From positions 2,016,001 to 2,080,000 of the forward strand of contig OY761159.2 of the NCBI GenBank assembly GCA_963664395.2: a stretch of DNA of 64,000 nucleotides, read 5' to 3'. How positions within the stretch are numbered: position 1 is the stretch's first letter; each line of letters starts with the position of its first letter. The notes beneath the pieces are model-generated. The model had not been told where the DNA came from. It was given only the letters and a program-made list of their open reading frames with translations, and searched no databases. This stretch comes from Candidatus Binatia bacterium. GTDB lineage: Bacteria > Desulfobacterota > Binatia > Bin18. The position numbers were made by a program, and so were the translations under genes. Positions 1 to 64,000 of the stretch are shown one piece after another.

Positions 1-9
1 CTAGGACTC

Positions 10-516
10 TTGCACCGTTATCGAAACTGGGGCCCGTTTGTCCACCATCGAGATGTCCGACCGATGCGGACGACTAGATGGGAGCTCTATCGGACTTGTG
101 GAGACTCGCGGTGCCGAAATATTGACAGAATCACCATTACCCTAGGGATGGAGTGGACCCCCGGTGGATATCTTCTCTTGGAGCAGGTGCATTGGCGCGA
201 TGACAAACCGGAAATCATCGACAAGGCGGACATCGACATCGAAGCCGCAGCATGGCGTAGCAATGAGTGGAGTATAGCGGGGAGCCACCGCCAGCCGATT
301 TGGAGGTCCCACAGAGACCCGTACTTCATCCATCCGGACCCCGACGATACCACCTTCTACTTGGAGGCGCTGGGGATCAGCCATGCGCCAAGCTCCATCA
401 ACCTCGGGGTTTGGGGCTATTATAACGGGGGTCGGGCATCTGAGGTGACCATCGACTACATCCGCGTCTTTCAGCCCCGCAACCGCTATGCGGACATGGA
501 GCCGCTGTATCAATGA
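10..516 (+). CDS. C-terminal part of a GH16/ConA-like glycoside hydrolase (probably 5'-incomplete or frameshifted)
   Basis: Ends with INLGVWG...EVTIDYIRVFQ, typical of a GH16 C-terminus; stop overlaps the next ATG (ATGA at 513-516). Confidence 0.45.
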   Translation: MHRYRNWGPFVHHRDVRPMRTTRWELYRTCGDSRCRNIDRITITLGMEWTPGGYLLLEQVHWRDDKPEIIDKADIDIEAAAWRSNEWSIAGSHRQPIWRSHRDPYFIHPDPDDTTFYLEALGISHAPSSINLGVWGYYNGGRASEVTIDYIRVFQPRNRYADMEPLYQ

Positions 517-3500
517 GAGTGCCGTCCCGTCTCCAGATCGATAACGGGGTCGCTACGCCGCTCCCGCTTCTGCTGCTGACCCTTCTCTTGGTCGTGCCGG
601 CCTCGCCCGCCCTGGGGCAAAGTCTGGTCTTCTCATCAAATACCCTCAGCGTGGCCGAAGGCGCCACGCAGACCTACACGGTGAAGCTGGCGACGCAGCC
701 GAGCGCAGACGTAACGGTCCAGATACGGAGCCTGGATAAGGGCGCCGCCACGGCGCTACCGCTCCGCATGACGTTCACGACCGTGAACTGGGACACCACA
801 CAGACGGTGACGGTGAGCGGGGTCGCAGACCCGGACAGGGTAGCCGAGACGGTGACCCTCAAACACCGAGCCTCGGGGGGCGACTACGACAATGTCACCG
901 GCGATGTGACGGCCTCCGTGACGGACGCTGCCGGCTTCACGCTGAGCTGCGGCAATACCGTAGCCGAAGACGCCACGCTGACCTGCACCCTGAGCAATCC
1001 CGGCAGCAGCGCGGTGCCGTGGCCGGGAGTCGCCATGTTTCATCTGTCCGAGGACGCGGACCGCGCCCTGGTCAGGGGCGAGGATGTCGATGTGGAATTC
1101 GACACGCTGACGCCGGCAGCCAGTGCGAACTTCGACCAGGAGCTTGAAGGCGGGGTCTGGTGGGTCGGGCGGGTGCTGGTCGCCTATGAGCGCTTCGACT
1201 GGTCCGGAAATGCCGCAGCCAGTGCGTCGCGGTCGATCCCCATCATGGCCTTGGACGACGAGCTGTATGAGGGCGACGAACAGTTCTACATCACCCTGAC
1301 GCCCGACGGCACCCGCAACGCCACGGCCCTGTACTACGACACCCATAAACAGACGATTACGGTGACCGACACCGATACCGCCGGCACCGACACCTCGCTG
1401 GCAAGTCTGGACGTCCGCGCCCCGGGGGCGGCTTCGGCGTTATCGACAACCCCGTCGGGAACATCGTACACGGCAAGCGTGGACTATAAGGTGAGCGAGG
1501 TCGTGGTCACACCCACGGCGACCCATCACGCCGCCACCATTATCGTCGGCAGTGATGAAGAAGAGGTGGAGAGCGGCGGGACCAGCAGCATTTTTCAGTT
1601 GACAGCCGGGGCCACTACCAGCATTACGGTCACGGTGACCGCCGAGGACGGCACCAGCACGCAGACCTACACCATTACGCTGACCCGTGCCAGCCAAGAC
1701 GACAACCGTAACCGTGGCGACCGACTCCTTCAGTTTGGAGTGCCCCTCTCAAGGCAGAGAGGGAACGACCCTCTCCTGTACCCTCACCAACACCGGATCA
1801 AGCCCCGAAAAGTTTCCGGTCGTGGCCCTCATCCACAGTTCCCTTGACGACGACCTCGCCACAGTTGCGGAGGACTCGATCCTGCCCGCCTCGGACTCCG
1901 CCTACCGGGATGACGTCAGCTTCCCGGCAGCGGTGCGGACCTCCAGTAACTCCGAGTACACGTATGGCTACGGAGAATTGTTCTCCGGCGGCTCCGAGGA
2001 GTATGTGACCTACGGCTACGAGAAGTACACCAGAACGGACGACGAAGACACGACAGCAACAGAAGATGAAGTTGCCGCGGGCGCCACGCGAACGGTCTCC
2101 ATTGAGCCGCAGAGCGATACGGTTGACGAAAGCGCAGAACAGTTTTACGTGGGTTTGGCACCGGCGGGCTATACGGGACTCAAGCAACTCGTGGCCAACA
2201 AGGTCCCGCTTCTCATTCTCTCTCCCGTCCCCACCGCACCGGCATTCGCGGCCTCAACCACAACGCGTAGCGTGGTCGAGAATACGCCCGCGAATCAACC
2301 CATCGGCGAGCCGGTGGCGGCTACGGACGCCGATGGCGATGGGCTGACCTACAGCCTGGGCGGAACGGATGTCGTCTCCTTCGACATCGACACCGCCAGC
2401 GGGCAGTTGAAGACCAAGGCCGCGCTGAACCATACGATCAAGAGCAGCTACAGCGTCACCGTGAGCGTAACCGACGGAGAAGATGCCGACGGCGCTGAAG
2501 AAACGACCCCGACCATAGACGACACCATCACCGTGACCATCACCGTCCTCGACGTGAACGAGCCGCCGGTCGTGAGCGGAGACCAGTGTCACCGTGAATT
2601 ACGCCGAGCACGGCACGGGCGACGTATACACCTTCAGCGCCACCGACCCGGAGAGCGACACTCTTACCTGGACCCTGACCGGGGACGACGCCGGTGCCTT
2701 CACAATCACGGCCGGTGTCCTCAGCTTCCGCTCTGCGCCCGATTACGAAGCCCCGACGGACACCGGCATGAACAACGTCTACACGGTCAGCGTGAACGTG
2801 TCCGACGGCAAGAACGCCGCCCACGAGACCGACACGACCGTCGATGCCACCGTCGCCGTGACCGTCACCGTGACCAACATTAACGAAGTGGGGGCCGTGA
2901 CCTTTGACGTGACGCAGCCGCAGGTGGGGCGAGGCATGACGGCCATGCTGATCGACCCGGACGGCGGTCTGAGCATCATCTGGACGTGGGAGCGGTCCGC
3001 CAGCCAATACCGGCCCCTGGACCGAAATCACAACGGGGTGTCGTCGTCGAGCTACACGCCGGTGGCGATCGATGGGAGTCAGTATCTGCGGGTCAGTGCA
3101 ACCTACACCGACAGCGTCGGCGGGCCGAGCGCCACGTCAGAGCCGGTGCAGGTCCTGCCCCTCCCGACGGTGTCGCTGGAGCTGTTATCGTCCGAGATCG
3201 CCGAGAGCGGCGCGGGGAACAGCACGACGGTCAGAGCACGGCTGAGCCGGATCTCACCCGCGCCGACGAGCGTGACCGTGACGGCCGGAGCGGGGGTGAC
3301 GGTGAGCGGGAATCCGCTGACGATCACAGCCGGGAGTCTGACGAGTACCTACTCGGTAACGCTCACCGCCAAGGACAACAATGTGCACGGGCCGGAGCGC
3401 AAGACCGTGGACGTGAGCGCGACGAGCGTAACCAACACCGACGGTGTCACAGGTCCGGCCTCGGTCGAGTTGACCATCACGGACGACGACGAGCCGCCGA

Positions 3501-3916
3501 TGGTGACACGCTGGCCCTGTCCCCGATTAAAATCAATGAGAGCGGCACGGGGAACAGCGCGACGGTGACGGCGAGCCTGCCTACGACATCGAGCGTATCG
3601 AGCGGTGCTATCGAACTCACGGTCGCAGCCACGCCCGTCGAGCCGGCCACGGCCGCCGACTTTATGCTGAGTTCGACCACTACGCTGACCATTCCCGCCG
3701 AGGGGCGGACGAGCAGCGGCACGGTGACGCTGACGGCGGCGGACGACACTATCGACGAGCCGGACGAGACGGTGAGCGTGGAGGCTGACGGTCACGCAGG
3801 GCACGGCCACGGCCCCGGAGGCCGTCCTGCTGACCATCGCCGACACCGACAATCCGCCGACGCTGACGCTGATACTGACGCCAGCCTCGATCAGCGAGAA
3901 CGGCGGGGTGAGCACG

Positions 3917-4421
3917 GTGACGGCCACGCTGAGTCATGCGTCGAGCGCCGCTATCGCGGTGACGGTGTCGGCGGAACCCACGGCGCCGGCCACGGCGGCA
4001 GACTTTACGCTGAGCGGGGAGACGCTGACCTTTCCGGCCGGTGACAAGACCAGCACCGGCACGGTGACGACTTTCTGACGGCGGAGAACAACGATCTCGA
4101 CACCCCGGACAAGACGGTGACGGTGAAAGGAGAGGTGGACAGCTATGGCCTGCCGGGCACGATTGCGGCGGCCACGCAGACGCTGACCATCGACGGACGA
4201 CGATGCGCCGGTGGTGACCCTGGCGTTGTCGAACAGCACGATCGACGAGGGCGAGACGGTGGATGTGACGGCCACGCTGAGTCATGAGTCGAGCGCCGAT
4301 ATCACGGTCACGCTGTCGGCGGCGGCCGTGGACCCGGCCACGGCGGCAGACTTCACGCTGAGCAGGGGGAGACACGCTGACCTTCAAGGCCGGTGACAAG
4401 ACCAGCACCGGGGAGGTGACG
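3917..4421 (+). repeat. Internal direct repeat (~3917-4069 vs ~4265-4421) encoding Calx-beta-like domains
   Basis: gtgacggccacgctgagtcatg...ccggccacggcggcagactt...ggccggtgacaagaccagcaccgg present twice. Confidence 0.8.
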
Positions 4422-6595
4422 CTGACGGCGGTGAATGACGCCGTAGACGGGCCGGAGACCAAAGAGGTGACCGTGACGGGGACGGGGCCGACCGACCGCT
4501 CGGACATCACGGTGGCGGGGCCGGTGACGCTGACGATTACGGACAACGACACCCGTGGGGTGACGCTGGACGGCGGGGGGGCAGCCGATTCCGCCGGAAG
4601 GGCTGTCGATCACGGAAGGCGACACGGGCAGCTACACCGTGGTGCTGGACTCCCAGCCGACCGCCACCGTGGACGATTGCCGTGGCGTCCGATGACACGG
4701 CGGTCCACGTGAGTCCGACACCGCTGATGTTCACCAAGAGCGACTGGAAGACGCCAAGACCGTGACGATCCGCACGGAAGACGACGCGGACGGCGATGAT
4801 CTGGAGGCGACGATTACGCACACCGTGACGGGCGGCGACTACGAAGCCAATAACGTGCCGGCGGCGGATGTGGCGGTGACCGTGACGGATGACGAGAGTC
4901 CGTCCACGGGTGCGAGTTTGAGTGTGAATCCAACTTCAGTCGGAGAGGAAGAGGAAGATGCAGGCGAGACGGTGACGGTGACCGCGACGTTGAACCGGGC
5001 CGTGCTCCAGCAACCCACCGAGGTGACCGTCTCAGTCACGTCCGGGACGGCGGTGTCAGATACCGACTTCGACGCGGTGCAGGACTTCCCCCTGACGATT
5101 CCGGCGAACGCGAAGAGCGGCACGTGCGACCTTCACCCTGACGCCGGTGAACGATGACATCCACGAGCCGAACGAGACGGTCACGGTAAGTGGCACGGCG
5201 GCGGCCCTGTCGGATGGCGTGGAATCGCGGCGACGCTGACGATCACGGACAACGACAGCCCGCCGACGCTGGACCGGCTGGAGCTGGCGGAGACCCGGAT
5301 CGAGGAGAGTGGTGAGACCACCACCCTGACGGCGGTTCTGAGTAATCCGTCGAGTGTTGAGACGGTGGTCGGGCTGACGGTGCTGGCCGGGGCGGAGGCG
5401 GTCGAGTTGAGCGCGAGTGAGCTGACCATCCCGGCAGGGGAACCAAGCGGGACGGTGACGCTGACCGGAGTGGACAAAGCGGGCTACGGGTCGCACCGCC
5501 CGGTGACGCTGCGGGGGCGGGTGACCAGCCCGGCCTTGGGCGGACGTGTGGCTCGCACGACGAAGCCACCCTGACCGTCCTGGACGACGATCCGCCCACG
5601 GTAGGGGGCAAAGCCGAAGTCAACGTCATTGAGGGGAATAGGGAGGTGGACACGTACACCGCGGCGGACCCGGCGGGGGTCAGGCTGGTGTGGGCGGTGG
5701 ACGATCCGTCAATTTTGCCATTGACTCGAACGGGCGGCTGAGATTCCAGGCGGACCCGGACCACGAGACGCAACCCTCTTACAGCGTGACGGTCGAAGCG
5801 ACCGACCGGAGCCTGCCCGACGTACCGCTCACCGGTTCTCTGGCTGTCACCGTCACGGTGCGGGACGCCCCGGGCGAGGTGAGCCTGTCGCCGTCATCAC
5901 CCCAAGTCGGGCGGGTGCTCACAGCGACCGTAACGGACCCGGACGAGGTGAAGGCAGTCACCGAGTGGTGCTGGGAGCGGTCTGACTTCTCGGACTTCCA
6001 TGCCGAGACCGATGCGCTGTCCTGTACCGCTAGCGACCTGACCACGACGGCGACCTACGTGCCGGGGAATGCGGAGGTGAACCACTACCTACGGGCCATG
6101 GCGTCCTATACCGACGGCGATGAGACGACCAAGAGCAAGCCAGTGGCAGGGGTCTCGGATAACCAAGTCACAGCCCGGCCACCCCCGCCGCCACAGACAC
6201 GGCCCACACCAAGCAGGGGCGGCGGCGGCGGGGGTGGTGGCGGGGGTGGCGAGGTCCGCGACGACCATGGCAACATGCCGGCGCAGGCGACGCGGGTCAT
6301 GCTCAACGCCGCTCGGACCGCCTCCACGCCGGGGCAGTTCCATGCCCCGGACGATGTGGATTATTTTGAGGTACTGCTCCCGCAGGCCGGGCTGTTGGCG
6401 GTCGAGACGCGCGGGACCACCGATACGGTCGGCACGGTGTGGCAGGACGGAGCCATGCTGGCACGGGCCGACCGTGGGGGGGAGGGGCAGAACTTCCGGC
6501 TGCGCACCCCGGTGACGGCCGCGCCGGTGCTGGTGGCCGTGGAGGGGCAGGGCGGGACGACCGGGGCGTATACGCTGGAGGCACGTTTGTTGAAC

Positions 6596-7450
6596 GGCTA
6601 TCTGGAGAACCCGGGGGTGGCGTCGTCCCAGAGCGGCCTCGGCCTCATTTCGGGCTGGGTGTGTGACGCCGACTTAGTGGAGATTGAGATTGGGGACTTT
6701 CTGCCGCAAGCGGCTGCGTATGGCACCGAGCGCTTGGACACGGCCGGGGTATGTGGGGACACGGACAACGGCTTTGGGTTGTTGTTCAACTGGAACTTGC
6801 TGGGCGATGGCGCGCATACGGTGGTGGCCGTCGTGGATGGGGTGGAACTCGACCGGGCGACCGTGACGGTGACGACGCTGGGGGCGGAGTTTCTGCGGGA
6901 GGTGACGGGGACGTGTACCGCCGCAGATTTCCCGACCGGGGACGAGACGGTCACCCTGGCGTGGCAACAGACACAGCAGAACTTTGTGATTGTGGACGGT
7001 CCGGCTCCTGCCAGCACCACCAACCGGGTGGGCACCCCCGGCGTGGGGTATCTGGAGAATCCGGGACCCCATTCGTTTCAGAGTGGCATTGGGGTGATTT
7101 CGGGCTGGGTGTGTGAGGGGGCCGAGGTCGTCATCGAGCTGAACGGGGCGGGCCAGCCGGCGGCGTATGGGACCGAGCGGTTGGACACGCTGGAGATGTG
7201 TGGCGACACGGACAATGGCTTTGGCCTCTTGTTCAACTGGAACCTGTTGGGAGACGGAGCCCATACCGTCGTGGCCCTAGTCGATGGGATGGAGTTAGGC
7301 CGGGCCACGGTGCAGGTGACGACGTTGGGCGTAGAGTTTCTGCGGGATGTTGAGGGCGAGTGTGTGGTCGAGGACTTCCCCATGCTGGGCGAGACGGTGC
7401 TGTTGGAGTGGCAACAGAATAGTCAGAATTTTGTCATTACGGACGTGGAG
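6596..7450 (+). repeat. ~850-bp C-terminal module, copy 1 (two tandem GYLENPG...SGWVC...FGLLFNWNLLGDG domains)
   Basis: Highly similar to 10561-11411 at DNA and protein level; internally duplicated. Confidence 0.9.
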
Positions 7451-7636
7451 TAGAGGCCCTGCTCACCCTACTGGCTGGTCTCCGCTACTTTGGCGGCCGC
7501 CCGCTCCGCCAATCTGAAAACTGCTCCATAACCTACCAGCTAACGGTAGAGGGCTACAGCCATCTTGAGGAGCTGGTCCTATCCGAATTTCACCCCAAAC
7601 AGCCTAGCGCAAATCACGCTGCTGTGTAGCCGCCCG

Positions 7637-7707
7637 CTGGATGCCGGATCACGTCCGGCATGACGAGCGCGTACGGGCACGGCTACAGACTAACGTGAAA
7701 CGCTCTC
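7637..7707. repeat. 71-bp dispersed repeat with REP-like palindrome, copy 1
   Basis: ctggatgccggatcacgtccggcatgacgag...ggctacagactaacgtgaaacgctctc; second copy at 44217-44287; hairpin atgccgga/tccggcat. Confidence 0.85.
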
Positions 7708-7945
7708 ATTTCGAGGCCAATGCCAACGGTGTAAAGATTCCTCCCATTTTGGTAGGGACATACGCGGCGGGATGGGGTAGGAAAGGTTTCGGCCCGGTGC
7801 TGCGTCAGCGTCCCGGCCAGAGGACCGATGCAAGAGGACCGCTGCAAGAGGAGAGAATAAGAATGCATGCAAGCTGAACCCGGAATCCCCCAGAGGTGTT
7901 CGATTTTTCCAGGCCGTGCTCCCCAACCACCCCGCCCGTCCCGGC

Positions 7946-10900
7946 GATGGGGCGCGGGGGCGGCACTCGTCGTGCTGGTCGCCGTGCTGGGGATTGCCAC
8001 GCCGGAAGACCTTATGCCGGGCCCAGGCCAACTTGTGGGACCGTGAGCAATGTAGGGCAGAGCGAGTCTTGATACGCAGGCAGGGTTGATGGGAAGCCGC
8101 CAACGGCGCTATGCGCCGGTCACCTCATACGACCTTGCGGCAGCCACCGTGCCGACCCCCTGGACCCTGCCCTGACCAGTATCGAGACTTCGCGCGGTTG
8201 CTCAGTACTGACCTACTGCACACCGCTACGGTGCGGGCCCTGAACAGCGGGGCCGCCCGCGTGACGGAACGCCGCAACTGACCGGGACTGGAGGTGCGCG
8301 GGCCACGTTGACTTGGCCCAATGTTGGATGCCGCTAAAAAACGCTACGTTCCGGCCTGGCGGCACTGCTTCTGGTTCTTGCTCCGCACCTCGCCGGGCGT
8401 GGCCAAGCGTCGCGCAGACCGATACCATCTGGTGAGCAGAAGGACAAACTCGTATCTGAGGGCTTGGATACCTCCTCGACGTGGCCTGGGACGACAACGG
8501 TCCGCCATGGCGTTCACCACCGGCGCGGCGTTCTATCATGAACCAGCGACGCCGTCAAGTGTCGAAACCGGTGAGGATTCCAACGAATACGGACGACAAG
8601 ACGGGCGGCCGTCTCCCTGTGCGATCCGCGGTCAACGGCACAACTGGCTGCACCATCCAACAACGATTCCGCCGCCGACAACAGCTCCTCGACGGACCTG
8701 ACTTCCTTCAAGCAATGCGCTGAGCGTGAGCCGGCCCGGACGGCACCCTTGTCTTCACCTTCTGACGCCACCAATACGACGCTCGCTTGCCAACACGACC
8801 ACGGCTCGCTGCTGGCGGACCATCGACGTGACGGACGCCGAACACCCTGCAGCGGCGCGATTCCGTGTGACGACCTAGTAACTGCGGCGACGTTACCCGC
8901 GCCGAGCGGACGAGGACGCCGGCGGCAGCGGGCTGGATGCTCGTCATCAAGGCCATCGACGCCGGGCTCACCACGCTTACCGGGCCGGTGCGAGTTGGAC
9001 CCAACCACCCTATGACGGGCGTTGCGCATACACGGAGACCATCAAGGACGCTTCGGCCAACGACGCGCCCGGCGTGGCGACCAGACGATCGACGGACCGG
9101 ACGGCGACGTATCGGGCGGCGTCCGAGTCAGCTACCGTTTCCGGCCAACGGCGTTCAACGATGTCGTGACGACGGCGGGACAGCTGACGCCTACTACACG
9201 GCCACGAAATCGACCGCCAAGGACATTACCGAGCTGCGACGCGGCCCATTCGTGGCTGGGCTTCGCCGCGGCCACGGACACGCTCGGGCGACGACGGAAG
9301 CCGCGGACGTGAAGACGGTCGCCGACACACGGTGCCGACGCGGGCGACGGCGAGCGCACCGACTCGGCTTCAGACGACACCGCACGGGCAGACAGGCACG
9401 AAGATCGTGGTCGAACGCTTGACGCAGGCACCAACAACGGGCCGCGAACCGACGGGTGGCGAACGCCCGTACCGGCCGGTGCGACGGCGGCAGCCGGGCT
9501 ATGCGTTTCACGGCCACGTAGGTTCAACGACACGACGCCGGTCGACAGCGCCTGAACCCGCCTACACGGCGACGAAATCGACGTGACGACCGTGCCGGCT
9601 GCCGCTCGTGCTGGTCGCCCACCGGCAATGTACGGGCACTTTCGGGGGCAGCTTTGGGTTGGACGCCGACGGCTCGGTAATTCACGTCCGGCGAGCAACG
9701 GCACCGACTCGTCAGCGACACCTTCGATATCGCAGGTATCGAGCCAACACCGCACCGACCGCGGCTGACAAGACGGTGACGACGGCCCACGGGAACGCTC
9801 TACAGCGGGTCCCCAACGCCGACCCGACTGTCCTACGTTGACGGCCCGGCGCAGCAAGCCGCTGGTGAGCGTGCTGATCGTGACGTGCCGGCCGTCTTCA
9901 CCCGGCGCCCTGGCGTCAACCGGCTACGGCGTGACGTGCGCCAAGAGCGATACCGATCACTTGCGGGTATCCTACCTCCTGAGCGACGGCCACGCAACCT
10001 CAAGCCACGTGGACCGGTGCGGAGACGGCGGCCCTATACGAACTTCACCTTCAAGTTCAACCGCGTAGTTTCACGACGACAGAGCGCGGGAGCGACCTTC
10101 ACGATCCGCCTCGACCAACGGCACCACGTGGTACGGGCTGACCAGCCGCATCGTCACCGCGCCCGGCGCGCCCACCGACTGACCGCGACCGCCAGCGGGC
10201 AGGTCCTGGATCGACCTCGCCTGGGCCGCCCCGATCAAGGTCCACGCACCGGCGGCCGCGCCATCACCGGCTACACGATCGAGGTCTCCCCCGACGGCAG
10301 CAGTTGGTCCGACGACCTGGTCGCCGCCACCGCAGGAGCACCGCCACCACCTACGCCCACACGGGGCTCAACGCCGGCACCACCCGCCACTACCGCGTCT
10401 CCGCCATCAACGCCGTGGGCACGTCGGACGCCTCCGACAGCAAGGAGGCCACCACCACGGCACCACAGCGACCGCCAGCCCGTGGCGTTGGGCCGGCGGT
10501 CGCCGCCGTCAGTGGTGACAGCCGTGGCGGGCACCGCCACCGCCGCCGGGCGACGTGGTGGGGTATCTGGAGAATCCGGGAGCGGCGTCCTTCCAGAGTG
10601 GGATTGGCGTCATCTCGGGCTGGGTGTGTGACGCCGACGAAGTGGAGATTGTGTTGAACGGGGAGCCGCAGGAGGCGGCGTATGGCACCGAGCGATTAGA
10701 TACCGCCGGTGTATGCGGCGACAGTGACAACGGCTTTGGCCTCTTGTTCAACTGGAACCTGCTGGGCGACGGCGAGCATGAGGTGGTGGCCCTGGTCGAT
10801 GGGGTCGAACTCGACCGGGCGACGGTGACGGTGACGACGCTGGGGACGGAGTTTCTGCGGGAGGTGACGGGGATGTGTACGGTGGAAGATTTCCCGACCA

Positions 10901-11429
10901 TGGACGAGACGGTCACCCTGGCGTGGCAACAGACACAACAGAACTTTGTGATTGTGGAGGGCGCGGCTCCTGCCGGCACCACCAACCGGACGGGCACCCC
11001 CGGCATGGGGTATCTGGAGAACCCAGGGCCGAACTCGTTTCAGAGCGGCATCGGGGTGCTGTCGGGCTGGGCGTGTGAGGGGACCGAGGTGGTCATTGAG
11101 CTGAACGGCGCGCCCCAGCCGGCGGCGTATGGCACCGAGCGGCTGGACACCGAGGAATGTGTGGGGACACGGCCAACGGATTTGGCCTCTTGTTCAACTG
11201 GAATCTGTTGGGCGAGGGGGAACATGAGGTGGTGGCGTTCGTCGATGGCGAAGAGTTAGGCCGGGCCACGGTGCGGGTGACGACGCTGGGGGCGGAGTTT
11301 GTGCGGGATGTTGAGGGAGAATGTACAGTCGAGGACTTCCCCATGCTCGGCGAGACGGTCACCTTGGAATGGCAACAGAATAGTCAGAACTTTGTCATTA
11401 CGGACGTGGAGGGAGGGAGTACCCTCTAA
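7946..11429 (+). pseudogene. Second large surface protein (FN3 domain plus the same paired C-terminal module), severely frameshifted/degenerate; 5' boundary approximate
   Basis: Signal-like hydrophobic stretch near 7960 (AALVVLVAVLGIATP); FN3 text across frames 10250-10450 (GGRAITGYTIEVSPDGSSWS...TTYAHTGLNAGTTRHYRVSAINAVGTS); ORFs 10555-11259 and 11157-11429 encode the C-terminal module. Confidence 0.65.
10561..11411 (+). repeat. ~850-bp C-terminal module, copy 2
   Basis: Matches 6596-7450; one frameshift near 11155. Confidence 0.9.
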
Positions 11430-11638
11430 TCGTTTTCCTCTTTATATATTTCCAGCCAGGCCATCTGGATGGCTTCGAGTTTGCCCTCGCTCGACTCCGC
11501 TGGGTCATCGCCGAAGTCCTCCAGGTCGGTGACCCAGCGGAGCAAATCGGTAAAACGGATGTTCAACGGATCGGTTTCGGGCTGGGCTTCGAAGAGCTGC
11601 TCGGCAATATCCTCAGGCGTGTCCCAGTATAGCTTCAT
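11426..11638 (-). CDS. iscX: Fe-S cluster assembly protein IscX (YfhJ)
   Basis: W.....IAEQL....P..DP..IRFTDL..WV..L..F.DDP....EGKLEAIQMAW; last gene of ISC operon. Confidence 0.92.
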   Translation of the reverse strand: MKLYWDTPEDIAEQLFEAQPETDPLNIRFTDLLRWVTDLEDFGDDPAESSEGKLEAIQMAWLEIYKEEND

Positions 11639-11661
11639 GACTCCCTCCCGTGCTCCGGGCG

Positions 11662-13485
11662 CTACAAGTCGGAGAGCTGTTTCTCACCCAGCGCCTCCTG
11701 GATTGAAGAATCCATAATCCGTTGGGCAAACGGCGTTGTCACCTGGCTCAACTCCTCGGTCAGGTCCCGGATCAGATCGTAATCTTCTCCAGCGCACGCC
11801 TCGCGGACCTTTTGCACGACCTGGGCAATCTGCTCTTCCTCACCCTCTTGCAGAAACGAGGCATTCTGGCTCAGGGCTTTGTCGGTGGCGTGCAGCACGG
11901 TATTGGCTTCAGTCCGGGCCTCGATCAGCAAACGCTGCTCAATGTCTTCCTCCGCAAAGTCGATGGATTCTTCCAGCAGCCGCTCAACTTCTTCGTCGGT
12001 CAAGCCGTAGGACGGTTTCACTTCAAGCGAACGTTCGAGCCCGGTTCGCAGGTCGGTTGCGGAAACGTTCAGAATGCCGTTGGCATCGATCATAAACGTC
12101 ACTTCGACGCGCGGGACTCCGGCCGGCTTGGGCTCAATGGGAATGTTGAAGCGGGCCAGGCTGCGACAATCCTGGACCAGTTCGCGTTCTCCTTGCAGGA
12201 CATGCACGGCGACCGCGGTCTGGTCATCCACCGCGGTAGTAAACATTTCCTGCACGCTCGCCGGGATCGTCGTATTGCGTTCAATGATGTGACTCATGAC
12301 CCCGCCCATGGCCTCAATCCCCAAGGATAACGGCACCACATCGAGCAGCAGCATATCCCGCCGCCGTCCGGACAGGGTATCCGCCTGGACCGCCGCCCCA
12401 ATAGCGACGACTTCATCAGGATCAATACCTGCGAGTGGTGTCCGGCCAAAAAACTCAGCGACTCGTTGGCGCACCAGCGGCATGCGGGTCGAGCCGCCGA
12501 CCAGAACGACTTCTTCAATATCAGGGGTCTCAAGCCCGGCATCTTTGAGCGCCTGCCGACACGGCTCAAGCGTGCGGGCCACAATCTCGTCAACCGCGGC
12601 TTCCATCTCCTGCCGGCTCAGGCGGCGAGAGAGCTGAACGCCTTTGTCCGGGACGCTCAGATTGAGGACCGTTTCGTCCTGCTCGGACAGGGCCTGCTTG
12701 GCCTTTTCGGCCGCACGCAGCGCACTATTCAGCACCTGCGGATCATCGCGTACTTCCTCGGCCAGTTCCGCCAGGAGAAAGCGCTCGGCTATGGACTGAT
12801 CGATATCGTCACCACCCAGCCGGGTATTGCCGTTGGTGGATAACACCTCGAAGATGCCGGTATGGAGCCGCAAAATGGACACGTCAAACGTGCCACCCCC
12901 AAAGTCATACACCGCAATCAGGCCCTCTTCTTTTGTATTCAGGCCATAGGCCAGAGCGGCTGCCGTCGGTTCGTTGAGGAGGCGAATGACCTCAAGACCG
13001 GCCAGCTTACCGGCGTCTTTGGTCGCCTGCCGCTGCGAGTCGTTGAAATACGCCGGAACGGTAATGACCACCTTACCGGCCTCTGCCTGGAGGGCCGCCG
13101 CGGCCCGGTCCCGCAAGGCACGCAGAATAACAGCCGAGACCTCCGGTGGTGTCACCTGCCGGTCGTGGATGGCAAAACGGACCAGACCGGCGGCGTCCTG
13201 ATGATCGTCAACGAAGCGATAGCGCTTCCGATCATCAGGGCTCACATGCTCCATCCCGAGGCCCATAAAACGCTTCACCGACCGAATGGTCGAGAGGGGC
13301 TGCGTGCGGGCTAACTCGCCCGCCTCCCGGCCAACAACAACTCGGTCATTCGGCAAAAAACTGACGATAGACGGCAGCATCTTCTGCCCGCTTCCGCTAT
13401 CGGCAACGACTTGTGGACCAGCGTCGTCTACATACGCAATCAGACTATTGGTGGTGCCGAGATCAATCCCAACTATACGTTCCAC
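11662..13485 (-). CDS. hscA: Fe-S chaperone HscA (Hsp70 family)
   Basis: [38 protein letters not shown]; follows hscB. Confidence 0.93.
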
Positions 13486-13501
13486 AGTTCGCCTCTATTT
13501 T

Positions 13502-14167
13502 TCACAAGGTGGAGAGGGCCTTTTCCACGTCGCGGGTTAAGGTACGCAGATAGGCCATATCAGACAGCACTCGCTTCAGTTCGCCCAAGAGCTGGGCCGA
13601 CCCGGCCTGCGCCCATTTGGAGAAATTGGCCGCCAGCCTGTGCTGTAAGTCCCGCATCCGGTCGTCCAGATCATCCCGCACCTGAGTCAGCTCGGCTTTG
13701 AGGCCCGCCAGCGTGTCTTGCGCGGCATCGGTCTCGGCAGGGCGGGCCTCCCGGACGGCGGCCAGCTTTTCCTGCACCTCAAACACTAACAGGGCCAGAG
13801 CGGGCGGGACTTTGTTATTTTCCTTACCGAGTTGTTCGCCGTTGAGTTCGAGCCAGTACCGGCCGCGCTGGACCGGATCACGCAGGGTCCGGTAGGCCCG
13901 GTTCACCAGCGCGGTGTTCTGAAGGCTGGCCTCCTGCTCCTCAGCAGGCCCGGTCTGGTGGAGGTCCGGATGGAGTTGGCGGCTTAAATCGTAATACGTT
14001 CCGGCCAGCGCCTGCTCGTCAAGCAGCGGATCGCGGGCCAGACCAAATAGCGTGAAATAGTCAACGTCTGGAGGTAAGGGTTGGAGAGCCTCGCAGGCCG
14101 GGCAGAACACCTGTGATGCATGCGTATTCTGACAGCGCCAGCAGCGCACCACAGCAGTCGTGGCCAT
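13502..14167 (-). CDS. hscB: Co-chaperone HscB with N-terminal CxxC...CxxC
   Basis: J-domain LHPD motif, VNRAYRTLRDPVQR; ISC context. Confidence 0.92.
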   Translation of the reverse strand: MATTAVVRCWRCQNTHASQVFCPACEALQPLPPDVDYFTLFGLARDPLLDEQALAGTYYDLSRQLHPDLHQTGPAEEQEASLQNTALVNRAYRTLRDPVQRGRYWLELNGEQLGKENNKVPPALALLVFEVQEKLAAVREARPAETDAAQDTLAGLKAELTQVRDDLDDRMRDLQHRLAANFSKWAQAGSAQLLGELKRVLSDMAYLRTLTRDVEKALSTL

Positions 14168-14181
14168 AGTGTGTGGGATTA

Positions 14182-14529
14182 TTAGACAGAGAAGGAGCTA
14201 CCGCAGCCGCAGGCGCGTTTGATATTGGGATTCGTCAGCTTAAAGCCTGAGTCCATTAGCGCCTCGGAAAAATCCAACTCTGTGCCACGGAGATAGATAA
14301 AGCTCTTACGGTCAACAATCACTTTGGCACTTTCCCGCTCAAAGACACGGTCACCGTCACGTGGGCTGTCCAGGGCCATCTTATAGGACAAACCCGAACA
14401 GCCCCCCCCCACCACCTTAACCCGCAACCCGCAATCCTGCCGCTCGTCCTGGACCGCCAGGTCTTCAATCTTTTTGGCTGCGTTTTCGCTAATTTCGATC
14501 TTGAGCTTTGCTTTCGCGCTTGCTGCCAT
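14182..14529 (-). CDS. iscA: A-type Fe-S carrier IscA
   Basis: GGGCSGLSY and NPN...ACGCGSSF motifs. Confidence 0.92.
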   Translation of the reverse strand: MAASAKAKLKIEISENAAKKIEDLAVQDERQDCGLRVKVVGGGCSGLSYKMALDSPRDGDRVFERESAKVIVDRKSFIYLRGTELDFSEALMDSGFKLTNPNIKRACGCGSSFSV

Positions 14530-14571
14530 GCCAGTTGTCCCAATCTTCTTATGGTTTCTGTACTCTGAATC

Positions 14572-14985
14572 CTAAGCGGCGTTCTTCGAGATGGAGACGT
14601 TGGACGCCCCCTGCTCCCGCCAGTCCGCTACCGCCGCCTTGATCGCATCCTCCGCTAACACCGAACAATGTATCTTCACCGGCGGCAGCGATAACTCCGC
14701 CACGATCTCCGTGTTCTTGATCTCAAACGCCTCCGCCACCGTCTTCCCCTTCACTAACTCCGTCACATAACTCGACGACGCAATCGCCGACCCACACCCA
14801 AAGGTCTTGAACTTCGCATCCTCGATCACTTCCGTCTCCGGATTGATCTTCAACTGCAACTTCATCACGTCCCCACACTCCGGCGCCCCCACTACGCCCG
14901 TCCCCACATTCCCTTCCCCCGCCCCAAAACTTCCCACGTTCCGCGGCTGCTCAAAATGCGCTATCACTTTCTCTGTGTATGCCAT
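14572..14985 (-). CDS. iscU: Fe-S scaffold IscU
   Basis: Start reset to MAYTEKV (RBS gaggagg); GAPECGDVMKLQ, FKTFGCGSAIASSS, LPPVKIHCSVLAEDA. Confidence 0.95.
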   Translation of the reverse strand: MAYTEKVIAHFEQPRNVGSFGAGEGNVGTGVVGAPECGDVMKLQLKINPETEVIEDAKFKTFGCGSAIASSSYVTELVKGKTVAEAFEIKNTEIVAELSLPPVKIHCSVLAEDAIKAAVADWREQGASNVSISKNAA

Positions 14986-15037
14986 CGCGATGTCCTCCTC
15001 AATATGAAGTTTGATAGATACTGAATTCTTTCTTTGC

Positions 15038-16258
15038 TCAGGTTTTCCACTGGACGGATTTGAGGTCAATCCCTTCCTTGGCCATCTCGTATAGTGGCGA
15101 CATCTCCCGCAATCGGACGACCACCTCGGAGACACGCCTGATAACGTAGTCCACATCCTCTTCGGTGTTAAAGCGTCCCAAGCCGAACCGAATCGACGTA
15201 TGGGCCAACTCTTCGCCGACACCCAGCGCCTTGAGCACATACGACGGTTCAAGGGTCGCCGAGGTACAGGCGGAACCGGACGACAGCGCGATCTCCCGGT
15301 TGAGTCCCATCAGGAAGGATTCGCCCTCCACATACGAAAAGCTCAGATTCAAGTTGCCGGGAGTCCGCTCCGTTGGATGGCCGTTCAAATACACCTCTTC
15401 CAGGTTTTCGGTCAGACCATCATGGAGTCTCTGACGCAATGCGATGAGGCGGCCGGCTTCGGCTTCCAATTCCTGCCCGCACAACTCACACGCCTTCCCA
15501 AACCCGACAATGCCCGCCACGTTCAGTGTCCCTGAGCGCATCCCCCGTTCATGGCCACCGCCATCCATCTGAGCCCGTAGGCGGACCCGGGGTCCCCGTG
15601 ACCTGACGTATAACGCACCACAACCCTTGGGCCCATACATCTTATGGGCACTCATCGACATGAGATCGATACCATCTTCGTCAACGTTGACAGGGACTTT
15701 GCCCACGCCCTGAGTCGCATCACAGTGAAGCAGGATGCCCCGCTCTTTGGCGAGCTTGCCGATTGCTCTAATGGGATGCAGGGTGCCAATCTCGTTGTTG
15801 GCGTACATCAGCGAGATCAGGATCGTATTGTCCCGGATAGCATTCTCCACATCGTCGACATCCACCCGCCCATACTTATCAACCGCTAAGTATGTCACTT
15901 CCGCGATATTCGAACGTTCGAGGGCCTTACATGTGTCTAAGACCGCTTTGTGTTCCGTGACTGCCGTAATAATATGGTTGCCTTTATCTGCGTAGAACTC
16001 CGCCACGCCCTTAATCGCAAGATTGTCCGACTCGGTCGCGCCACTGGTGAAAATAATCTCTTTGGGTCGTGCGCCGACCAAATCCGCGATCTGGCTTCGC
16101 CCCTGGTCCACCGCTTCTTCGGCTGCCCATCCAAAGGTATGATTACGACTGGCCGCATTGCCATATATCTCACCGAGAAACGGGACCATCGCCTCAATCA
16201 CGCGTGGGTCTACCGGCGTGGTAGCTTGGTTATCCATGTAGATCGGATCGCGCTCCAT
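15038..16258 (-). CDS. iscS: Cysteine desulfurase IscS
   Basis: [29 protein letters not shown]. Confidence 0.95.
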
Positions 16259-16294
16259 AATGCCCTTTCGTTGTTCAACAAGAGTCGGAATTTT

Positions 16295-16345
16295 TTAAAG
16301 TAGACTTTATAAGTCCACTTTAAGGTTTCTCCCTGAACATGTCAA
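16295..16345 (-). promoter_or_regulatory. Sigma70-like promoter of the isc operon overlapped by a palindromic Rrf2/IscR-type operator
   Basis: Minus strand TTGACA (16345-16340), 17 bp, TAAAGT (16322-16317); near-perfect palindrome ttaaagtagactttataagtccactttaa at 16295-16323 with GACT-N5-AGTC core like IscR type-1 sites. Confidence 0.7.
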
Positions 16346-16408
16346 CCTACATGACACAGAGAGCCCCACTGACCAGTGCAAGAGGAATCACACGAGTGAA
16401 CCCTCTTC

Positions 16409-18949
16409 TCACAACACATTTTTCAAAAACTGGCCGGTATACGATTGTTCAACGCGCGTCATGTCCTCAGGCGTCCCGCAGGCAACGACCTTGCCCCCGG
16501 CCTCTCCCCCTTCGGGACCCAAGTCGATGATCCAATCCGCGGTTTTTATCACCTCCAGGTTATGTTCAATCACCACAACGGTGTTCCCCGCTTCAACGAG
16601 TAAGGTAAAAATATCCAGCAAGCGCTGAATATCAGCGAGATGGAGGCCGGTGGTCGGTTCATCAAAAAGGAATAAGGTCCGCCCCGTGCTTTTGCGGCTC
16701 AATTCTTTGGCCAACTTGAGCCGCTGCGCTTCTCCACCGGATAGCGTTGGTGCGGCTTGACCCAGGCGTATATATGACAGTCCAACATCGCGTAACGTTT
16801 CCAAACGGGGCCGTATTTCCGGTATATCGCCGTAGAGTGCCAACACCTCAGCGACCGTCATATTCAGGACATCGGCAATGCTCTGGCCGCGAAATGTGAT
16901 GGCTAAAGTATCCCGATTATAGCGCTGGCCATGGCACACATCACACGTGACATAGACATCGGGTAAAAAGTTCATCTCAACCGCGAAGACACCGTTTCCT
17001 TCACACGCCTCACACCGTCCACCTTTGGCGTTAAAAGAGAAGCGGCTCAGGTTATAGCCACGTACCCGCGCCTCGGGCAATTGGGCAAAAAGGACGCGAA
17101 GCGGCTGTAAGAGCCCAGTGTACGTCGCCGGGGTGGAAGTGGGCGTCCGCCCAATAGGAGCCTGGTCAACCACTATCATTTTATCGAGCTGTTGCCAGCC
17201 TGAGAGCCGGCCGACCCCTGCTGCGGGCGATGTCCTACCCGCCAGCACAGCCGCCAGAGCCGGCACGAGGGCGTCGCTGATGAGCGAACTCTTGCCCGAG
17301 CCGGATACGCCGGTCACACACGTCAGCGCCCCAAGCGGGAAGGCCACGGTTATATCTTTGAGATTATGTATCCTCGTCCGGGCGAGGGTGAGGAAATCTT
17401 TCGCTGTTCGTCGCGCCATGCGTCGTTTTGTCGGTATCGCAATCTTCGCCTCGCCCGAAAGATATTGTCCGGTCAGAGAGTTCGAGGCATTTTTGACGTC
17501 TTGCGGTGTTCCGACGGCACACACCTGCCCACCCTGCTCGCCTGCGCCCGGGCCTAAATCAATAAGATGGTCAGCAGCCAGCATAGTCTCGGGATCGTGC
17601 TCGACCACAACCACCGTATTCCCCTGATGACACAGCTGTTTGAGAATCTTCAGGAGCCGACCCGTGTCACGAGGATGAAGCCCAACTGACGGTTCGTCCA
17701 GAATATAGATGACCCCGGATAAGCCATTGCCAAGCAGCGTCGCAAGCCGGATACGCTGTGCCTCGCCGCCGGACAGTGACAGCATCGTTCGGTCCAGAGC
17801 AACATACTCTAATCCCAGATCAACCAACGCCCGGAGACGCGTGACAATCTCCTGACAGAGCGGTCGGGCAATCTGCTCTGTCTGTCCGTAAAAAACAAGC
17901 TGAGAGAAAAAGTCTGCCACCTCTCCAAGCGGCTGTGTGTTGAGTTCGCTCAGGCTCCTGTCCCCGATGCGTACCCCCTGGGTCTCAGACCGGAGTCGGG
18001 CGCCGTCACACCTCGAACAGACCTGCGATTCGACCGCGTCATGGGCGCTCGCCCGCTTTTTTGCAGTCCGCGCCCGTACGCCCAGGCCCTCACAGGCCGG
18101 ACATGCTCCGTCCGGGCTATTGGGCGAAAAGAACGCCGGGCTCAGTTCCGGATAGGCAAAGCCACAGGCGGGACAGATGAGGCGCTGAGTGAAGAGGCGC
18201 TCTTCGTTTTCCTCAATCAGGACTTTGACAATATCCTTGCCATAGCGCAAAGCCGTGTCCAGCGAATCGGCCAGGCGTTGGGCGATGCCGCTTTTGGCTA
18301 CGAGCCGGTCAATCACTATATCAAGTTGCGTCTGGGCGATCTCACCCGGACTCAAACATGAGATATCTTCGGCCAGATCCATCAGATCATGCAGCTCATG
18401 GATCGTGCCATTCAGCCGGACACGGACAAAGCCGGCTTTGCCCAGTTCTTGGAGGGCGCTGTCAAAATCATCAGGATGGAAAAGGCGTATTGGAGCCAAA
18501 ATCTGGAGCCGACTCCCTGCGGGCACATCGAGTAATTGGTCCACAATCTGGGGCACACTGTGGCGTTCAATCACTCGTCCGCATTCCAGGCAGTGAGGCG
18601 TGCCGACCCGGGCATATAACAGCCGCAGATAGTCGGCAATCTCGCTGACCGTGCCAACGGTTGAGCGGGGTGAAGTTGTCACGCGGCGCTGTTCAACCGC
18701 GACCGCCGGAGACAGGCCATTGATTGCATCAACATCGGGTCTGGCACGCTGCGCCAAAAACTGACGCGCGTAGACGGAGAGTGATTCCACATAGCGTCGG
18801 CGTCCTTCGGCGTACAGGACATCAAAGGCCAGGGTCGATTTTCCCGACCCGGAGACGCCGGTAATCACGACAAATTTATTGCGCGGAATCTCAATTGAAA
18901 TGTTTTTGAGATTATGTTCGCGCGCGCCTCGAATACTAATCGTATCCAC
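16409..18949 (-). CDS. uvrA: Excinuclease ABC subunit A (short variant)
   Basis: GAREHNLKN, two GVSGSGKS Walker A, two LSGGEAQR signatures; probable GTG start at 18949. Confidence 0.92.
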   Translation of the reverse strand: MDTISIRGAREHNLKNISIEIPRNKFVVITGVSGSGKSTLAFDVLYAEGRRRYVESLSVYARQFLAQRARPDVDAINGLSPAVAVEQRRVTTSPRSTVGTVSEIADYLRLLYARVGTPHCLECGRVIERHSVPQIVDQLLDVPAGSRLQILAPIRLFHPDDFDSALQELGKAGFVRVRLNGTIHELHDLMDLAEDISCLSPGEIAQTQLDIVIDRLVAKSGIAQRLADSLDTALRYGKDIVKVLIEENEERLFTQRLICPACGFAYPELSPAFFSPNSPDGACPACEGLGVRARTAKKRASAHDAVESQVCSRCDGARLRSETQGVRIGDRSLSELNTQPLGEVADFFSQLVFYGQTEQIARPLCQEIVTRLRALVDLGLEYVALDRTMLSLSGGEAQRIRLATLLGNGLSGVIYILDEPSVGLHPRDTGRLLKILKQLCHQGNTVVVVEHDPETMLAADHLIDLGPGAGEQGGQVCAVGTPQDVKNASNSLTGQYLSGEAKIAIPTKRRMARRTAKDFLTLARTRIHNLKDITVAFPLGALTCVTGVSGSGKSSLISDALVPALAAVLAGRTSPAAGVGRLSGWQQLDKMIVVDQAPIGRTPTSTPATYTGLLQPLRVLFAQLPEARVRGYNLSRFSFNAKGGRCEACEGNGVFAVEMNFLPDVYVTCDVCHGQRYNRDTLAITFRGQSIADVLNMTVAEVLALYGDIPEIRPRLETLRDVGLSYIRLGQAAPTLSGGEAQRLKLAKELSRKSTGRTLFLFDEPTTGLHLADIQRLLDIFTLLVEAGNTVVVIEHNLEVIKTADWIIDLGPEGGEAGGKVVACGTPEDMTRVEQSYTGQFLKNVL

Positions 18950-19018
18950 AGCCGGCAGCCTAGCAGAAAGCCAGAACAATGATTAGGGATTGGGGATTGG
19001 GGCGCGCCTCCCCTTTCT

Positions 19019-20581
19019 TTACGACTCTTGCGAGCGTCTCCAGCGCAACACCGGCCGGCGGGCGGCGCGGGTTTCGTCCAGACGGCTGACTGGCGTGGTG
19101 AACGGCGCTTGTTTGAGCAGGTCGGGCTGGTCTGTGATCTCCTGGGCGATGGCGAGCAGCGCGGCGACAAATTCGTCCAGGGTTTCTTTGGTTTCCGTTT
19201 CCGTCGGCTCAATCATCAGCGCCCCGCTCACCACTAAGGGGAAATAAATCGTCGGAGCATAAAAGCCATAATCGAGCAGACGTTTGGCAATATCCAGGGT
19301 CTTGATGCCGGTCTGCTGAAACGAGCGGTCCGAGAAGACACATTCATGCATACACGGCTCAGGGGTGGCTAAGGTGTACGTAGCTTCGAGCCGTTTGCGG
19401 AGGTAGTTGGCATTCAGAATAGCCATCCGCGTGGCCTGCGTGAGACCATCCCCCCCCATCGCCAGAATGTAGGCGTAGGCACGAACAAGAATGCCGAAAT
19501 TGCCATAGAACGAGCGCACCCGGCCAATTGATTTGGGGTAGTCTTCACTCCAGGAATAGGCAGCGTTGTTCCGGACAATCCGAGGAATGGGCAGATAGGG
19601 TTCCAGAATATTTTTCACCCCAATCGGCCCGGCACCGGGACCACCCCCACCATGCGGAGTGGAGAACGTTTTGTGCAGATTGAATTGAATAACATCCGCC
19701 CCCATATGACCCGGCTTGGCCACACCCATCAGGGCGTTGAGATTGGCTCCGTCCATATACACCAGCGCCCCGTGGTCGTGCAGCACGTTTGTGATCTGGA
19801 GAATTTCACGTTCAAAGAGTCCGAGCGTGTTCGGGTTGGTCACCATAAGGGCAGCCACTTCGGTGTCCGTATACTTGGCAACTTCGTCGGCACTGAGCAT
19901 GCCGTCCGGACCGGCTGTGACCTGCACCACGTCATAGCCGCATAAGGCCGCCGACGCGGGATTGGTCCCATGCGCGCTGGCGGGAATCAACACTTTCCTG
20001 CGTGGTGTTCCCCGGTCCTGATGATAGGCCCGGACGAGCTTCATGCCGGTCAACTCACCCTGCGCGCCCGCGGCGGGCTGCAGGCTGATCGCGTCCATGC
20101 CGCTGATCTCGGCCAGACAGCGCTCAAGAGCAGTGAGCAATATCAATGCCCCTTGGGCCTGATCGTCCGGAGTCAAGGGATGGAGTTGAGCCAAACCCGG
20201 CAGGCGCGCCATGTACTCATTCACCACCGGGTTGTACTTCATAGTGCACGACCCAAGTGGATAGAGGGTCGTGGCCGCACTCATATTCCACTGTGACAGC
20301 CGCGTGAAATGGCGCACCACTTCGCCCTCGCTTACCTCGGGAAAGTCATCGAGTGCATCCCGACGCAGCTCAGCTGGAAGATCGCCAACCCCATCACGCT
20401 CGGGTATATCGTCTGGCGGAAGCGAGTAGCCGACCCGTCCGGGGGAGCCACGCTCTGAGATCAGGGGTTCGTTCAGAACCGTACGTTTCCCTTGCGGAAA
20501 AGAGTACCCGTGTCCGGCTTTCTTTGTATGATTGGAGGGCACGTTTATTCTTTCAGGAGTGCGGGCGAGAGGCGGAGCCAT
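19019..20581 (-). CDS. gcvPB: Glycine dehydrogenase subunit 2 (true start may be further downstream)
   Basis: PLGSCTMKYNP, NLHKTFSTPHGGGGPG, MIEPTETE. Confidence 0.95.
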   Translation of the reverse strand: MAPPLARTPERINVPSNHTKKAGHGYSFPQGKRTVLNEPLISERGSPGRVGYSLPPDDIPERDGVGDLPAELRRDALDDFPEVSEGEVVRHFTRLSQWNMSAATTLYPLGSCTMKYNPVVNEYMARLPGLAQLHPLTPDDQAQGALILLTALERCLAEISGMDAISLQPAAGAQGELTGMKLVRAYHQDRGTPRRKVLIPASAHGTNPASAALCGYDVVQVTAGPDGMLSADEVAKYTDTEVAALMVTNPNTLGLFEREILQITNVLHDHGALVYMDGANLNALMGVAKPGHMGADVIQFNLHKTFSTPHGGGGPGAGPIGVKNILEPYLPIPRIVRNNAAYSWSEDYPKSIGRVRSFYGNFGILVRAYAYILAMGGDGLTQATRMAILNANYLRKRLEATYTLATPEPCMHECVFSDRSFQQTGIKTLDIAKRLLDYGFYAPTIYFPLVVSGALMIEPTETETKETLDEFVAALLAIAQEITDQPDLLKQAPFTTPVSRLDETRAARRPVLRWRRSQES

Positions 20582-21942
20582 TATGCGACCTGCGTCACTC
20601 CAGTTTCGTGACTGAGCTGCTGTCCGAAGCGTTCAATCGCTTCCCGCGTGTGCAACTCAGTCGCGCATATTAAGAGACAGTCTTGGAGTTCCGGATACCA
20701 GTCTTCCAAAACGATTCCGGCACCGACGCCACGCGCTTTGAGGTGGGTCCAAACTGTGCGCGCGTGTGGCACAGTCATCACAAATTCATTAAAAAAAGGA
20801 CTCGTAAAACACCGCTGCACTCCAGCCGCCTGCTGCAACAGATCTGCCAGATAATGGCTGTTCTTCACGTTCCGCAGCGCCAATTCCCGTAACCCCTGTT
20901 TGCCCAACAGGCACAGAAAGACAGTTGCGGCCAGGGCGCACAGGCCGTGATTGGTACAGATATTTGAGGTCGCCCGCTCCCGCCGAATGTGTTGTTCGCG
21001 GGTGGCCAGGGTGAGTACAAATCCGCGCCGCCCATCTTGATCAACCGTCTCCCCAACCAGACGACCGGGCATATTCCGGACATACCGACTGCGGCAGGCA
21101 AAGAGACCCAGGCCGGGTCCACCGTAGCTGAGGGGAATGCCCAGACTCTGTCCCTCTGCAACCGCAATATCAGCCCCGAGTTCGCCGGGAGACTTGAGAA
21201 TGCCTAATGCCGCGGACTCAGGGGTCACGGACAGGGTCAACGCCCCAACGGCCTGCGCAGCTCGACCAACGGCCGCAACATCTTCGATCACGCCAAAGAC
21301 GTTCGGATAGCCTACGACCACGCCGCACACCCGCTCATCCAGGTGCTGCGCAAGGGCGGCCGGGTCGAGGCGGCCGGCTGCATCCCAGCCCAGCTCGACA
21401 AGCGACAGACCGGGGAAACCGTCCAAGTAGGTCTGAATGACCTGGCGGTATTGCGGATGCAGGGAGCGGGCGACCAGAACAAGAGCGCGTTTGGGCAAAA
21501 TGCGCTTGGCCATGAGAACCGCTTCAGCAGTCGCAGACGCACCATCGTACATACTGGCATTGGCGACTTCCAATCCCAACAGGAAAGCGACCAGAGACTG
21601 GAATTCGAAAATGACTTGCAGCGTGCCCTGGCTCACCTCGGGTTGATACGGCGTATAGGCCGTGGCAAACTCCGCCCGCTGCACTATCTGGTCAACAACA
21701 ACAGGAATAAAATGAGGATAGGCCCCTGCTCCAAGAAAAGGCAGTTCCGGCCCGGTCTGCTGTTCAGCGAGAGCGGTCAGGCGTTTGATGATTTCAGACT
21801 CAGCCAGGCCGGGTACAAGGTTGAGCGTGGCGCGCTTGCGCAGGTCCTCGGGGAGATGGCGAATCAGATCCTCAACGCAATCCACGCCCAGGACGGCCAG
21901 CATGGCCTGAATATCGTGTTCGGTATGCGGGATATAACGCAT
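20581..21942 (-). CDS. gcvPA: Glycine dehydrogenase subunit 1
   Basis: MRYIPHT, AYTPYQPEVSQG, TREQHIRRERATSNICTN. Confidence 0.95.
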   Translation of the reverse strand: MRYIPHTEHDIQAMLAVLGVDCVEDLIRHLPEDLRKRATLNLVPGLAESEIIKRLTALAEQQTGPELPFLGAGAYPHFIPVVVDQIVQRAEFATAYTPYQPEVSQGTLQVIFEFQSLVAFLLGLEVANASMYDGASATAEAVLMAKRILPKRALVLVARSLHPQYRQVIQTYLDGFPGLSLVELGWDAAGRLDPAALAQHLDERVCGVVVGYPNVFGVIEDVAAVGRAAQAVGALTLSVTPESAALGILKSPGELGADIAVAEGQSLGIPLSYGGPGLGLFACRSRYVRNMPGRLVGETVDQDGRRGFVLTLATREQHIRRERATSNICTNHGLCALAATVFLCLLGKQGLRELALRNVKNSHYLADLLQQAAGVQRCFTSPFFNEFVMTVPHARTVWTHLKARGVGAGIVLEDWYPELQDCLLICATELHTREAIERFGQQLSHETGVTQVA

Positions 21943-21974
21943 GGCGATTCGTTAGCGACTGTTACGCCTCCGTA

Positions 21975-22022
21975 TATTCGTCTATCCGTCTATCCGTCTA
22001 TCCGTCTATTCGTCTATCCGTC
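21975..22022. repeat. 8-bp tandem repeat TAT(C/T)CGTC x6
   Basis: Directly visible between gcvH and gcvPA; includes the gcvH stop codon. Confidence 0.9.
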
Positions 22023-22418
22023 TTGGCTTTCTTGTTCTTCGTTAATAAACTGCTCATATTCCTCAGCCGTCATGAGCTCTTCCAGCTCTTCGGGATCGTT
22101 CATTTCGACTTGAACCAGCCACGCATCGCCATACGGATCTTCATTGAGCGTCTCTGGCGTGTTCAGCAGCTCAGTATTGACTTCCCTGACCGTACCACTC
22201 ACCGGAGCGTAGATGTCAGACACGGCTTTGACCGATTCAATAACGCCAAAGGGCTCAGCTTGGGTGAGCCGCGTATCAGGCCCGGGCAACTCGACAAACA
22301 CGACATCCCCGAGCTGCTCTTGAGCGTAATCGGTGATGCCGATGGTTGCCAGATTATCCTCCTCAACCAATATCCACTCATGTTCACGTGAGTAGCGTAA
22401 CTCCTTCGGGGCTTCCAT
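22014..22418 (-). CDS. gcvH: Glycine cleavage system H protein
   Basis: YSREHEW, GITDYAQEQLGDVVFV, ESVKAVSD lipoyl-lysine motif. Confidence 0.95.
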   Translation of the reverse strand: MEAPKELRYSREHEWILVEEDNLATIGITDYAQEQLGDVVFVELPGPDTRLTQAEPFGVIESVKAVSDIYAPVSGTVREVNTELLNTPETLNEDPYGDAWLVQVEMNDPEELEELMTAEEYEQFINEEQESQDG

Positions 22419-22428
22419 AACCTCCTCC

Positions 22429-23529
22429 CTATTCACTCCTGTGATAAAATGGCGGCTTCACAACCGTCGCCGGAATGTGGCGATTCCGGATCGCAATTGT
22501 CAGCGGTGTTCCACCGGCCGCGCATGACGGGGAAACATAGCCTAACGCGATACCAACGCCCAGCATGGGAGACTGGGTGCCACTCGTCACCACACCGACC
22601 TCACGTTTGCTCTTTTGTTCACTCCAGATCGTATACCCCTGGCGGGGAATGCCAGCGTCTTCCATTTTGATTCCAACCAGTTGTTTTTCAATCCCACCAG
22701 CCTGTTGCTTGCGCAACGCCTCGTGCCCGATAAAGGGTCCGGCCTCAAAGCGGACGAGACGCTGTAAACCGGCCTCCAGCGGTGTGGTATGGGCATCAAT
22801 ATCGTTGCCATATAAGAGATAGCCGGCCTCCAGGCGCAGCGTATCTCGCGCCCCAAGCCCAATAGGAACCAGGTTCGACGTGCGCCCTGCTTCGCAGCAT
22901 GCCTGCCAGATATGTTCGGCGCGCTCGGCAGGAACAAACAACTCAAAGCCATCTTCTCCGGTGTAGCCGGTCCGCGCCATAAGAGCCGGAACACCGGCGA
23001 CCTCCCCTTGGGCCGCCCAATAGCGACGAATATCCGAAAGCGCGCGCGGTGTAAGCTGAGACAGGACCGTTTGTGCCTGCGGACCTTGGAGGGCGATCAG
23101 TGCGTACTCATCACTCCGGTCAATCACGTCAGCTCGGCCACGATTGTGCGCCATCATCCACTCGGAGTCGGTCTCGATATTGGCTGCATTCACACATACG
23201 AAATAGCGCTCCTCAGCCAGACGGTAAATAATGACGTCATCAACCATTCCCCCATCGGCAAAACACATAACCGAGTACTGCGCCTGCATGATCTTGATGC
23301 GGGTAATATCTGTGACAAATAATTCCTGACAGACCTCACCCGCACGAGGGCCAGCTATTTCGATCTCACCCATGTGGCTCAGATCAAACGCGCCGACCTG
23401 CGTCCGCACGGCCCGGTGTTCGGCCAGAATCCCAACATAGTGCACCGGCATCTGCCAACCACCAAATTCAATCATGCGCGCGCCCAAGGAACGATGCACC
23501 CCATACAGCGGCGTTCGGTTGGCCATCAT
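22429..23529 (-). CDS. gcvT: Aminomethyltransferase GcvT
   Basis: FDLSHMGE, RTGYTGEDGFE, GLGARDTLRLEAG. Confidence 0.95.
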   Translation of the reverse strand: MMANRTPLYGVHRSLGARMIEFGGWQMPVHYVGILAEHRAVRTQVGAFDLSHMGEIEIAGPRAGEVCQELFVTDITRIKIMQAQYSVMCFADGGMVDDVIIYRLAEERYFVCVNAANIETDSEWMMAHNRGRADVIDRSDEYALIALQGPQAQTVLSQLTPRALSDIRRYWAAQGEVAGVPALMARTGYTGEDGFELFVPAERAEHIWQACCEAGRTSNLVPIGLGARDTLRLEAGYLLYGNDIDAHTTPLEAGLQRLVRFEAGPFIGHEALRKQQAGGIEKQLVGIKMEDAGIPRQGYTIWSEQKSKREVGVVTSGTQSPMLGVGIALGYVSPSCAAGGTPLTIAIRNRHIPATVVKPPFYHRSE

Positions 23530-24437
23530 AGCACCTCTATATCTTTCCCCCTCTCTCCCAGAGGGAGAGGGGCAGGGGTGAGGGCCTGCTTTTCCGCAGT
23601 CTGGACGGTATTGACTAAGAGCATGGCAACCGTCAGCGGTCCGACCCCACCTGGGACGGGGGAAATATAGGCGGCCCGTTCCTTGGCAATAGCGAACTCC
23701 ACATCCCCTTTCAGAGACCCGTCAGGGCTCCGCGAGATGCCAACGTCAATGACACACGCTCCTGCTTTTATCCAGTCCCCTTTGATTGCTTCACGGTGCC
23801 CCATCGCGGCCACAACAATATCCGCCTGGCGTATGTGGTCGGCGAGATTGGCCGTGTGCGAGTGGCACGTCGTCACGGTCGCGTTTCGCCCTAATAAGAG
23901 GAGGGCTAACGGTTTTCCAACCAGGTTGCTCCGACCAACGACTACCGCGCGTTTACCCTCGATATCCATACCGCTTTGATCGATGAGATGCATGACCCCA
24001 AGGGGAGTGCAGGGGCGGAGTCCGACTTGGCCTAATACCAGCCGCCCCTGATTCACAGGATGGAGCCCATCCACGTCTTTGTCCGGCGCTATGGCCTCAA
24101 TCAGGGCCGCTGTTTCCAGCTGGTCCGGGAGCGGGAGTTGGAGCAGAATACCATGCACGTCGGAACGGGTATTGAGCATGCCAATGAGCCTAGCCACTTC
24201 GTTGGGTGCTACGGTAGCCGGCAGACGATGTCCGAATGAAACAATGCCGACTTCACGGCAGGCTTTTTCTTTGGTGCCAATATATACCCGTGAGGCAGGG
24301 TCCTCACCGACCAGAATCGTCGCCAGCCCCGGCTGCCAGTCCTGTCGTCCCGGCTGTTGCCGAATCCGGGCAATGCGTGCCTTCAGGCCCCGGCGGACTG
24401 TCTGCGCGTACTGCTTTCCATCAAGTACTACAGCCAT
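23526..24437 (-). CDS. folD: Methylenetetrahydrofolate dehydrogenase/cyclohydrolase
   Basis: KDVDGLHP, PCTPLG, VGRSNLVGKP, PVPGGVGP; start reset to MAVVLDG. Confidence 0.95.
   Translation of the reverse strand: MAVVLDGKQYAQTVRRGLKARIARIRQQPGRQDWQPGLATILVGEDPASRVYIGTKEKACREVGIVSFGHRLPATVAPNEVARLIGMLNTRSDVHGILLQLPLPDQLETAALIEAIAPDKDVDGLHPVNQGRLVLGQVGLRPCTPLGVMHLIDQSGMDIEGKRAVVVGRSNLVGKPLALLLLGRNATVTTCHSHTANLADHIRQADIVVAAMGHREAIKGDWIKAGACVIDVGISRSPDGSLKGDVEFAIAKERAAYISPVPGGVGPLTVAMLLVNTVQTAEKQALTPAPLPLGERGKDIEVL
23547..23584. repeat. REP-like palindromic element inside folD 3' end
   Basis: ccccctctctcccagagggagaggggcaggggtgaggg; related ccctctcccgccgggtgaggg at 32017-32037. Confidence 0.65.
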
Positions 24438-24496
24438 GCTACAGTCAAGATACGTGAAGCCCTTCCCCAATGTAAAGTAAAGACAGGAGAGCATGC

Positions 24497-25624
24497 ATGG
24501 TGATTGGTATTCCCAAGGAAATCAAAGCCGAGGAGACCCGTGTCGCCATCACGCCCAGTGGAGTCGCCGCCCTGGTGGCGCACGGCCACCGCGTTGTGAT
24601 TGAAACACAGGCGGGTGTGGGGAGCAGTATTCCAGATGAGCAGTATGCCGCGGCCGGAGCGCATATACAGGGCTCCGCCCAAGAGGTCTGGACGCAGGCC
24701 GACCTCATTCTCAAGGTCAAAGAGCCCCTTGCCGCTGAGTACCCGTTGCTGCGGTCCGGCTTAATCCTGTTTACCTACCTGCATCTCGCCGCCGAAGAAC
24801 AGCTCACCCAAATGCTGCTGGACCGGCAGGTGACGGCACTTGGCTATGAAACCATTCAGTTGGATGACGGCTCATTACCGCTGCTCGCGCCGATGAGTGA
24901 GGTGGCCGGACGCTTGGCTATTCAAGTTGGGGCGTGGAGTCTCCAAGCCCACAATGGTGGCCGGGGCGTATTGCTGAGTGGCGCCTCCGGGGTGAAGCCC
25001 GGCCACGTTGTCATTCTCGGAGCCGGCATTGCCGGAGCGAGTACCTGTCAGGTGGCCGTCGGCGTGGGTGCCTATGTGAGCATTCTTGATGTGAATCCGG
25101 CGCGATTGCGCTATGTCCATGACATCCTTGGCGGCCATGTCACCACCGTCATGGCAAACCGGGCCAATATCGAAGAGGAAGTGACCGCAGCCGACCTGGT
25201 CATCAGCTCGGTCCTGGTGCCGGGCGCACGCACACCGAAACTGCTCACACGAAGCCTGTTTCACAATATGCGAGCGGGGGCGGCTTTTGTCGATATCTCG
25301 ATCGATCAGGGCGGCAGCGCCGAAACCTCACGTCCAACCACCCATCACGATCCGATTTACCGCGAGGAAGACGTGGTGCATTACTGCGTCACCAACATGC
25401 CGGCTATTGTGCCGCACACCTCGACCTATGCCCTGACCAATGTCACTTTGTCCTACGCCCTTGAGTTGGCCGACAAGGGGGTGACCACCGCCTTAGGCGA
25501 GAACCCCGCCCTGCAACGCGGGCTGAACACCATGAACGGCCAAGTTGTCCACCCCGGCGTGGCCGCGTCCTTCAACCTGCCCCGCGCCGACATAACAGCG
25601 GGACGGTCCGCTAATACCGGATAA
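24497..25624 (+). CDS. ald: Alanine dehydrogenase
   Basis: IGIPKEIK..E.RVA, FTYLHLA, LPLLAPMSEVAGR, IDQGG, HYCVTNMP. Confidence 0.93.
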   Translation: MVIGIPKEIKAEETRVAITPSGVAALVAHGHRVVIETQAGVGSSIPDEQYAAAGAHIQGSAQEVWTQADLILKVKEPLAAEYPLLRSGLILFTYLHLAAEEQLTQMLLDRQVTALGYETIQLDDGSLPLLAPMSEVAGRLAIQVGAWSLQAHNGGRGVLLSGASGVKPGHVVILGAGIAGASTCQVAVGVGAYVSILDVNPARLRYVHDILGGHVTTVMANRANIEEEVTAADLVISSVLVPGARTPKLLTRSLFHNMRAGAAFVDISIDQGGSAETSRPTTHHDPIYREEDVVHYCVTNMPAIVPHTSTYALTNVTLSYALELADKGVTTALGENPALQRGLNTMNGQVVHPGVAASFNLPRADITAGRSANTG

Positions 25625-25709
25625 TCGTGTGGAACACTCCACGGATGACTCAGCCTGGGCGCGTACTTCGTTCCAGGACAAAGCTGCGCTTGATAGCTAT
25701 GGTCATCCT

Positions 25710-26204
25710 CTAATCCTCTTTGTTTGGAGGAGGTTGTGGCATCGGAGGCGGAGAAACGAGTGGTGAGGAAGCGCCATTTTTTCGTGCGCCGTAAACAAAG
25801 ACCCCGGCCAGGACGGCCAAGCCTCCGGTCCCGATTATGCCTCCGGCTAAAGGGGACCCAAGGACGGACGTTATCACCCCGGCAACAAGACCAGCCGCCG
25901 CAAGGATAAAGCCGAAGGTTTGTCCTCGTCTTTCGAGTGTTTGATATTCCGAGACGATCCTTATGTTGGCGGCCATGCCTTCTTTCTCAACGGCATGGTC
26001 ATGAGCCTGTTGTTTTTCAGCCATGGCGAAGAACCGCTCGGGAAAGCTCGGATCAATCTCGGCATATTCCTTCATATGGGTAGGAGAAGGGACAGGACCA
26101 AAGAACCGAGAAGCAAGGATTGACTCTTCGACAATGATTTCTTCAAGGTCTTCTTCAGAAGTGTGGGCCGGAGGGGTGATCGGGGGCTTTTGCTCTGAAG
26201 ACAA
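25710..26204 (-). CDS. DUF2335-like membrane protein
   Basis: FFGPVPSP...Y..I.P...ERFFAMAEKQQAH...RGQ.FGF followed by two TM helices. Confidence 0.75.
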   Translation of the reverse strand: MSSEQKPPITPPAHTSEEDLEEIIVEESILASRFFGPVPSPTHMKEYAEIDPSFPERFFAMAEKQQAHDHAVEKEGMAANIRIVSEYQTLERRGQTFGFILAAAGLVAGVITSVLGSPLAGGIIGTGGLAVLAGVFVYGARKNGASSPLVSPPPMPQPPPNKED

Positions 26205-26209
26205 CGAGC

Positions 26210-26551
26210 CTACTCCTTTGCTGCCTGAAATGCTCTGTTCCAGGTGTGGACGACTCTCCGATTGGTTTCAGCAAAGGAACCAATAGCGCTGCGCCGAAGC
26301 AGGGGAGGTGGGCTCGGCATCAACGCGACAATGGAACCGGCCCCTTTCAGAATAGACCTGAACCGCTGCTTTCTGGCGTGCTGACTGGCGTACTGAAAAT
26401 TCATAGACGTGAGATGAGCAGAGTGAGGCTTGACGGCAATCTTGAGCCGTCTTCTCCCCTCCTTCGTAGCGAGGGTGACAATATATGTACGGGGGGACGG
26501 CTGGCCCGCTTTGCCATTAGGGGTATGGTCAGCTTTTTTCAATGTTGTCAT
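26210..26551 (-). CDS. Hypothetical protein upstream of DUF2335 gene
   Basis: ORF ends 6 bp before DUF2335 start; start uncertain. Confidence 0.5.
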   Translation of the reverse strand: MTTLKKADHTPNGKAGQPSPRTYIVTLATKEGRRRLKIAVKPHSAHLTSMNFQYASQHARKQRFRSILKGAGSIVALMPSPPPLLRRSAIGSFAETNRRVVHTWNRAFQAAKE

Positions 26552-26710
26552 GCATGCTTCTCTCTCGCACGATACAGCGCCCGCGCATTCAGCATAGAAA
26601 CAGCAGCCTCTTCTCAATACGTTCCGATAACTTTAGGGGAGCGATTCTCTGTGTCGCTCACAATCATCGTATGATGGAAGCGTATCTTTCTTTAAGGACT
26701 TCCGCAACAA

Positions 26711-27607
26711 TCACACCCCCTGCGCTCGGTCCACAATCGGTGCCACGCGGTCGAGCCATTCGTGCGCTTTCCCGTCTGAAATCTCGGTCCCCATCTGTTG
26801 GTTGAACACCACGACTCCGGCCACCCCGGCATCCTGATAGCGCTTCAGCGTATCGGCGGACAGGTTGCCGTTGTCCGGATCGATAATAGGCGTCACCGGT
26901 ACGCTGTCAGGATCGCGGCCCGCCTCTTTGACGAGCTTTCGGAGTTCTTCAATCTCGGCCCCCAACGCCTGTGGACTGTGCGCCAGCGGAAAGTGCGCCA
27001 GCGGAAACCAGCCATCGTACGAACGCGCGACACGTTCCAGGGCTTTGGGACCATGCGCGCCAAGTAACACCGGCGGACCGTTTGGCTGTACTGGCTTGGG
27101 CTCGCAGCGGACTGCGGGGAATTGGACTAATTCCCCGTCATAACTGGCTTCTTGCTGCGTCCACAGCAGCCGCATGGCCTCGACTGTCTCGCGCAAGCGT
27201 CTCCAGCGTAGCCGAAATGAGGTCCCCATGATCTCGGTTTCTTCGCGCAGCCAACCGCCACCGATGCCCAAGATCACCCGGCCATTGGAATATAGATCAA
27301 GGCTGGCAATCACCTTGGCCGTCATGAGCGGGTCACGTTCGGGCAGCAGACAAATCCCCGTGCCGAGTTTGATCCGATTCGTCACCCCGGCCGCTACGGT
27401 CAGCGCAATAAACGGATCAGCCCAACGGTTGTAGTGATCCGGCAGAGCGCCATCGGCTGCCCCAGGAAACGGCGTCGTGTGCCCAACCGGGATGACCGGG
27501 TGTTCAGGAATCCACAGAGATGCAAACCCAAGCGCTTCCGCCCGCCGGGCAACCGCGGTCAGGTCGCCACTCTCAGCCGTCGTTGTCACAAGTACTCCAA
27601 TGTCCAT
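26711..27607 (-). CDS. LLM-class, probably F420-dependent oxidoreductase
   Basis: AEALGFASLWIPEH, DPFIAL, KLGTGICL, PKPVQ. Confidence 0.85.
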   Translation of the reverse strand: MDIGVLVTTTAESGDLTAVARRAEALGFASLWIPEHPVIPVGHTTPFPGAADGALPDHYNRWADPFIALTVAAGVTNRIKLGTGICLLPERDPLMTAKVIASLDLYSNGRVILGIGGGWLREETEIMGTSFRLRWRRLRETVEAMRLLWTQQEASYDGELVQFPAVRCEPKPVQPNGPPVLLGAHGPKALERVARSYDGWFPLAHFPLAHSPQALGAEIEELRKLVKEAGRDPDSVPVTPIIDPDNGNLSADTLKRYQDAGVAGVVVFNQQMGTEISDGKAHEWLDRVAPIVDRAQGV

Positions 27608-27798
27608 ACTTCCCTCCTGATGCTAAGCGCCGTAGCGCGCCTCAAAACACCATATTCCACACATTGGGACAAGCCTTTCCTTGACAGGGTTCTGAAGCCC
27701 CAGATAGCTTTGTACGCTATGCAGCGACACGGCCCCTTCGCCTTTTCGGCTCTCTTTTTACTCTTCGGCGTTTCCTCTGTGGTGAGGGGCGCGCCACG

Positions 27799-29094
27799 TT
27801 GAGTACCCCACATTCCGCACCGACCTCCTCAGCAGTTGAAATCGAAAAGACCCAGGAGACCCTGTTTGGCCGGTCCCTGCCGTATGCCTTCCGGGCGCTT
27901 GGCCATCGTAATTTTCGCCTCTTTTTTATCGGCCAGTTTGTCTCTCGAACCGGATTCTGGATGCAGAATATGGCCCAAGCCTGGCTGATCTATCGGCTGA
28001 CTGAGTCATCCCTGATGCTCGGGCTGGTTGCCTTTGCCGGCCAGGTCCCGACCCTGCTGTTTGGTCTGTTTGCCGGGGTCGTTGCGGACCGCTTCAATCG
28101 CTACCGGGTGATTCTGATTGCCATGTACTTCGCCATGTTGCAGGCCTTCGTGCTGGGCATTCTCACTATGGGCGAGTGGATTACCGCCTGGCAGATATTT
28201 TTCCTGGCCCTGGTTTCCGGCACTATTCAGGCCTTTGAGATGCCCGCCCGGCAGAGTTTTCTGATGGAGATCGTGGGTAAAGACGATCTTACCAGCGCGA
28301 TTGCCCTCAACGCGACCTTGGTCAATGGCGCCCGGATTATTGGCCCGGCCCTGGCCGGGGTTCTTGTTGCCCAATTTGGCGAGGGCGTGTGCTTCACCTT
28401 TAATGGCTTCACTTTTCTGGCCATTATCGGGGGCCTTCTCGCCATGCGGCTCCCGCCGCGCGCTGTCGAGCCTCCGGCCACGGAATCAACCGCGACCTTT
28501 ATTGGAGAGGGTATTCGCTATGCCTGGCATACCCCGGCGATCCGGCTATTGTTGATTTTGGTGAGTATGATCAGCCTGCTCAGCACCCCGTACACCGTGC
28601 TGATGCCGATCTTTGCCGGCGACATTTTACACAGCGGACCCAATGGCATGGGTCTGCTGATGGGCGCGGCCGGCGCCGGCGCCGTGGTGGGCGCCCTCCT
28701 TATGGCCCGTCACCAGGGCACGGAACAACTCGGCCGGGTGACGGCCTTTGCCTTTATTCGGTTTGGTATCGGCCTCATCCTCTTCTCACTGTCCCACAAC
28801 TTCTGGCTGTCCATGCTTGTCCTGCCGCTTGTGGGCTCCGGCTTTATGGTGCCTATGGCCGCAACAAACACCCTGCTGCAGACCCTATCGCCGGACCATC
28901 TGCGCGGCCGGATCATGAGCTTGTTCTTCATCATGTTTATGAGCGCCCCACCCATCGCCAGTCTGTTGGCGGGTTTTCTCGCCCCCATCATTGGTGCCCC
29001 GTTGATGGTCGGCAGTACGGGCGGCCTGTGTCTGCTCGTGTCGATCTATGTCTTCCTGAAGCTGCATGTGCTGCGGGAAGCGGAGCGTTCCTAG
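27799..29094 (+). CDS. MFS transporter
   Basis: FRALGHRNFRLFF.GQ, GVVADRFNR, ~12 TM segments. Confidence 0.9.
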   Translation: MSTPHSAPTSSAVEIEKTQETLFGRSLPYAFRALGHRNFRLFFIGQFVSRTGFWMQNMAQAWLIYRLTESSLMLGLVAFAGQVPTLLFGLFAGVVADRFNRYRVILIAMYFAMLQAFVLGILTMGEWITAWQIFFLALVSGTIQAFEMPARQSFLMEIVGKDDLTSAIALNATLVNGARIIGPALAGVLVAQFGEGVCFTFNGFTFLAIIGGLLAMRLPPRAVEPPATESTATFIGEGIRYAWHTPAIRLLLILVSMISLLSTPYTVLMPIFAGDILHSGPNGMGLLMGAAGAGAVVGALLMARHQGTEQLGRVTAFAFIRFGIGLILFSLSHNFWLSMLVLPLVGSGFMVPMAATNTLLQTLSPDHLRGRIMSLFFIMFMSAPPIASLLAGFLAPIIGAPLMVGSTGGLCLLVSIYVFLKLHVLREAERS

Positions 29095-30089
29095 CCCACG
29101 ACATCCGCCTTTTCCTGCCGAATGACAGGCACCGCTTCCCGCGAGACCGTCGGCGATTGGGACGCCCGACTACTATTCACGATATAAATACCGACACACA
29201 CGCTGGCCACGCCAAGGAGCTGGACCACCCCCATGTGTTCATTCAGCAACAGCCAGCCAAGGAGCACGGCGAACACCGGGGTGAGAAACGTCAGCGAGGC
29301 GACGCGCGTGGGAGAATGACGCTGAATCAGCCAGGCGTAGGCCACAAACCCGAAGGCCGCGGAAAGCACGCTCAGATAGACAATGGATACAATCACTCGG
29401 GTCGAGAGAAGAAACGGCTGATCCGCTTCAAACATCCAGGAGCATACGGTCAGGATGGGCCAGGTGATCCAGGTCTGCCAACACACCAGCGCAATGGGAT
29501 GAATCCGGCCCGCGACGCGCTTGGTGATAATACCGGATACGCCAATAGTCACGGCCGAACTCAGGACAATGGCGTCGCCCACAATCGCATCGGTCAGGCC
29601 GCCACCAAATTTATCCGAGAACAATTGCGCCGAGAAGAGGACGACGATGCCGCTGAAGGCGACCCCCAGGCCGCAGACCTTTCGAGCCGTCAGGCGGTCT
29701 CCAGGCAGAAAAAAGGGTGCCAGCAGGGCGATAAAAATAGGTTGGGCGCTAAAGAATACGGCCGAGCGACCGGAGGTCGTGAGCGCTGTTCCCAGATAGA
29801 CCGCCATATTGCCGTAGCAGAACAACAGTCCAAGCAGACCCAATATCTTGAGTTCATTCCAGCCAAAGCGAAGTTGCACATTCAGATACCAGGCCAAGAC
29901 CAAGAGCACGACGGCCGTCACCCCGAACCGCAGGGCCGCGGCACCAAGAGGCGGCATATCAAAGGTACCGACCTTGATCGCCACAAACGCCCCACCCCAA
30001 ATCGCGCTCAGCAGCACAGTCAGCCCGAGTGCAGACAGCCCGAGCGGTCGGTCGTCCGTGTGCGGACTCGGTCCGGCGGACGCGCTCAC
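29091..30089 (-). CDS. DMT/EamA family transporter
   Basis: IWGGAFVAIK, ~10 TM, LTPVFAVLLGWLLLNE. Confidence 0.88.
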   Translation of the reverse strand: MSASAGPSPHTDDRPLGLSALGLTVLLSAIWGGAFVAIKVGTFDMPPLGAAALRFGVTAVVLLVLAWYLNVQLRFGWNELKILGLLGLLFCYGNMAVYLGTALTTSGRSAVFFSAQPIFIALLAPFFLPGDRLTARKVCGLGVAFSGIVVLFSAQLFSDKFGGGLTDAIVGDAIVLSSAVTIGVSGIITKRVAGRIHPIALVCWQTWITWPILTVCSWMFEADQPFLLSTRVIVSIVYLSVLSAAFGFVAYAWLIQRHSPTRVASLTFLTPVFAVLLGWLLLNEHMGVVQLLGVASVCVGIYIVNSSRASQSPTVSREAVPVIRQEKADVVG

Positions 30090-30526
30090 GACTGCTCTGC
30101 TCGTTGCACAAAATGGATCAGCACGCCGCCGGTGCTCTTGGGATGAATAAAGGCGACTTTGGAACCGCGTGCCCCCGGGCGACCCTTCTCGTCAAGCACA
30201 CGCAAGCCTTTGGCTTTGACCTCCTGAATGGCGGCGTCAATATCGTCCACCCGCACGGCAATATGATGGATGCCTTCGCCCCGTTTTTCTATCCAGCGCG
30301 AGATGTCGCGTTGATCCGTCACCTTGTCGCCCAGGTCCGGCATCCGGTCCTGCAAAAACTCGAAGTCGGCCTCACCAATCCTGGCAAAGGCAATCCGCAA
30401 GCCTTCATACGGATCGGCCTCCTCAAAGTCGTGGATTTCCAGTCCCAGGATGTCTCCAAAGACGCTGAGATAGGTATCCAGGTCTTTGACTGCCACGCCA
30501 ATGTGATCGATTTGACGGATATTCAT
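30086..30526 (-). CDS. mce: Methylmalonyl-CoA epimerase-like VOC protein
   Basis: IDHIGVAVKDL, GEGIHHIA..VDDI, AFIHPKSTGGVL; terminal conserved Glu appears replaced by His. Confidence 0.7.
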   Translation of the reverse strand: MNIRQIDHIGVAVKDLDTYLSVFGDILGLEIHDFEEADPYEGLRIAFARIGEADFEFLQDRMPDLGDKVTDQRDISRWIEKRGEGIHHIAVRVDDIDAAIQEVKAKGLRVLDEKGRPGARGSKVAFIHPKSTGGVLIHFVQRAEQS

Positions 30527-30534
30527 GCGATCTC

Positions 30535-31995
30535 CTAAACGTCATCAAGTGGAAAGACCGGTCGCCGAATTTTTTCATACGGCAAACGTGAGTGAATCTG
30601 GGTTGCCAGCCCCGGCGTGTCCACGTCAATGAAGGTGCTGGCGATGCCGGCAAAGCCGGCGCGGTGTTGCAGTTCGGACTTCACTGCCAGGATTTTTCGT
30701 TGGGTCGGCTCAATGCCGAGGCTCCGAAAATGGTTGGCTTCAAAGCCGTGAGTAGGACGCGAGGTCAAAATAACCTCAACACCGCCGCAATCCACCAGCG
30801 CGGTTGCTCCACGTCGATACGTTCCCGCATTAAACGCCGTCGCCGCGGTGTACACCCCATCCTGAATGACCCGTACCCGGCCGCTGATCTCAACCGGCGC
30901 TCCATGAAATGCGTCCACTTTACCGCCCACACTGAGGGTGACATTGTTGCCAATCCCGGCCTGGACGGCTTCCTGCACGGCCGCCGGATCAGTAATATTA
31001 CCGACCGCCGCCGCCTGGGCATTCTGCTTGAGCAGTTCTGCAAGCAGGACGGTCCCATCACCGGGAGTGCCCGCGCCGCCACTATCGGCCAGGTCTCCAA
31101 GCACGACCAGGCCGGCATCTGTTTCAATGGCCTCTCGCACGCCGTCCTCCACCGAAACCATGTCGGTATGAAACGCCTGACGTTTGGCCCAGCAGGCGTC
31201 TTTGATGCGCTCGGCAATGTCGTGGGCCAGCGCCGGTTCGTTATTGGTTGTCACCGTCACACTGATTCCGGTCTCGGGAATATCAGAACAAAAGAACCCA
31301 CCCAGCAAAGACACGTCAAGAACGCGCGGATCACGTCCCAGGGTAGACGCCTGCCGCATCAGCGCCTCCATGGGCCAGCCTGGGGCGATATAGATTTTTT
31401 GCAGCGCCGGGGCCATGGCCGGTTGGGCCCAGGCAGATGTCGGCGTGACACTCCCGTCGAACATGCCGGCCATGACCCGCGCCGCCTGTTCGCCCCCAGG
31501 GAAAAAATCATAGTGCGGGTTGGTTTTCACACCAATCAGCATACTGGCGTGCTCGACCATCAATGGAGTCGTATTTGAATGGCCATCCAAAGTCGCCAGG
31601 ATGGGCACCTTGTCACCCAGAAATTCGCGGAGCGTTCTGAGCACATCGCCCTCGCAGTCATCGCACTCGTCTGACACGGCCGTGCCGTGCAGTTGGAGAA
31701 ACACGCCGTCCAGCGGCGGATTCTTGCGCAAAAGATCGAGGAAGCCGGCCTTGGCCGCTTCATGCGCTTCCGTTGTCACCTTCCCCCCAACGCCGGGCAC
31801 CACAAATTGAAGCGGAACAACGTCCCAATGGTACTGCTGTGCTCCATGCAGAAATCCGGCAATCGAGCCCTGAGCGCCCCCCACCCGCAGCACCCGCTCT
31901 CCGGTCAGCGTCGCCCGCTGAAACAGGTCCAGCCCCATTTTCTGGGTCGCAAAGGTATTCACGGCGACCAGATATCCACCAACGGCTACCCGCAT
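30535..31995 (-). CDS. M81 family metallopeptidase (MlrC-like)
   Basis: LQLHG, LDGHSN, KTNPHYD, DLADSGGAG..GDG, Y.KIRRPVFPLD; start reset to MRVAVGG. Confidence 0.82.
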   Translation of the reverse strand: MRVAVGGYLVAVNTFATQKMGLDLFQRATLTGERVLRVGGAQGSIAGFLHGAQQYHWDVVPLQFVVPGVGGKVTTEAHEAAKAGFLDLLRKNPPLDGVFLQLHGTAVSDECDDCEGDVLRTLREFLGDKVPILATLDGHSNTTPLMVEHASMLIGVKTNPHYDFFPGGEQAARVMAGMFDGSVTPTSAWAQPAMAPALQKIYIAPGWPMEALMRQASTLGRDPRVLDVSLLGGFFCSDIPETGISVTVTTNNEPALAHDIAERIKDACWAKRQAFHTDMVSVEDGVREAIETDAGLVVLGDLADSGGAGTPGDGTVLLAELLKQNAQAAAVGNITDPAAVQEAVQAGIGNNVTLSVGGKVDAFHGAPVEISGRVRVIQDGVYTAATAFNAGTYRRGATALVDCGGVEVILTSRPTHGFEANHFRSLGIEPTQRKILAVKSELQHRAGFAGIASTFIDVDTPGLATQIHSRLPYEKIRRPVFPLDDV

Positions 31996-32009
31996 ATAGT
32001 ACCTTTCTG

Positions 32010-32381
32010 CTATATTCCCTCTCCCGCCGGGTGAGGGTTTTCTCCGAGCCAGCTCTGAATCTCGTCTTCGATACTGTCTATCGAAAACCACGTCACAAAA
32101 TCCGGCCGACCCGTCGGTCGTTGGCGTTTGATATAGCGCACCCGCGTGTCGTCCTGCATCAGGTCAAGCCGAGGGCCGACCGGACAGCTCGACATACACG
32201 CTACGTCGCGGACTTCAGCTACCTCTCTGAGCTGCCGTTCATCAACGAGTTTCCGAACCGCGGTCAGCAGCTTGAGCCCGTTATAGACACACGGCTCGGC
32301 CTCAGCCTTGCGGACCTTGACCTCAACCGTTCTGTTCGTACACTTGGTCTTGGTACAGATATGAATTTCGAGTTTTCCCAA
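32010..32381 (-). CDS. Thioredoxin-like [2Fe-2S] ferredoxin-domain protein
   Basis: IHICTKTKC...ACMSSCPVGP cysteine pattern. Confidence 0.65.
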   Translation of the reverse strand: MGKLEIHICTKTKCTNRTVEVKVRKAEAEPCVYNGLKLLTAVRKLVDERQLREVAEVRDVACMSSCPVGPRLDLMQDDTRVRYIKRQRPTGRPDFVTWFSIDSIEDEIQSWLGENPHPAGEGI

Positions 32382-32490
32382 GGCTCGGCTCGTTCGCTTT
32401 TTTGGCTCCGCCTACAAAGACACAGGCGGGGGGCAAATACAAGAGGCGCGAGAGCCGGCAGCGGGAACAACGCGGAAGGAAGGAACGCCC

Positions 32491-33609
32491 ATGCATCCAG
32501 ACGACATCAGAGAATATCGCCGCCGGCACGTGCCCGTTTTTAATGACAATACAATGAAGCTCGGCATTTTTGGTCAGAACTGCAGCCACGGCTGTACCAT
32601 CACGCATGCCGAGTCCACCTTTGAGCCAACCTATGAACATAGTGTGCTGATTTCCCGGCAGGCGGATGACTTGGGATTTGAACTCCTGGTTCCCGTCGGA
32701 CGCTGGAAAGGCTTTGGCGGCAGCACCGATTTTAATGGCAACTGCATGGAGACCTACACCTGGGCCACGGCCATGGCGACCCAGACCAAAAACATTATGC
32801 TCTTCTCCACCTCGCACGTCCCGACCATTCATCCGATTATGGCCGCCAAACAGGGCGCCACGATTGACCATATTTCCAACGGACGCTGGGGCCTCAACAT
32901 TGTGTGCGGCTGGTTCTCGCCGGAGATGGAAATGTTTGCGGCCAAACAAATGGCGCACGATGATCGCTACCGGTATGCCGGCGAGTGGCTCCAGGTTATC
33001 AAGCGCCTGTGGACCGAGCAGAACTTTGACCACACCGGCGAGTTCTTTCAGGTCAAAGACGGCTATCTGCTGCCCAAGCCGGTCCAACAGCCCTATCCGG
33101 TTTTGATTAACGCCGGCTTCTCTCCAGCCGGCCAGGATTTCTCTGCGCGGGAAGTAGACTTTAATTTTATCCAGGTCGATACCCTGGAACACGGCAAAGA
33201 GATCGTCGCGAATGTGAAGAAACAGGCCCATGCGTATGACCGAGAGATCGGCATGATGTCCTACGGTTTTGTCGTCTGCCGCGACACGGAAAAAGAAGCC
33301 AGACAGGCGTACGATTACGTCATTGAAAAAGGGGACTGGACCGCGGCCCGCAATATTATTGACCTGCTGGGCGTCGAGAGTCAGTCCTTCAGCGAAGAGA
33401 CTCTGACCAAGTTTGCCGAGCGCTTCATCGCCGGCTGGGGCGGCTATCCCCTGGTTGGCACGCCGGAGCAGGTGGTCGATGAAATGCTCAAAATCGCACA
33501 CACCGGCATCGAAGGGCTGATCGTGTCCTGGCTCGACTATAACCAGGAGTTGAAATACTTCGGCGAGCGCGTCATGCCGCTGATGCGCCAAGCCGGGCTG
33601 CGGGAGTAG
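32491..33609 (+). CDS. LLM-class flavin-dependent monooxygenase (RutA/SfnG-like)
   Basis: LVPVGRWKGFGG, TIDHISNGRWGLNIVCGW, HDDRY, PLVGTPEQV. Confidence 0.85.
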   Translation: MHPDDIREYRRRHVPVFNDNTMKLGIFGQNCSHGCTITHAESTFEPTYEHSVLISRQADDLGFELLVPVGRWKGFGGSTDFNGNCMETYTWATAMATQTKNIMLFSTSHVPTIHPIMAAKQGATIDHISNGRWGLNIVCGWFSPEMEMFAAKQMAHDDRYRYAGEWLQVIKRLWTEQNFDHTGEFFQVKDGYLLPKPVQQPYPVLINAGFSPAGQDFSAREVDFNFIQVDTLEHGKEIVANVKKQAHAYDREIGMMSYGFVVCRDTEKEARQAYDYVIEKGDWTAARNIIDLLGVESQSFSEETLTKFAERFIAGWGGYPLVGTPEQVVDEMLKIAHTGIEGLIVSWLDYNQELKYFGERVMPLMRQAGLRE

Positions 33610-33641
33610 GGAATTGCCCCGCCCCGCCCTTCGGCAGTACA

Positions 33642-34478
33642 ATGACTCTCATGGCACACGCCAAGCAGGACCTGACCTACGAGTCCTACCTCCGCTTGCC
33701 GGAACTTCTCAACCTCCAGACTCCCCAATCCGACCCACCCGCTCATGACGAACTCCAGTTCATCATTGTCCATCAAAGCTATGAGCTGTGGTTTCGGCTG
33801 CTGTATGAGATCCGCACCATCATCAGCCATCTGCGGGCAGGGCGGGTACGGCAGGCGATTTGGCTGTTGCGGCGGCTCGTTGAGATTGAGCGGGTGATGA
33901 TCCAGCAGATCCAGGTGCTGGAAACCATGTCGCCGGTGCATTTTCTTGAGTTTCGCGATTTGCTCAGACCCGCCAGCGGCTTACAGTCCTTACAGTTTCG
34001 AGAGCTCGAATTCCTATCCGGTCTCCGGGACGAACGCTTCTTTGAAGTGTTCGACGGGCGTGCTGCTGCCAGGCAACGGCTCCAGGCGGCCCATGACGGC
34101 CCCAACCTGTGGAGTGCGTTTTGTGAACTTTTACACAGCCGTGGCTTTGATTTTGATACGGACGCTGCCGAACAACAGGAGCGGGCAGTTGGGCAAATCT
34201 ACACCGACCCACGGCATTTGGATCTGCATCAGTTATGTGAAGTCATGGTTGATTATGATGAACAGTTTTGTATTTGGCGCTCCCGCCACGCCTTAATGGC
34301 TGAACGCATGGTTGGAGCAAAGCCCGGTACGGGCGACGCGTACACCGGCAAACTTGCCGGCCGAGCGTCCTTCCAGGCACCAGGAGTACGCTATCTTCAG
34401 GGACGGGTGAACGTGCATTTTTTTCCTATTCTATGGGATGTCCGTACCCAACTCGGTGGAGGGCTGTATGGTGAATGA
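33642..34478 (+). CDS. kynA: Tryptophan 2,3-dioxygenase
   Basis: Y.SYL.L..LL, HDELQFIIVHQSYELWF, ASGLQSLQFRELE, KPGTG. Confidence 0.88.
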   Translation: MTLMAHAKQDLTYESYLRLPELLNLQTPQSDPPAHDELQFIIVHQSYELWFRLLYEIRTIISHLRAGRVRQAIWLLRRLVEIERVMIQQIQVLETMSPVHFLEFRDLLRPASGLQSLQFRELEFLSGLRDERFFEVFDGRAAARQRLQAAHDGPNLWSAFCELLHSRGFDFDTDAAEQQERAVGQIYTDPRHLDLHQLCEVMVDYDEQFCIWRSRHALMAERMVGAKPGTGDAYTGKLAGRASFQAPGVRYLQGRVNVHFFPILWDVRTQLGGGLYGE

Positions 34479-35609
34479 TCTGCACTACTGGCGGGCAGCG
34501 TTTCCCATTCTCGAAACCTCAACCTATCTGATTTCACATTCCATGGGCGCTATGCCCAAAGCCACGACTGACCGACTGCACGAATATGCCGAAAGCTGGC
34601 AGCAGGAAGGGAGTGCGGTGTGGGAGCGCTGGATGGAGTTTTTCGAGGAAACCGCCGGCCTCATCGGCCAGTTTCTCAATGCTGAACCGAGCAGCCTGGT
34701 CATGCACCAGAATGTGTCAGCCCTGTTTAACGCCGTACTGTCCTGCTTTGACTTTGGCGGCAGGCGCAATAAAATCCTGTATGCCGAACTGACCTTTCCC
34801 ACCCTGCGCTACAATATTCAGTCTCGTACTCGACACGGCGCACGGCCGGTTATGATTTCCTCCCCCGACGGCATCAGGCAACCGGCCGAACGCTTTATTG
34901 AAGCAATTGACGACGAAACGCTGCTGCTGGTCCTGGACCACGGCTTATATCGATCCGGGGCCTTAATCGACATCGCCCCGATAGTTCAAGCCGCTCATGC
35001 ACGCGGCGCCCAGGTTATTGTCGATGCCTATCAAACCGTTGGAACCGTACCGATTGATGTGCAAGCCTGGCAGGCCGACTTTGTGGTCGGTGGATCACAC
35101 AAATGGTTATGTGGCGGACCAGGTGCAGCCTACCTGTATGTCTGTCCGGACCGCCTGCTGTCACGCCACCCCGTTATGACGGCTGGTTCTCGCAGGAACA
35201 GCCCTTTGCCTTTAGGGATGACATTGATTATGCCCACAGCGCGCGGCGTTTTCTGGGTGGCACGCCTGGAATGTCAGCTTTATATGCGGCGCGATCCGGC
35301 TACGAGATTCTCCTTAAAGTCGGCGTGGAACGGATTCGACAACGCAATATCGAGTTATGCCAGCGCTTAATCGAAGGCGCTCTTTCCCGCGATCTCCATA
35401 TCAACACGCCTCAAGACGCAAGGGAACGCGGCGGTCTGGTGTGCATCGACTTCGACGGGGCGGCCCAAGCCGAAGAACAGCTCGTCGCCCGGCGGGTATT
35501 TGTCGATTACCGCCCGCGCTGTGGTCTTCGTATTTCGCCCCATTTCTATACAACAGAAGACGAAATTGACCGTGTGTTTGAGGAGATTGACGCGATCCGC
35601 AAGGGATAA
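34468..35609 (+). CDS. kynU: Kynureninase-like class V PLP enzyme with one frameshift at ~35170
   Basis: TYLISHSMG, DAYQTVG, GGSHKWLCGGPG in 34438-35370; GWFSQ..PF, RFLGGTP, DYRP..GLRISPHFY in 35103-35609; one missing C in cacccc would join them. Confidence 0.75.
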
Positions 35610-35712
35610 GCCCTTCCTTGTGACGGGGAACAGCCAGCTTTACCCTTGGACGTCGGATTCGCATTGAATCTACACGCGGACTTATGGCAGGATGCTGGCT
35701 GGAGACTTCAGT

Positions 35713-36132
35713 ATGTCAGATGCACGGGAAAAACCGCGTCCCCTGATTGATGACCTCACCCGTCCGTTCTGGGACGCGGCCAGGGAACATCGCCTGGTTA
35801 TCCAGCGTTGCCAAGACTGTCGCCATTTTAATCACCCGCCGCGCCCGGTGTGTGATGCCTGTCACAGCGCAGCCCTGACATTCGAGCAGGTCAGCGGCCG
35901 CGGCACGATCTATAGTTTTAGTGTGATGTATCAACCCAACGTGACCGGTTTTGGGGACGAACTGCCCTACCTCAATATTCTCATTGAACTTGAAGAACAG
36001 CCGCAGCTCTTTCTGGTCTCCGACCTGCCTGAGGCGCAACGCGAGCAGGTTCGGGTCGGTGGAGAAGTCGAGGTGTATTTCGAAGATGTTGATGCAGAGC
36101 TGACGCTGCCCAAGTTTCGGCTCTTGGTCTAA
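35713..36132 (+). CDS. Zn-ribbon OB-fold (DUF35) protein
   Basis: PFWDAA....L.IQRCQDC....HPPR.VCDAC, SGRGTIYSF. Confidence 0.88.
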   Translation: MSDAREKPRPLIDDLTRPFWDAAREHRLVIQRCQDCRHFNHPPRPVCDACHSAALTFEQVSGRGTIYSFSVMYQPNVTGFGDELPYLNILIELEEQPQLFLVSDLPEAQREQVRVGGEVEVYFEDVDAELTLPKFRLLV

Positions 36133-36158
36133 TACTGGCCTGACCAAAGGACACACCC

Positions 36159-37346
36159 ATGACCTGGCAAGGGAAAGGTAAAACCGCCATCGTTGGTATT
36201 GGCTATTCCGCACTGAGTCGCCGTCCGCAGAAATCCCTCGGCGCGTTGAGTCTGGATGCGTGTCGGGCCGCCCTTGATGACGCCGGGCTGCCGGCCGAGC
36301 GGGTTGACGGCCTTGCTACCTTTCCTGAAGCGCCCTTTCACGGCGCGGGCACCCAGGACGGCGAACACATTGTCAGCGTCGAATACATGATGAACCATCT
36401 CCCGCTCGCGCCCGATATTCGGTGGTATGCGCAAACCGAAACCGGTCTGATTGCGAGTGCTGTTATTGAAGGGGTCAACGCCCTTTTGGCTGATGCGTGC
36501 GAGTATGTGCTGGTCTGGCGCGCGCTCCACAATCCGCGTGGCCGCTATGGGGCGTGGTCCGGCAACCAGGCTCCGGGCGACGCCCAATTCATGGCTCCCT
36601 ATGGTTGTACGAGTATTTTTCAGTGGCACGCCATGGCCTGGCAGCGCTATATGCATCGCTACGGTGCCACCCGTGCGCATCTCGCGACCTTTGTGACGAA
36701 TAGCCGGCGTAATGCCAACCTCAATCCAAACGCCTATTTTTACACCACGCCCATGACCCGGGACGATTACTTTGCCGCACGCTGGATCGCCGAGCCCTTA
36801 TGCTTGTTTGACTGCGACATTCCGGTGGAAGGCTGTGTCGCCCTCATCCTGACCACGGCCGAACGCGCCGCAGACCTCCGCCATCCCCCGGCCTATATCG
36901 CCGGCTACGGACAGAACACGAGTCGCCGCCGGGCGCTGTTTCACTATTCGTTGGATAATTATATGGAGTCCGGCCACTCGCTGGCCAGCAAGCTCTGGGC
37001 ATCTTCGGGCTTGGGACCCCAGGCCATGAGTGCCGCCGAACTGTACGACGGTTTCAGCCCCTCTACCCTGTATTGGCTGGAGGCGGCGGGCTTCTGTGGC
37101 GAAGGCGAAGCCTACAGCTTTATTCAGGACGGACGCATTGCCCTGGAAGGCGAGCTGCCGGTCAATACGTTCGGCGGCAGCCTGAGCGAAGGCCGCCTGC
37201 ACGGCATGGGTCATATTGCCGAAGCCGTCATGCAGGTGACCGACCGGGCGGAAAAGCGCCAAGTCCCCAACGCCTCAGCCGTGTGTGCGATTGACGGTTC
37301 CCCCATGCTGCGGGGGAGTGGCCTGGTGATCAGCCGGGAGCCGTAA
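36159..37346 (+). CDS. SCP-x-type thiolase family protein
   Basis: AIVGIG, PLCLFDCD, ELYDGFS, PVNTFGGSLSEG; paired with DUF35 gene. Confidence 0.85.
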   Translation: MTWQGKGKTAIVGIGYSALSRRPQKSLGALSLDACRAALDDAGLPAERVDGLATFPEAPFHGAGTQDGEHIVSVEYMMNHLPLAPDIRWYAQTETGLIASAVIEGVNALLADACEYVLVWRALHNPRGRYGAWSGNQAPGDAQFMAPYGCTSIFQWHAMAWQRYMHRYGATRAHLATFVTNSRRNANLNPNAYFYTTPMTRDDYFAARWIAEPLCLFDCDIPVEGCVALILTTAERAADLRHPPAYIAGYGQNTSRRRALFHYSLDNYMESGHSLASKLWASSGLGPQAMSAAELYDGFSPSTLYWLEAAGFCGEGEAYSFIQDGRIALEGELPVNTFGGSLSEGRLHGMGHIAEAVMQVTDRAEKRQVPNASAVCAIDGSPMLRGSGLVISREP

Positions 37347-37551
37347 TGGAGAGACCCTTCTCCTCACTGGGAATTATATACAATGTTACCCAGGCCATAC
37401 AGGGCACACCTGCGTCTGCGCTCGTCGATTTCGCAGATCTTGACTTCAAATAGAATTCTTGCGTCCGGGGTTGACGGTACACCCCACACATGTCAGATTT
37501 TGTTGACATACGTAATATTTGTTGCATATCTGCCATAAAAGGAGAATCCGA

Positions 37552-37731
37552 ATGAAGGCTCAAAAAAAGGAGACACACAAGCGCACCCCTGCGCGTAATG
37601 TGGGCGAGCGTCCTGCTCGGTCCATGCCTGAGCTGATCCCGGACACGCCAGAGGCTATCGCCCGTGCATGCATGAGCGGGCCACCGAAGAAGCAGTGGCA
37701 ATACAGCGCCGTTGCCAAAAGCGGAAATTAG
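37552..37731 (+). CDS. Small hypothetical protein (PELIPDTPEAIARACMSGPPKK)
   Basis: Strong RBS aaggag; resembles small ORFs I associate with IS1595-type elements (recollection, not verified). Confidence 0.55.
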   Translation: MKAQKKETHKRTPARNVGERPARSMPELIPDTPEAIARACMSGPPKKQWQYSAVAKSGN

Positions 37732-37775
37732 TCGGTTCCACACAGCAAGTGATATTTGGAAAGGGGAAAGAACGT

Positions 37776-38075
37776 ATGCCTCTGCAAGTGGGTGACAAGG
37801 TTTGGCTCTCCTGCGAAGTAAAGCCGGGGCCTTTTTCAAATGAGCGCCTTGTTCGTATTCAACTTCCCAAAGGTCCGTGGGTTGGGTTTGTTGATACTGG
37901 CGCACTCAAGGAAACAGTAGAAACAGGGAGTACCTATGTACTTGCTCGCGTGACTAAAGTCAGCGGAAGCACCGTCACTGCCATCGTGCAAGGGCACGCT
38001 CTTGACTCGCGCTACGTACAGGCGCCATCTGCCACGATGCAAAAGGTGCAACCTGGTGTTTCTCTCCCGGCCTGA
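37776..38075 (+). CDS. Hypothetical beta-rich protein overlapping the dcd start
   Basis: RBS aagggg before ATG 37776; 99 aa; overlaps next gene by 20 bp. Confidence 0.6.
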   Translation: MPLQVGDKVWLSCEVKPGPFSNERLVRIQLPKGPWVGFVDTGALKETVETGSTYVLARVTKVSGSTVTAIVQGHALDSRYVQAPSATMQKVQPGVSLPA

Positions 38076-38625
38076 CATCCTCGAACATCTTGAGAACCAA
38101 GACCTGCGCTTTGACCCGCCCGTTCCAGAGGAGCGGATCGCGCAGGTGTCCATTGATCTGTTTCTTGGACGACGCTTTACCACTTTCAAGAAACCGCCCG
38201 GCTACATCACTTCAATACATATGGACCCGTCACTCTGGGATTCAGAGGACCTCTGGGAACACACAGAGACGGACATCTTTGTGTTAGAGCCTAATCAGTT
38301 TGTTCTTGCGCAAACGTTGGAACGTGTCCGCATACCAAACTCGTTGATGGGGCTTGTAGAAGGGCGTAGCGGCTTTGCACGACTCGGCGTGACGGTTCAT
38401 GCCACTGCTCCGAAGATTGATCCTGGATTCCATGCTCCCATCACGTTAGAGATGGCGAATTTTGGAAAACTGGCCGTAGAACTGCGTGCTGGAATAGACA
38501 AACCTGCTCAGCTTCTTCTTGCGAAAATTACTACACCCCTAGAAGAGTCTGAACTGTACGGCACGAATCCAGAGGATGTTTTTCAACATCAGACTGAGCC
38601 TATTCCGAGAGGGCGTAAGTCATAG
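38056..38625 (+). CDS. dcd: dCTP deaminase (trimeric dUTPase-like family)
   Basis: SIDL.LG, F.LAQTLE, VEGRSGFARLG..VH.TAPKIDPGF...ITLE..N; GTG start at 38056. Confidence 0.88.
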   Translation: MFLSRPDILEHLENQDLRFDPPVPEERIAQVSIDLFLGRRFTTFKKPPGYITSIHMDPSLWDSEDLWEHTETDIFVLEPNQFVLAQTLERVRIPNSLMGLVEGRSGFARLGVTVHATAPKIDPGFHAPITLEMANFGKLAVELRAGIDKPAQLLLAKITTPLEESELYGTNPEDVFQHQTEPIPRGRKS

Positions 38626-38635
38626 GTATCCTGTC

Positions 38636-38760
38636 TTACTTCCCAACCAAGTCTTTATACCGCAACCGTTTATTCATCAGCCCTCGCGCCATACACTCCA
38701 TCTGTACAGCAGTATCAAGTGGGCGCTGTTATGCCGACCGGCAAACTCGTTCACATCGCG
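38636..38760 (-). pseudogene. IS1595/ISXO2-like transposase C-terminal remnant
   Basis: Reads RDVNEFAGRHN, frameshift, RPLDTAVQMECMARGLMNKRLRYKDLVGK*, matching the IS1595 RY..EF..R.N...KRL.Y..L tail. Confidence 0.75.
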
Positions 38761-38855
38761 GTTTGCGGTGTCGCCAGGAACCACTCGGAAACCTGACGTG
38801 CGGGTCTCGGCTTGAGCAGTTCCGATAACGTGCAGGTGTCGAGGAGAAAGCTCAC
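38751..38855 (-). pseudogene. vapC: Truncated VapC/PIN toxin (34 aa N-terminus)
   Basis: GTGA overlap with antitoxin stop; VSFLLDTCTLSELLKPRPARQVSEWF then runs into transposase remnant and stops. Confidence 0.75.
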
Positions 38856-39100
38856 AGGTCGATATCTCGCGGCAGTGACTTGTCGCGCTCAATGTCCAGA
38901 TCCACGCCCACCAGAGAGGCAGCTCGTAGAAACTCGGCCATCGAGTATTGCGGGCGCTTCAGACGGTCATAGTCGTCCGCGGAAAGAACAACAGCGGCTC
39001 GGCGACCGTGGACAGTAATCGTCTGCGGCCCGTCGGTCTCGGCACTGCGCACCAAGGCGCTGAAACGCGATTTTGCCTCCTGTACTTGCCAGTTTTTCAT
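38852..39100 (-). CDS. Phd/YefM family antitoxin
   Basis: WQVQEAKSRFSALV..A...GPQTIT.HG..AAVVLS..DY. Confidence 0.9.
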   Translation of the reverse strand: MKNWQVQEAKSRFSALVRSAETDGPQTITVHGRRAAVVLSADDYDRLKRPQYSMAEFLRAASLVGVDLDIERDKSLPRDIDL

Positions 39101-39110
39101 ACGCTGCCCG

Positions 39111-39136
39111 TTCTGACCTTTCTGACCTTTCTGACC
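39111..39136 (-). promoter_or_regulatory. 9-bp direct repeat TTCTGACCT x3, probable TA autoregulatory operator
   Basis: Lies 11-36 bp upstream of the antitoxin start. Confidence 0.5.
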
Positions 39137-39268
39137 AGAAATTACACGGGATGCGGCGGAAGCGCAATATTCCTGTTGTCACGCCTCCAGCCGCTCGTTC
39201 AGCAAGCCATGACGGGGCCCGTGCCCGCCCTTCCCCACGCCCCTGAATCCTGGAATACTGTTGACGCT

Positions 39269-40240
39269 ATGGACGAGCCAAAAGAGCGGATCGTTTTCTG
39301 TGACGCCGAGCGGATTCCGGTCCATTTGATTTCCGGCTTTCTGGGCAGCGGCAAGACAACCCTCCTGCGCCGCCTGCTTGATTATTGTCTGAGCCAGGGT
39401 CTTAAACCCGCAGTCATGATGAATGAGTATGGGGAAGTCAACATCGATGGCGAGCTGCTCCGTGGTCAAGGCTATACCATCCGGGAAATGACCAATGGCT
39501 GTATTTGCTGTACTATTGGCGGAACCCTGGGCCTCGCGCTCCAGGATGTCGCCGCCCTCAAGCCGGATGTCATTTTCATTGAAGCCACAGGTTTAGCCGA
39601 CCCGGTTGAACTCATGGATCAAGTCACAAAAGAAGAAGTCCTGCCGCTGGTCCGGCTGGCTTCGTTGATCGCCGTTCTTGATCCCATTAATTTCAGTCGC
39701 TTGGCCGAAGAAGTGCACTCGGGCATTCGTCAACAGACGGAACTGGCTGATGTGGTGTTGATAAACAAACGGGACTTGGCAGACGAGTCTGTCCTCGCGG
39801 AATTAGAGGAACAGATTCGTCAGTTAAACCCACGCACAGAAATTATTCGGACAGAACGCGGTGCAATGGAGTATGCCCGGCTTTTATGTCGAAAAGGCGA
39901 GATTGCACAATCAAGCGCTACGCCGCGTCAGGCTCCGGTGCACGACCATTTTCATACCATGACGTGTCTGTGCGAAGCTCCGCTCATCCGAGAACGGTTT
40001 GAGCAGATGATGCGCGCCTTGCCGGACACAGTGTGGCGCGCCAAAGGGTTTGTGCGCTTTACGGACTCGGACGAGCAGTGGATGTTTCAGTTTGTGACCG
40101 GGGAATTCGATATGGAGTGGCTGGATTTGTTACCCGAACCACCTGAGCACGTCGTTTTTATTGGCAAGGGTTTTGACCGGGACGCGCTGCACCACGCGCT
40201 CTTGGAATGTGCCGCCACCCGCCCGGGGGACGCCCCATGA
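39269..40240 (+). CDS. CobW/COG0523 GTP-binding metallochaperone
   Basis: SGFLGSGKTT, NEYGE, NGCICC, IEATGLA, NKRD, WRAKGF. Confidence 0.9.
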   Translation: MDEPKERIVFCDAERIPVHLISGFLGSGKTTLLRRLLDYCLSQGLKPAVMMNEYGEVNIDGELLRGQGYTIREMTNGCICCTIGGTLGLALQDVAALKPDVIFIEATGLADPVELMDQVTKEEVLPLVRLASLIAVLDPINFSRLAEEVHSGIRQQTELADVVLINKRDLADESVLAELEEQIRQLNPRTEIIRTERGAMEYARLLCRKGEIAQSSATPRQAPVHDHFHTMTCLCEAPLIRERFEQMMRALPDTVWRAKGFVRFTDSDEQWMFQFVTGEFDMEWLDLLPEPPEHVVFIGKGFDRDALHHALLECAATRPGDAP

Positions 40241-40518
40241 GTACCAACGAAAGCGTCTCGCTGGACAAGATAGACAAGATAGACTGGATAGACTGGATAG
40301 ACTGGATAGACTGGATAGACTGGGGAAAAATTATATGGGGCGTTCTCATAGGGGCGCTGACAGGAATGATCATGTCTCTTGTCCTGCTGCCGTTTGGCGT
40401 TCACCGCGCCGAATGGATGATGGCCGCCTGCTCAACCCTGGGTGTTTTTATCGGACTCCTCAAAATAACGGACACGGAAGGACAGCAACCCGAAAAGGAG
40501 AACCAATATGATTTATGA
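40237..40518 (+). CDS. Small 2-TM membrane protein with DKI/DWI tandem repeat
   Basis: ATGA coupling to cobW; two hydrophobic helices. Confidence 0.6.
   Translation: MSTNESVSLDKIDKIDWIDWIDWIDWIDWGKIIWGVLIGALTGMIMSLVLLPFGVHRAEWMMAACSTLGVFIGLLKITDTEGQQPEKENQYDL
40264..40323 (+). repeat. 9-bp tandem repeat GACAAGATA x2 + GACTGGATA x4 + partial
   Basis: Directly visible, in frame. Confidence 0.9.
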
Positions 40519-41122
40519 AGTCCGGACCTATCGCTTAAAACCAGGGACGCTGGCCGAATGTGAACGGCTCTTTGGTGACGCCCTGCCGCGACGCGAGGAA
40601 TTTTCCTCACTCGGGGCGTTTTGGCATACCGAGATCGGCCCGCTCAACGAGATCATCCATGTCTGGCCGTATGAGAGTCTTCAGCAGCGGACGGAGGCAC
40701 GAGCGCAGGCCATGCAAAGCGGGGCGTGGCCGCCCCCGATCGGCACGTTCATCGAACACATGGAATCCGAAATATTCATCCCGGCGCCCTTTATGGAGCC
40801 GCTCGGCAAGCGGCAGTTGGGCCCGGTGTATGAGATACGCACTTATATGTACCGACCGGGTGCCATGCCGACCGTGCTGGAGCGCTGGGCCAAAGCCATT
40901 CCCGACCGAACCCAACTCTCACCCCTAGCCGCTTGCTGGTATAGCGATCTCGGTACGCTCAATAAATTTGTCCATATCTGGCCCTACGCGAGCCTGGACG
41001 AACGCAGCCGCGTCCGGGCCGAGGCCGCCCAACTGCCCAACTGGCCGCCCGGCACCAAGGAGTTTTTGCTGACGCAGCAGAGTAAAATCGTCCTGCCGGC
41101 GGCGTTTTCGCCCATGCGGTAA
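40508..41122 (+). CDS. NIPSNAP family protein (two domains)
   Basis: IYEVRTY.LKPG and VYEIRTY..RPG; HVWPYESL. Confidence 0.9.
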   Translation: MIYEVRTYRLKPGTLAECERLFGDALPRREEFSSLGAFWHTEIGPLNEIIHVWPYESLQQRTEARAQAMQSGAWPPPIGTFIEHMESEIFIPAPFMEPLGKRQLGPVYEIRTYMYRPGAMPTVLERWAKAIPDRTQLSPLAACWYSDLGTLNKFVHIWPYASLDERSRVRAEAAQLPNWPPGTKEFLLTQQSKIVLPAAFSPMR

Positions 41123-41160
41123 ATCGGCTGGTGCGTCTCGCATTTCTGACAGGAAACGCA

Positions 41161-42720
41161 ATGAGCTGGGAAAAAGAAGTCCAAGGCATTGAGCAACGCA
41201 GACAGTTAGCCCAAGAGCTGGGCGGGCCTGAAGCGGTTGCCAAGCAGCATGAGCGGGGACGGTTGACCATCCGCGAGCGCGTGGACCAATTGCTTGATAC
41301 GGCTTCTTTCCGCGAGCAAGGTCAGATTGCCGGCTCCTCCGAAACCGATGAACACGGACAGCTCCGCTCGTTTTCCCCAGCGAATTATGTGGTCGGCTTT
41401 GGCAAGATCAATAATCGGCCCTGCGTGGTCGGCGGTGAGGATTTTACCCTCAAGGGTGGCTCGCCCTCGTCCGCCGGCTTTCGGAAAAGCGTGTGGGCCG
41501 AGGAGCTGGCGTGTCGCTATCGGTTGCCCCTCATCCGCTTTCTCGAAGGTGGTGGCGGCAGTGTTCCCCGAGGGAATAATAAGGGCGAAACAACCGGGAA
41601 TATGGAATCCGTAAACGCGCCGCCCCGGTTCATGTCGGTCATGCAGGCCATGTCCATGGTGCCGGTCGCCTCGGCTGCGGTTGGTGCAGTGGCCGGACTG
41701 CCGGCCGCGCGCCTGGTTGCCTCCCATTTCTCGGTTATGACCCAAAAATCCTCGCAAGTGATGATCGGCGGTCCGGCCCTGGTTGAACGCGCCTTCGGTC
41801 AGCCGATTACCAAGGAGGAACTCGGCGGCCCGCATATTCATCTCCGTAGCGGCGTTGTGGACAATGTTGCGGATGATGAGCCCGGCGTCTTCACCCAAAT
41901 TCAGCAATTTCTGAGCTATCTGCCGACCAACGTCTGGGAAGCGGCGCCGGTCCGCCCGTGCGAGGACGACCGCAACCGTCAGGAAGAAGAACTCCTCAGT
42001 ATTATTCCACGCAACCGCAGACGCGCCTATTCGATGCGGCGGGTGATTGAGTGCGTTGTGGATCGCGACTCGTTTTTTGAGATTGCGCCCCTGTACGGTC
42101 CCTCTCAAATTACCGGCTTGGCACGGGTAAACGGCCAATCGGTCGGCGTGCTGGCAAACGACCCACAGTGGTACGCCGGTTCCATGACCGCCGATGCCTC
42201 ACAAAAAGTGAAGCGCCATGTTGATCTGTGCGACACGTTTCATTTGCCCATGGTCAGCCTGGTTGATGAGCCCGGCTTTATGATCGGCCCGGAGGCCGAA
42301 CAGACCGCCACTATTCGCTATGGGACGGCGGCTATCTTTTCGATTATGCAGTCTACCATCCCGTGGGTCTCGGTCATCGTCCGCAAGGTGTATGGGGTGG
42401 CCGGGATCGCGCACTTCGGGCCGGGCGGGATGGTGTTTGCCTGGCCGTCGGCTGAGAGTGGCGCCCTGCCGCTGGAAGGGGGTGTGGCGGTGGCCTACCG
42501 GCGCGAGATTGCCGCGGCGCCAGACCCGGACGCCAAGCGCCGCGAGCTTGAAGAAGCGCTGGCCAGCAAACGCTCAGTGTACGCCCGAGCCGAAGGCTTT
42601 GCCGTCCAGGACATGATCGACCCCAGACACACCCGGCCGGTGCTGTGTGATTGGGTTGAATGGATTCAGCCCCAACTCAGCGCGCATACCGGTCCGCGTG
42701 CCTATACGATTCGGCCTTAG
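41161..42720 (+). CDS. Acyl-CoA carboxylase carboxyltransferase subunit
   Basis: GRLTIRERV..LLD, GEDFTLKGG, EELGG...H, VDEPGFMIG. Confidence 0.88.
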   Translation: MSWEKEVQGIEQRRQLAQELGGPEAVAKQHERGRLTIRERVDQLLDTASFREQGQIAGSSETDEHGQLRSFSPANYVVGFGKINNRPCVVGGEDFTLKGGSPSSAGFRKSVWAEELACRYRLPLIRFLEGGGGSVPRGNNKGETTGNMESVNAPPRFMSVMQAMSMVPVASAAVGAVAGLPAARLVASHFSVMTQKSSQVMIGGPALVERAFGQPITKEELGGPHIHLRSGVVDNVADDEPGVFTQIQQFLSYLPTNVWEAAPVRPCEDDRNRQEEELLSIIPRNRRRAYSMRRVIECVVDRDSFFEIAPLYGPSQITGLARVNGQSVGVLANDPQWYAGSMTADASQKVKRHVDLCDTFHLPMVSLVDEPGFMIGPEAEQTATIRYGTAAIFSIMQSTIPWVSVIVRKVYGVAGIAHFGPGGMVFAWPSAESGALPLEGGVAVAYRREIAAAPDPDAKRRELEEALASKRSVYARAEGFAVQDMIDPRHTRPVLCDWVEWIQPQLSAHTGPRAYTIRP

Positions 42721-42729
42721 CGGGCGCTG

Positions 42730-42948
42730 CTACTCTCGCCTGGAGCGATTCCTTTTTAACCAACGTCCTGTTTGTTCAATAACGGCCACGGAGCCGCCGC
42801 CGTCTTGCGGCTTGATGTCAAGGTGTACGTGCAAGCCTGATTCATCGCAAAGGTGCTGAAGAAAACGCACGAAGGGACGCTCGCTCTGTCCTTCTCCAGC
42901 TATGAAGAAACTACGGCGTGGCCGAACCGGCCGTCGGCGACCGCGCAT
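42730..42948 (-). pseudogene. RloB-like (TOPRIM) protein, N-terminal fragment only
   Basis: Basic N-terminus then FIAGEGQSE motif directly after the AAA ATPase; 72 aa with no DxD half. Confidence 0.6.
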
Positions 42949-42954
42949 CGTGTC

Positions 42955-44163
42955 CTAACCGATTTTCGGAAGGCCGCCCAGCACACCGGAGCGGTACTTG
43001 GGGTAGAGCCGCGTATCACGCCGCAGCCCGCTCACGTCTTGTGCGGCATGTACGCGGGTTGCGCTGTCCGGGCCTTTTTCAGCAATGAAGAGTTCTTCCT
43101 TCTCCAGATCGTCGAGTATGCCAACGTTGTGGGCGGAGACAATGAGCTGTGCGTTGTTTGGATTGGTCTCAGGATTGTGGAACCAATTAATGATCTCGCC
43201 AACGATATCCACATGCAAAGAGCCATCAACATCATCAAGGATGAGCAGCCTGCCAGCCTCAAGAGTCATGTGGATTTGAGGGAGAGCGTGGAACAAACAG
43301 GATGTGCCTGCGGACTCGAACATTAAAGGCACATCACGGTCCAGGCCGTGATGACGAAAGAAAGCATCCGTCTCACCACCGTCACTCCTGATAATCACGT
43401 CATGGATTGCCAGGTCACTGCGCTGCATTTGTTGCTTCATCCAGCTTTTCGCCTTGCTATTACGCTCAAAAAAATCCAGAACCAGTCCGGTCTCCGGCTG
43501 CCAAGTATCCTCATCATCGGATATGTCAGTTTCTTCCCCCAACGCTTCAGTTATGTGCATGGCCAAAGGAACATTGAGCGCCGCAAACGCGGTGATAACA
43601 GAGGTATCTTTCCGGACCGCATCTAACCGTGCATCTTTTGGTTTCAACCCAAATTCGGAAGAGGCGTAGATCGCCTCCCCGGGCGCGCCACGTTCAAAGA
43701 GGCGTTTAGGGCGGCCTTTCGGAAAATGGAACAAAGCTTCGCGAAGAATGAAAGGATGCCGCTCGGACGTAACTCGTCCTATTGAAAGCTCGTAGCGGAA
43801 CAACTCTCGCGCTCCGCCCAACTGTAGCCAGTCAGCATCAAATTCCAGGCGAAATCTTGTCGGCTCGTTTGCGGCCTTGTTTGACCAGAAAGGAAGAACA
43901 CGCCCGATTGCAGCTTGTGACGCCGACAAGTCGGGGCCGAAGGCAATACGAGTAAGATCCAGCAACGCCCGAAGAAGGGTCGTCTTGCCCGAGCCGTTCG
44001 GGCCCATGATGACGGCCACAGTCGGAATCCGGACAGCGGGGTTCGCTTGGCAACGTCGAAAACGCGGCAAGTCGGGCGCTGTGCCGGGTATGCGCAAATC
44101 GAGGACGGTTTCCTCGTAGATGGAGCAGTAATTCGATACTGCAAATTCATGAATCATAGCCAA
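42955..44163 (-). CDS. AbiEii/RloA-family AAA (ABC-like) ATPase
   Basis: V.NY.SI, GPNGSGKT, ESAGT, LILDDVDGSLH, NAQLI...H, Y..G.LGGLP. Confidence 0.85.
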   Translation of the reverse strand: MAMIHEFAVSNYCSIYEETVLDLRIPGTAPDLPRFRRCQANPAVRIPTVAVIMGPNGSGKTTLLRALLDLTRIAFGPDLSASQAAIGRVLPFWSNKAANEPTRFRLEFDADWLQLGGARELFRYELSIGRVTSERHPFILREALFHFPKGRPKRLFERGAPGEAIYASSEFGLKPKDARLDAVRKDTSVITAFAALNVPLAMHITEALGEETDISDDEDTWQPETGLVLDFFERNSKAKSWMKQQMQRSDLAIHDVIIRSDGGETDAFFRHHGLDRDVPLMFESAGTSCLFHALPQIHMTLEAGRLLILDDVDGSLHVDIVGEIINWFHNPETNPNNAQLIVSAHNVGILDDLEKEELFIAEKGPDSATRVHAAQDVSGLRRDTRLYPKYRSGVLGGLPKIG

Positions 44164-44216
44164 CTCTTAACATTTTTTCGTCAGGATTGGAATAAAGTAG
44201 ACTAAAAACCCGGCCA

Positions 44217-44287
44217 CTGGATGCCGGATCAAGTCCGGCATGACGAGAGCGGAACGGCATGGCTACAGCCTAACGTGAAACGCTCTC
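44217..44287. repeat. 71-bp dispersed repeat with REP-like palindrome, copy 2
   Basis: ctggatgccggatcaagtccggcatgacgag...ggctacagcctaacgtgaaacgctctc. Confidence 0.85.
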
Positions 44288-44326
44288 GGGTCTCACGCCC
44301 GGCGTACAGCGGCGGAGACCGTATCG

Positions 44327-44770
44327 TCAGCCCTCGTCCGGGCTCTTCTCTGCGGTCTTGTTCTTTTTGAGGGTCACGATATTGCGCCCCTCTTCCCGCC
44401 GATACTCGACGCTGTCCATCATCTGATGCACGAGGAAAAGACCGAGCCCGCCCAGGGGCCGCTCTTCAAGGGAGGTTCCGATATCGGGGGTCGGTGCGCT
44501 TGACAGGTCAAACGCCGCGCTGTCGTCCACGATGACGATGGCCAGCGCTTCCGCTTCCGGACCGACGGTAATCTCGATCCGATGCGGCTCGTCATCGTCG
44601 TACCCGTAGCTGATGGTATTGGTCAGGATCTCGTCTAGTGCCAGGTTGACCGCAAAGGCGACTTCTGAGGTCAGGTCCAGGGAGGCGCAGAACTCGTCAA
44701 TCTGCGCCGCGACGCGGGCGATCTCCCGCAGATCATTCACGAGTGAGATTTCCAGCGTTTCTTCGTTCAC
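44327..44770 (-). CDS. RsbW-like anti-sigma factor / ATP-binding protein
   Basis: NLALDEILTNTISYGY, GGLGLFLV..MMD.VEY; GTG start with aggagg RBS. Confidence 0.88.
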   Translation of the reverse strand: MNEETLEISLVNDLREIARVAAQIDEFCASLDLTSEVAFAVNLALDEILTNTISYGYDDDEPHRIEITVGPEAEALAIVIVDDSAAFDLSSAPTPDIGTSLEERPLGGLGLFLVHQMMDSVEYRREEGRNIVTLKKNKTAEKSPDEG

Positions 44771-44784
44771 GGCTCCTCCTATAG

Positions 44785-45684
44785 CTACGACGAAGGCCGT
44801 CCGGCGGGTGAGGCATCCGTCTCCATCGGCAGACTCGCATCCGCGGCCCATTCCATGAGCGAACCATCGTAGACGGCAACGTCTTCCAAGCCCAGCAGAG
44901 TGAGGACGAAGGCCTCACTACTAGCCGCAATCCCAGCTCCACAGTAGGTAATGACGCGCTTGCTACCGGTTGCGCCAACGGCCTCGAATTTTTCGCGGAG
45001 CTGCTCGGCAGGCAGATAGGCATGCGTATCCGGATCGACCAGATCATAAAAGGAGACATTCTCACTCGACGCAATGCGTCCCGGCCGGGGATATTGAATC
45101 AGCCCTCCTGTGCCGGCGTGATCCTCGGCGGTCAGGGCGTTCAGCAGGCAGCTTGACGGTGTCTGTATCGCCTCCAGAACTTCCTGTTTACCAGCCATCA
45201 GCGCGGGTCGCGGGGTGGATACGAACCGGCCCCGTACGGGGGTAGCGGGACGGTTCGAGACAGGTCGCCCCTCCTGCGTCCACTTGTGCCAGCCGCCGTT
45301 GAGGACTGCCGCATTATCAAAGCCGCTCGCACGGAGCATCCACCAGACGCGGGCCGCCCAGATATTATAGAAATCGTCATAGAGAATGACGCGGGTGTCG
45401 GCACTCACTCCAGCGCGCGTCATGGCGTCGGCAAATCGGTCGGCGGGCGGCATCATCAGCGGCAGATCGCTGTGCCGGTCGGACAGGTCGGTAACGAAAT
45501 CGACAAAGCCACTCCCAGGGATGTGACCCGTTTCCCAGGCGGGCCGGCCGCTCTCCAGGCGGAAGCCGCCGGAATCCTCGGGGATCAGGTGGACATGGCA
45601 GTCGAGCAGGCACAGGTCCGTATCGTTCAGATGTTCTTCCAGCCAGTTCGTCTCAACCAGGGCGTGGGGGTTGGCATGCGACAT
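44785..45684 (-). CDS. Two-domain sulfurtransferase (rhodanese, SseA-like)
   Basis: GHIPGS, AARVWWML, VLNGGW, TYCGAGIAA, YDGSLMEW. Confidence 0.9.
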   Translation of the reverse strand: MSHANPHALVETNWLEEHLNDTDLCLLDCHVHLIPEDSGGFRLESGRPAWETGHIPGSGFVDFVTDLSDRHSDLPLMMPPADRFADAMTRAGVSADTRVILYDDFYNIWAARVWWMLRASGFDNAAVLNGGWHKWTQEGRPVSNRPATPVRGRFVSTPRPALMAGKQEVLEAIQTPSSCLLNALTAEDHAGTGGLIQYPRPGRIASSENVSFYDLVDPDTHAYLPAEQLREKFEAVGATGSKRVITYCGAGIAASSEAFVLTLLGLEDVAVYDGSLMEWAADASLPMETDASPAGRPSS

Positions 45685-45797
45685 AGTGTCCTCCTTGCTG
45701 TTTGCCGGCTGGTGTGAATGGTATATATTCAGCGCCGGTTGGGCTAGAGTGAAACGGCATGGTAGCCGACTGATCTTCTGAGCCAACGAGCCCGCAG

Positions 45798-47264
45798 ATG
45801 AGTACCCAGACAACCCGCCACTTTATCAACGGTGCCTATACCGAAGGGACGAGCGGCCGCACCTTTGAGAACCGCCGGCCTGTCGATAATGCGCTTATCA
45901 GTCACGTGTGCGAAGCCGGCCGGACCGAGGTTGATGCCGCGGTCCAGGCGGCCAGGACTGCCCTCGACGGACCCTGGAGCCGGCTGACACTGGCCGAACG
46001 TACCGAGATATTATACGCCGTTGCCGCCGGCATTGAGCAGCGTTTTGAGCAGTTCCTTGAGGCCGAGGTGGCAGATACCGGCAAGCCGGTGAGCCTGGCC
46101 GCTCATATTGATATTCCACGCGGCGCGGCCAACTTCCGCATCTTTGCCGATGTGGTCAAAAATGTATCCGGCGAATACTTCGACACCCCTACCCCGGACG
46201 GCAGCGGCGCGCTGAACTATAGCCTGCGCGTGCCCAAGGGAGTGGTTGCGGTGGTGTGTCCGTGGAATCTGCCCTTGTTGCTCATGACCTGGAAGGTCGG
46301 ACCGGCCCTCGCCTGCGGGAATAGCGTTGTCGTGAAACCCTCGGAAGAAACGCCGAGTACAGCCAGCCTGCTGGGCGAGGTGATGAACGAGGCCGGCGTG
46401 CCTCACGGTGTCTATAATGTAGTGCATGGGTTCGGGCCGGACTCGGCCGGAGAATTCCTGGTCAGCCATCCGGGTGTTGACGCGATTACCTTTACCGGCG
46501 AAACGGTCACGGGCGAGTCCATTATGCAGCGTGCGGCCGTGGGCGTGCGGGATGTCTCGTTTGAATTAGGGGGTAAAAATCCAGCCGTTATTTTTGCCGA
46601 TTGCGATCTTGAGGCAACCCTCGAAGGCATCGGCCGGGCGTGCTTTGCGAATACCGGCCAGGTCTGCCTGGGCACCGAGCGGGTGTATGTTGAGCGGCCG
46701 ATTTTTGACGAGTTTCTGGCCGGGCTGAAAGCCAAAGCCGAGTCCCTCACGCTCGGTGATCCGCACGATGCGGCCACGACCTTGGGGCCGCTCATCAGCC
46801 TGGAACACCGCCGGAAAGTCCTCTCGTATTACGAGCAGGCGAAAGCCGACGGTGCGACCCTGATCACGGGTGGCGGGATACCCGCCATGGCGTCTCCGTA
46901 TGCGCACGGAGCCTGGGTCGAGCCAACCATCTGGACGGGTCTGTCGGAAGACTCCTCGGTTGTTCGAGAAGAAATTTTTGGCCCGTGTTGCCACGTCCGT
47001 CCTTTTGACTCAGAGGCAGAAGCCGTGCGTCTTGCCAACGACACGCCGTATGGTCTCGCCACCTCAATCTGGACCCAAAATGCGGCCCGCGCGCATCGGG
47101 TGGCCAGGCAGGTTCGGGTTGGTATCACCTGGATCAACTGCTGGTTCTTACGCGACCTGCGTACCCCCTTTGGCGGAGCCGGGCAATCCGGCATTGGACG
47201 GGAAGGCGGGGTGCATTCACTTGAATTTTATACCGAATTGCGCAACGTATGTCTCAAGCTGTAA
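45798..47264 (+). CDS. amnC: 2-aminomuconic/2-hydroxymuconic semialdehyde dehydrogenase
   Basis: IDIPRGAANF, PWNLPLLL, ELGGKN, GQVCL, WFLRDLRTPFGG; adjacent to aminophenol dioxygenase. Confidence 0.85.
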   Translation: MSTQTTRHFINGAYTEGTSGRTFENRRPVDNALISHVCEAGRTEVDAAVQAARTALDGPWSRLTLAERTEILYAVAAGIEQRFEQFLEAEVADTGKPVSLAAHIDIPRGAANFRIFADVVKNVSGEYFDTPTPDGSGALNYSLRVPKGVVAVVCPWNLPLLLMTWKVGPALACGNSVVVKPSEETPSTASLLGEVMNEAGVPHGVYNVVHGFGPDSAGEFLVSHPGVDAITFTGETVTGESIMQRAAVGVRDVSFELGGKNPAVIFADCDLEATLEGIGRACFANTGQVCLGTERVYVERPIFDEFLAGLKAKAESLTLGDPHDAATTLGPLISLEHRRKVLSYYEQAKADGATLITGGGIPAMASPYAHGAWVEPTIWTGLSEDSSVVREEIFGPCCHVRPFDSEAEAVRLANDTPYGLATSIWTQNAARAHRVARQVRVGITWINCWFLRDLRTPFGGAGQSGIGREGGVHSLEFYTELRNVCLKL

Positions 47265-48245
<981 letters not shown>

Positions 48246-48270
48246 TGCCGGAGAAACGAGAGGAACCGGT

Positions 48271-49083
48271 ATGGCTGTGGTCTCTGCCTTTCTCGTCCCC
48301 GGCTCGCCCCTGCCCTACGTTAAGCGTGACAATCCGCCCTGGGGCAAAATTGCGACGGGCATGGAAAGTGCCGGCGTGGCGCTCGCCCGGTCCAAACCGG
48401 ATGTGATCCTCTTATATTCAACCCAGTGGATCGCAGTCCTGGACCAGTTATGGCAAACCCGCCCACGGGTGAGCGGCCTGCACGTTGATGAAAACTGGCA
48501 CGAATACGGCGAGCTGCCCTACAGCCTGAAAATTGACACCCGGCTGGCCAAAGCCTGTGTCAGCGCGACCGGCACAATCGGGGTCAAGTCCAAGGCGGTC
48601 AATTACGACGGGTTTCCGATTGATACGGGAACGATTGTCGCCACGAATTTCCTGAATCCGGGCGGCAAAATTCCGCTGGTGCTGGCCTCGAATAATCTCT
48701 ATCACGACTTTGCGTTGACCGAGAAACTCGGACGCTTGGCGGCCCGCCTGGCCGGCAAACAGAAAAAACGGGTGGCCGTGGTTGGCGTCGGAAATTTCTC
48801 CGGCGCGTTCTTTCGGCACGAGATCGATATTGCCAAAGACAAAATCGTCGCTCCCAAATATGACCGCTGGAATAAAAAGATTCTGGCTCTGCTGCAAGCC
48901 GGTGACAGCAAAGGGCTGTCCACAGCCCTGCCCGAGTTTGCCACAAAAGGGCAGGCCGACATGGGCTTTAAGCATGGTGCGTGGGTATTGGGCGCTATGG
49001 GCGGGAAGTTCACCGGCGCGCAGGTGCACGCCTACGGCCCGCTCTACGGCAGTGGCGGCGCGGTGGTGGAGTTCGACTTGTGA
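48271..49083 (+). CDS. amnA: 2-aminophenol 1,6-dioxygenase alpha subunit
   Basis: VVSAFLVPGSPLP, YSTQW.AVLDQLW, HVDENW, YGPLYGSG. Confidence 0.88.
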   Translation: MAVVSAFLVPGSPLPYVKRDNPPWGKIATGMESAGVALARSKPDVILLYSTQWIAVLDQLWQTRPRVSGLHVDENWHEYGELPYSLKIDTRLAKACVSATGTIGVKSKAVNYDGFPIDTGTIVATNFLNPGGKIPLVLASNNLYHDFALTEKLGRLAARLAGKQKKRVAVVGVGNFSGAFFRHEIDIAKDKIVAPKYDRWNKKILALLQAGDSKGLSTALPEFATKGQADMGFKHGAWVLGAMGGKFTGAQVHAYGPLYGSGGAVVEFDL

Positions 49084-49106
49084 AAGAGAAGAGAGATAGG
49101 GATAGA

Positions 49107-49137
49107 GTAGGTCGGATTAGCGTAGCGTAATCCGACA
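49107..49137. repeat. GTAG-type REP palindrome
   Basis: gtag gtcggatta gcgtagcg taatccgac; partial relative gtaggtcgggttag at 49741-49754. Confidence 0.8.
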
Positions 49138-49180
49138 GGGGCAGGCCGCCGAGCTTGAAACAACGCGGCCGTACGGGGGT

Positions 49181-49489
49181 ATGAAAACACTTGGGCAGGT
49201 ACGAAATCAGTTGGCGTCGGGCGCGTTTCGCTACAGCCGTCACGCCTTAAAGAGGGCCGTTGAACGGAATGTGACCGAGCTGGAGATCAGGCAGGTTGGC
49301 GAGCACGCTACTATTATAGAAGAGTATCCAGAGGATAAATATTCACCAAGTTGTTTGTTGTTGGGCTTCACTGGAACAGGACGCCCCTTGCACCTTCAAG
49401 TCTCTCTTGCAGACACAGAATTCGTCAAAATCATCACCCTGTACGAACCGAGCGCAAGGGATTGGATAAATTATACACAGCGGAGGTAA
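49181..49489 (+). CDS. DUF4258 family putative toxin
   Basis: YSRHA..R...R.., IIEEYPEDKY.PSCLLLG, RPLH, IITLYEP...W. Confidence 0.85.
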   Translation: MKTLGQVRNQLASGAFRYSRHALKRAVERNVTELEIRQVGEHATIIEEYPEDKYSPSCLLLGFTGTGRPLHLQVSLADTEFVKIITLYEPSARDWINYTQRR

Positions 49490-49491
49490 AC

Positions 49492-49722
49492 ATGTTCACA
49501 TGCGCTGTATGTGGAGCCGCGGATAGTCGCGAGGAACTAATCGACGAAGTCTTTCAGGTTGACGAGAAATACGTTCGGATCGATCATATTCCTGCCAGCG
49601 TATGCACTCGCTGCGGAGACGAGACCTTTAGCCGCGAGACCACGGAAAAGGTCCGTCTGCTGGCTCACGGGCAAGTGAAACCGACAAAATCCATTGCGCT
49701 GGAGATTTTCGAGTTCGCCTAG
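49492..49722 (+). CDS. YgiT-type zinc-finger protein (putative antitoxin)
   Basis: CAVCG...IPASVCTRCGDETFS. Confidence 0.85.
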   Translation: MFTCAVCGAADSREELIDEVFQVDEKYVRIDHIPASVCTRCGDETFSRETTEKVRLLAHGQVKPTKSIALEIFEFA

Positions 49723-49750
49723 AGAGCCATGCCAGTATGAGTAGGTCGGG

Positions 49751-50845
49751 TTAGCCCAAGGGACTTGCCTGGCTTCCCGCTACGCTTGACCATTCAGGAG
49801 TCATCACCAAGAGCGCATCTCGAACACCCTTACATTCGTATATTGGATAATCGTTACGGAGCCTGGTCAGATTCATATATGCGTAGAGAGAAAATGGCTG
49901 GTCTACGCTATCTCTGACAAATACGCCATATCGTAGACCGTCCGTAACGATTATGCGTCTACAGATTTTTCCTGCCAATGCCGCTGAATAGTCTCTAGCT
50001 TGCTCGAATGCTGACAAACACGAGGCATCCTTCTTCTTCGCTTCAACGACAACGGACAAAGACTCTTCCGTGCGAGGAAGACTAGAGAACAACGCAACAT
50101 CAATCTTCTGCCATTCGATAGCCATCCTCTGCGGAGTCCAACCGAGTGCGCGAAGAAGTGGCACGACGAGATAGTTTACCGTCTCATGCTCAGAGGGAGT
50201 TTCTTTCGAGCGATTATACCAATTCGCGATACGAATAAGTTCGCCAATTTGGTCTAGCAAACTTGAGATTGAATTGCTGGCGACACCCTTGTCGAATAGA
50301 TATTCGGATATGTCACCGATATTGACGTTCACCTCGGCACCTCTGTTCGGGAGATCAACCGGCGTTCGCTTGTACTCAGCGTCAGGTATTTCCAACGACT
50401 CCAGCCACGATTTCACAGTAGGAGCATTCAGGAGTTGCGTTGTGTCACCTCGCTTTAGCGTGTTTGTATCGAATTTCTTGGGGTTCTCCTTATACTTCCA
50501 GAGCCAACGTATGCGACGCACATGAGCGATAGCCCACCCGTCTACGTCGTTAAACTCCTCACAATATTCGTAGTCACCGACAATATGACCCACCCCATAG
50601 ATGGAATTTGTTCCGAGCCGTAGAACGACAAAATCACCATCGTTCATATCTTGGCAGAAGCGGCGCAGGTCCGTAATTTTTTTCCCTGACCATTCATCTT
50701 TTCTGAGCGATTCCTCGCAGTCAGGCCAAGGACCATAGTCTCCGGGACCATTCAGAATGACACCCCACTTCAGACACAGGTCCACGTACTTGCGGTTAGT
50801 GTCGCCGGCCGCGTGTTGCCATATCGTCTTAGCTTGAATATCCGT
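49751..50845 (-). CDS. Putative restriction-type nuclease: N-terminal EVE/PUA-like domain plus C-terminal HsdR_N-like PD-(D/E)XK domain
   Basis: M..GDFVVL...YGVG.IVGDYEY...RRIRW; SEHETV..LVVPLL.ALGW, IDVALF, VVEAKK, QA..Y, TDGLRY; frame is open upstream of GTG 50785 to an ACG at 50845. Confidence 0.65.
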   Translation of the reverse strand, partial: TDIQAKTIWQHAAGDTNRKYVDLCLKWGVILNGPGDYGPWPDCEESLRKDEWSGKKITDLRRFCQDMNDGDFVVLRLGTNSIYGVGHIVGDYEYCEEFNDVDGWAIAHVRRIRWLWKYKENPKKFDTNTLKRGDTTQLLNAPTVKSWLESLEIPDAEYKRTPVDLPNRGAEVNVNIGDISEYLFDKGVASNSISSLLDQIGELIRIANWYNRSKETPSEHETVNYLVVPLLRALGWTPQRMAIEWQKIDVALFSSLPRTEESLSVVVEAKKKDASCLSAFEQARDYSAALAGKICRRIIVTDGLRYGVFVRDSVDQPFSLYAYMNLTRLRNDYPIYECKGVRDALLVMTPEWSSVAGSQASPLG

Positions 50846-50875
50846 AACTCCCCCGTCGCACCAATTTTTTTATTG

Positions 50876-51010
50876 TCAGCGTCTCCGCAATTCCAAATCG
50901 TCCAGGCGTTTGCGCACCCAGTCAATGCGATCGTTGCCCCAGAAGGGCTTGTCGCGGACAAAAAACATCGGCACGCCAAAGACCTTATCTTCTTCCGCGC
51001 GGACCGTCTT
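50876..51010 (-). pseudogene. C-terminal remnant of DsbA/2-hydroxychromene-2-carboxylate isomerase family gene
   Basis: VFGVPMFFV..KPFWGNDRIDWV motif with no N-terminal part. Confidence 0.65.
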
Positions 51011-51030
51011 CTTCGACGGCCCGCGTTGAC

Positions 51031-51624
51031 TTAACAGCCCGGCTGTTCCGCTTCCGCCTGCATGTCCTGATGCGCGAACGACAGCGGACACGGTTGTCCG
51101 ACCCCGTCGAGTCCAACGGCGTAGACCAGCCGACCGTAGCCAATAAAAATAGCCATCCGCCAGCCCAGGGCCATGATCTCGGGCTCGCTGTAATGGGTGC
51201 GCAGTTCGTCAAAGAGGTCTTGGGAGACCTCTTTGTGGTCGCGGGCCAGCGTGTCCGCAAAGCGCAGGGCGGCTTTCTCGCGCGGCGTGAACAAGTCGCT
51301 GTCCTGAAAATGGGGCAGGGCGTGGATCATTTCTTCCGTCAGACCTTGTTGCCTCGCCGAGGCATACACGGCCGTCATTCAAAGCTGGCATTCGTTGATT
51401 TGGGCCACTTTGTGCCGAATCAGTTCGGTCAGCTTCACGCTGATCCCGTCGGTGTCGGCCATAATATGCGAGTAGTAAAACTCGACGAAGTGCTTGTAGA
51501 GGTCCGGGGTATGGGCAAAGACCTGTATCCACTCCGACCCGCCGAGCGCCTCGTCACTCTGCTGCATGGTTTTTTGCAGCTCGGGGTCAACCTTCTCAAA
51601 CGGCACCTTGCTGACACGTAGCAT
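51031..51624 (-). CDS. AhpD/carboxymuconolactone decarboxylase family protein with in-frame TGA (probable selenocysteine, CxxU)
   Basis: ORFs 51379-51624 and 51031-51378 are contiguous and in frame; ELIRHKVAQINECQL-TGA-MTA; second half FTPREKAALRFAD...ELRTHYSEPEI. Confidence 0.8.
51342..51373 (-). promoter_or_regulatory. Candidate bacterial SECIS hairpin
   Basis: mRNA GGCC G UGU A UGCCUC-GGC-GAGGCA ACA A GGUC starts 6 nt after the UGA; apical loop begins with G about 21 nt downstream. Confidence 0.6.
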
Positions 51625-51702
51625 CGCTCTCCCTCCTTATGGGCAGTGGGTTTCCTTTGCCAATAAACCAATGCGGACGAATTGGGAAGAGCCGCCGAAT
51701 TT

Positions 51703-53637
51703 TTACTCTGGCAGATTCTCAATGGTGATGGGCTCAATGGCCTCGGCCAATGGGAACCCAAAAATTCGCGAGTAGAAATACAACTCGCCATCCAGGGCGC
51801 GTTTGATATTCTCGGCTCTGCGAAAGCCGTGCTGTTCGCCCGCAAACAGAACATAGGCGACCGGCAAGCCTTTCGCTCTGAGAGCCGCCACCATCAGCTC
51901 GGCCTGATTCGGCGGGACGATCTTGTCTTCCGCACCTTGGAAGATAATCAACGGACACGAGAGCTGCTCTGTAAAATGAATCGGCGAGCGCGCGTAATAC
52001 ACATCTTGTCGCTCCGGGTACGGCCCGACAAGATTGTCCGGGTAGCGGGACTCGAACTTATGGGTGTCGCGCGCCAGCGCTTCGAGGTCGCTGATCCCGT
52101 AATGACTCGCCCCGGCCCGAAACGTGCTGCGAAAGGTCAGCGCACACAGCGTGGTGTATCCCCCGGCACTGCCTCCGGTAATCGTCAGTCGCTCAGCATC
52201 GACCTCGCCGCGTTCTACGAGATAGCCGGCGCCATTGACACAGTCGTCCACATCGACAATACCCCAGTGGCCGTTCAGGCGTTGGCGATAGGCTCGCCCA
52301 TAGCCACTACTGCCGCCATAGTTCACGTCCAGAACGGCAAAGCCGCGACTCGTCCAGTATTGAATGCGCAGATCAAGCGCGGTCTGCGCGGCCGAGGTCG
52401 GTCCGCCGTGGCTTTTGACAACCAGCGGCGGGCGTTCTTCTTCTGGAGCAACGTAGTCAGCGTTTGTGGGCGGATAGAAAAGTCCGTACGCGGTCCGGTC
52501 ATGTTCGGTTGGAAAGGCAACGGCCTGGGGCGCTGACAGATAGTCGGGGTCCAGGTCGAGTTGGCTGGATAACCGCAGGACGGTGAGGGCGTGTGTTTCC
52601 AGTTCGAGTTGGACGACAGCGAGCGGTTCGGTTGGCGAGCCCGCCAGAAACACCGCCCTACCGGCTGAAGCGTGCACCCCGCTCACTTCGGTATACGGCA
52701 GCGCAATGGCGTCGCACTGCCGCGTGCCCGGATCAAGGCTGGCCATATGCCAGGTTCCATCTACGGTGTAGGTGCAGATAATCTGGTTGGCAGAAGCAAA
52801 GGCATAGGTCGCCATACCAAACATCCACTGCGGTCGGCCAAAATCCGCGGTCTTTTCCCACAGCGCCTCAATGCTGCCGTTACGGACTCGATACAGATTC
52901 CACCAGCCGGAGCGATCCGAAACAAAGTATAAGATACCGAGCGGAGACCATTCGGGCTGAAAAATGGACTCCGCGTCGCCGCCGGCTACCCGCCTGACTT
53001 CCGCCAGGGACCCGTCCGAGCGGAGCGTCCCTACCCACAGCTCGGTGCCGTCCCAGGGCATCTGCGGATGATTCCACGCCAGCCAGGCGAGCTGGGTGCC
53101 GTCCGGGTTGAGCCGCGGGTTGGAATAAAAATCACTCCCGGAGACGATAACCGTCTCTTCCCCGCTGGCGAGATCAATACTGACCAGGGTATTCACCGCT
53201 TCCTGCCCCGCAAGCCGGTGATCTTCGCGCACGCAGATCAAACGGCTGCGCTGGGTATCAACAATCGCGTCGGCATAGCGCAGCCCGTCTGCTGCGGTCA
53301 GGGGCTCGGGCTCGGCCGCTCCGGTCTGATGATACAGCCGCTGATCCGTGAAATTTGAAAAATAGAGTGCGCCGTCCCGGACGGCATATGCCCCGCCCCC
53401 ATACTCATGCACGCGCGTCCGGGCATTAAAGGGCGCGGGCGTCAGGTCGGCTATCGTGCCGTCAGGCGTGCGTCGCACAATGACATTCCGCCCGCCCTCG
53501 GTCGGCCGCTGTTCTATCCAGTACACCGCCTCTCCATCCAGCCGAACCTGGCCCAAGCCAACCGTTCCGGCCACAATCAAGTCTGAGGTGATAGGCGATT
53601 GCCACGAACCGTACGGGGCGGTGTTTTTGTCAGGCAT
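51703..53637 (-). CDS. S9 family peptidase (acylaminoacyl/dipeptidyl aminopeptidase)
   Basis: APYGSW.SPI, HGGPT, GGSAGG, THKFESRY, GEQHGFR. Confidence 0.92.
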   Translation of the reverse strand: MPDKNTAPYGSWQSPITSDLIVAGTVGLGQVRLDGEAVYWIEQRPTEGGRNVIVRRTPDGTIADLTPAPFNARTRVHEYGGGAYAVRDGALYFSNFTDQRLYHQTGAAEPEPLTAADGLRYADAIVDTQRSRLICVREDHRLAGQEAVNTLVSIDLASGEETVIVSGSDFYSNPRLNPDGTQLAWLAWNHPQMPWDGTELWVGTLRSDGSLAEVRRVAGGDAESIFQPEWSPLGILYFVSDRSGWWNLYRVRNGSIEALWEKTADFGRPQWMFGMATYAFASANQIICTYTVDGTWHMASLDPGTRQCDAIALPYTEVSGVHASAGRAVFLAGSPTEPLAVVQLELETHALTVLRLSSQLDLDPDYLSAPQAVAFPTEHDRTAYGLFYPPTNADYVAPEEERPPLVVKSHGGPTSAAQTALDLRIQYWTSRGFAVLDVNYGGSSGYGRAYRQRLNGHWGIVDVDDCVNGAGYLVERGEVDAERLTITGGSAGGYTTLCALTFRSTFRAGASHYGISDLEALARDTHKFESRYPDNLVGPYPERQDVYYARSPIHFTEQLSCPLIIFQGAEDKIVPPNQAELMVAALRAKGLPVAYVLFAGEQHGFRRAENIKRALDGELYFYSRIFGFPLAEAIEPITIENLPE

Positions 53638-53891
53638 GAATTCTCCTCATTTCAAAGGCTCTTATAATGGTAGCGTCACTGGGCAATAAGAAGCCCGTCC
53701 TTTTCTGCTTTATAGATAAGCCGATACTCGCAGGACTTTCTTATCGGTCCGTTACCAGTAGAGATAGTCTTCCCAGGCATGCTCGGAAAAAAGGAAGAGG
53801 CTGAAGATCAATACATGTTCGCGCCAAGGTCTGGACTTTTCTCATTTTGTGCGTTTTTGTGAAATCTATAGATAGAAGAGGAGGACAGAGT

Positions 53892-54128
53892 ATGCAGTCG
53901 GCCTTACGTATCAAGACCACGGTTCTCCCAGGAGGAAAAATTGAAGTGGTTGATGAAACCCTCCAAGCAGGAGAGTCCGTAGACGTCATCGTTCTCCCCC
54001 AGCGAGTAGCGACCGCTCGTCAATCGGCTGTCGATATTTTAGCTGGAGCACCGGGGCACCGTCTCTTTCACACAGCAGAGGAGGTCGATGCCTCCATCAA
54101 AAAAGAGCGCGACGCATGGGATCGCTGA
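53892..54128 (+). CDS. Putative antitoxin upstream of PIN gene
   Basis: TTVLPGGKIEV...GESVDVIV...EEVDA.I..ERDAWD; overlaps PIN start. Confidence 0.65.
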   Translation: MQSALRIKTTVLPGGKIEVVDETLQAGESVDVIVLPQRVATARQSAVDILAGAPGHRLFHTAEEVDASIKKERDAWDR

Positions 54129-54454
54129 CTCTTCCCGCTATTGGTCCCATTTATCTTGATGCCAATGGATTTATCTATAGCGTCGAGCGGATTGAACCGT
54201 ACCGCACTGTACTCGAACCATAAAATATATTTCGTTCCCTCTTTGCATCGCGTGAAGTTCAACTCATCCCCACTACGACAGCCATCTGGGAACAGGCCGC
54301 ACGTCTTCGAGCCTCACTCAACTTAAAGACTCCAGATGCACTGCATGCCGCCTCTGCTCTTGCTGTTGGCAGCACTCTGCTTCTCACCAATGATCCGGAC
54401 TTTTGTCGGATTCCAGACGTGCCGGTCACTGTTCTCGGCGACGTGGTCGGCTGA
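54116..54454 (+). pseudogene. PIN/VapC toxin pseudogene
   Basis: MGSLTLP..GPIYLDANGFIYSVE...LEP then TAA; later frames give EQAARLRASLNLKTPDALHAASAL...LTNDPDF. Confidence 0.75.
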
Positions 54455-54535
54455 ATCCTCCTTCCTAGTTTTCCCTTTACTCCTCCCCGTCCGCAGCGCT
54501 ATGCTCCCTGTTAGTAACTCCAAGGAGGCAGACGT

Positions 54536-55699
54536 ATGGAAACGGTCCAGCCCTCGGCGTGCGGGTTTGACGCGGCACGACTCGACCACTTCGTGGCGTG
54601 TATGCAGAACGATATCGAACAGGAGCAGTATGACGGAGCGGTCGTTATCGTAGCGCGGGGGGGACAAGTCGTGTTGCACCAGGCGCTCGGTTTTGCCGAG
54701 CGGGCCAGCCGGCGCGTCATGCAAAAGGACGATGTTTTCTATCTCTTTTCCGTGACAAAGGCGCTGACGGCTACAGCAATTCTTGCCCGCGTTGACCGGG
54801 GACAACTCGCCCTGACAACCCGCGTGGCCGAGATTATTCCCGAGTTTGCGAGTAAGGGAAAACAGCGGGTGACTATCGCTCAGCTTCTGACCCATACCGC
54901 CGGCATGTCGGCCGGGTTTCCACCCGTGGCCCAGGAGATGATGGGCAATCTTGAAGCAGTGGTCGCCGCGGTCTGCCAACAGGGGCTCGATTCCCTGCCC
55001 GGAGAGGTCGTCAGCTATAGCCCGATTACCGCCCATGCGGTCCTGGGCGAAGTAGTCCGCCGGCTTGATGGAGGAGAGCGGTCGCTGCGACAGATCTTTG
55101 CGGAGGACATTTTTACCCCGCTGCGGATGCCCGATACGGCCCTGGGTCTGCGGTCTGACCTGGCCGAGCGCAGAGTTCCCGTTGTTGTTCGAGACCGGCG
55201 CGAAGGGCTCTTTCCGCCGGAAGTCCTTGAAGGCTTCAACGTCATGCTTCAGGAGGATACGGAAATTCCGGGTGGGGGCGGGGTAGGTACGGCGGCTGAT
55301 ATCTTCCGCCTGGCGGAAATGCTGCGGCGCGGCGGAGAGCTGGACGGAGCCCGCATCTTATCGCCGGCTGTCATTCGTCTTGCCGCAACAAACCACACCG
55401 GTCTCAGGCCGAATAATCTGTGGAATTACACCAGGGAAGTCCGTAACTGGGACGAGTTTCCGGCGTCGCTCGGCCTGGGCTTTTTCGTGCGCGGAACGGG
55501 CATCTTTCCCACCTATTTCGGCTCGCTGGCGTCGCCCAACACGTTTGGGGCGGTCGGAGCGGGCTCAACCTTGTTCTGGATTGATCCGGAGCGCGATATC
55601 ACTTGTGTGTGCCTGACCGCCGGAGCCCTGGAAGAGTCGTACAGCCTGGAGCGCTTCCAACGTCTGTCCGACCTCGTTCTCGCCGCGGTTGTGGACTAA
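54536..55699 (+). CDS. Serine hydrolase, beta-lactamase class C-like
   Basis: FSVTK (SxxK), QLLTHTAG, YS, WIDPERD. Confidence 0.88.
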   Translation: METVQPSACGFDAARLDHFVACMQNDIEQEQYDGAVVIVARGGQVVLHQALGFAERASRRVMQKDDVFYLFSVTKALTATAILARVDRGQLALTTRVAEIIPEFASKGKQRVTIAQLLTHTAGMSAGFPPVAQEMMGNLEAVVAAVCQQGLDSLPGEVVSYSPITAHAVLGEVVRRLDGGERSLRQIFAEDIFTPLRMPDTALGLRSDLAERRVPVVVRDRREGLFPPEVLEGFNVMLQEDTEIPGGGGVGTAADIFRLAEMLRRGGELDGARILSPAVIRLAATNHTGLRPNNLWNYTREVRNWDEFPASLGLGFFVRGTGIFPTYFGSLASPNTFGAVGAGSTLFWIDPERDITCVCLTAGALEESYSLERFQRLSDLVLAAVVD

Positions 55700-55724
55700 G
55701 CCTGCCCTGAGCCCGGTCGAAGGG
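55700..55724. repeat. Short REP-like element
   Basis: gcctgccctgagcccggtcgaaggg resembles a common intergenic repeat; single copy in window. Confidence 0.4.
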
Positions 55725-55735
55725 ACCGCGCCCGC

Positions 55736-56767
55736 ATGATTACCGAAGCGCAACTCCAGCAGATCTTTACCCCGCTGACCGGGGACCCGTCCCCGCGTCT
55801 TTGCCAGACGCTGTCCGGCAATATCAATACCATCCTCAAGGTTGAAGCCAACGGACAGATGTACGGCCTGCGTATTCGAAGCCGGGAGCAGGTCTATCGC
55901 TATGAGCCTGACCTCATTAAAGAGGTCTTCATCAGTTGGCTGCTCGACCCCGCTCAGGCCGGGGCGAACGATACGGAGAAAGCGCGAGTGCTCGCCCACC
56001 TGCGGACTGCACAACGTGGGGCCGGCTACAAGAGTTTCGGTATTGAGCCCGCCGGACTGGCCTTTGACTGGAGCCGGCAAATCCTGCCGCAGCCGTATTT
56101 CGTGTATGAGTGGATCGACGGCGAGCCGCTGTGGGATGACCCGGACGAGTCGGTATACCGGGCTGCTGGCCACGCACTGGCAAGCCTGCACCAAGTGCGC
56201 TTCGACGCCTTCTACGCCGATTTCTTTGCCATAGGCCGCGCCCCGCAGGCCTGGGCGGACCGTTTTCGGGCCGCGCTGGACAAGGAGGTCGGCGAAGCGC
56301 GGAGCCGACTCAGCCCGACGCTCTTGCAGGCGGTGGGGCATATCGCCATTCCGACCACGCTGCCGTTCTCTCCCTGTCTTATCCATAACGATTTCTCACC
56401 GGGCAATATCCTCGTTCGGGAAGGGCGACTCGTGGCGGTTATTGATTGGGATAATGCGGTCGTGGATGTGGCTCCGCTCGATTTTGTGAAGATGAAATAC
56501 TGGACGGCAAAAGACGACCGGGGTCAACTCGGCCACAACCCCGCCCTCTTCCGGGCGTTTGTTACAGGTTATGGTCCCCGCGGGCCTGAGATCGTTGAGT
56601 CGGAGACCTTTGCCTGGTACGAATTATTATGGCTGTTGCGCGTATTTAATTTTGAAATGTCCAAGCAGGAGCGCGGGCTGGAGCGTGCCCCCGGCTACCC
56701 GGAAGCCGCCGAGTATGCCATATTTCTGAAGCGAATCATCCATGAGTCAGGCACCCGAATATCTTGA
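55736..56767 (+). CDS. Aminoglycoside phosphotransferase/choline-kinase-like kinase
   Basis: LIHNDFSPGNIL, VIDWD. Confidence 0.82.
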   Translation: MITEAQLQQIFTPLTGDPSPRLCQTLSGNINTILKVEANGQMYGLRIRSREQVYRYEPDLIKEVFISWLLDPAQAGANDTEKARVLAHLRTAQRGAGYKSFGIEPAGLAFDWSRQILPQPYFVYEWIDGEPLWDDPDESVYRAAGHALASLHQVRFDAFYADFFAIGRAPQAWADRFRAALDKEVGEARSRLSPTLLQAVGHIAIPTTLPFSPCLIHNDFSPGNILVREGRLVAVIDWDNAVVDVAPLDFVKMKYWTAKDDRGQLGHNPALFRAFVTGYGPRGPEIVESETFAWYELLWLLRVFNFEMSKQERGLERAPGYPEAAEYAIFLKRIIHESGTRIS

Positions 56768-57344
56768 AGAGACTGCTTCTCCTGAAGAAGCGCATACTGA
56801 GACCGAAGTCTCGCGCCGGCTGCCGCGTTGGAAGATCGTCCTGGTCAGTCTTGCTCTTCTGATGGGTGTAGCCGGCATGGTTTTTCATCCCCCGCTTGAC
56901 TCCTGGGAAACACGAACCGTAGGGAATCTCTCTTCCTCCGGAGCTGATACGCTGCCGCAGGCGGTTCCATCCTCTGACCCTGACATGAGGGCGGAAACGA
57001 CTGAAGAGGCTCTCCCGCCGGACTGGGAGAGTCGTCTGGGGGACTGGTCTCCCCTGCTCACGAAACTCGGCTTCAGTTTTGTTGTTGGATTCAGCATCGG
57101 CTATGTGCTGCTGATCTTTCTCCGCACGACCGCCTTTCTTGCCGGCTTGGTCATCCTCGCCTTGTTTGGTTTGCAATACCTTGGCGTGCTGTACGTCAAC
57201 TGGCAGAATATCGAGACGAGTTACCACTCGGTCCTGAGTTGGGTCTTGCCTCGGGCGGAAAACTTTCGGGATTTTATTACCAGCAATCTCTCTTCGTCCG
57301 GTATGGCGGCGCTGGGGATTCTGACGGGTTTGACGCGCCGCTAG
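56742..57344 (+). CDS. FUN14-like membrane protein
   Basis: LGFSFVVGFSIGY.L......A.L.GL..L.L..LQY.GV..VNW. Confidence 0.65.
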   Translation: MSQAPEYLEETASPEEAHTETEVSRRLPRWKIVLVSLALLMGVAGMVFHPPLDSWETRTVGNLSSSGADTLPQAVPSSDPDMRAETTEEALPPDWESRLGDWSPLLTKLGFSFVVGFSIGYVLLIFLRTTAFLAGLVILALFGLQYLGVLYVNWQNIETSYHSVLSWVLPRAENFRDFITSNLSSSGMAALGILTGLTRR

Positions 57345-57356
57345 GTATTACACGTT

Positions 57357-58070
57357 ATGGCAAATTTCAAAACTCACCTTGCAGTCGCCGCGGTTGGCAG
57401 TGGTCTTTTGGCGACGGTCTGTTTGGGCGCGGGGATGAGCAGCCCGCAAGAAGTCGTCACCCTGTCTGCGGTTGGTACGGTGGGCGGACTCCTGCCGGAT
57501 ATTGACCTCGACCACTCCAGTCCGACCAAGCTGATATTTACCGCACTGGCCATTGTGTTTGCCTTTCTCGCCGCGTTCAATCGAGCCGCGAGCTACTCTA
57601 TTGTCGAACTCTGGCTGGTCTGGGGGGTGTCGTATGGCCTCGTCCGCTATCTTGCCTTGGGCATATTCTCTAAGCTGACGGTCCATCGCGGCATTTTTCA
57701 TTCGCTCGTTGCCGCCCTCTTTTTCTGGTTCCTGGCCACCAGCCTGAGTTATTATCTGTTTGCTCTGAGTGATCTCTTCGCCTGGTCTATCGGCTTTTTT
57801 ATCTTTTTTGGCTATATCCTCCATCTGCTGCTCGACGAACTCTTTAGCGTCGATCTCTTGAACTCGCGCCTCAAAAACTCATTTGGCACAGCACTCAAAA
57901 TCGCGGATTTTCGCAACGCGCGGACCTCACTCCTGATGACGACGGCCGCGCTGCTCACTTTCTCTTCAACCCCGAGTGCCCAGCCTTTCCTCGGATGGGT
58001 CATGAATAAACAAACCTACCTCAATATCGCCGATCGCTTTTTCCCTGAAGCGCTGTGGTTTACGCTCTAG
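57357..58070 (+). CDS. Membrane-bound metal-dependent hydrolase (YdjM-like)
   Basis: MANFKTH, LLPDID, HRGIFHS, GYILHLLLDE. Confidence 0.85.
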   Translation: MANFKTHLAVAAVGSGLLATVCLGAGMSSPQEVVTLSAVGTVGGLLPDIDLDHSSPTKLIFTALAIVFAFLAAFNRAASYSIVELWLVWGVSYGLVRYLALGIFSKLTVHRGIFHSLVAALFFWFLATSLSYYLFALSDLFAWSIGFFIFFGYILHLLLDELFSVDLLNSRLKNSFGTALKIADFRNARTSLLMTTAALLTFSSTPSAQPFLGWVMNKQTYLNIADRFFPEALWFTL

Positions 58071-58161
58071 CGCTCCGTCCTCTTGACCTGCTACAGACAG
58101 CAGGCCATCATGCTTCGGTTTGGTTTTCCGGGAGAAGACAGAGAGGGCAAAAACCGATTCT

Positions 58162-58686
58162 ATGTCAGGACTTCCATGTTCCATGTTAGGGCGGTGTGGA
58201 GCGGTATGGGGCATTAGCGGCGTTGTGCTCTTACTGGGCTATTCCATCGTCCGCCTCTCTTCCATTACACTGGAGGCATTGCACCATGAGTTCTCCTGGT
58301 ACCACTGGCTGGCGCTCGGTCTGAACGTCATCTATATGGCCTACTCGGAGGGCTATTACGGTTTTCAACGCGGCTTTGCGCCTCGGGTCGCCGCACGCGC
58401 AAAATATTTGGCCACTCACCCCACCCTTCTCTCTGCGGTGTTGGCGCCTGTCTTTTGTATGGGATATTTCCATATTCGCAGACCCCGACAGATATTCATC
58501 TTCGCCCTCACCGCCATGATCGTCGTCTTTGTCCTTGTCCTGCCCTACCTGGCTCAGCCGTGGCGCGGCATTGTTGATGCCGGCGTTGTCGTCGGCTTAC
58601 TCTGGGGGCTTATTACCGTTGGGGTCTTTACCTTCCAGGCATTTACTTCGGACGATTTTTCGTATTCGCCCGAAGTGCCGGAGTAA
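58162..58686 (+). CDS. Hypothetical membrane protein
   Basis: Multiple TM helices; MAYSEGY.GFQRGFAPRV, PWRGIVDAGVV. Confidence 0.7.
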   Translation: MSGLPCSMLGRCGAVWGISGVVLLLGYSIVRLSSITLEALHHEFSWYHWLALGLNVIYMAYSEGYYGFQRGFAPRVAARAKYLATHPTLLSAVLAPVFCMGYFHIRRPRQIFIFALTAMIVVFVLVLPYLAQPWRGIVDAGVVVGLLWGLITVGVFTFQAFTSDDFSYSPEVPE

Positions 58687-58923
58687 AGACAGGGGGTGGA
58701 GATCAGGGATTGGGGGGTTCCTCCAGAGGCTTCGGAGTCGCGCCGTGAGGCTGGAGGCTGGCGGCAACCTGACCTCCGGTCCACGCGCCACAGGCCGCGG
58801 CGGGCACATATCGTACGGATCGTACGGATCGCGCAAATCGACAGTTTCTTCTATGCCAAACTTGTCTCGGACCGTCCACGCCTATAGTGTCCGAATCAAT
58901 TTCGTTCGTATTCGTTCGTAATT

Positions 58924-60141
58924 ATGCACGCCATAGATTTTATTCTCCCACTCATCGCATTCGTTGTCGCCGCTCTTTTGCTTCTCCCGGCAATCAAGGA
59001 CAACACAGTCTGGAGAGCGAGCGTCACGCCGTTGGCCTCGATCATTGGCAGTGGCTTTTTGGTCGTCGCGCCGTTACTCGCCCTGGTCGTTGGCTGGGCG
59101 GCCCCTTTGGCGATGTTGGCCATCGTCGTCATCGCCTATGGCCTGGGAGAAATTTCACGATTTAACATTCGCCATGGCGAGCCCTTGCTGCAAAGCGGCG
59201 AAGCGCCGGCCTTGCTGGTGATGACCGAGCGCGTCGCGAATTTTACCCTTTCGCTGGCCTACATCATATCCGTCGCGTTTTACGTCAGGCTGTTGGCCTC
59301 CTTCGTGCTCACAGGCACCCGGTTAGACAGTGAAATCGGCGCACAGGTATTGACCACGCTGATTTTGCTATTCATCGGCTATGCCGGTTGGCACCGGGGC
59401 CTGGAGGGCCTGGTACGCATAGAAGAGTACTCGGTCAGCATAAAGTTGGCGATCATCGTGGCACTGCTATGCGGACTGGTGAATTATGACGCTACTGTCG
59501 ATTTTTCGATCCGTGATTTTCCGGCACCATCCACGTCAACGTGGGAACAACTCCGTCAACTCGCCGGTATGTTACTGGTGGTGCAGGGCTTTGAAACGTC
59601 ACGGTATCTTGGCACCGAATTTTCTGCGGAACTGCGCATCAGGAGTATGCGACTCGCCCAGATCATCTCGGGGCTAATCTACGTCGCATTTATTGTCATG
59701 TGCATGCCGCTGCTTCTCGGTCTGAACGGTCTGAGAGTGGACGAGACGGCGATTATCGGTCTCTCGGGTCACATTGCGATGGTCTTACCGGCCATGCTCG
59801 TTTTGGCCGCCGTCATGAGCCAATTCAGCGCGGCAGTCGCCGATACGGCCGGCGCCGGTGGACTGGTCGAAGAGGAAAGCGGAGGTCTGATATCAGCCCG
59901 ATACGCCTATGTGGCGGTGATCGGTTTGGGCATTGTATTGGTATGGACGACCGCTGTTTTCGAGATCATCGCCCTGGCTTCGCGGGCCTTTGCCGCCTAT
60001 TACTTGTCACAGGCGCTGAGTGCGTTTCAGATTGTCGGCTGTAGTTCCGGGGTCCGGTCGCGTCGGCTCGGCAGAATCTCCGTGGCCCTAGCCTCCATTG
60101 TGTTGGCCTGGATCGTCGTCTTCGCCGCGCCCGCAGATTAG
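58924..60141 (+). CDS. APC-superfamily-like membrane transporter
   Basis: VTPLASIIGSGFL, VQGFETSRY, ~11-12 TM. Confidence 0.65.
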   Translation: MHAIDFILPLIAFVVAALLLLPAIKDNTVWRASVTPLASIIGSGFLVVAPLLALVVGWAAPLAMLAIVVIAYGLGEISRFNIRHGEPLLQSGEAPALLVMTERVANFTLSLAYIISVAFYVRLLASFVLTGTRLDSEIGAQVLTTLILLFIGYAGWHRGLEGLVRIEEYSVSIKLAIIVALLCGLVNYDATVDFSIRDFPAPSTSTWEQLRQLAGMLLVVQGFETSRYLGTEFSAELRIRSMRLAQIISGLIYVAFIVMCMPLLLGLNGLRVDETAIIGLSGHIAMVLPAMLVLAAVMSQFSAAVADTAGAGGLVEEESGGLISARYAYVAVIGLGIVLVWTTAVFEIIALASRAFAAYYLSQALSAFQIVGCSSGVRSRRLGRISVALASIVLAWIVVFAAPAD

Positions 60142-60252
60142 TCCGATTAGGTTATTCGTATCTTTTCTCGCCCGGTGCATGTCGCTTGACAGCCCTGGAT
60201 TGCTTAGGGCAAAACCAGAACTGGAAACTCTACCGTATCGAGGAGACTACTC

Positions 60253-61440
60253 ATGTCTGGACCATTGGCCGGTTATCGAATCATTGACGTCACCCAGATG
60301 TTGTCAGGCCCTATGGCCACCATGATGCTGGGCGATCAAGGGGCGGATGTCATCAAGGTCGAACCGCCGGACACGGGCGACCTGACCCGTGCCCTGGGTG
60401 GGAAGTCACGTCGCCTCTCACCGTTCTTTTCCACTTTGAATCGGAATAAGCGCTCGGTTGTCCTGAACCTGAAAGACGAAAAGGGGGTCGGGTTGCTCAA
60501 AGACCTCGTCGCCGGTGCGGATGTCTTTGTGCAGAATTTCCGGCCCGGGGCGGCTGAGCGTCTGGGGATTGGTGAGGACGTCCTGCGCAAGGTGAAACCG
60601 GACCTTATCTATGTGTCTATCAGCGGCTTTGGCGAAAAAGGGCCGTATGTCGGCAAGCGCGTGTATGATCCGGTTATCCAGGCGCTCTCCGGCTTGACCG
60701 ATATTCAAGCCGACCCGGACACCGGCCGACCACGTATGATGCGGCTTATCATTCCCGACAAAGTCACGGCCCTGACCGGAGCGCAGGCCATCACCGCCGC
60801 ACTCCTGGCCCGGGAACGGACTGGAGAGGGGCAACATGTCCGGCTCGCCATGTTGGACGCGGTCGTCTCGTTTCTGTGGCATGAGGGTATGACGCAGTAC
60901 ACCTTCATGGGTTCGGACATCGGGCCGGTACGACCGGCGGACACGCGGGACCTTATCTTTGATACCACAGATGGCTATATCACCGCAGCCGCGGTCTCGG
61001 ACAAGGAATGGCAGGGCATGACGCGCGCCCTTGAGAGACCGGAATGGCTGGAAGACGCCCGGTTCAGCACGCCTGCCGGGCGGGTCAAATATGCCGATGT
61101 ACGCTTGGAGATGACGGCCGAGGTCCTGAAAGAAAGAAGCTCGGCCGAATGGCTGGAACGCCTTGATGCCGAGCAGGTGCCGTGCGCTCCGGTCAATCGC
61201 AAGGCAGACGTGTTGACCGACCCGCAGGTTGCGGCCAACAATCTGATTGTTGAATCCGACCATCCGCACGCCGGCCACATGCGCCAAGCGCGCCCAGCCG
61301 CGCGATTTGAGGGGACACCTTCGGAACTCCTACGTCAGCCGGCCCCCCTGCTCGGCGAGCAGACCGACGCAATTCTGGCCGAGCTGGGCCTGTCCGCAGA
61401 CCGGCTGGCAGAGTTGCGTGAAGCCGGCACGATTGCCTGA
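60253..61440 (+). CDS. CaiB/BaiF class III CoA transferase
   Basis: GPLAG.RIID, GADVIKVE, NRNKRS, NFRPG, APLLGEQT. Confidence 0.92.
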   Translation: MSGPLAGYRIIDVTQMLSGPMATMMLGDQGADVIKVEPPDTGDLTRALGGKSRRLSPFFSTLNRNKRSVVLNLKDEKGVGLLKDLVAGADVFVQNFRPGAAERLGIGEDVLRKVKPDLIYVSISGFGEKGPYVGKRVYDPVIQALSGLTDIQADPDTGRPRMMRLIIPDKVTALTGAQAITAALLARERTGEGQHVRLAMLDAVVSFLWHEGMTQYTFMGSDIGPVRPADTRDLIFDTTDGYITAAAVSDKEWQGMTRALERPEWLEDARFSTPAGRVKYADVRLEMTAEVLKERSSAEWLERLDAEQVPCAPVNRKADVLTDPQVAANNLIVESDHPHAGHMRQARPAARFEGTPSELLRQPAPLLGEQTDAILAELGLSADRLAELREAGTIA

Positions 61441-61459
61441 CGCCTGGCCTCCATAAGAA

Positions 61460-61756
61460 ATGAAACTCCTTGGGCGAGCTGTCCGATGGAACGCTGAGAA
61501 AAACATACAACTCCAAGAAGAAAGAAATGTCAGTTTTGAGAAGATTGTGGCGGCAATAGCGGCAGGCAACCTATTGGACGACTTGAAACATCCCAACTGG
61601 GAACGCTATCCGCGTCAACGGCAGTTTGTCGTTTCGTTCAATAGATACGCTTACGTCGTCCCTTATGTAGAAGAAGAAAACGATACGTATTTTCTCAAGA
61701 CAATTTATCCAAGTAGAGCCATGACGAAGAAATATCTTGGACAAGGTGGGGACTAG
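61460..61756 (+). CDS. BrnT-like toxin (RelE-fold ribonuclease)
   Basis: WNAEKN..L..ERNVSFE, HPN..RYP.Q, YVVPYV, FLKTIYPSR..TKKYL. Confidence 0.82.
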   Translation: MKLLGRAVRWNAEKNIQLQEERNVSFEKIVAAIAAGNLLDDLKHPNWERYPRQRQFVVSFNRYAYVVPYVEEENDTYFLKTIYPSRAMTKKYLGQGGD

Positions 61757-61758
61757 CC

Positions 61759-63051
61759 ATGCCCGACGAATATATCCACGAAGAGCCGCTAGATGAAGAA
61801 GAACGGCAGTTGGCTAAAGAACTGGAAGCCGGAGAGTGGGTATCCGATCCAAACTCCGTCATTACAGGCTCGGCCGTAGAGACCGTATCTGCGCTCGAAG
61901 CAGCGGCCGACGAGCTCGAACGCGCCCAAGGAGACCCGTACCGGTGGAAATGGGTCATCCTGACTCTTCATAGCGCTGTTCAAGGCATGATGGCCTTGGT
62001 ACTGAAAGGCAGTAATGGGCTCAATGTACTGAAATCCGATGACGCGAAACGATGGCTGGACGCTTATGAAAACGGCGCGCCGCTTCTGGCGGATTTGGAA
62101 ATGGATAGTTTCCTCAACCTGTACAAGAAGATCAAAAGTGACACTGTACGCTTCTATATAGACAGCGAAAAGTTCACGCCTCAAGGAACCCAAGGGCGGT
62201 CTATCAAACTACTGAACCAGCTTAGGAACCAGTTCATACACTTCACTCCGTGTACCTTCATCCTCGTGCGTAACGGACTACCCAAGATGACGCTGGATTG
62301 CCTCAACATTGCCCGTTTTCTCGCGGATGGCTTGAAGAACATAGCCTGGCCTGAAGACCTGGGGGGGCGGACGGAGAGAGCCTTCACAGCCGCTGATAAG
62401 GCAGCACAGGGGATGGAACAGGGTTCCGATCCTACCTTTGTCGTTACAGATGAATTTGTGGAAACAATTTCTGCGCTCGAAGCAACAGCCGACGAGATTC
62501 AGCACGTCCAAGCAGACCCGTACCGGTGGAAAGGGGTCATCCTGGCTCTTCATAGCGCTGTTCAAGGCATGATGACCTTAGCACTAAGAGGTACTAATAA
62601 TCTAAAGGTGCTGAAACCCGAAGATGAGAAACGCTTCCTGGAGGCTGTTAAAAGCGATGCACCGCTTCCGGCGGATATGAAAATGGACGATTTTCTCAGT
62701 CTGTATAAGAAGATCAAAAGTGAAGACATGCTTTTTTACGTAAACTCCGAAAAGTTTACGCCCCAAGGAACCGAAGGGCAATCTCTCAAGGCTCTCAACC
62801 GGCTCCGGGATCGGTACGTTCACTTCATTCCGTGCGCATTTATCCTTCGAGTCAACGGACTGCCAGAAATGACAATCGATTGCCTCAACATTGCTTGGTT
62901 TCTTGCATGGAACTCGAATAATGTCGGCTGGGACGTAAAAGACAATGAGGACGAGTTGGTTGAGCGGGCGAAAAGAGCGCTCACAGCCGCGTCTAAGGCA
63001 GTACAGGAGATAAAAGAAGCCTACGCTCTCCCGCCTTATAAATCGTTATGA
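61759..63051 (+). CDS. Antitoxin-like N-terminus fused to two tandem HEPN-like domains
   Basis: LDEEERQL..ELEAGEWVS N-terminus; 194-aa duplication; RxxxxH motifs RNQFIH and RDRYVH. Confidence 0.7.
   Translation: MPDEYIHEEPLDEEERQLAKELEAGEWVSDPNSVITGSAVETVSALEAAADELERAQGDPYRWKWVILTLHSAVQGMMALVLKGSNGLNVLKSDDAKRWLDAYENGAPLLADLEMDSFLNLYKKIKSDTVRFYIDSEKFTPQGTQGRSIKLLNQLRNQFIHFTPCTFILVRNGLPKMTLDCLNIARFLADGLKNIAWPEDLGGRTERAFTAADKAAQGMEQGSDPTFVVTDEFVETISALEATADEIQHVQADPYRWKGVILALHSAVQGMMTLALRGTNNLKVLKPEDEKRFLEAVKSDAPLPADMKMDDFLSLYKKIKSEDMLFYVNSEKFTPQGTEGQSLKALNRLRDRYVHFIPCAFILRVNGLPEMTIDCLNIAWFLAWNSNNVGWDVKDNEDELVERAKRALTAASKAVQEIKEAYALPPYKSL
61843..63000 (+). repeat. Intragenic tandem duplication, 582-bp period
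   Basis: tccgatcc at 61843/62425; tctgcgctcgaagca and gacccgtaccggtggaaa...cttcatagcgctgttcaaggcatgatg in both halves. Confidence 0.9.
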
Positions 63052-63224
63052 GGCTACCCGATAGAGCCTTCATTATTCGTCTCTCGGCAAAGCTGAACTA
63101 TCCTACTGTTTTTCTGGTCAAGTGCCTTGGTCTCTTTGGGGCGGAATCCAGCCGGTATCTGTGACTGGCGTTGCCAGGAGGCTCTGGAACCAATGCCAAA
63201 TTCTTTCCGTCCCCCGACCAAATC

Positions 63225-64000
63225 TCACTGATCAGATGTGAAAATCTTCCAGAGCTTGTAGGCTCCGTAGCCAACACCCGCAGCGGCGGCCACAGGTGCT
63301 GCCGCTACAAGGGCGGTTCCAGCGACCATCCCGCCGCCCACGGTACCCCCTATAGCTGCGAGACCGCTCGCAATCCCCGCCCCACTGAGCCCTGCGGTGG
63401 CTCCGGCTGCGCTCACAGCAGCAATACCCCCTGCGGTGGCTGCCGCTGCTCCTCCATATGTGGCTTTTCGCGCTACGGAACGAGCCGCCCGTTCCTCCGA
63501 AGGAACGTTTGGATCGTCCTTGAACACTGTATTGTTAAGGGCAGAAGCCATTCCTGCACCGCCTACGCCTCCTAAGACGCCAATACCGGCAACCGCTCCG
63601 CCACCAACAACTCCACCGGTGGTGGCTAAACCCGACATAATGCCAGAGCCCGAAAGACCGGCAACTGTACCCTGCGAAGCGACTGCCGCGATTGCACCTT
63701 TCCTAGCGCCTTGGGTCAAAAGAAGCGTTGTAAAAGCCGCAGTACGGTTCACCTGCTTGGAATCATGGTCTCCCGTAATACACCAAGAGACGAAGTGCTC
63801 GCAGTTGTTTCCCCATATGGAATATCCGCCCTTTCCGATACACGATTTGGCTCTCTTCACAGCTTCGTCTGAGGAAAAGCGACGAGATTGATATGCATGG
63901 GTCTTGATATCTCCGCCACGAGCGAACTGATCGAGGGAGGTACGGCGAACACGTCCCTTTGCCGGACCGTCCATAGGCTCGGAGTAGTGAATGACGCCTC
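63225..64000 (-). CDS. LRAT-family (permuted NlpC/P60) protein with glycine-zipper C-terminus; 5' end outside window
   Basis: VIHYS at window edge, Y.IWGNNCEHFVSWC; two GLSG.GI.SGLA..GG.VGGG.VAG repeats. Confidence 0.82.
   Translation of the reverse strand, partial: GVIHYSEPMDGPAKGRVRRTSLDQFARGGDIKTHAYQSRRFSSDEAVKRAKSCIGKGGYSIWGNNCEHFVSWCITGDHDSKQVNRTAAFTTLLLTQGARKGAIAAVASQGTVAGLSGSGIMSGLATTGGVVGGGAVAGIGVLGGVGGAGMASALNNTVFKDDPNVPSEERAARSVARKATYGGAAAATAGGIAAVSAAGATAGLSGAGIASGLAAIGGTVGGGMVAGTALVAAAPVAAAAGVGYGAYKLWKIFTSDQ

Follow-up and report, generated by a model that had tools for sequence, protein, structure and literature searches.

A BrnT-like toxin gene followed by a chimeric antitoxin-type gene with two HEPN-like domains in a Candidatus Binatia genome

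The window analysed here is a stretch of 64,000 nucleotides from the genome of a Candidatus Binatia bacterium (contig OY761159.2). Close to its end lies an open reading frame for a small toxin-type protein and, 2 bp behind its stop codon, a second one of 430 codons, both where an earlier note on this DNA had placed them. The pair is flanked by a CoA-transferase family III gene, which ends 19 bp ahead of the toxin start, and by an LRAT-family gene. The features are as follows.

60253..61440, + strand: CoA-transferase family III gene (PF02515, E 1e-109), the conserved left neighbour of the pair.
61460..61756, + strand: toxin gene, 98 aa, a divergent BrnT/DUF497-DUF4258-type protein of the RelE-like RNase superfamily (from the ORF, PF04365 at E 0.0029, and its relatives).
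61759..63051, + strand: chimeric partner gene, 430 aa, with an antitoxin N-terminus and two HEPN-like domains (from the ORF and 13 tandem homologue clusters).
61780..61857, + strand: antitoxin-N-terminus segment, residues 8-33 of the partner, EEPLDEEERQLAKELEAGEWVSDPNS, homologous to the PF12441 CopG-type N-terminus; presumed toxin-binding peptide.
61858..62424, + strand: HEPN-like repeat 1, residues 34-222, an internal repeat; the best solved matches of residues 31-202 are HEPN proteins (Z 8.3-8.8).
62224..62241, + strand: R-x4-H motif of repeat 1, R156-N-Q-F-I-H161; R156, N157 and H161 are invariant in 14/14 tandem proteins.
62440..63021, + strand: HEPN-like repeat 2, residues 228-421 (AlphaFold2 pLDDT 95.9, pTM 0.91; HEPN matches with Z up to 9.4).
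62806..62823, + strand: R-x4-H motif of repeat 2, R350-D-R-Y-V-H355; R350, D351 and H355 are invariant, and Asp after the Arg replaces Asn.

In a Pfam scan, the 98-residue toxin matches PF04365 (BrnT_toxin) with 18.3 bits (E 0.0029), which is under the curated cut-off of 34.5 bits. Of its relatives, 35 were scanned; 23 match PF04365 (E <= 0.01, best E 5.6e-7) and 10 match DUF4258 (E <= 0.01). The comparison with the solved toxin 7vd7_A is non-significant (E 0.44), and an Arg of the toxin subfamily stands opposite the His of the BrnT 'KHG' motif. Because the toxin scores under the PF04365 cut-off while 23 of the 35 relatives match, we read it from its sequence as a BrnT-like protein of a divergent sister subfamily, outside PF04365 itself. 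The label 'BrnT-like' given to the gene earlier therefore stands through the relatives, but it is weaker than it had been made to sound.

The partner was said to begin with about 29 residues of antitoxin type and to carry, where a DNA-binding C-terminus would be expected, another domain in two copies, and both statements agree with our results. In 28 of 29 loci of toxin relatives from the same phylum, the next gene encodes an antitoxin of 77-109 aa that starts with L-D-x-EE-x-E-L-x-S-x-E-x-GEW, and all 16 of these canonical antitoxins that were aligned match Pfam PF12441 (CopG_antitoxin). When the canonical antitoxins of the toxin's relatives were compared profile to profile with the chimeras (hhalign), residues 8-33 of the partner aligned over 26 columns with a probability of 91.7% and an E-value of 7.8e-7. 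An HMM of the canonical antitoxins aligns to the partner with its positions 4-29 alone; the ribbon-helix-helix (RHH) part has no counterpart, and in its stead a domain of about 190 aa is present twice. When the genome was scanned in six frames with the same HMM (99,102 segments in all), the partner N-terminus came third (E 0.47), and the likeness, as far as sequence goes, is thus significant as a test of this single ORF and not genome-wide. The Pfam scan finds no DNA-binding domain in the 430-residue partner, and Pfam, NCBIfam and PADLOC scans return no match for it at all. In the model of the full-length partner, residues 8-33 have low pLDDT and form one helix (13-23); the overall pTM of 0.83 stands for confidently predicted domain packing and for nothing beyond that.

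The two copies, residues 34-222 and 228-421, have the same residue at 113 of the 188 positions that align (60%) and match each other in blastp with E 1e-78 to 5e-80; at the DNA level they recur with a period of 582 nt and 71-77% identity. Each contains the RxxxxH motif noted before, RNQFIH at residues 156-161 and RDRYVH at 350-355. In all 14 full tandem proteins, the Arg and His of both motifs are invariant together with a His and a Gln of helix 2. The second repeat has R-D in 14/14 of these proteins, whereas R-N is found in 16/18 single-domain relatives. Across 114 members of the domain family, R, N and H each reach a conservation of 90% or more, and 143 of the 147 top family representatives carry R-x4-H. 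In comparison with the single other tandem copy available as DNA, dN/dS is 0.25 for the toxin, 0.31 for repeat 1 and 0.20 for repeat 2, indicating purifying selection on both open halves, as had been suspected.

These values also bear on whether the tandem arose in assembly or is a product of recombination that is decaying and without function. The locus is prone to recombination: in P0016 part of the sequence is duplicated, P0025 has an in-frame fusion with a remnant of the toxin, and relatives contain truncated remnants. Nevertheless, 13 further protein clusters have the tandem form, at 55-94% identity and in part on contigs of 4.5-5.1 Mb, a second genome has it at the same place (L002/L055), and both halves are open with dN/dS of 0.2-0.3. 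An artefact or a one-off junction, which the earlier note had named among the outcomes that would overturn its proposal, is ruled out by these observations, and the chance that the tandem is an artefact or a product of decay is close to nil.

HEPN domains are described as having an R-x4-6-H motif that ends helix 3, a polar residue (N, D or H) after the Arg, and an insert between helices 2 and 3 (PMC3710099, sections 6-7). The AlphaFold2 model of repeat 2 has helices at 6-22 and 28-50, insert helices at 61-72 and 86-93, then helices at 113-128 and 142-159, and an additional C-terminal helix at 171-197. Its motif, R124-H129 in the numbering of the model, closes helix 113-128 and thus sits at the end of helix 3; both repeats have the motif at this position and a polar residue after the Arg. 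Among 48,161 solved chains, the top match is 5yep_B (Z 9.4, rmsd 3.2, 120 aligned residues), followed by 1ufb_A (Z 9.2), 4nqf_B (9.1), 2hsb_A (8.9) and 8xdj_A (8.7), with AbiA, the sacsin HEPN domain, the HEPN toxin 7ae2, Csm6, AbiV and Swt1 at lower scores. The best matches are mostly HEPN proteins, and repeat 1, taken from the full-length model, yields the same list as repeat 2. The top scores of the two repeats, Z 8.3-9.4, lie within the background of up to about 13 that can come from the common arrangement of helical bundles.

For the repeat, Foldseek gives no match at E <= 0.001 against the PDB (best Csm6, 5yjc_B, E 0.1) or against viral models, and a profile of the domain family, compared with the PDB sequences, yields chance matches alone (E >= 0.6). 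No HEPN-family sequence model is significant; below threshold are HEPN_Swt1 (E 0.01, in 1 of 43 relatives) and DUF3644 (E 0.03-0.1, in 3 of 43). An hhalign comparison of the domain family with eight DUF3644 domains from the phylum reaches a probability of 9%, with the L-R-N/D-x3-H stretch alone aligned. In the ESM Atlas, the named clusters closest to the domain are YopA_C and three HEPN families, with scores of 0.77-0.81 that serve as leads only. Predicted fold and motif position together support the view that each repeat is HEPN-like, in line with the HEPN assignment proposed before.

The repeat domain belongs to a large family, which at 50% identity falls into at least 1816 clusters and consists mostly of solo proteins of about 200 aa. 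The family has no Pfam, NCBIfam or PADLOC model, but it may still be listed in the additional files of PMC3710099. Several solo members adjoin restriction, abortive-infection, AIPR or Schlafen-type genes, and across 12 solo loci no neighbour gene is conserved, from which it would follow that the domain is either non-toxic or inactive on its own. By its sequence relationships, the domain is not private to the toxin-partner system and appears to have been drawn from this family of solo proteins.

Complete toxin-chimera pairs occur in eight of 401 Binatia genomes, including the one studied here, and six of the eight have a single HEPN-like domain. The pair is restricted to one Binatia lineage and always stands behind the same CoA-transferase gene, which lies upstream in all seven related complete-pair loci (L002-L008). 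In these seven other genomes, the toxin is directly upstream of its partner; the gap is 2 bp in six, and the toxin ORF called for L006 reaches 34 nt into the partner gene. The same architecture, which the earlier note proposed to look for elsewhere, thus recurs as regards the pair and its synteny, but the tandem is not the sole form, and a single domain is usual. The one-domain form is ancestral and commoner, and the tandem is a later elaboration. A simple recent duplication in place was rejected, since the tree puts the repeat-2 clade with the single-domain proteins (support 98/95) and the repeat-1 clade outside them; in the most distant tandem protein (P0015), both repeats fall inside the group of repeat 2 and the single-domain proteins. 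Judged from the sequences, the tandem may go back to a duplication long ago, to recombination between alleles or to two separate origins; a polytomy in the tree favours none of these.

In the L058 genome, the partner stands beside the last 18 toxin codons alone, and seven genomes contain N-terminal fragments or remnants of the partner without a toxin. A toxin without a partner was not seen in these loci. This pattern of loss, in which the partner outlasts the toxin and no toxin is left by itself, fits an antitoxin role of the partner. It also speaks against reversed roles, in which the tandem-HEPN protein would kill and the BrnT-like protein would regulate it or act as its antidote. HEPN-MNT and RnlA-type systems do have HEPN proteins as toxins (PDB titles and the parts of PMC11586414 that we consulted), but here the antitoxin-type N-terminus sits on the partner, the toxin comes first as in canonical pairs, and solo forms of the domain, about 200 aa long, are widespread; we regard such a reversal as very unlikely.

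The earlier note had also called for a prediction of the complex with BrnT. For the toxin and residues 1-45 of the partner, the predicted complex scores 0.52, compared with 0.00 for the best of three controls; at least 76% of contacts agree between runs, and the partner has a pLDDT of at least 61. Of 157 solved complexes in the benchmark, 116 passed the mark, as did two of 215 mismatched pairs, but the range of scores up to 0.60 holds 18 of the 157 solved complexes together with both of the mismatches that passed. A solved BrnT-BrnA complex exists, and the pass may therefore reflect likeness to it. The modelling thus lends weak support to binding of the toxin by residues 1-45: the pair separates from its controls, but at a score that mismatched pairs also attain. 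Taken with the conserved synteny, the 2-bp gap in six of seven loci and the antitoxin-type N-terminus, which give the pair the look of a toxin-antitoxin system as first proposed, we consider it likely that this is a toxin-antitoxin pair with a chimeric antitoxin of HEPN fold.

The upstream gene may also account for the expression of the pair. A promoter and terminator scan gives nothing above shuffled sequences (two promoters found, 1.3 expected), and no operator-like inverted repeat is present near the toxin start. Contigs from two metatranscriptome runs span both the CoA-transferase/toxin and the toxin/partner junctions; contigs from RNA libraries are no proof of transcription, as DNA can occur in such libraries, and parts of the window without them are not evidence of silence. 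Since the RHH domain is lost and there is no room for a promoter of its own, both genes probably share a transcript with the CoA-transferase gene and are not autoregulated at an operator.

The pairing of COG2929/DUF497 toxins with COG5304/COG3514 RHH antitoxins has been described (PMC2701414, consulted in part). Like these pairs (PF12441, PF14384) and BrnT-BrnA, the Binatia locus first encodes a small toxin from their superfamily and then, within a few bases, a partner with an N-terminus homologous to that of PF12441 antitoxins. Unlike them, it has one (in the relatives) or two (here) HEPN-like domains in place of the RHH domain, a toxin that scores under the Pfam cut-off and no intergenic room for an operator. 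The autoregulating DNA-binding domain of type II antitoxins is accordingly absent from the 430-residue partner. We found no description of a BrnT/DUF497 toxin with a HEPN-domain partner in the literature we consulted, including the main text of the NetFlax study (PMC10440598). The partner swapping seen there is similar in that antitoxin modules are recombined and a short neutralising element is kept, but that main text, as far as we consulted it, does not mention BrnT or DUF497, and HEPN appears in it as a toxin-side or ATPase-linked nuclease.

The closest functional parallel is Aave_1720-Aave_1719 of Acidovorax citrulli, the sole two-RNase pair of BrnT type that we found described, in which a BrnT-like RNase toxin is joined by an RNase antitoxin that binds the toxin but not the promoter (PMC10714953, consulted in part). 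There, the antitoxin is BrnA-like, and no HEPN domain is reported in what we consulted; here, a second RNase is predicted from the HEPN fold. Because the Acidovorax antitoxin also cuts the mRNA of its toxin, the HEPN-like protein might likewise act as an antidote of type V kind, cleaving the toxin message in replacement of RHH autoregulation, and the loss of the RHH domain and the mere 19 bp between the upstream gene and the toxin start would suit such a role. On the other hand, the Acidovorax antitoxin is described with a BrnA-like and not a HEPN domain, an RNA target cannot be inferred from sequence, and the solo members near restriction, AIPR and Schlafen-type genes point to a general role in conflict and not to operon-specific regulation. 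We rate this alternative as improbable.

In the HEPN-MNT (HepT-MntA, type VII) systems, which supply the structural matches 5yep_B, 8xdj_A and 7ae2_A, small HEPN proteins with R-x4-H also belong to a two-gene conflict module. No nucleotidyltransferase gene adjoins the Binatia pair, however; its HEPN protein takes the antitoxin position with an antitoxin tail, and the domain, about 190 aa in length, contains a long insert and ends in an additional helix. HEPN active sites are composite and formed from two domains. With Cas13 and the obligate HEPN dimers (Csm6, RnlA, Las1), the partner shares two HEPN-like R-x4-H domains, in its case in one chain, and a Cas nuclease chain (9fcv_A) aligns weakly over both repeats (Z 5.8, rmsd 6.3, 211 aligned residues). 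In contrast to Cas13, the locus lacks a guide-RNA apparatus, the partner is unrelated in sequence, and its repeats are 60% identical where those of Cas13 are highly diverged.

The reading we lean towards is a type II-like pair of BrnT/COG2929 type in which the antitoxin has undergone a domain swap and its HEPN module most likely represents a second, latent RNase. The toxin would be a small RNase-type protein of the RelE superfamily. The N-terminal segment of about 25 residues, kept from PF12441 antitoxins, would bind and neutralise it, and the DNA-binding and dimerising RHH domain would have been lost in exchange for a HEPN-fold domain recruited from a solo, conflict-associated family. HEPN domains generally dimerise, and in the one-domain relatives the domain is expected to do so and to restore a 2:2 complex; in the tandem protein studied here, one chain would form a pseudo-dimer with a single toxin-binding tail. 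The module may at the least bind RNA and is most likely a latent RNase and not a mere scaffold, because both copies keep R-[ND]-x3-H as well as the helix-2 His and Gln. For catalytic activity of the module as such, we put the chances at slightly under even.

The main competitor is an inert module: a dimerising scaffold in place of RHH, a sensor or an RNA-binding platform, with the BrnT-like toxin as the sole nuclease. Non-catalytic HEPN domains are known (PMC3710099, in the parts consulted), the solo members have no conserved inhibitor gene nearby, and the partner survives without its toxin in L058. The R-D of the second repeat in 14/14 tandem proteins, compared with R-N in the family, could also mean a relaxed half-site, but Asp after the Arg is a usual HEPN variant (PMC3710099, section 6). 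A scaffold would need neither the motif Arg and His nor the helix-2 His and Gln that are invariant in 14/14 tandems, nor the R, N and H so widely kept across the family, and we hold an inert module to be rather unlikely.

Beyond the latent RNase that we favour, a bolder version is conceivable, and we offer it tentatively: an undescribed conflict module of two RNases, in which a latent HEPN RNase 'antitoxin' and a BrnT-type RNase restrain each other. The HEPN protein would be an asymmetric pseudo-dimer within one chain, with an R-N and an R-D half-site, tethered to the toxin by the borrowed antitoxin peptide, and a trigger such as infection or stress would separate the two enzymes. If this were true, the domain of about 190 aa would define a large unannotated family of HEPN RNases, with at least 1816 clusters of solo proteins from defence islands.

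In the usual description, a type II antitoxin consists of a neutralising peptide and a DNA-binding domain. The pair is probably an unusual toxin-antitoxin variant with a domain-swapped and perhaps enzymatic antitoxin, and the exchange of the DNA-binding half for an enzyme-type fold would make it a clean natural example of antitoxin modularity. Should the HEPN module be active, this would be the second two-RNase toxin-antitoxin pair, and one mechanistically unlike the first. With one- and two-domain forms side by side, the lineage offers a natural experiment on the step from a HEPN homodimer to an asymmetric pseudo-dimer in a single chain, a step that must also underlie Cas13-like enzymes. Finally, the locus draws attention to a large HEPN-like family that current genome annotation and defence-system finders leave blank.

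The evidence throughout is computational and concerns uncultured organisms. In the window, the gene for the BrnT-like toxin P0001 and that for its chimeric partner P0002 lie in the following setting:

58924–60141, plus strand: 405-aa ORF, judged by eye to be hydrophobic
60253–61440, plus strand: CoA-transferase family III gene (PF02515, E 1e-109)
61460–61756, plus strand: toxin gene P0001, 98-aa ORF
61759–63051, plus strand: partner gene P0002, 430-aa ORF, 2 bp past P0001
63225–63974, minus strand: LRAT-family protein gene (PF04970, E 4.7e-15)

P0001 starts 19 bp after the CoA-transferase stop codon. The G+C content is 0.48–0.53 across the toxin and partner genes versus 0.58–0.64 in both flanks, and P0002 is single-copy in its own 5.04-Mb genome. 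The same CoA-transferase gene precedes all seven complete pairs outside the source genome, and the DNA downstream of these pairs is variable: ~3.5 kb of the source genome (the stretch corresponding to ~63050–66540) is missing from four related genomes (loci L002, L004, L007 and L008), and the right flank is thus a variable spot. The LRAT-family protein, which adjoins the pair downstream on the opposite strand, has a long, Gly/Ala-rich C-terminal half. The 405-aa ORF has no Pfam match and is partly absent at the related loci L002, L004, L005 and L007.

P0001 matches Pfam BrnT_toxin weakly (E 0.0029; 18.3 bits, below the cut-off of 34.5) and DUF4258 with an E of 0.03. Some of its 36 relatives in a large protein collection are already annotated as PF04365/DUF497, and in a scan of 35 aligned family members, BrnT_toxin is matched by 23 (best E 5.6e-7) and DUF4258 by 10. 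Searched against solved chains, the family profile finds one 'toxin' chain, 7vd7_A, in a non-significant alignment (E 0.44) that places an Arg of the P0001 subfamily at the His of 'KHG'. Given the sub-cut-off Pfam score, the partial family matches and the non-significant 7vd7_A alignment, we therefore label P0001 'BrnT-like'; judged on these matches, it is a divergent subfamily of the RelE-like RNase assemblage and no certified family member.

A P0001 relative is present in 45 of 301 genomes of the phylum, and in 28 of 29 fetched loci it is directly followed by a gene for a 77–109-aa protein. These partners start with '...L-D-x-EE-K-E-L-x-S-x-E-K-GEW...' and have a ribbon-helix-helix (RHH)-type end, 'K-R-I-N-I-R ... 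G-I-P-Y-Q-T-L-I-S-S-I-I-H-K-Y'; all 16 that were aligned match PF12441 (CopG_antitoxin). They correspond to the COG2929–COG5304/COG3514 pairing described by Makarova et al. 2009 (PMC2701414). The N-terminus of P0002 is MPDEYIHEEPLDEEERQLAKELEAGEWVSDPNS. In a profile–profile alignment of the canonical antitoxins with 16 chimeric proteins, residues 8–33 are aligned (hhalign probability 91.7%, E 7.8e-7). When the whole genome was searched in six frames with the canonical-antitoxin HMM, the N-terminal segment of P0002 ranked third of 99,102 (E 0.47); it covers HMM positions 4–29 only, and nothing in it matches the RHH part. The earlier note, which had read this segment as an antitoxin N-terminus that has lost its DNA-binding end, was thus right. 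The linker 'DPDFPSKKPHFEQVARATLAET', which some one-domain relatives (P0018–P0022 and P0028) retain, resembles by eye the canonical '...K-K-x-Y-x-E-Y-A-R-x-T-L-x-K' that precedes the RHH.

Complex prediction of P0001 with P0002 residues 1–45 gives a score of 0.52, versus 0.00 for the best of three controls, with at least 76% of contacts agreeing between runs and a partner pLDDT of at least 61. Of 157 solved complexes, 116 attain the mark, as do 2 of 215 mismatched pairs; at 0.60 or under, it is attained by only 18 of the 157 and by both of the mismatches that pass. The prediction lends weak support to binding. Because a BrnT–BrnA complex structure has already been solved, the score may reflect likeness to it. 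Parts of the window occur in four metatranscriptome runs. In two, contigs of at least 99% identity span the CoA-transferase/toxin junction (61167–61494; 61322–61574) and the toxin/partner junction (61730–62005; 61649–61816); in the other two, a related strain is represented by a 1972-nt contig that extends from the CoA-transferase gene across a diverged toxin gene into a one-domain partner. As RNA-library contigs may include DNA and do not demonstrate a single transcript, this is no more than a hint that the pair is expressed, with read-through from the CoA-transferase gene.

The two repeats of P0002 (residues 34–222 and 228–421) are 60% identical, and the domain is matched by no Pfam, NCBIfam or PADLOC model. 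The model of repeat 2, built from 114 sequences, has a pLDDT of 95.9 and a pTM of 0.91. Foldseek finds no match at E ≤ 0.001, its best rows (E 0.1–0.5) including Csm6, MntA–HepT and HepS. With an exhaustive aligner, HEPN proteins come top: 5yep_B (Z 9.4, rmsd 3.2, 120 aligned), 1ufb_A (9.2), 4nqf_B (9.1), 2hsb_A (8.9), 8xdj_A (8.7), 1wwp_B and AbiA (both 8.3), and in lower rows Roquin, sacsin HEPN, HEPN toxin 7ae2, YutE, ST0689, Csm6, AbiV and Swt1. Since helical bundles can attain such Z scores through a common arrangement, we checked the model for HEPN hallmarks. According to sections 6–7 of PMC3710099, the R-x4-6-H motif is placed at the end of helix 3, the Arg is usually followed by Asn, Asp or His, and inserts are located between helices 2 and 3. 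The model comprises helices 6–22 and 28–50, two short insert helices, helices 113–128 and 142–159 and an additional C-terminal helix; R124...H129 closes helix 113–128, and all three hallmarks from those sections are present. The full-length P0002 model (pLDDT 84.6, pTM 0.83) has low confidence for residues 1–30, with one helix at 13–23, and its repeat 1 yields the same HEPN match list. The predicted structures make it very probable that the repeated domain adopts a HEPN fold.

Among 1.84 billion representatives, a profile search retrieved 1816 clusters at E ≤ 0.001 and 1238 at ≤ 1e-10. Most of the best 150 of the 1816 are ~200-aa domain-only proteins, and a few carry other N-terminal or C-terminal additions. 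None of 43 relatives scanned reaches a Pfam cut-off for the domain itself; sub-threshold hints are HEPN_Swt1 (once) and DUF3644 (three times), the latter giving an hhalign probability of 9% against the family. Eight members of 375–435 aa (P0095, P0100, P0114, P0117, P0143, P0165, P0187 and P0191) have an additional ~180-aa N-terminal region that lacks a Pfam match and resembles a doubled ~90-aa unit ('…F…LR.WL..L…R.H.G.RF…' twice); this region may constitute an uncharacterised module of its own, joined to the HEPN-like domain.

Near-invariant in 114 members are W-K-W, a helix-2 His and Gln, and L...R-N-x-F-I-H-F-x-P. R-x4-H occurs in 143 of 147 top representatives, with Asn after the Arg in 130 of the 143. 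Only catalysis or substrate binding explains the family-wide invariance of Arg, Asn/Asp, His and the helix-2 His and Gln, and the module is therefore probably a latent RNase; that it is an inert scaffold is unlikely. Such an RNase may be a second weapon beside the toxin. That it would instead act as an mRNA-level antidote, by analogy with the Acidovorax 'double-ribonuclease' pair of PMC10714953, is improbable.

Outside Binatia, at 16 loci from Desulfobacterota-type genomes, Latescibacterota, Actinomycetes and other MAGs, the domain is solo, with neither tail nor BrnT-like gene, and the neighbourhoods examined share no conserved partner gene. Two arrangements are:

L010:3273–3911 and 3917–4591 (same in L011): DUF4145 (HEPN-family) gene, then solo domain member, 6 bp apart
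L013:3423–3722 and 3869–4492 (Latescibacterota): weak DUF4258-like gene (E 7e-4), then solo domain member

The L010/L011 island, with two different HEPN-type genes in succession, also holds two Mrr-type endonuclease genes and a DNA methylase gene. In L013, an HTH gene precedes the DUF4258-like gene, which lies 147 bp upstream of the domain member; this is possibly an association with the same toxin superfamily that arose independently. Other neighbours at the loci outside Binatia include a Type ISP restriction enzyme, AIPR and FRG proteins, a Schlafen AlbA_2 protein, an AAA_16/NACHT-like ATPase, HigBA, a transposase and an integrase.

The close relatives of P0002 are Candidatus Binatia proteins, with matches in 19 of 401 genomes of the class. 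Two (the source genome and G401) encode toxin plus tandem partner, six encode toxin plus a one-domain partner of 231–244 aa, one (L058) has a one-domain partner beside a toxin remnant of the last 18 codons only, and three have the bare domain without tail or toxin. The other seven contain N-terminal fragments or remnants only, none with a toxin. Four of these, from a sister genus, carry tail-plus-linker ORFs of 53–63 aa (…EEPLDEEERQLIRELEAGEW…FEQVARATLAKQ):

L068:1477–1638: tail-plus-linker ORF
L069:1459–1620, minus strand: tail-plus-linker ORF
L070:1477–1638: tail-plus-linker ORF
L071:1471–1662, minus strand: tail-plus-linker ORF

No toxin gene was detected beside them by tblastn in the four genomes; the ORFs are mini-antitoxins left as orphans, or else remnants. 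In decaying loci, the partner or its tail outlives the toxin.

The tandem form comprises 13 further 90%-identity clusters (412–429 aa, 55–94% identical), several on multi-megabase contigs. In a maximum-likelihood tree, the 13 repeat-1 sequences group in one clade (100/99) and the 13 repeat-2 sequences in a second (100/99), which joins the one-domain proteins P0018–P0022 and P0028 (98/95); the outlier tandem P0015 has both of its repeats inside this repeat-2/one-domain group. Judged by these placements, the doubling is therefore not a recent in-place copy. In all 14 full-length tandem proteins the motif reads R-N in the first repeat and R-D in the second, an asymmetry that is fixed; 16 of 18 one-domain relatives have R-N. 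Compared with the sole other tandem DNA copy (one pair, Nei–Gojobori), dN/dS is 0.25 for the toxin, 0.31 for repeat 1 and 0.20 for repeat 2.

The locus is rearrangement-prone, as in P0016 (288 aa), in which part of the protein, the tail and first helices, is duplicated internally, and P0025 (246 aa), where a truncated toxin is in frame with the partner. A one-domain partner of a related strain (record 10 of metatranscriptome runs X19/X20) aligns by turns to parts of repeat 1 and of repeat 2, with joints at 62181/62764, 62877/62296 and 62386/63016 in the window; the alignment shows both repeats as mosaics relative to one-domain alleles.

In the literature searched, no paper describes a HEPN-domain partner for a BrnT/DUF497 toxin, or the repeated domain family. 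Toxin type, neutralising segment and fold class are known; their combination and the single-chain doubled form are undescribed in that literature. In these partners, a HEPN-fold module has taken the place of the RHH and keeps its motifs intact, and there is purifying selection. The tail of P0002 would bind and neutralise the toxin, and the HEPN module would provide the dimer formerly given by the RHH. In the tandem form this dimer would lie inside a single chain, and the complex would shift from 2:2 to 1:1.
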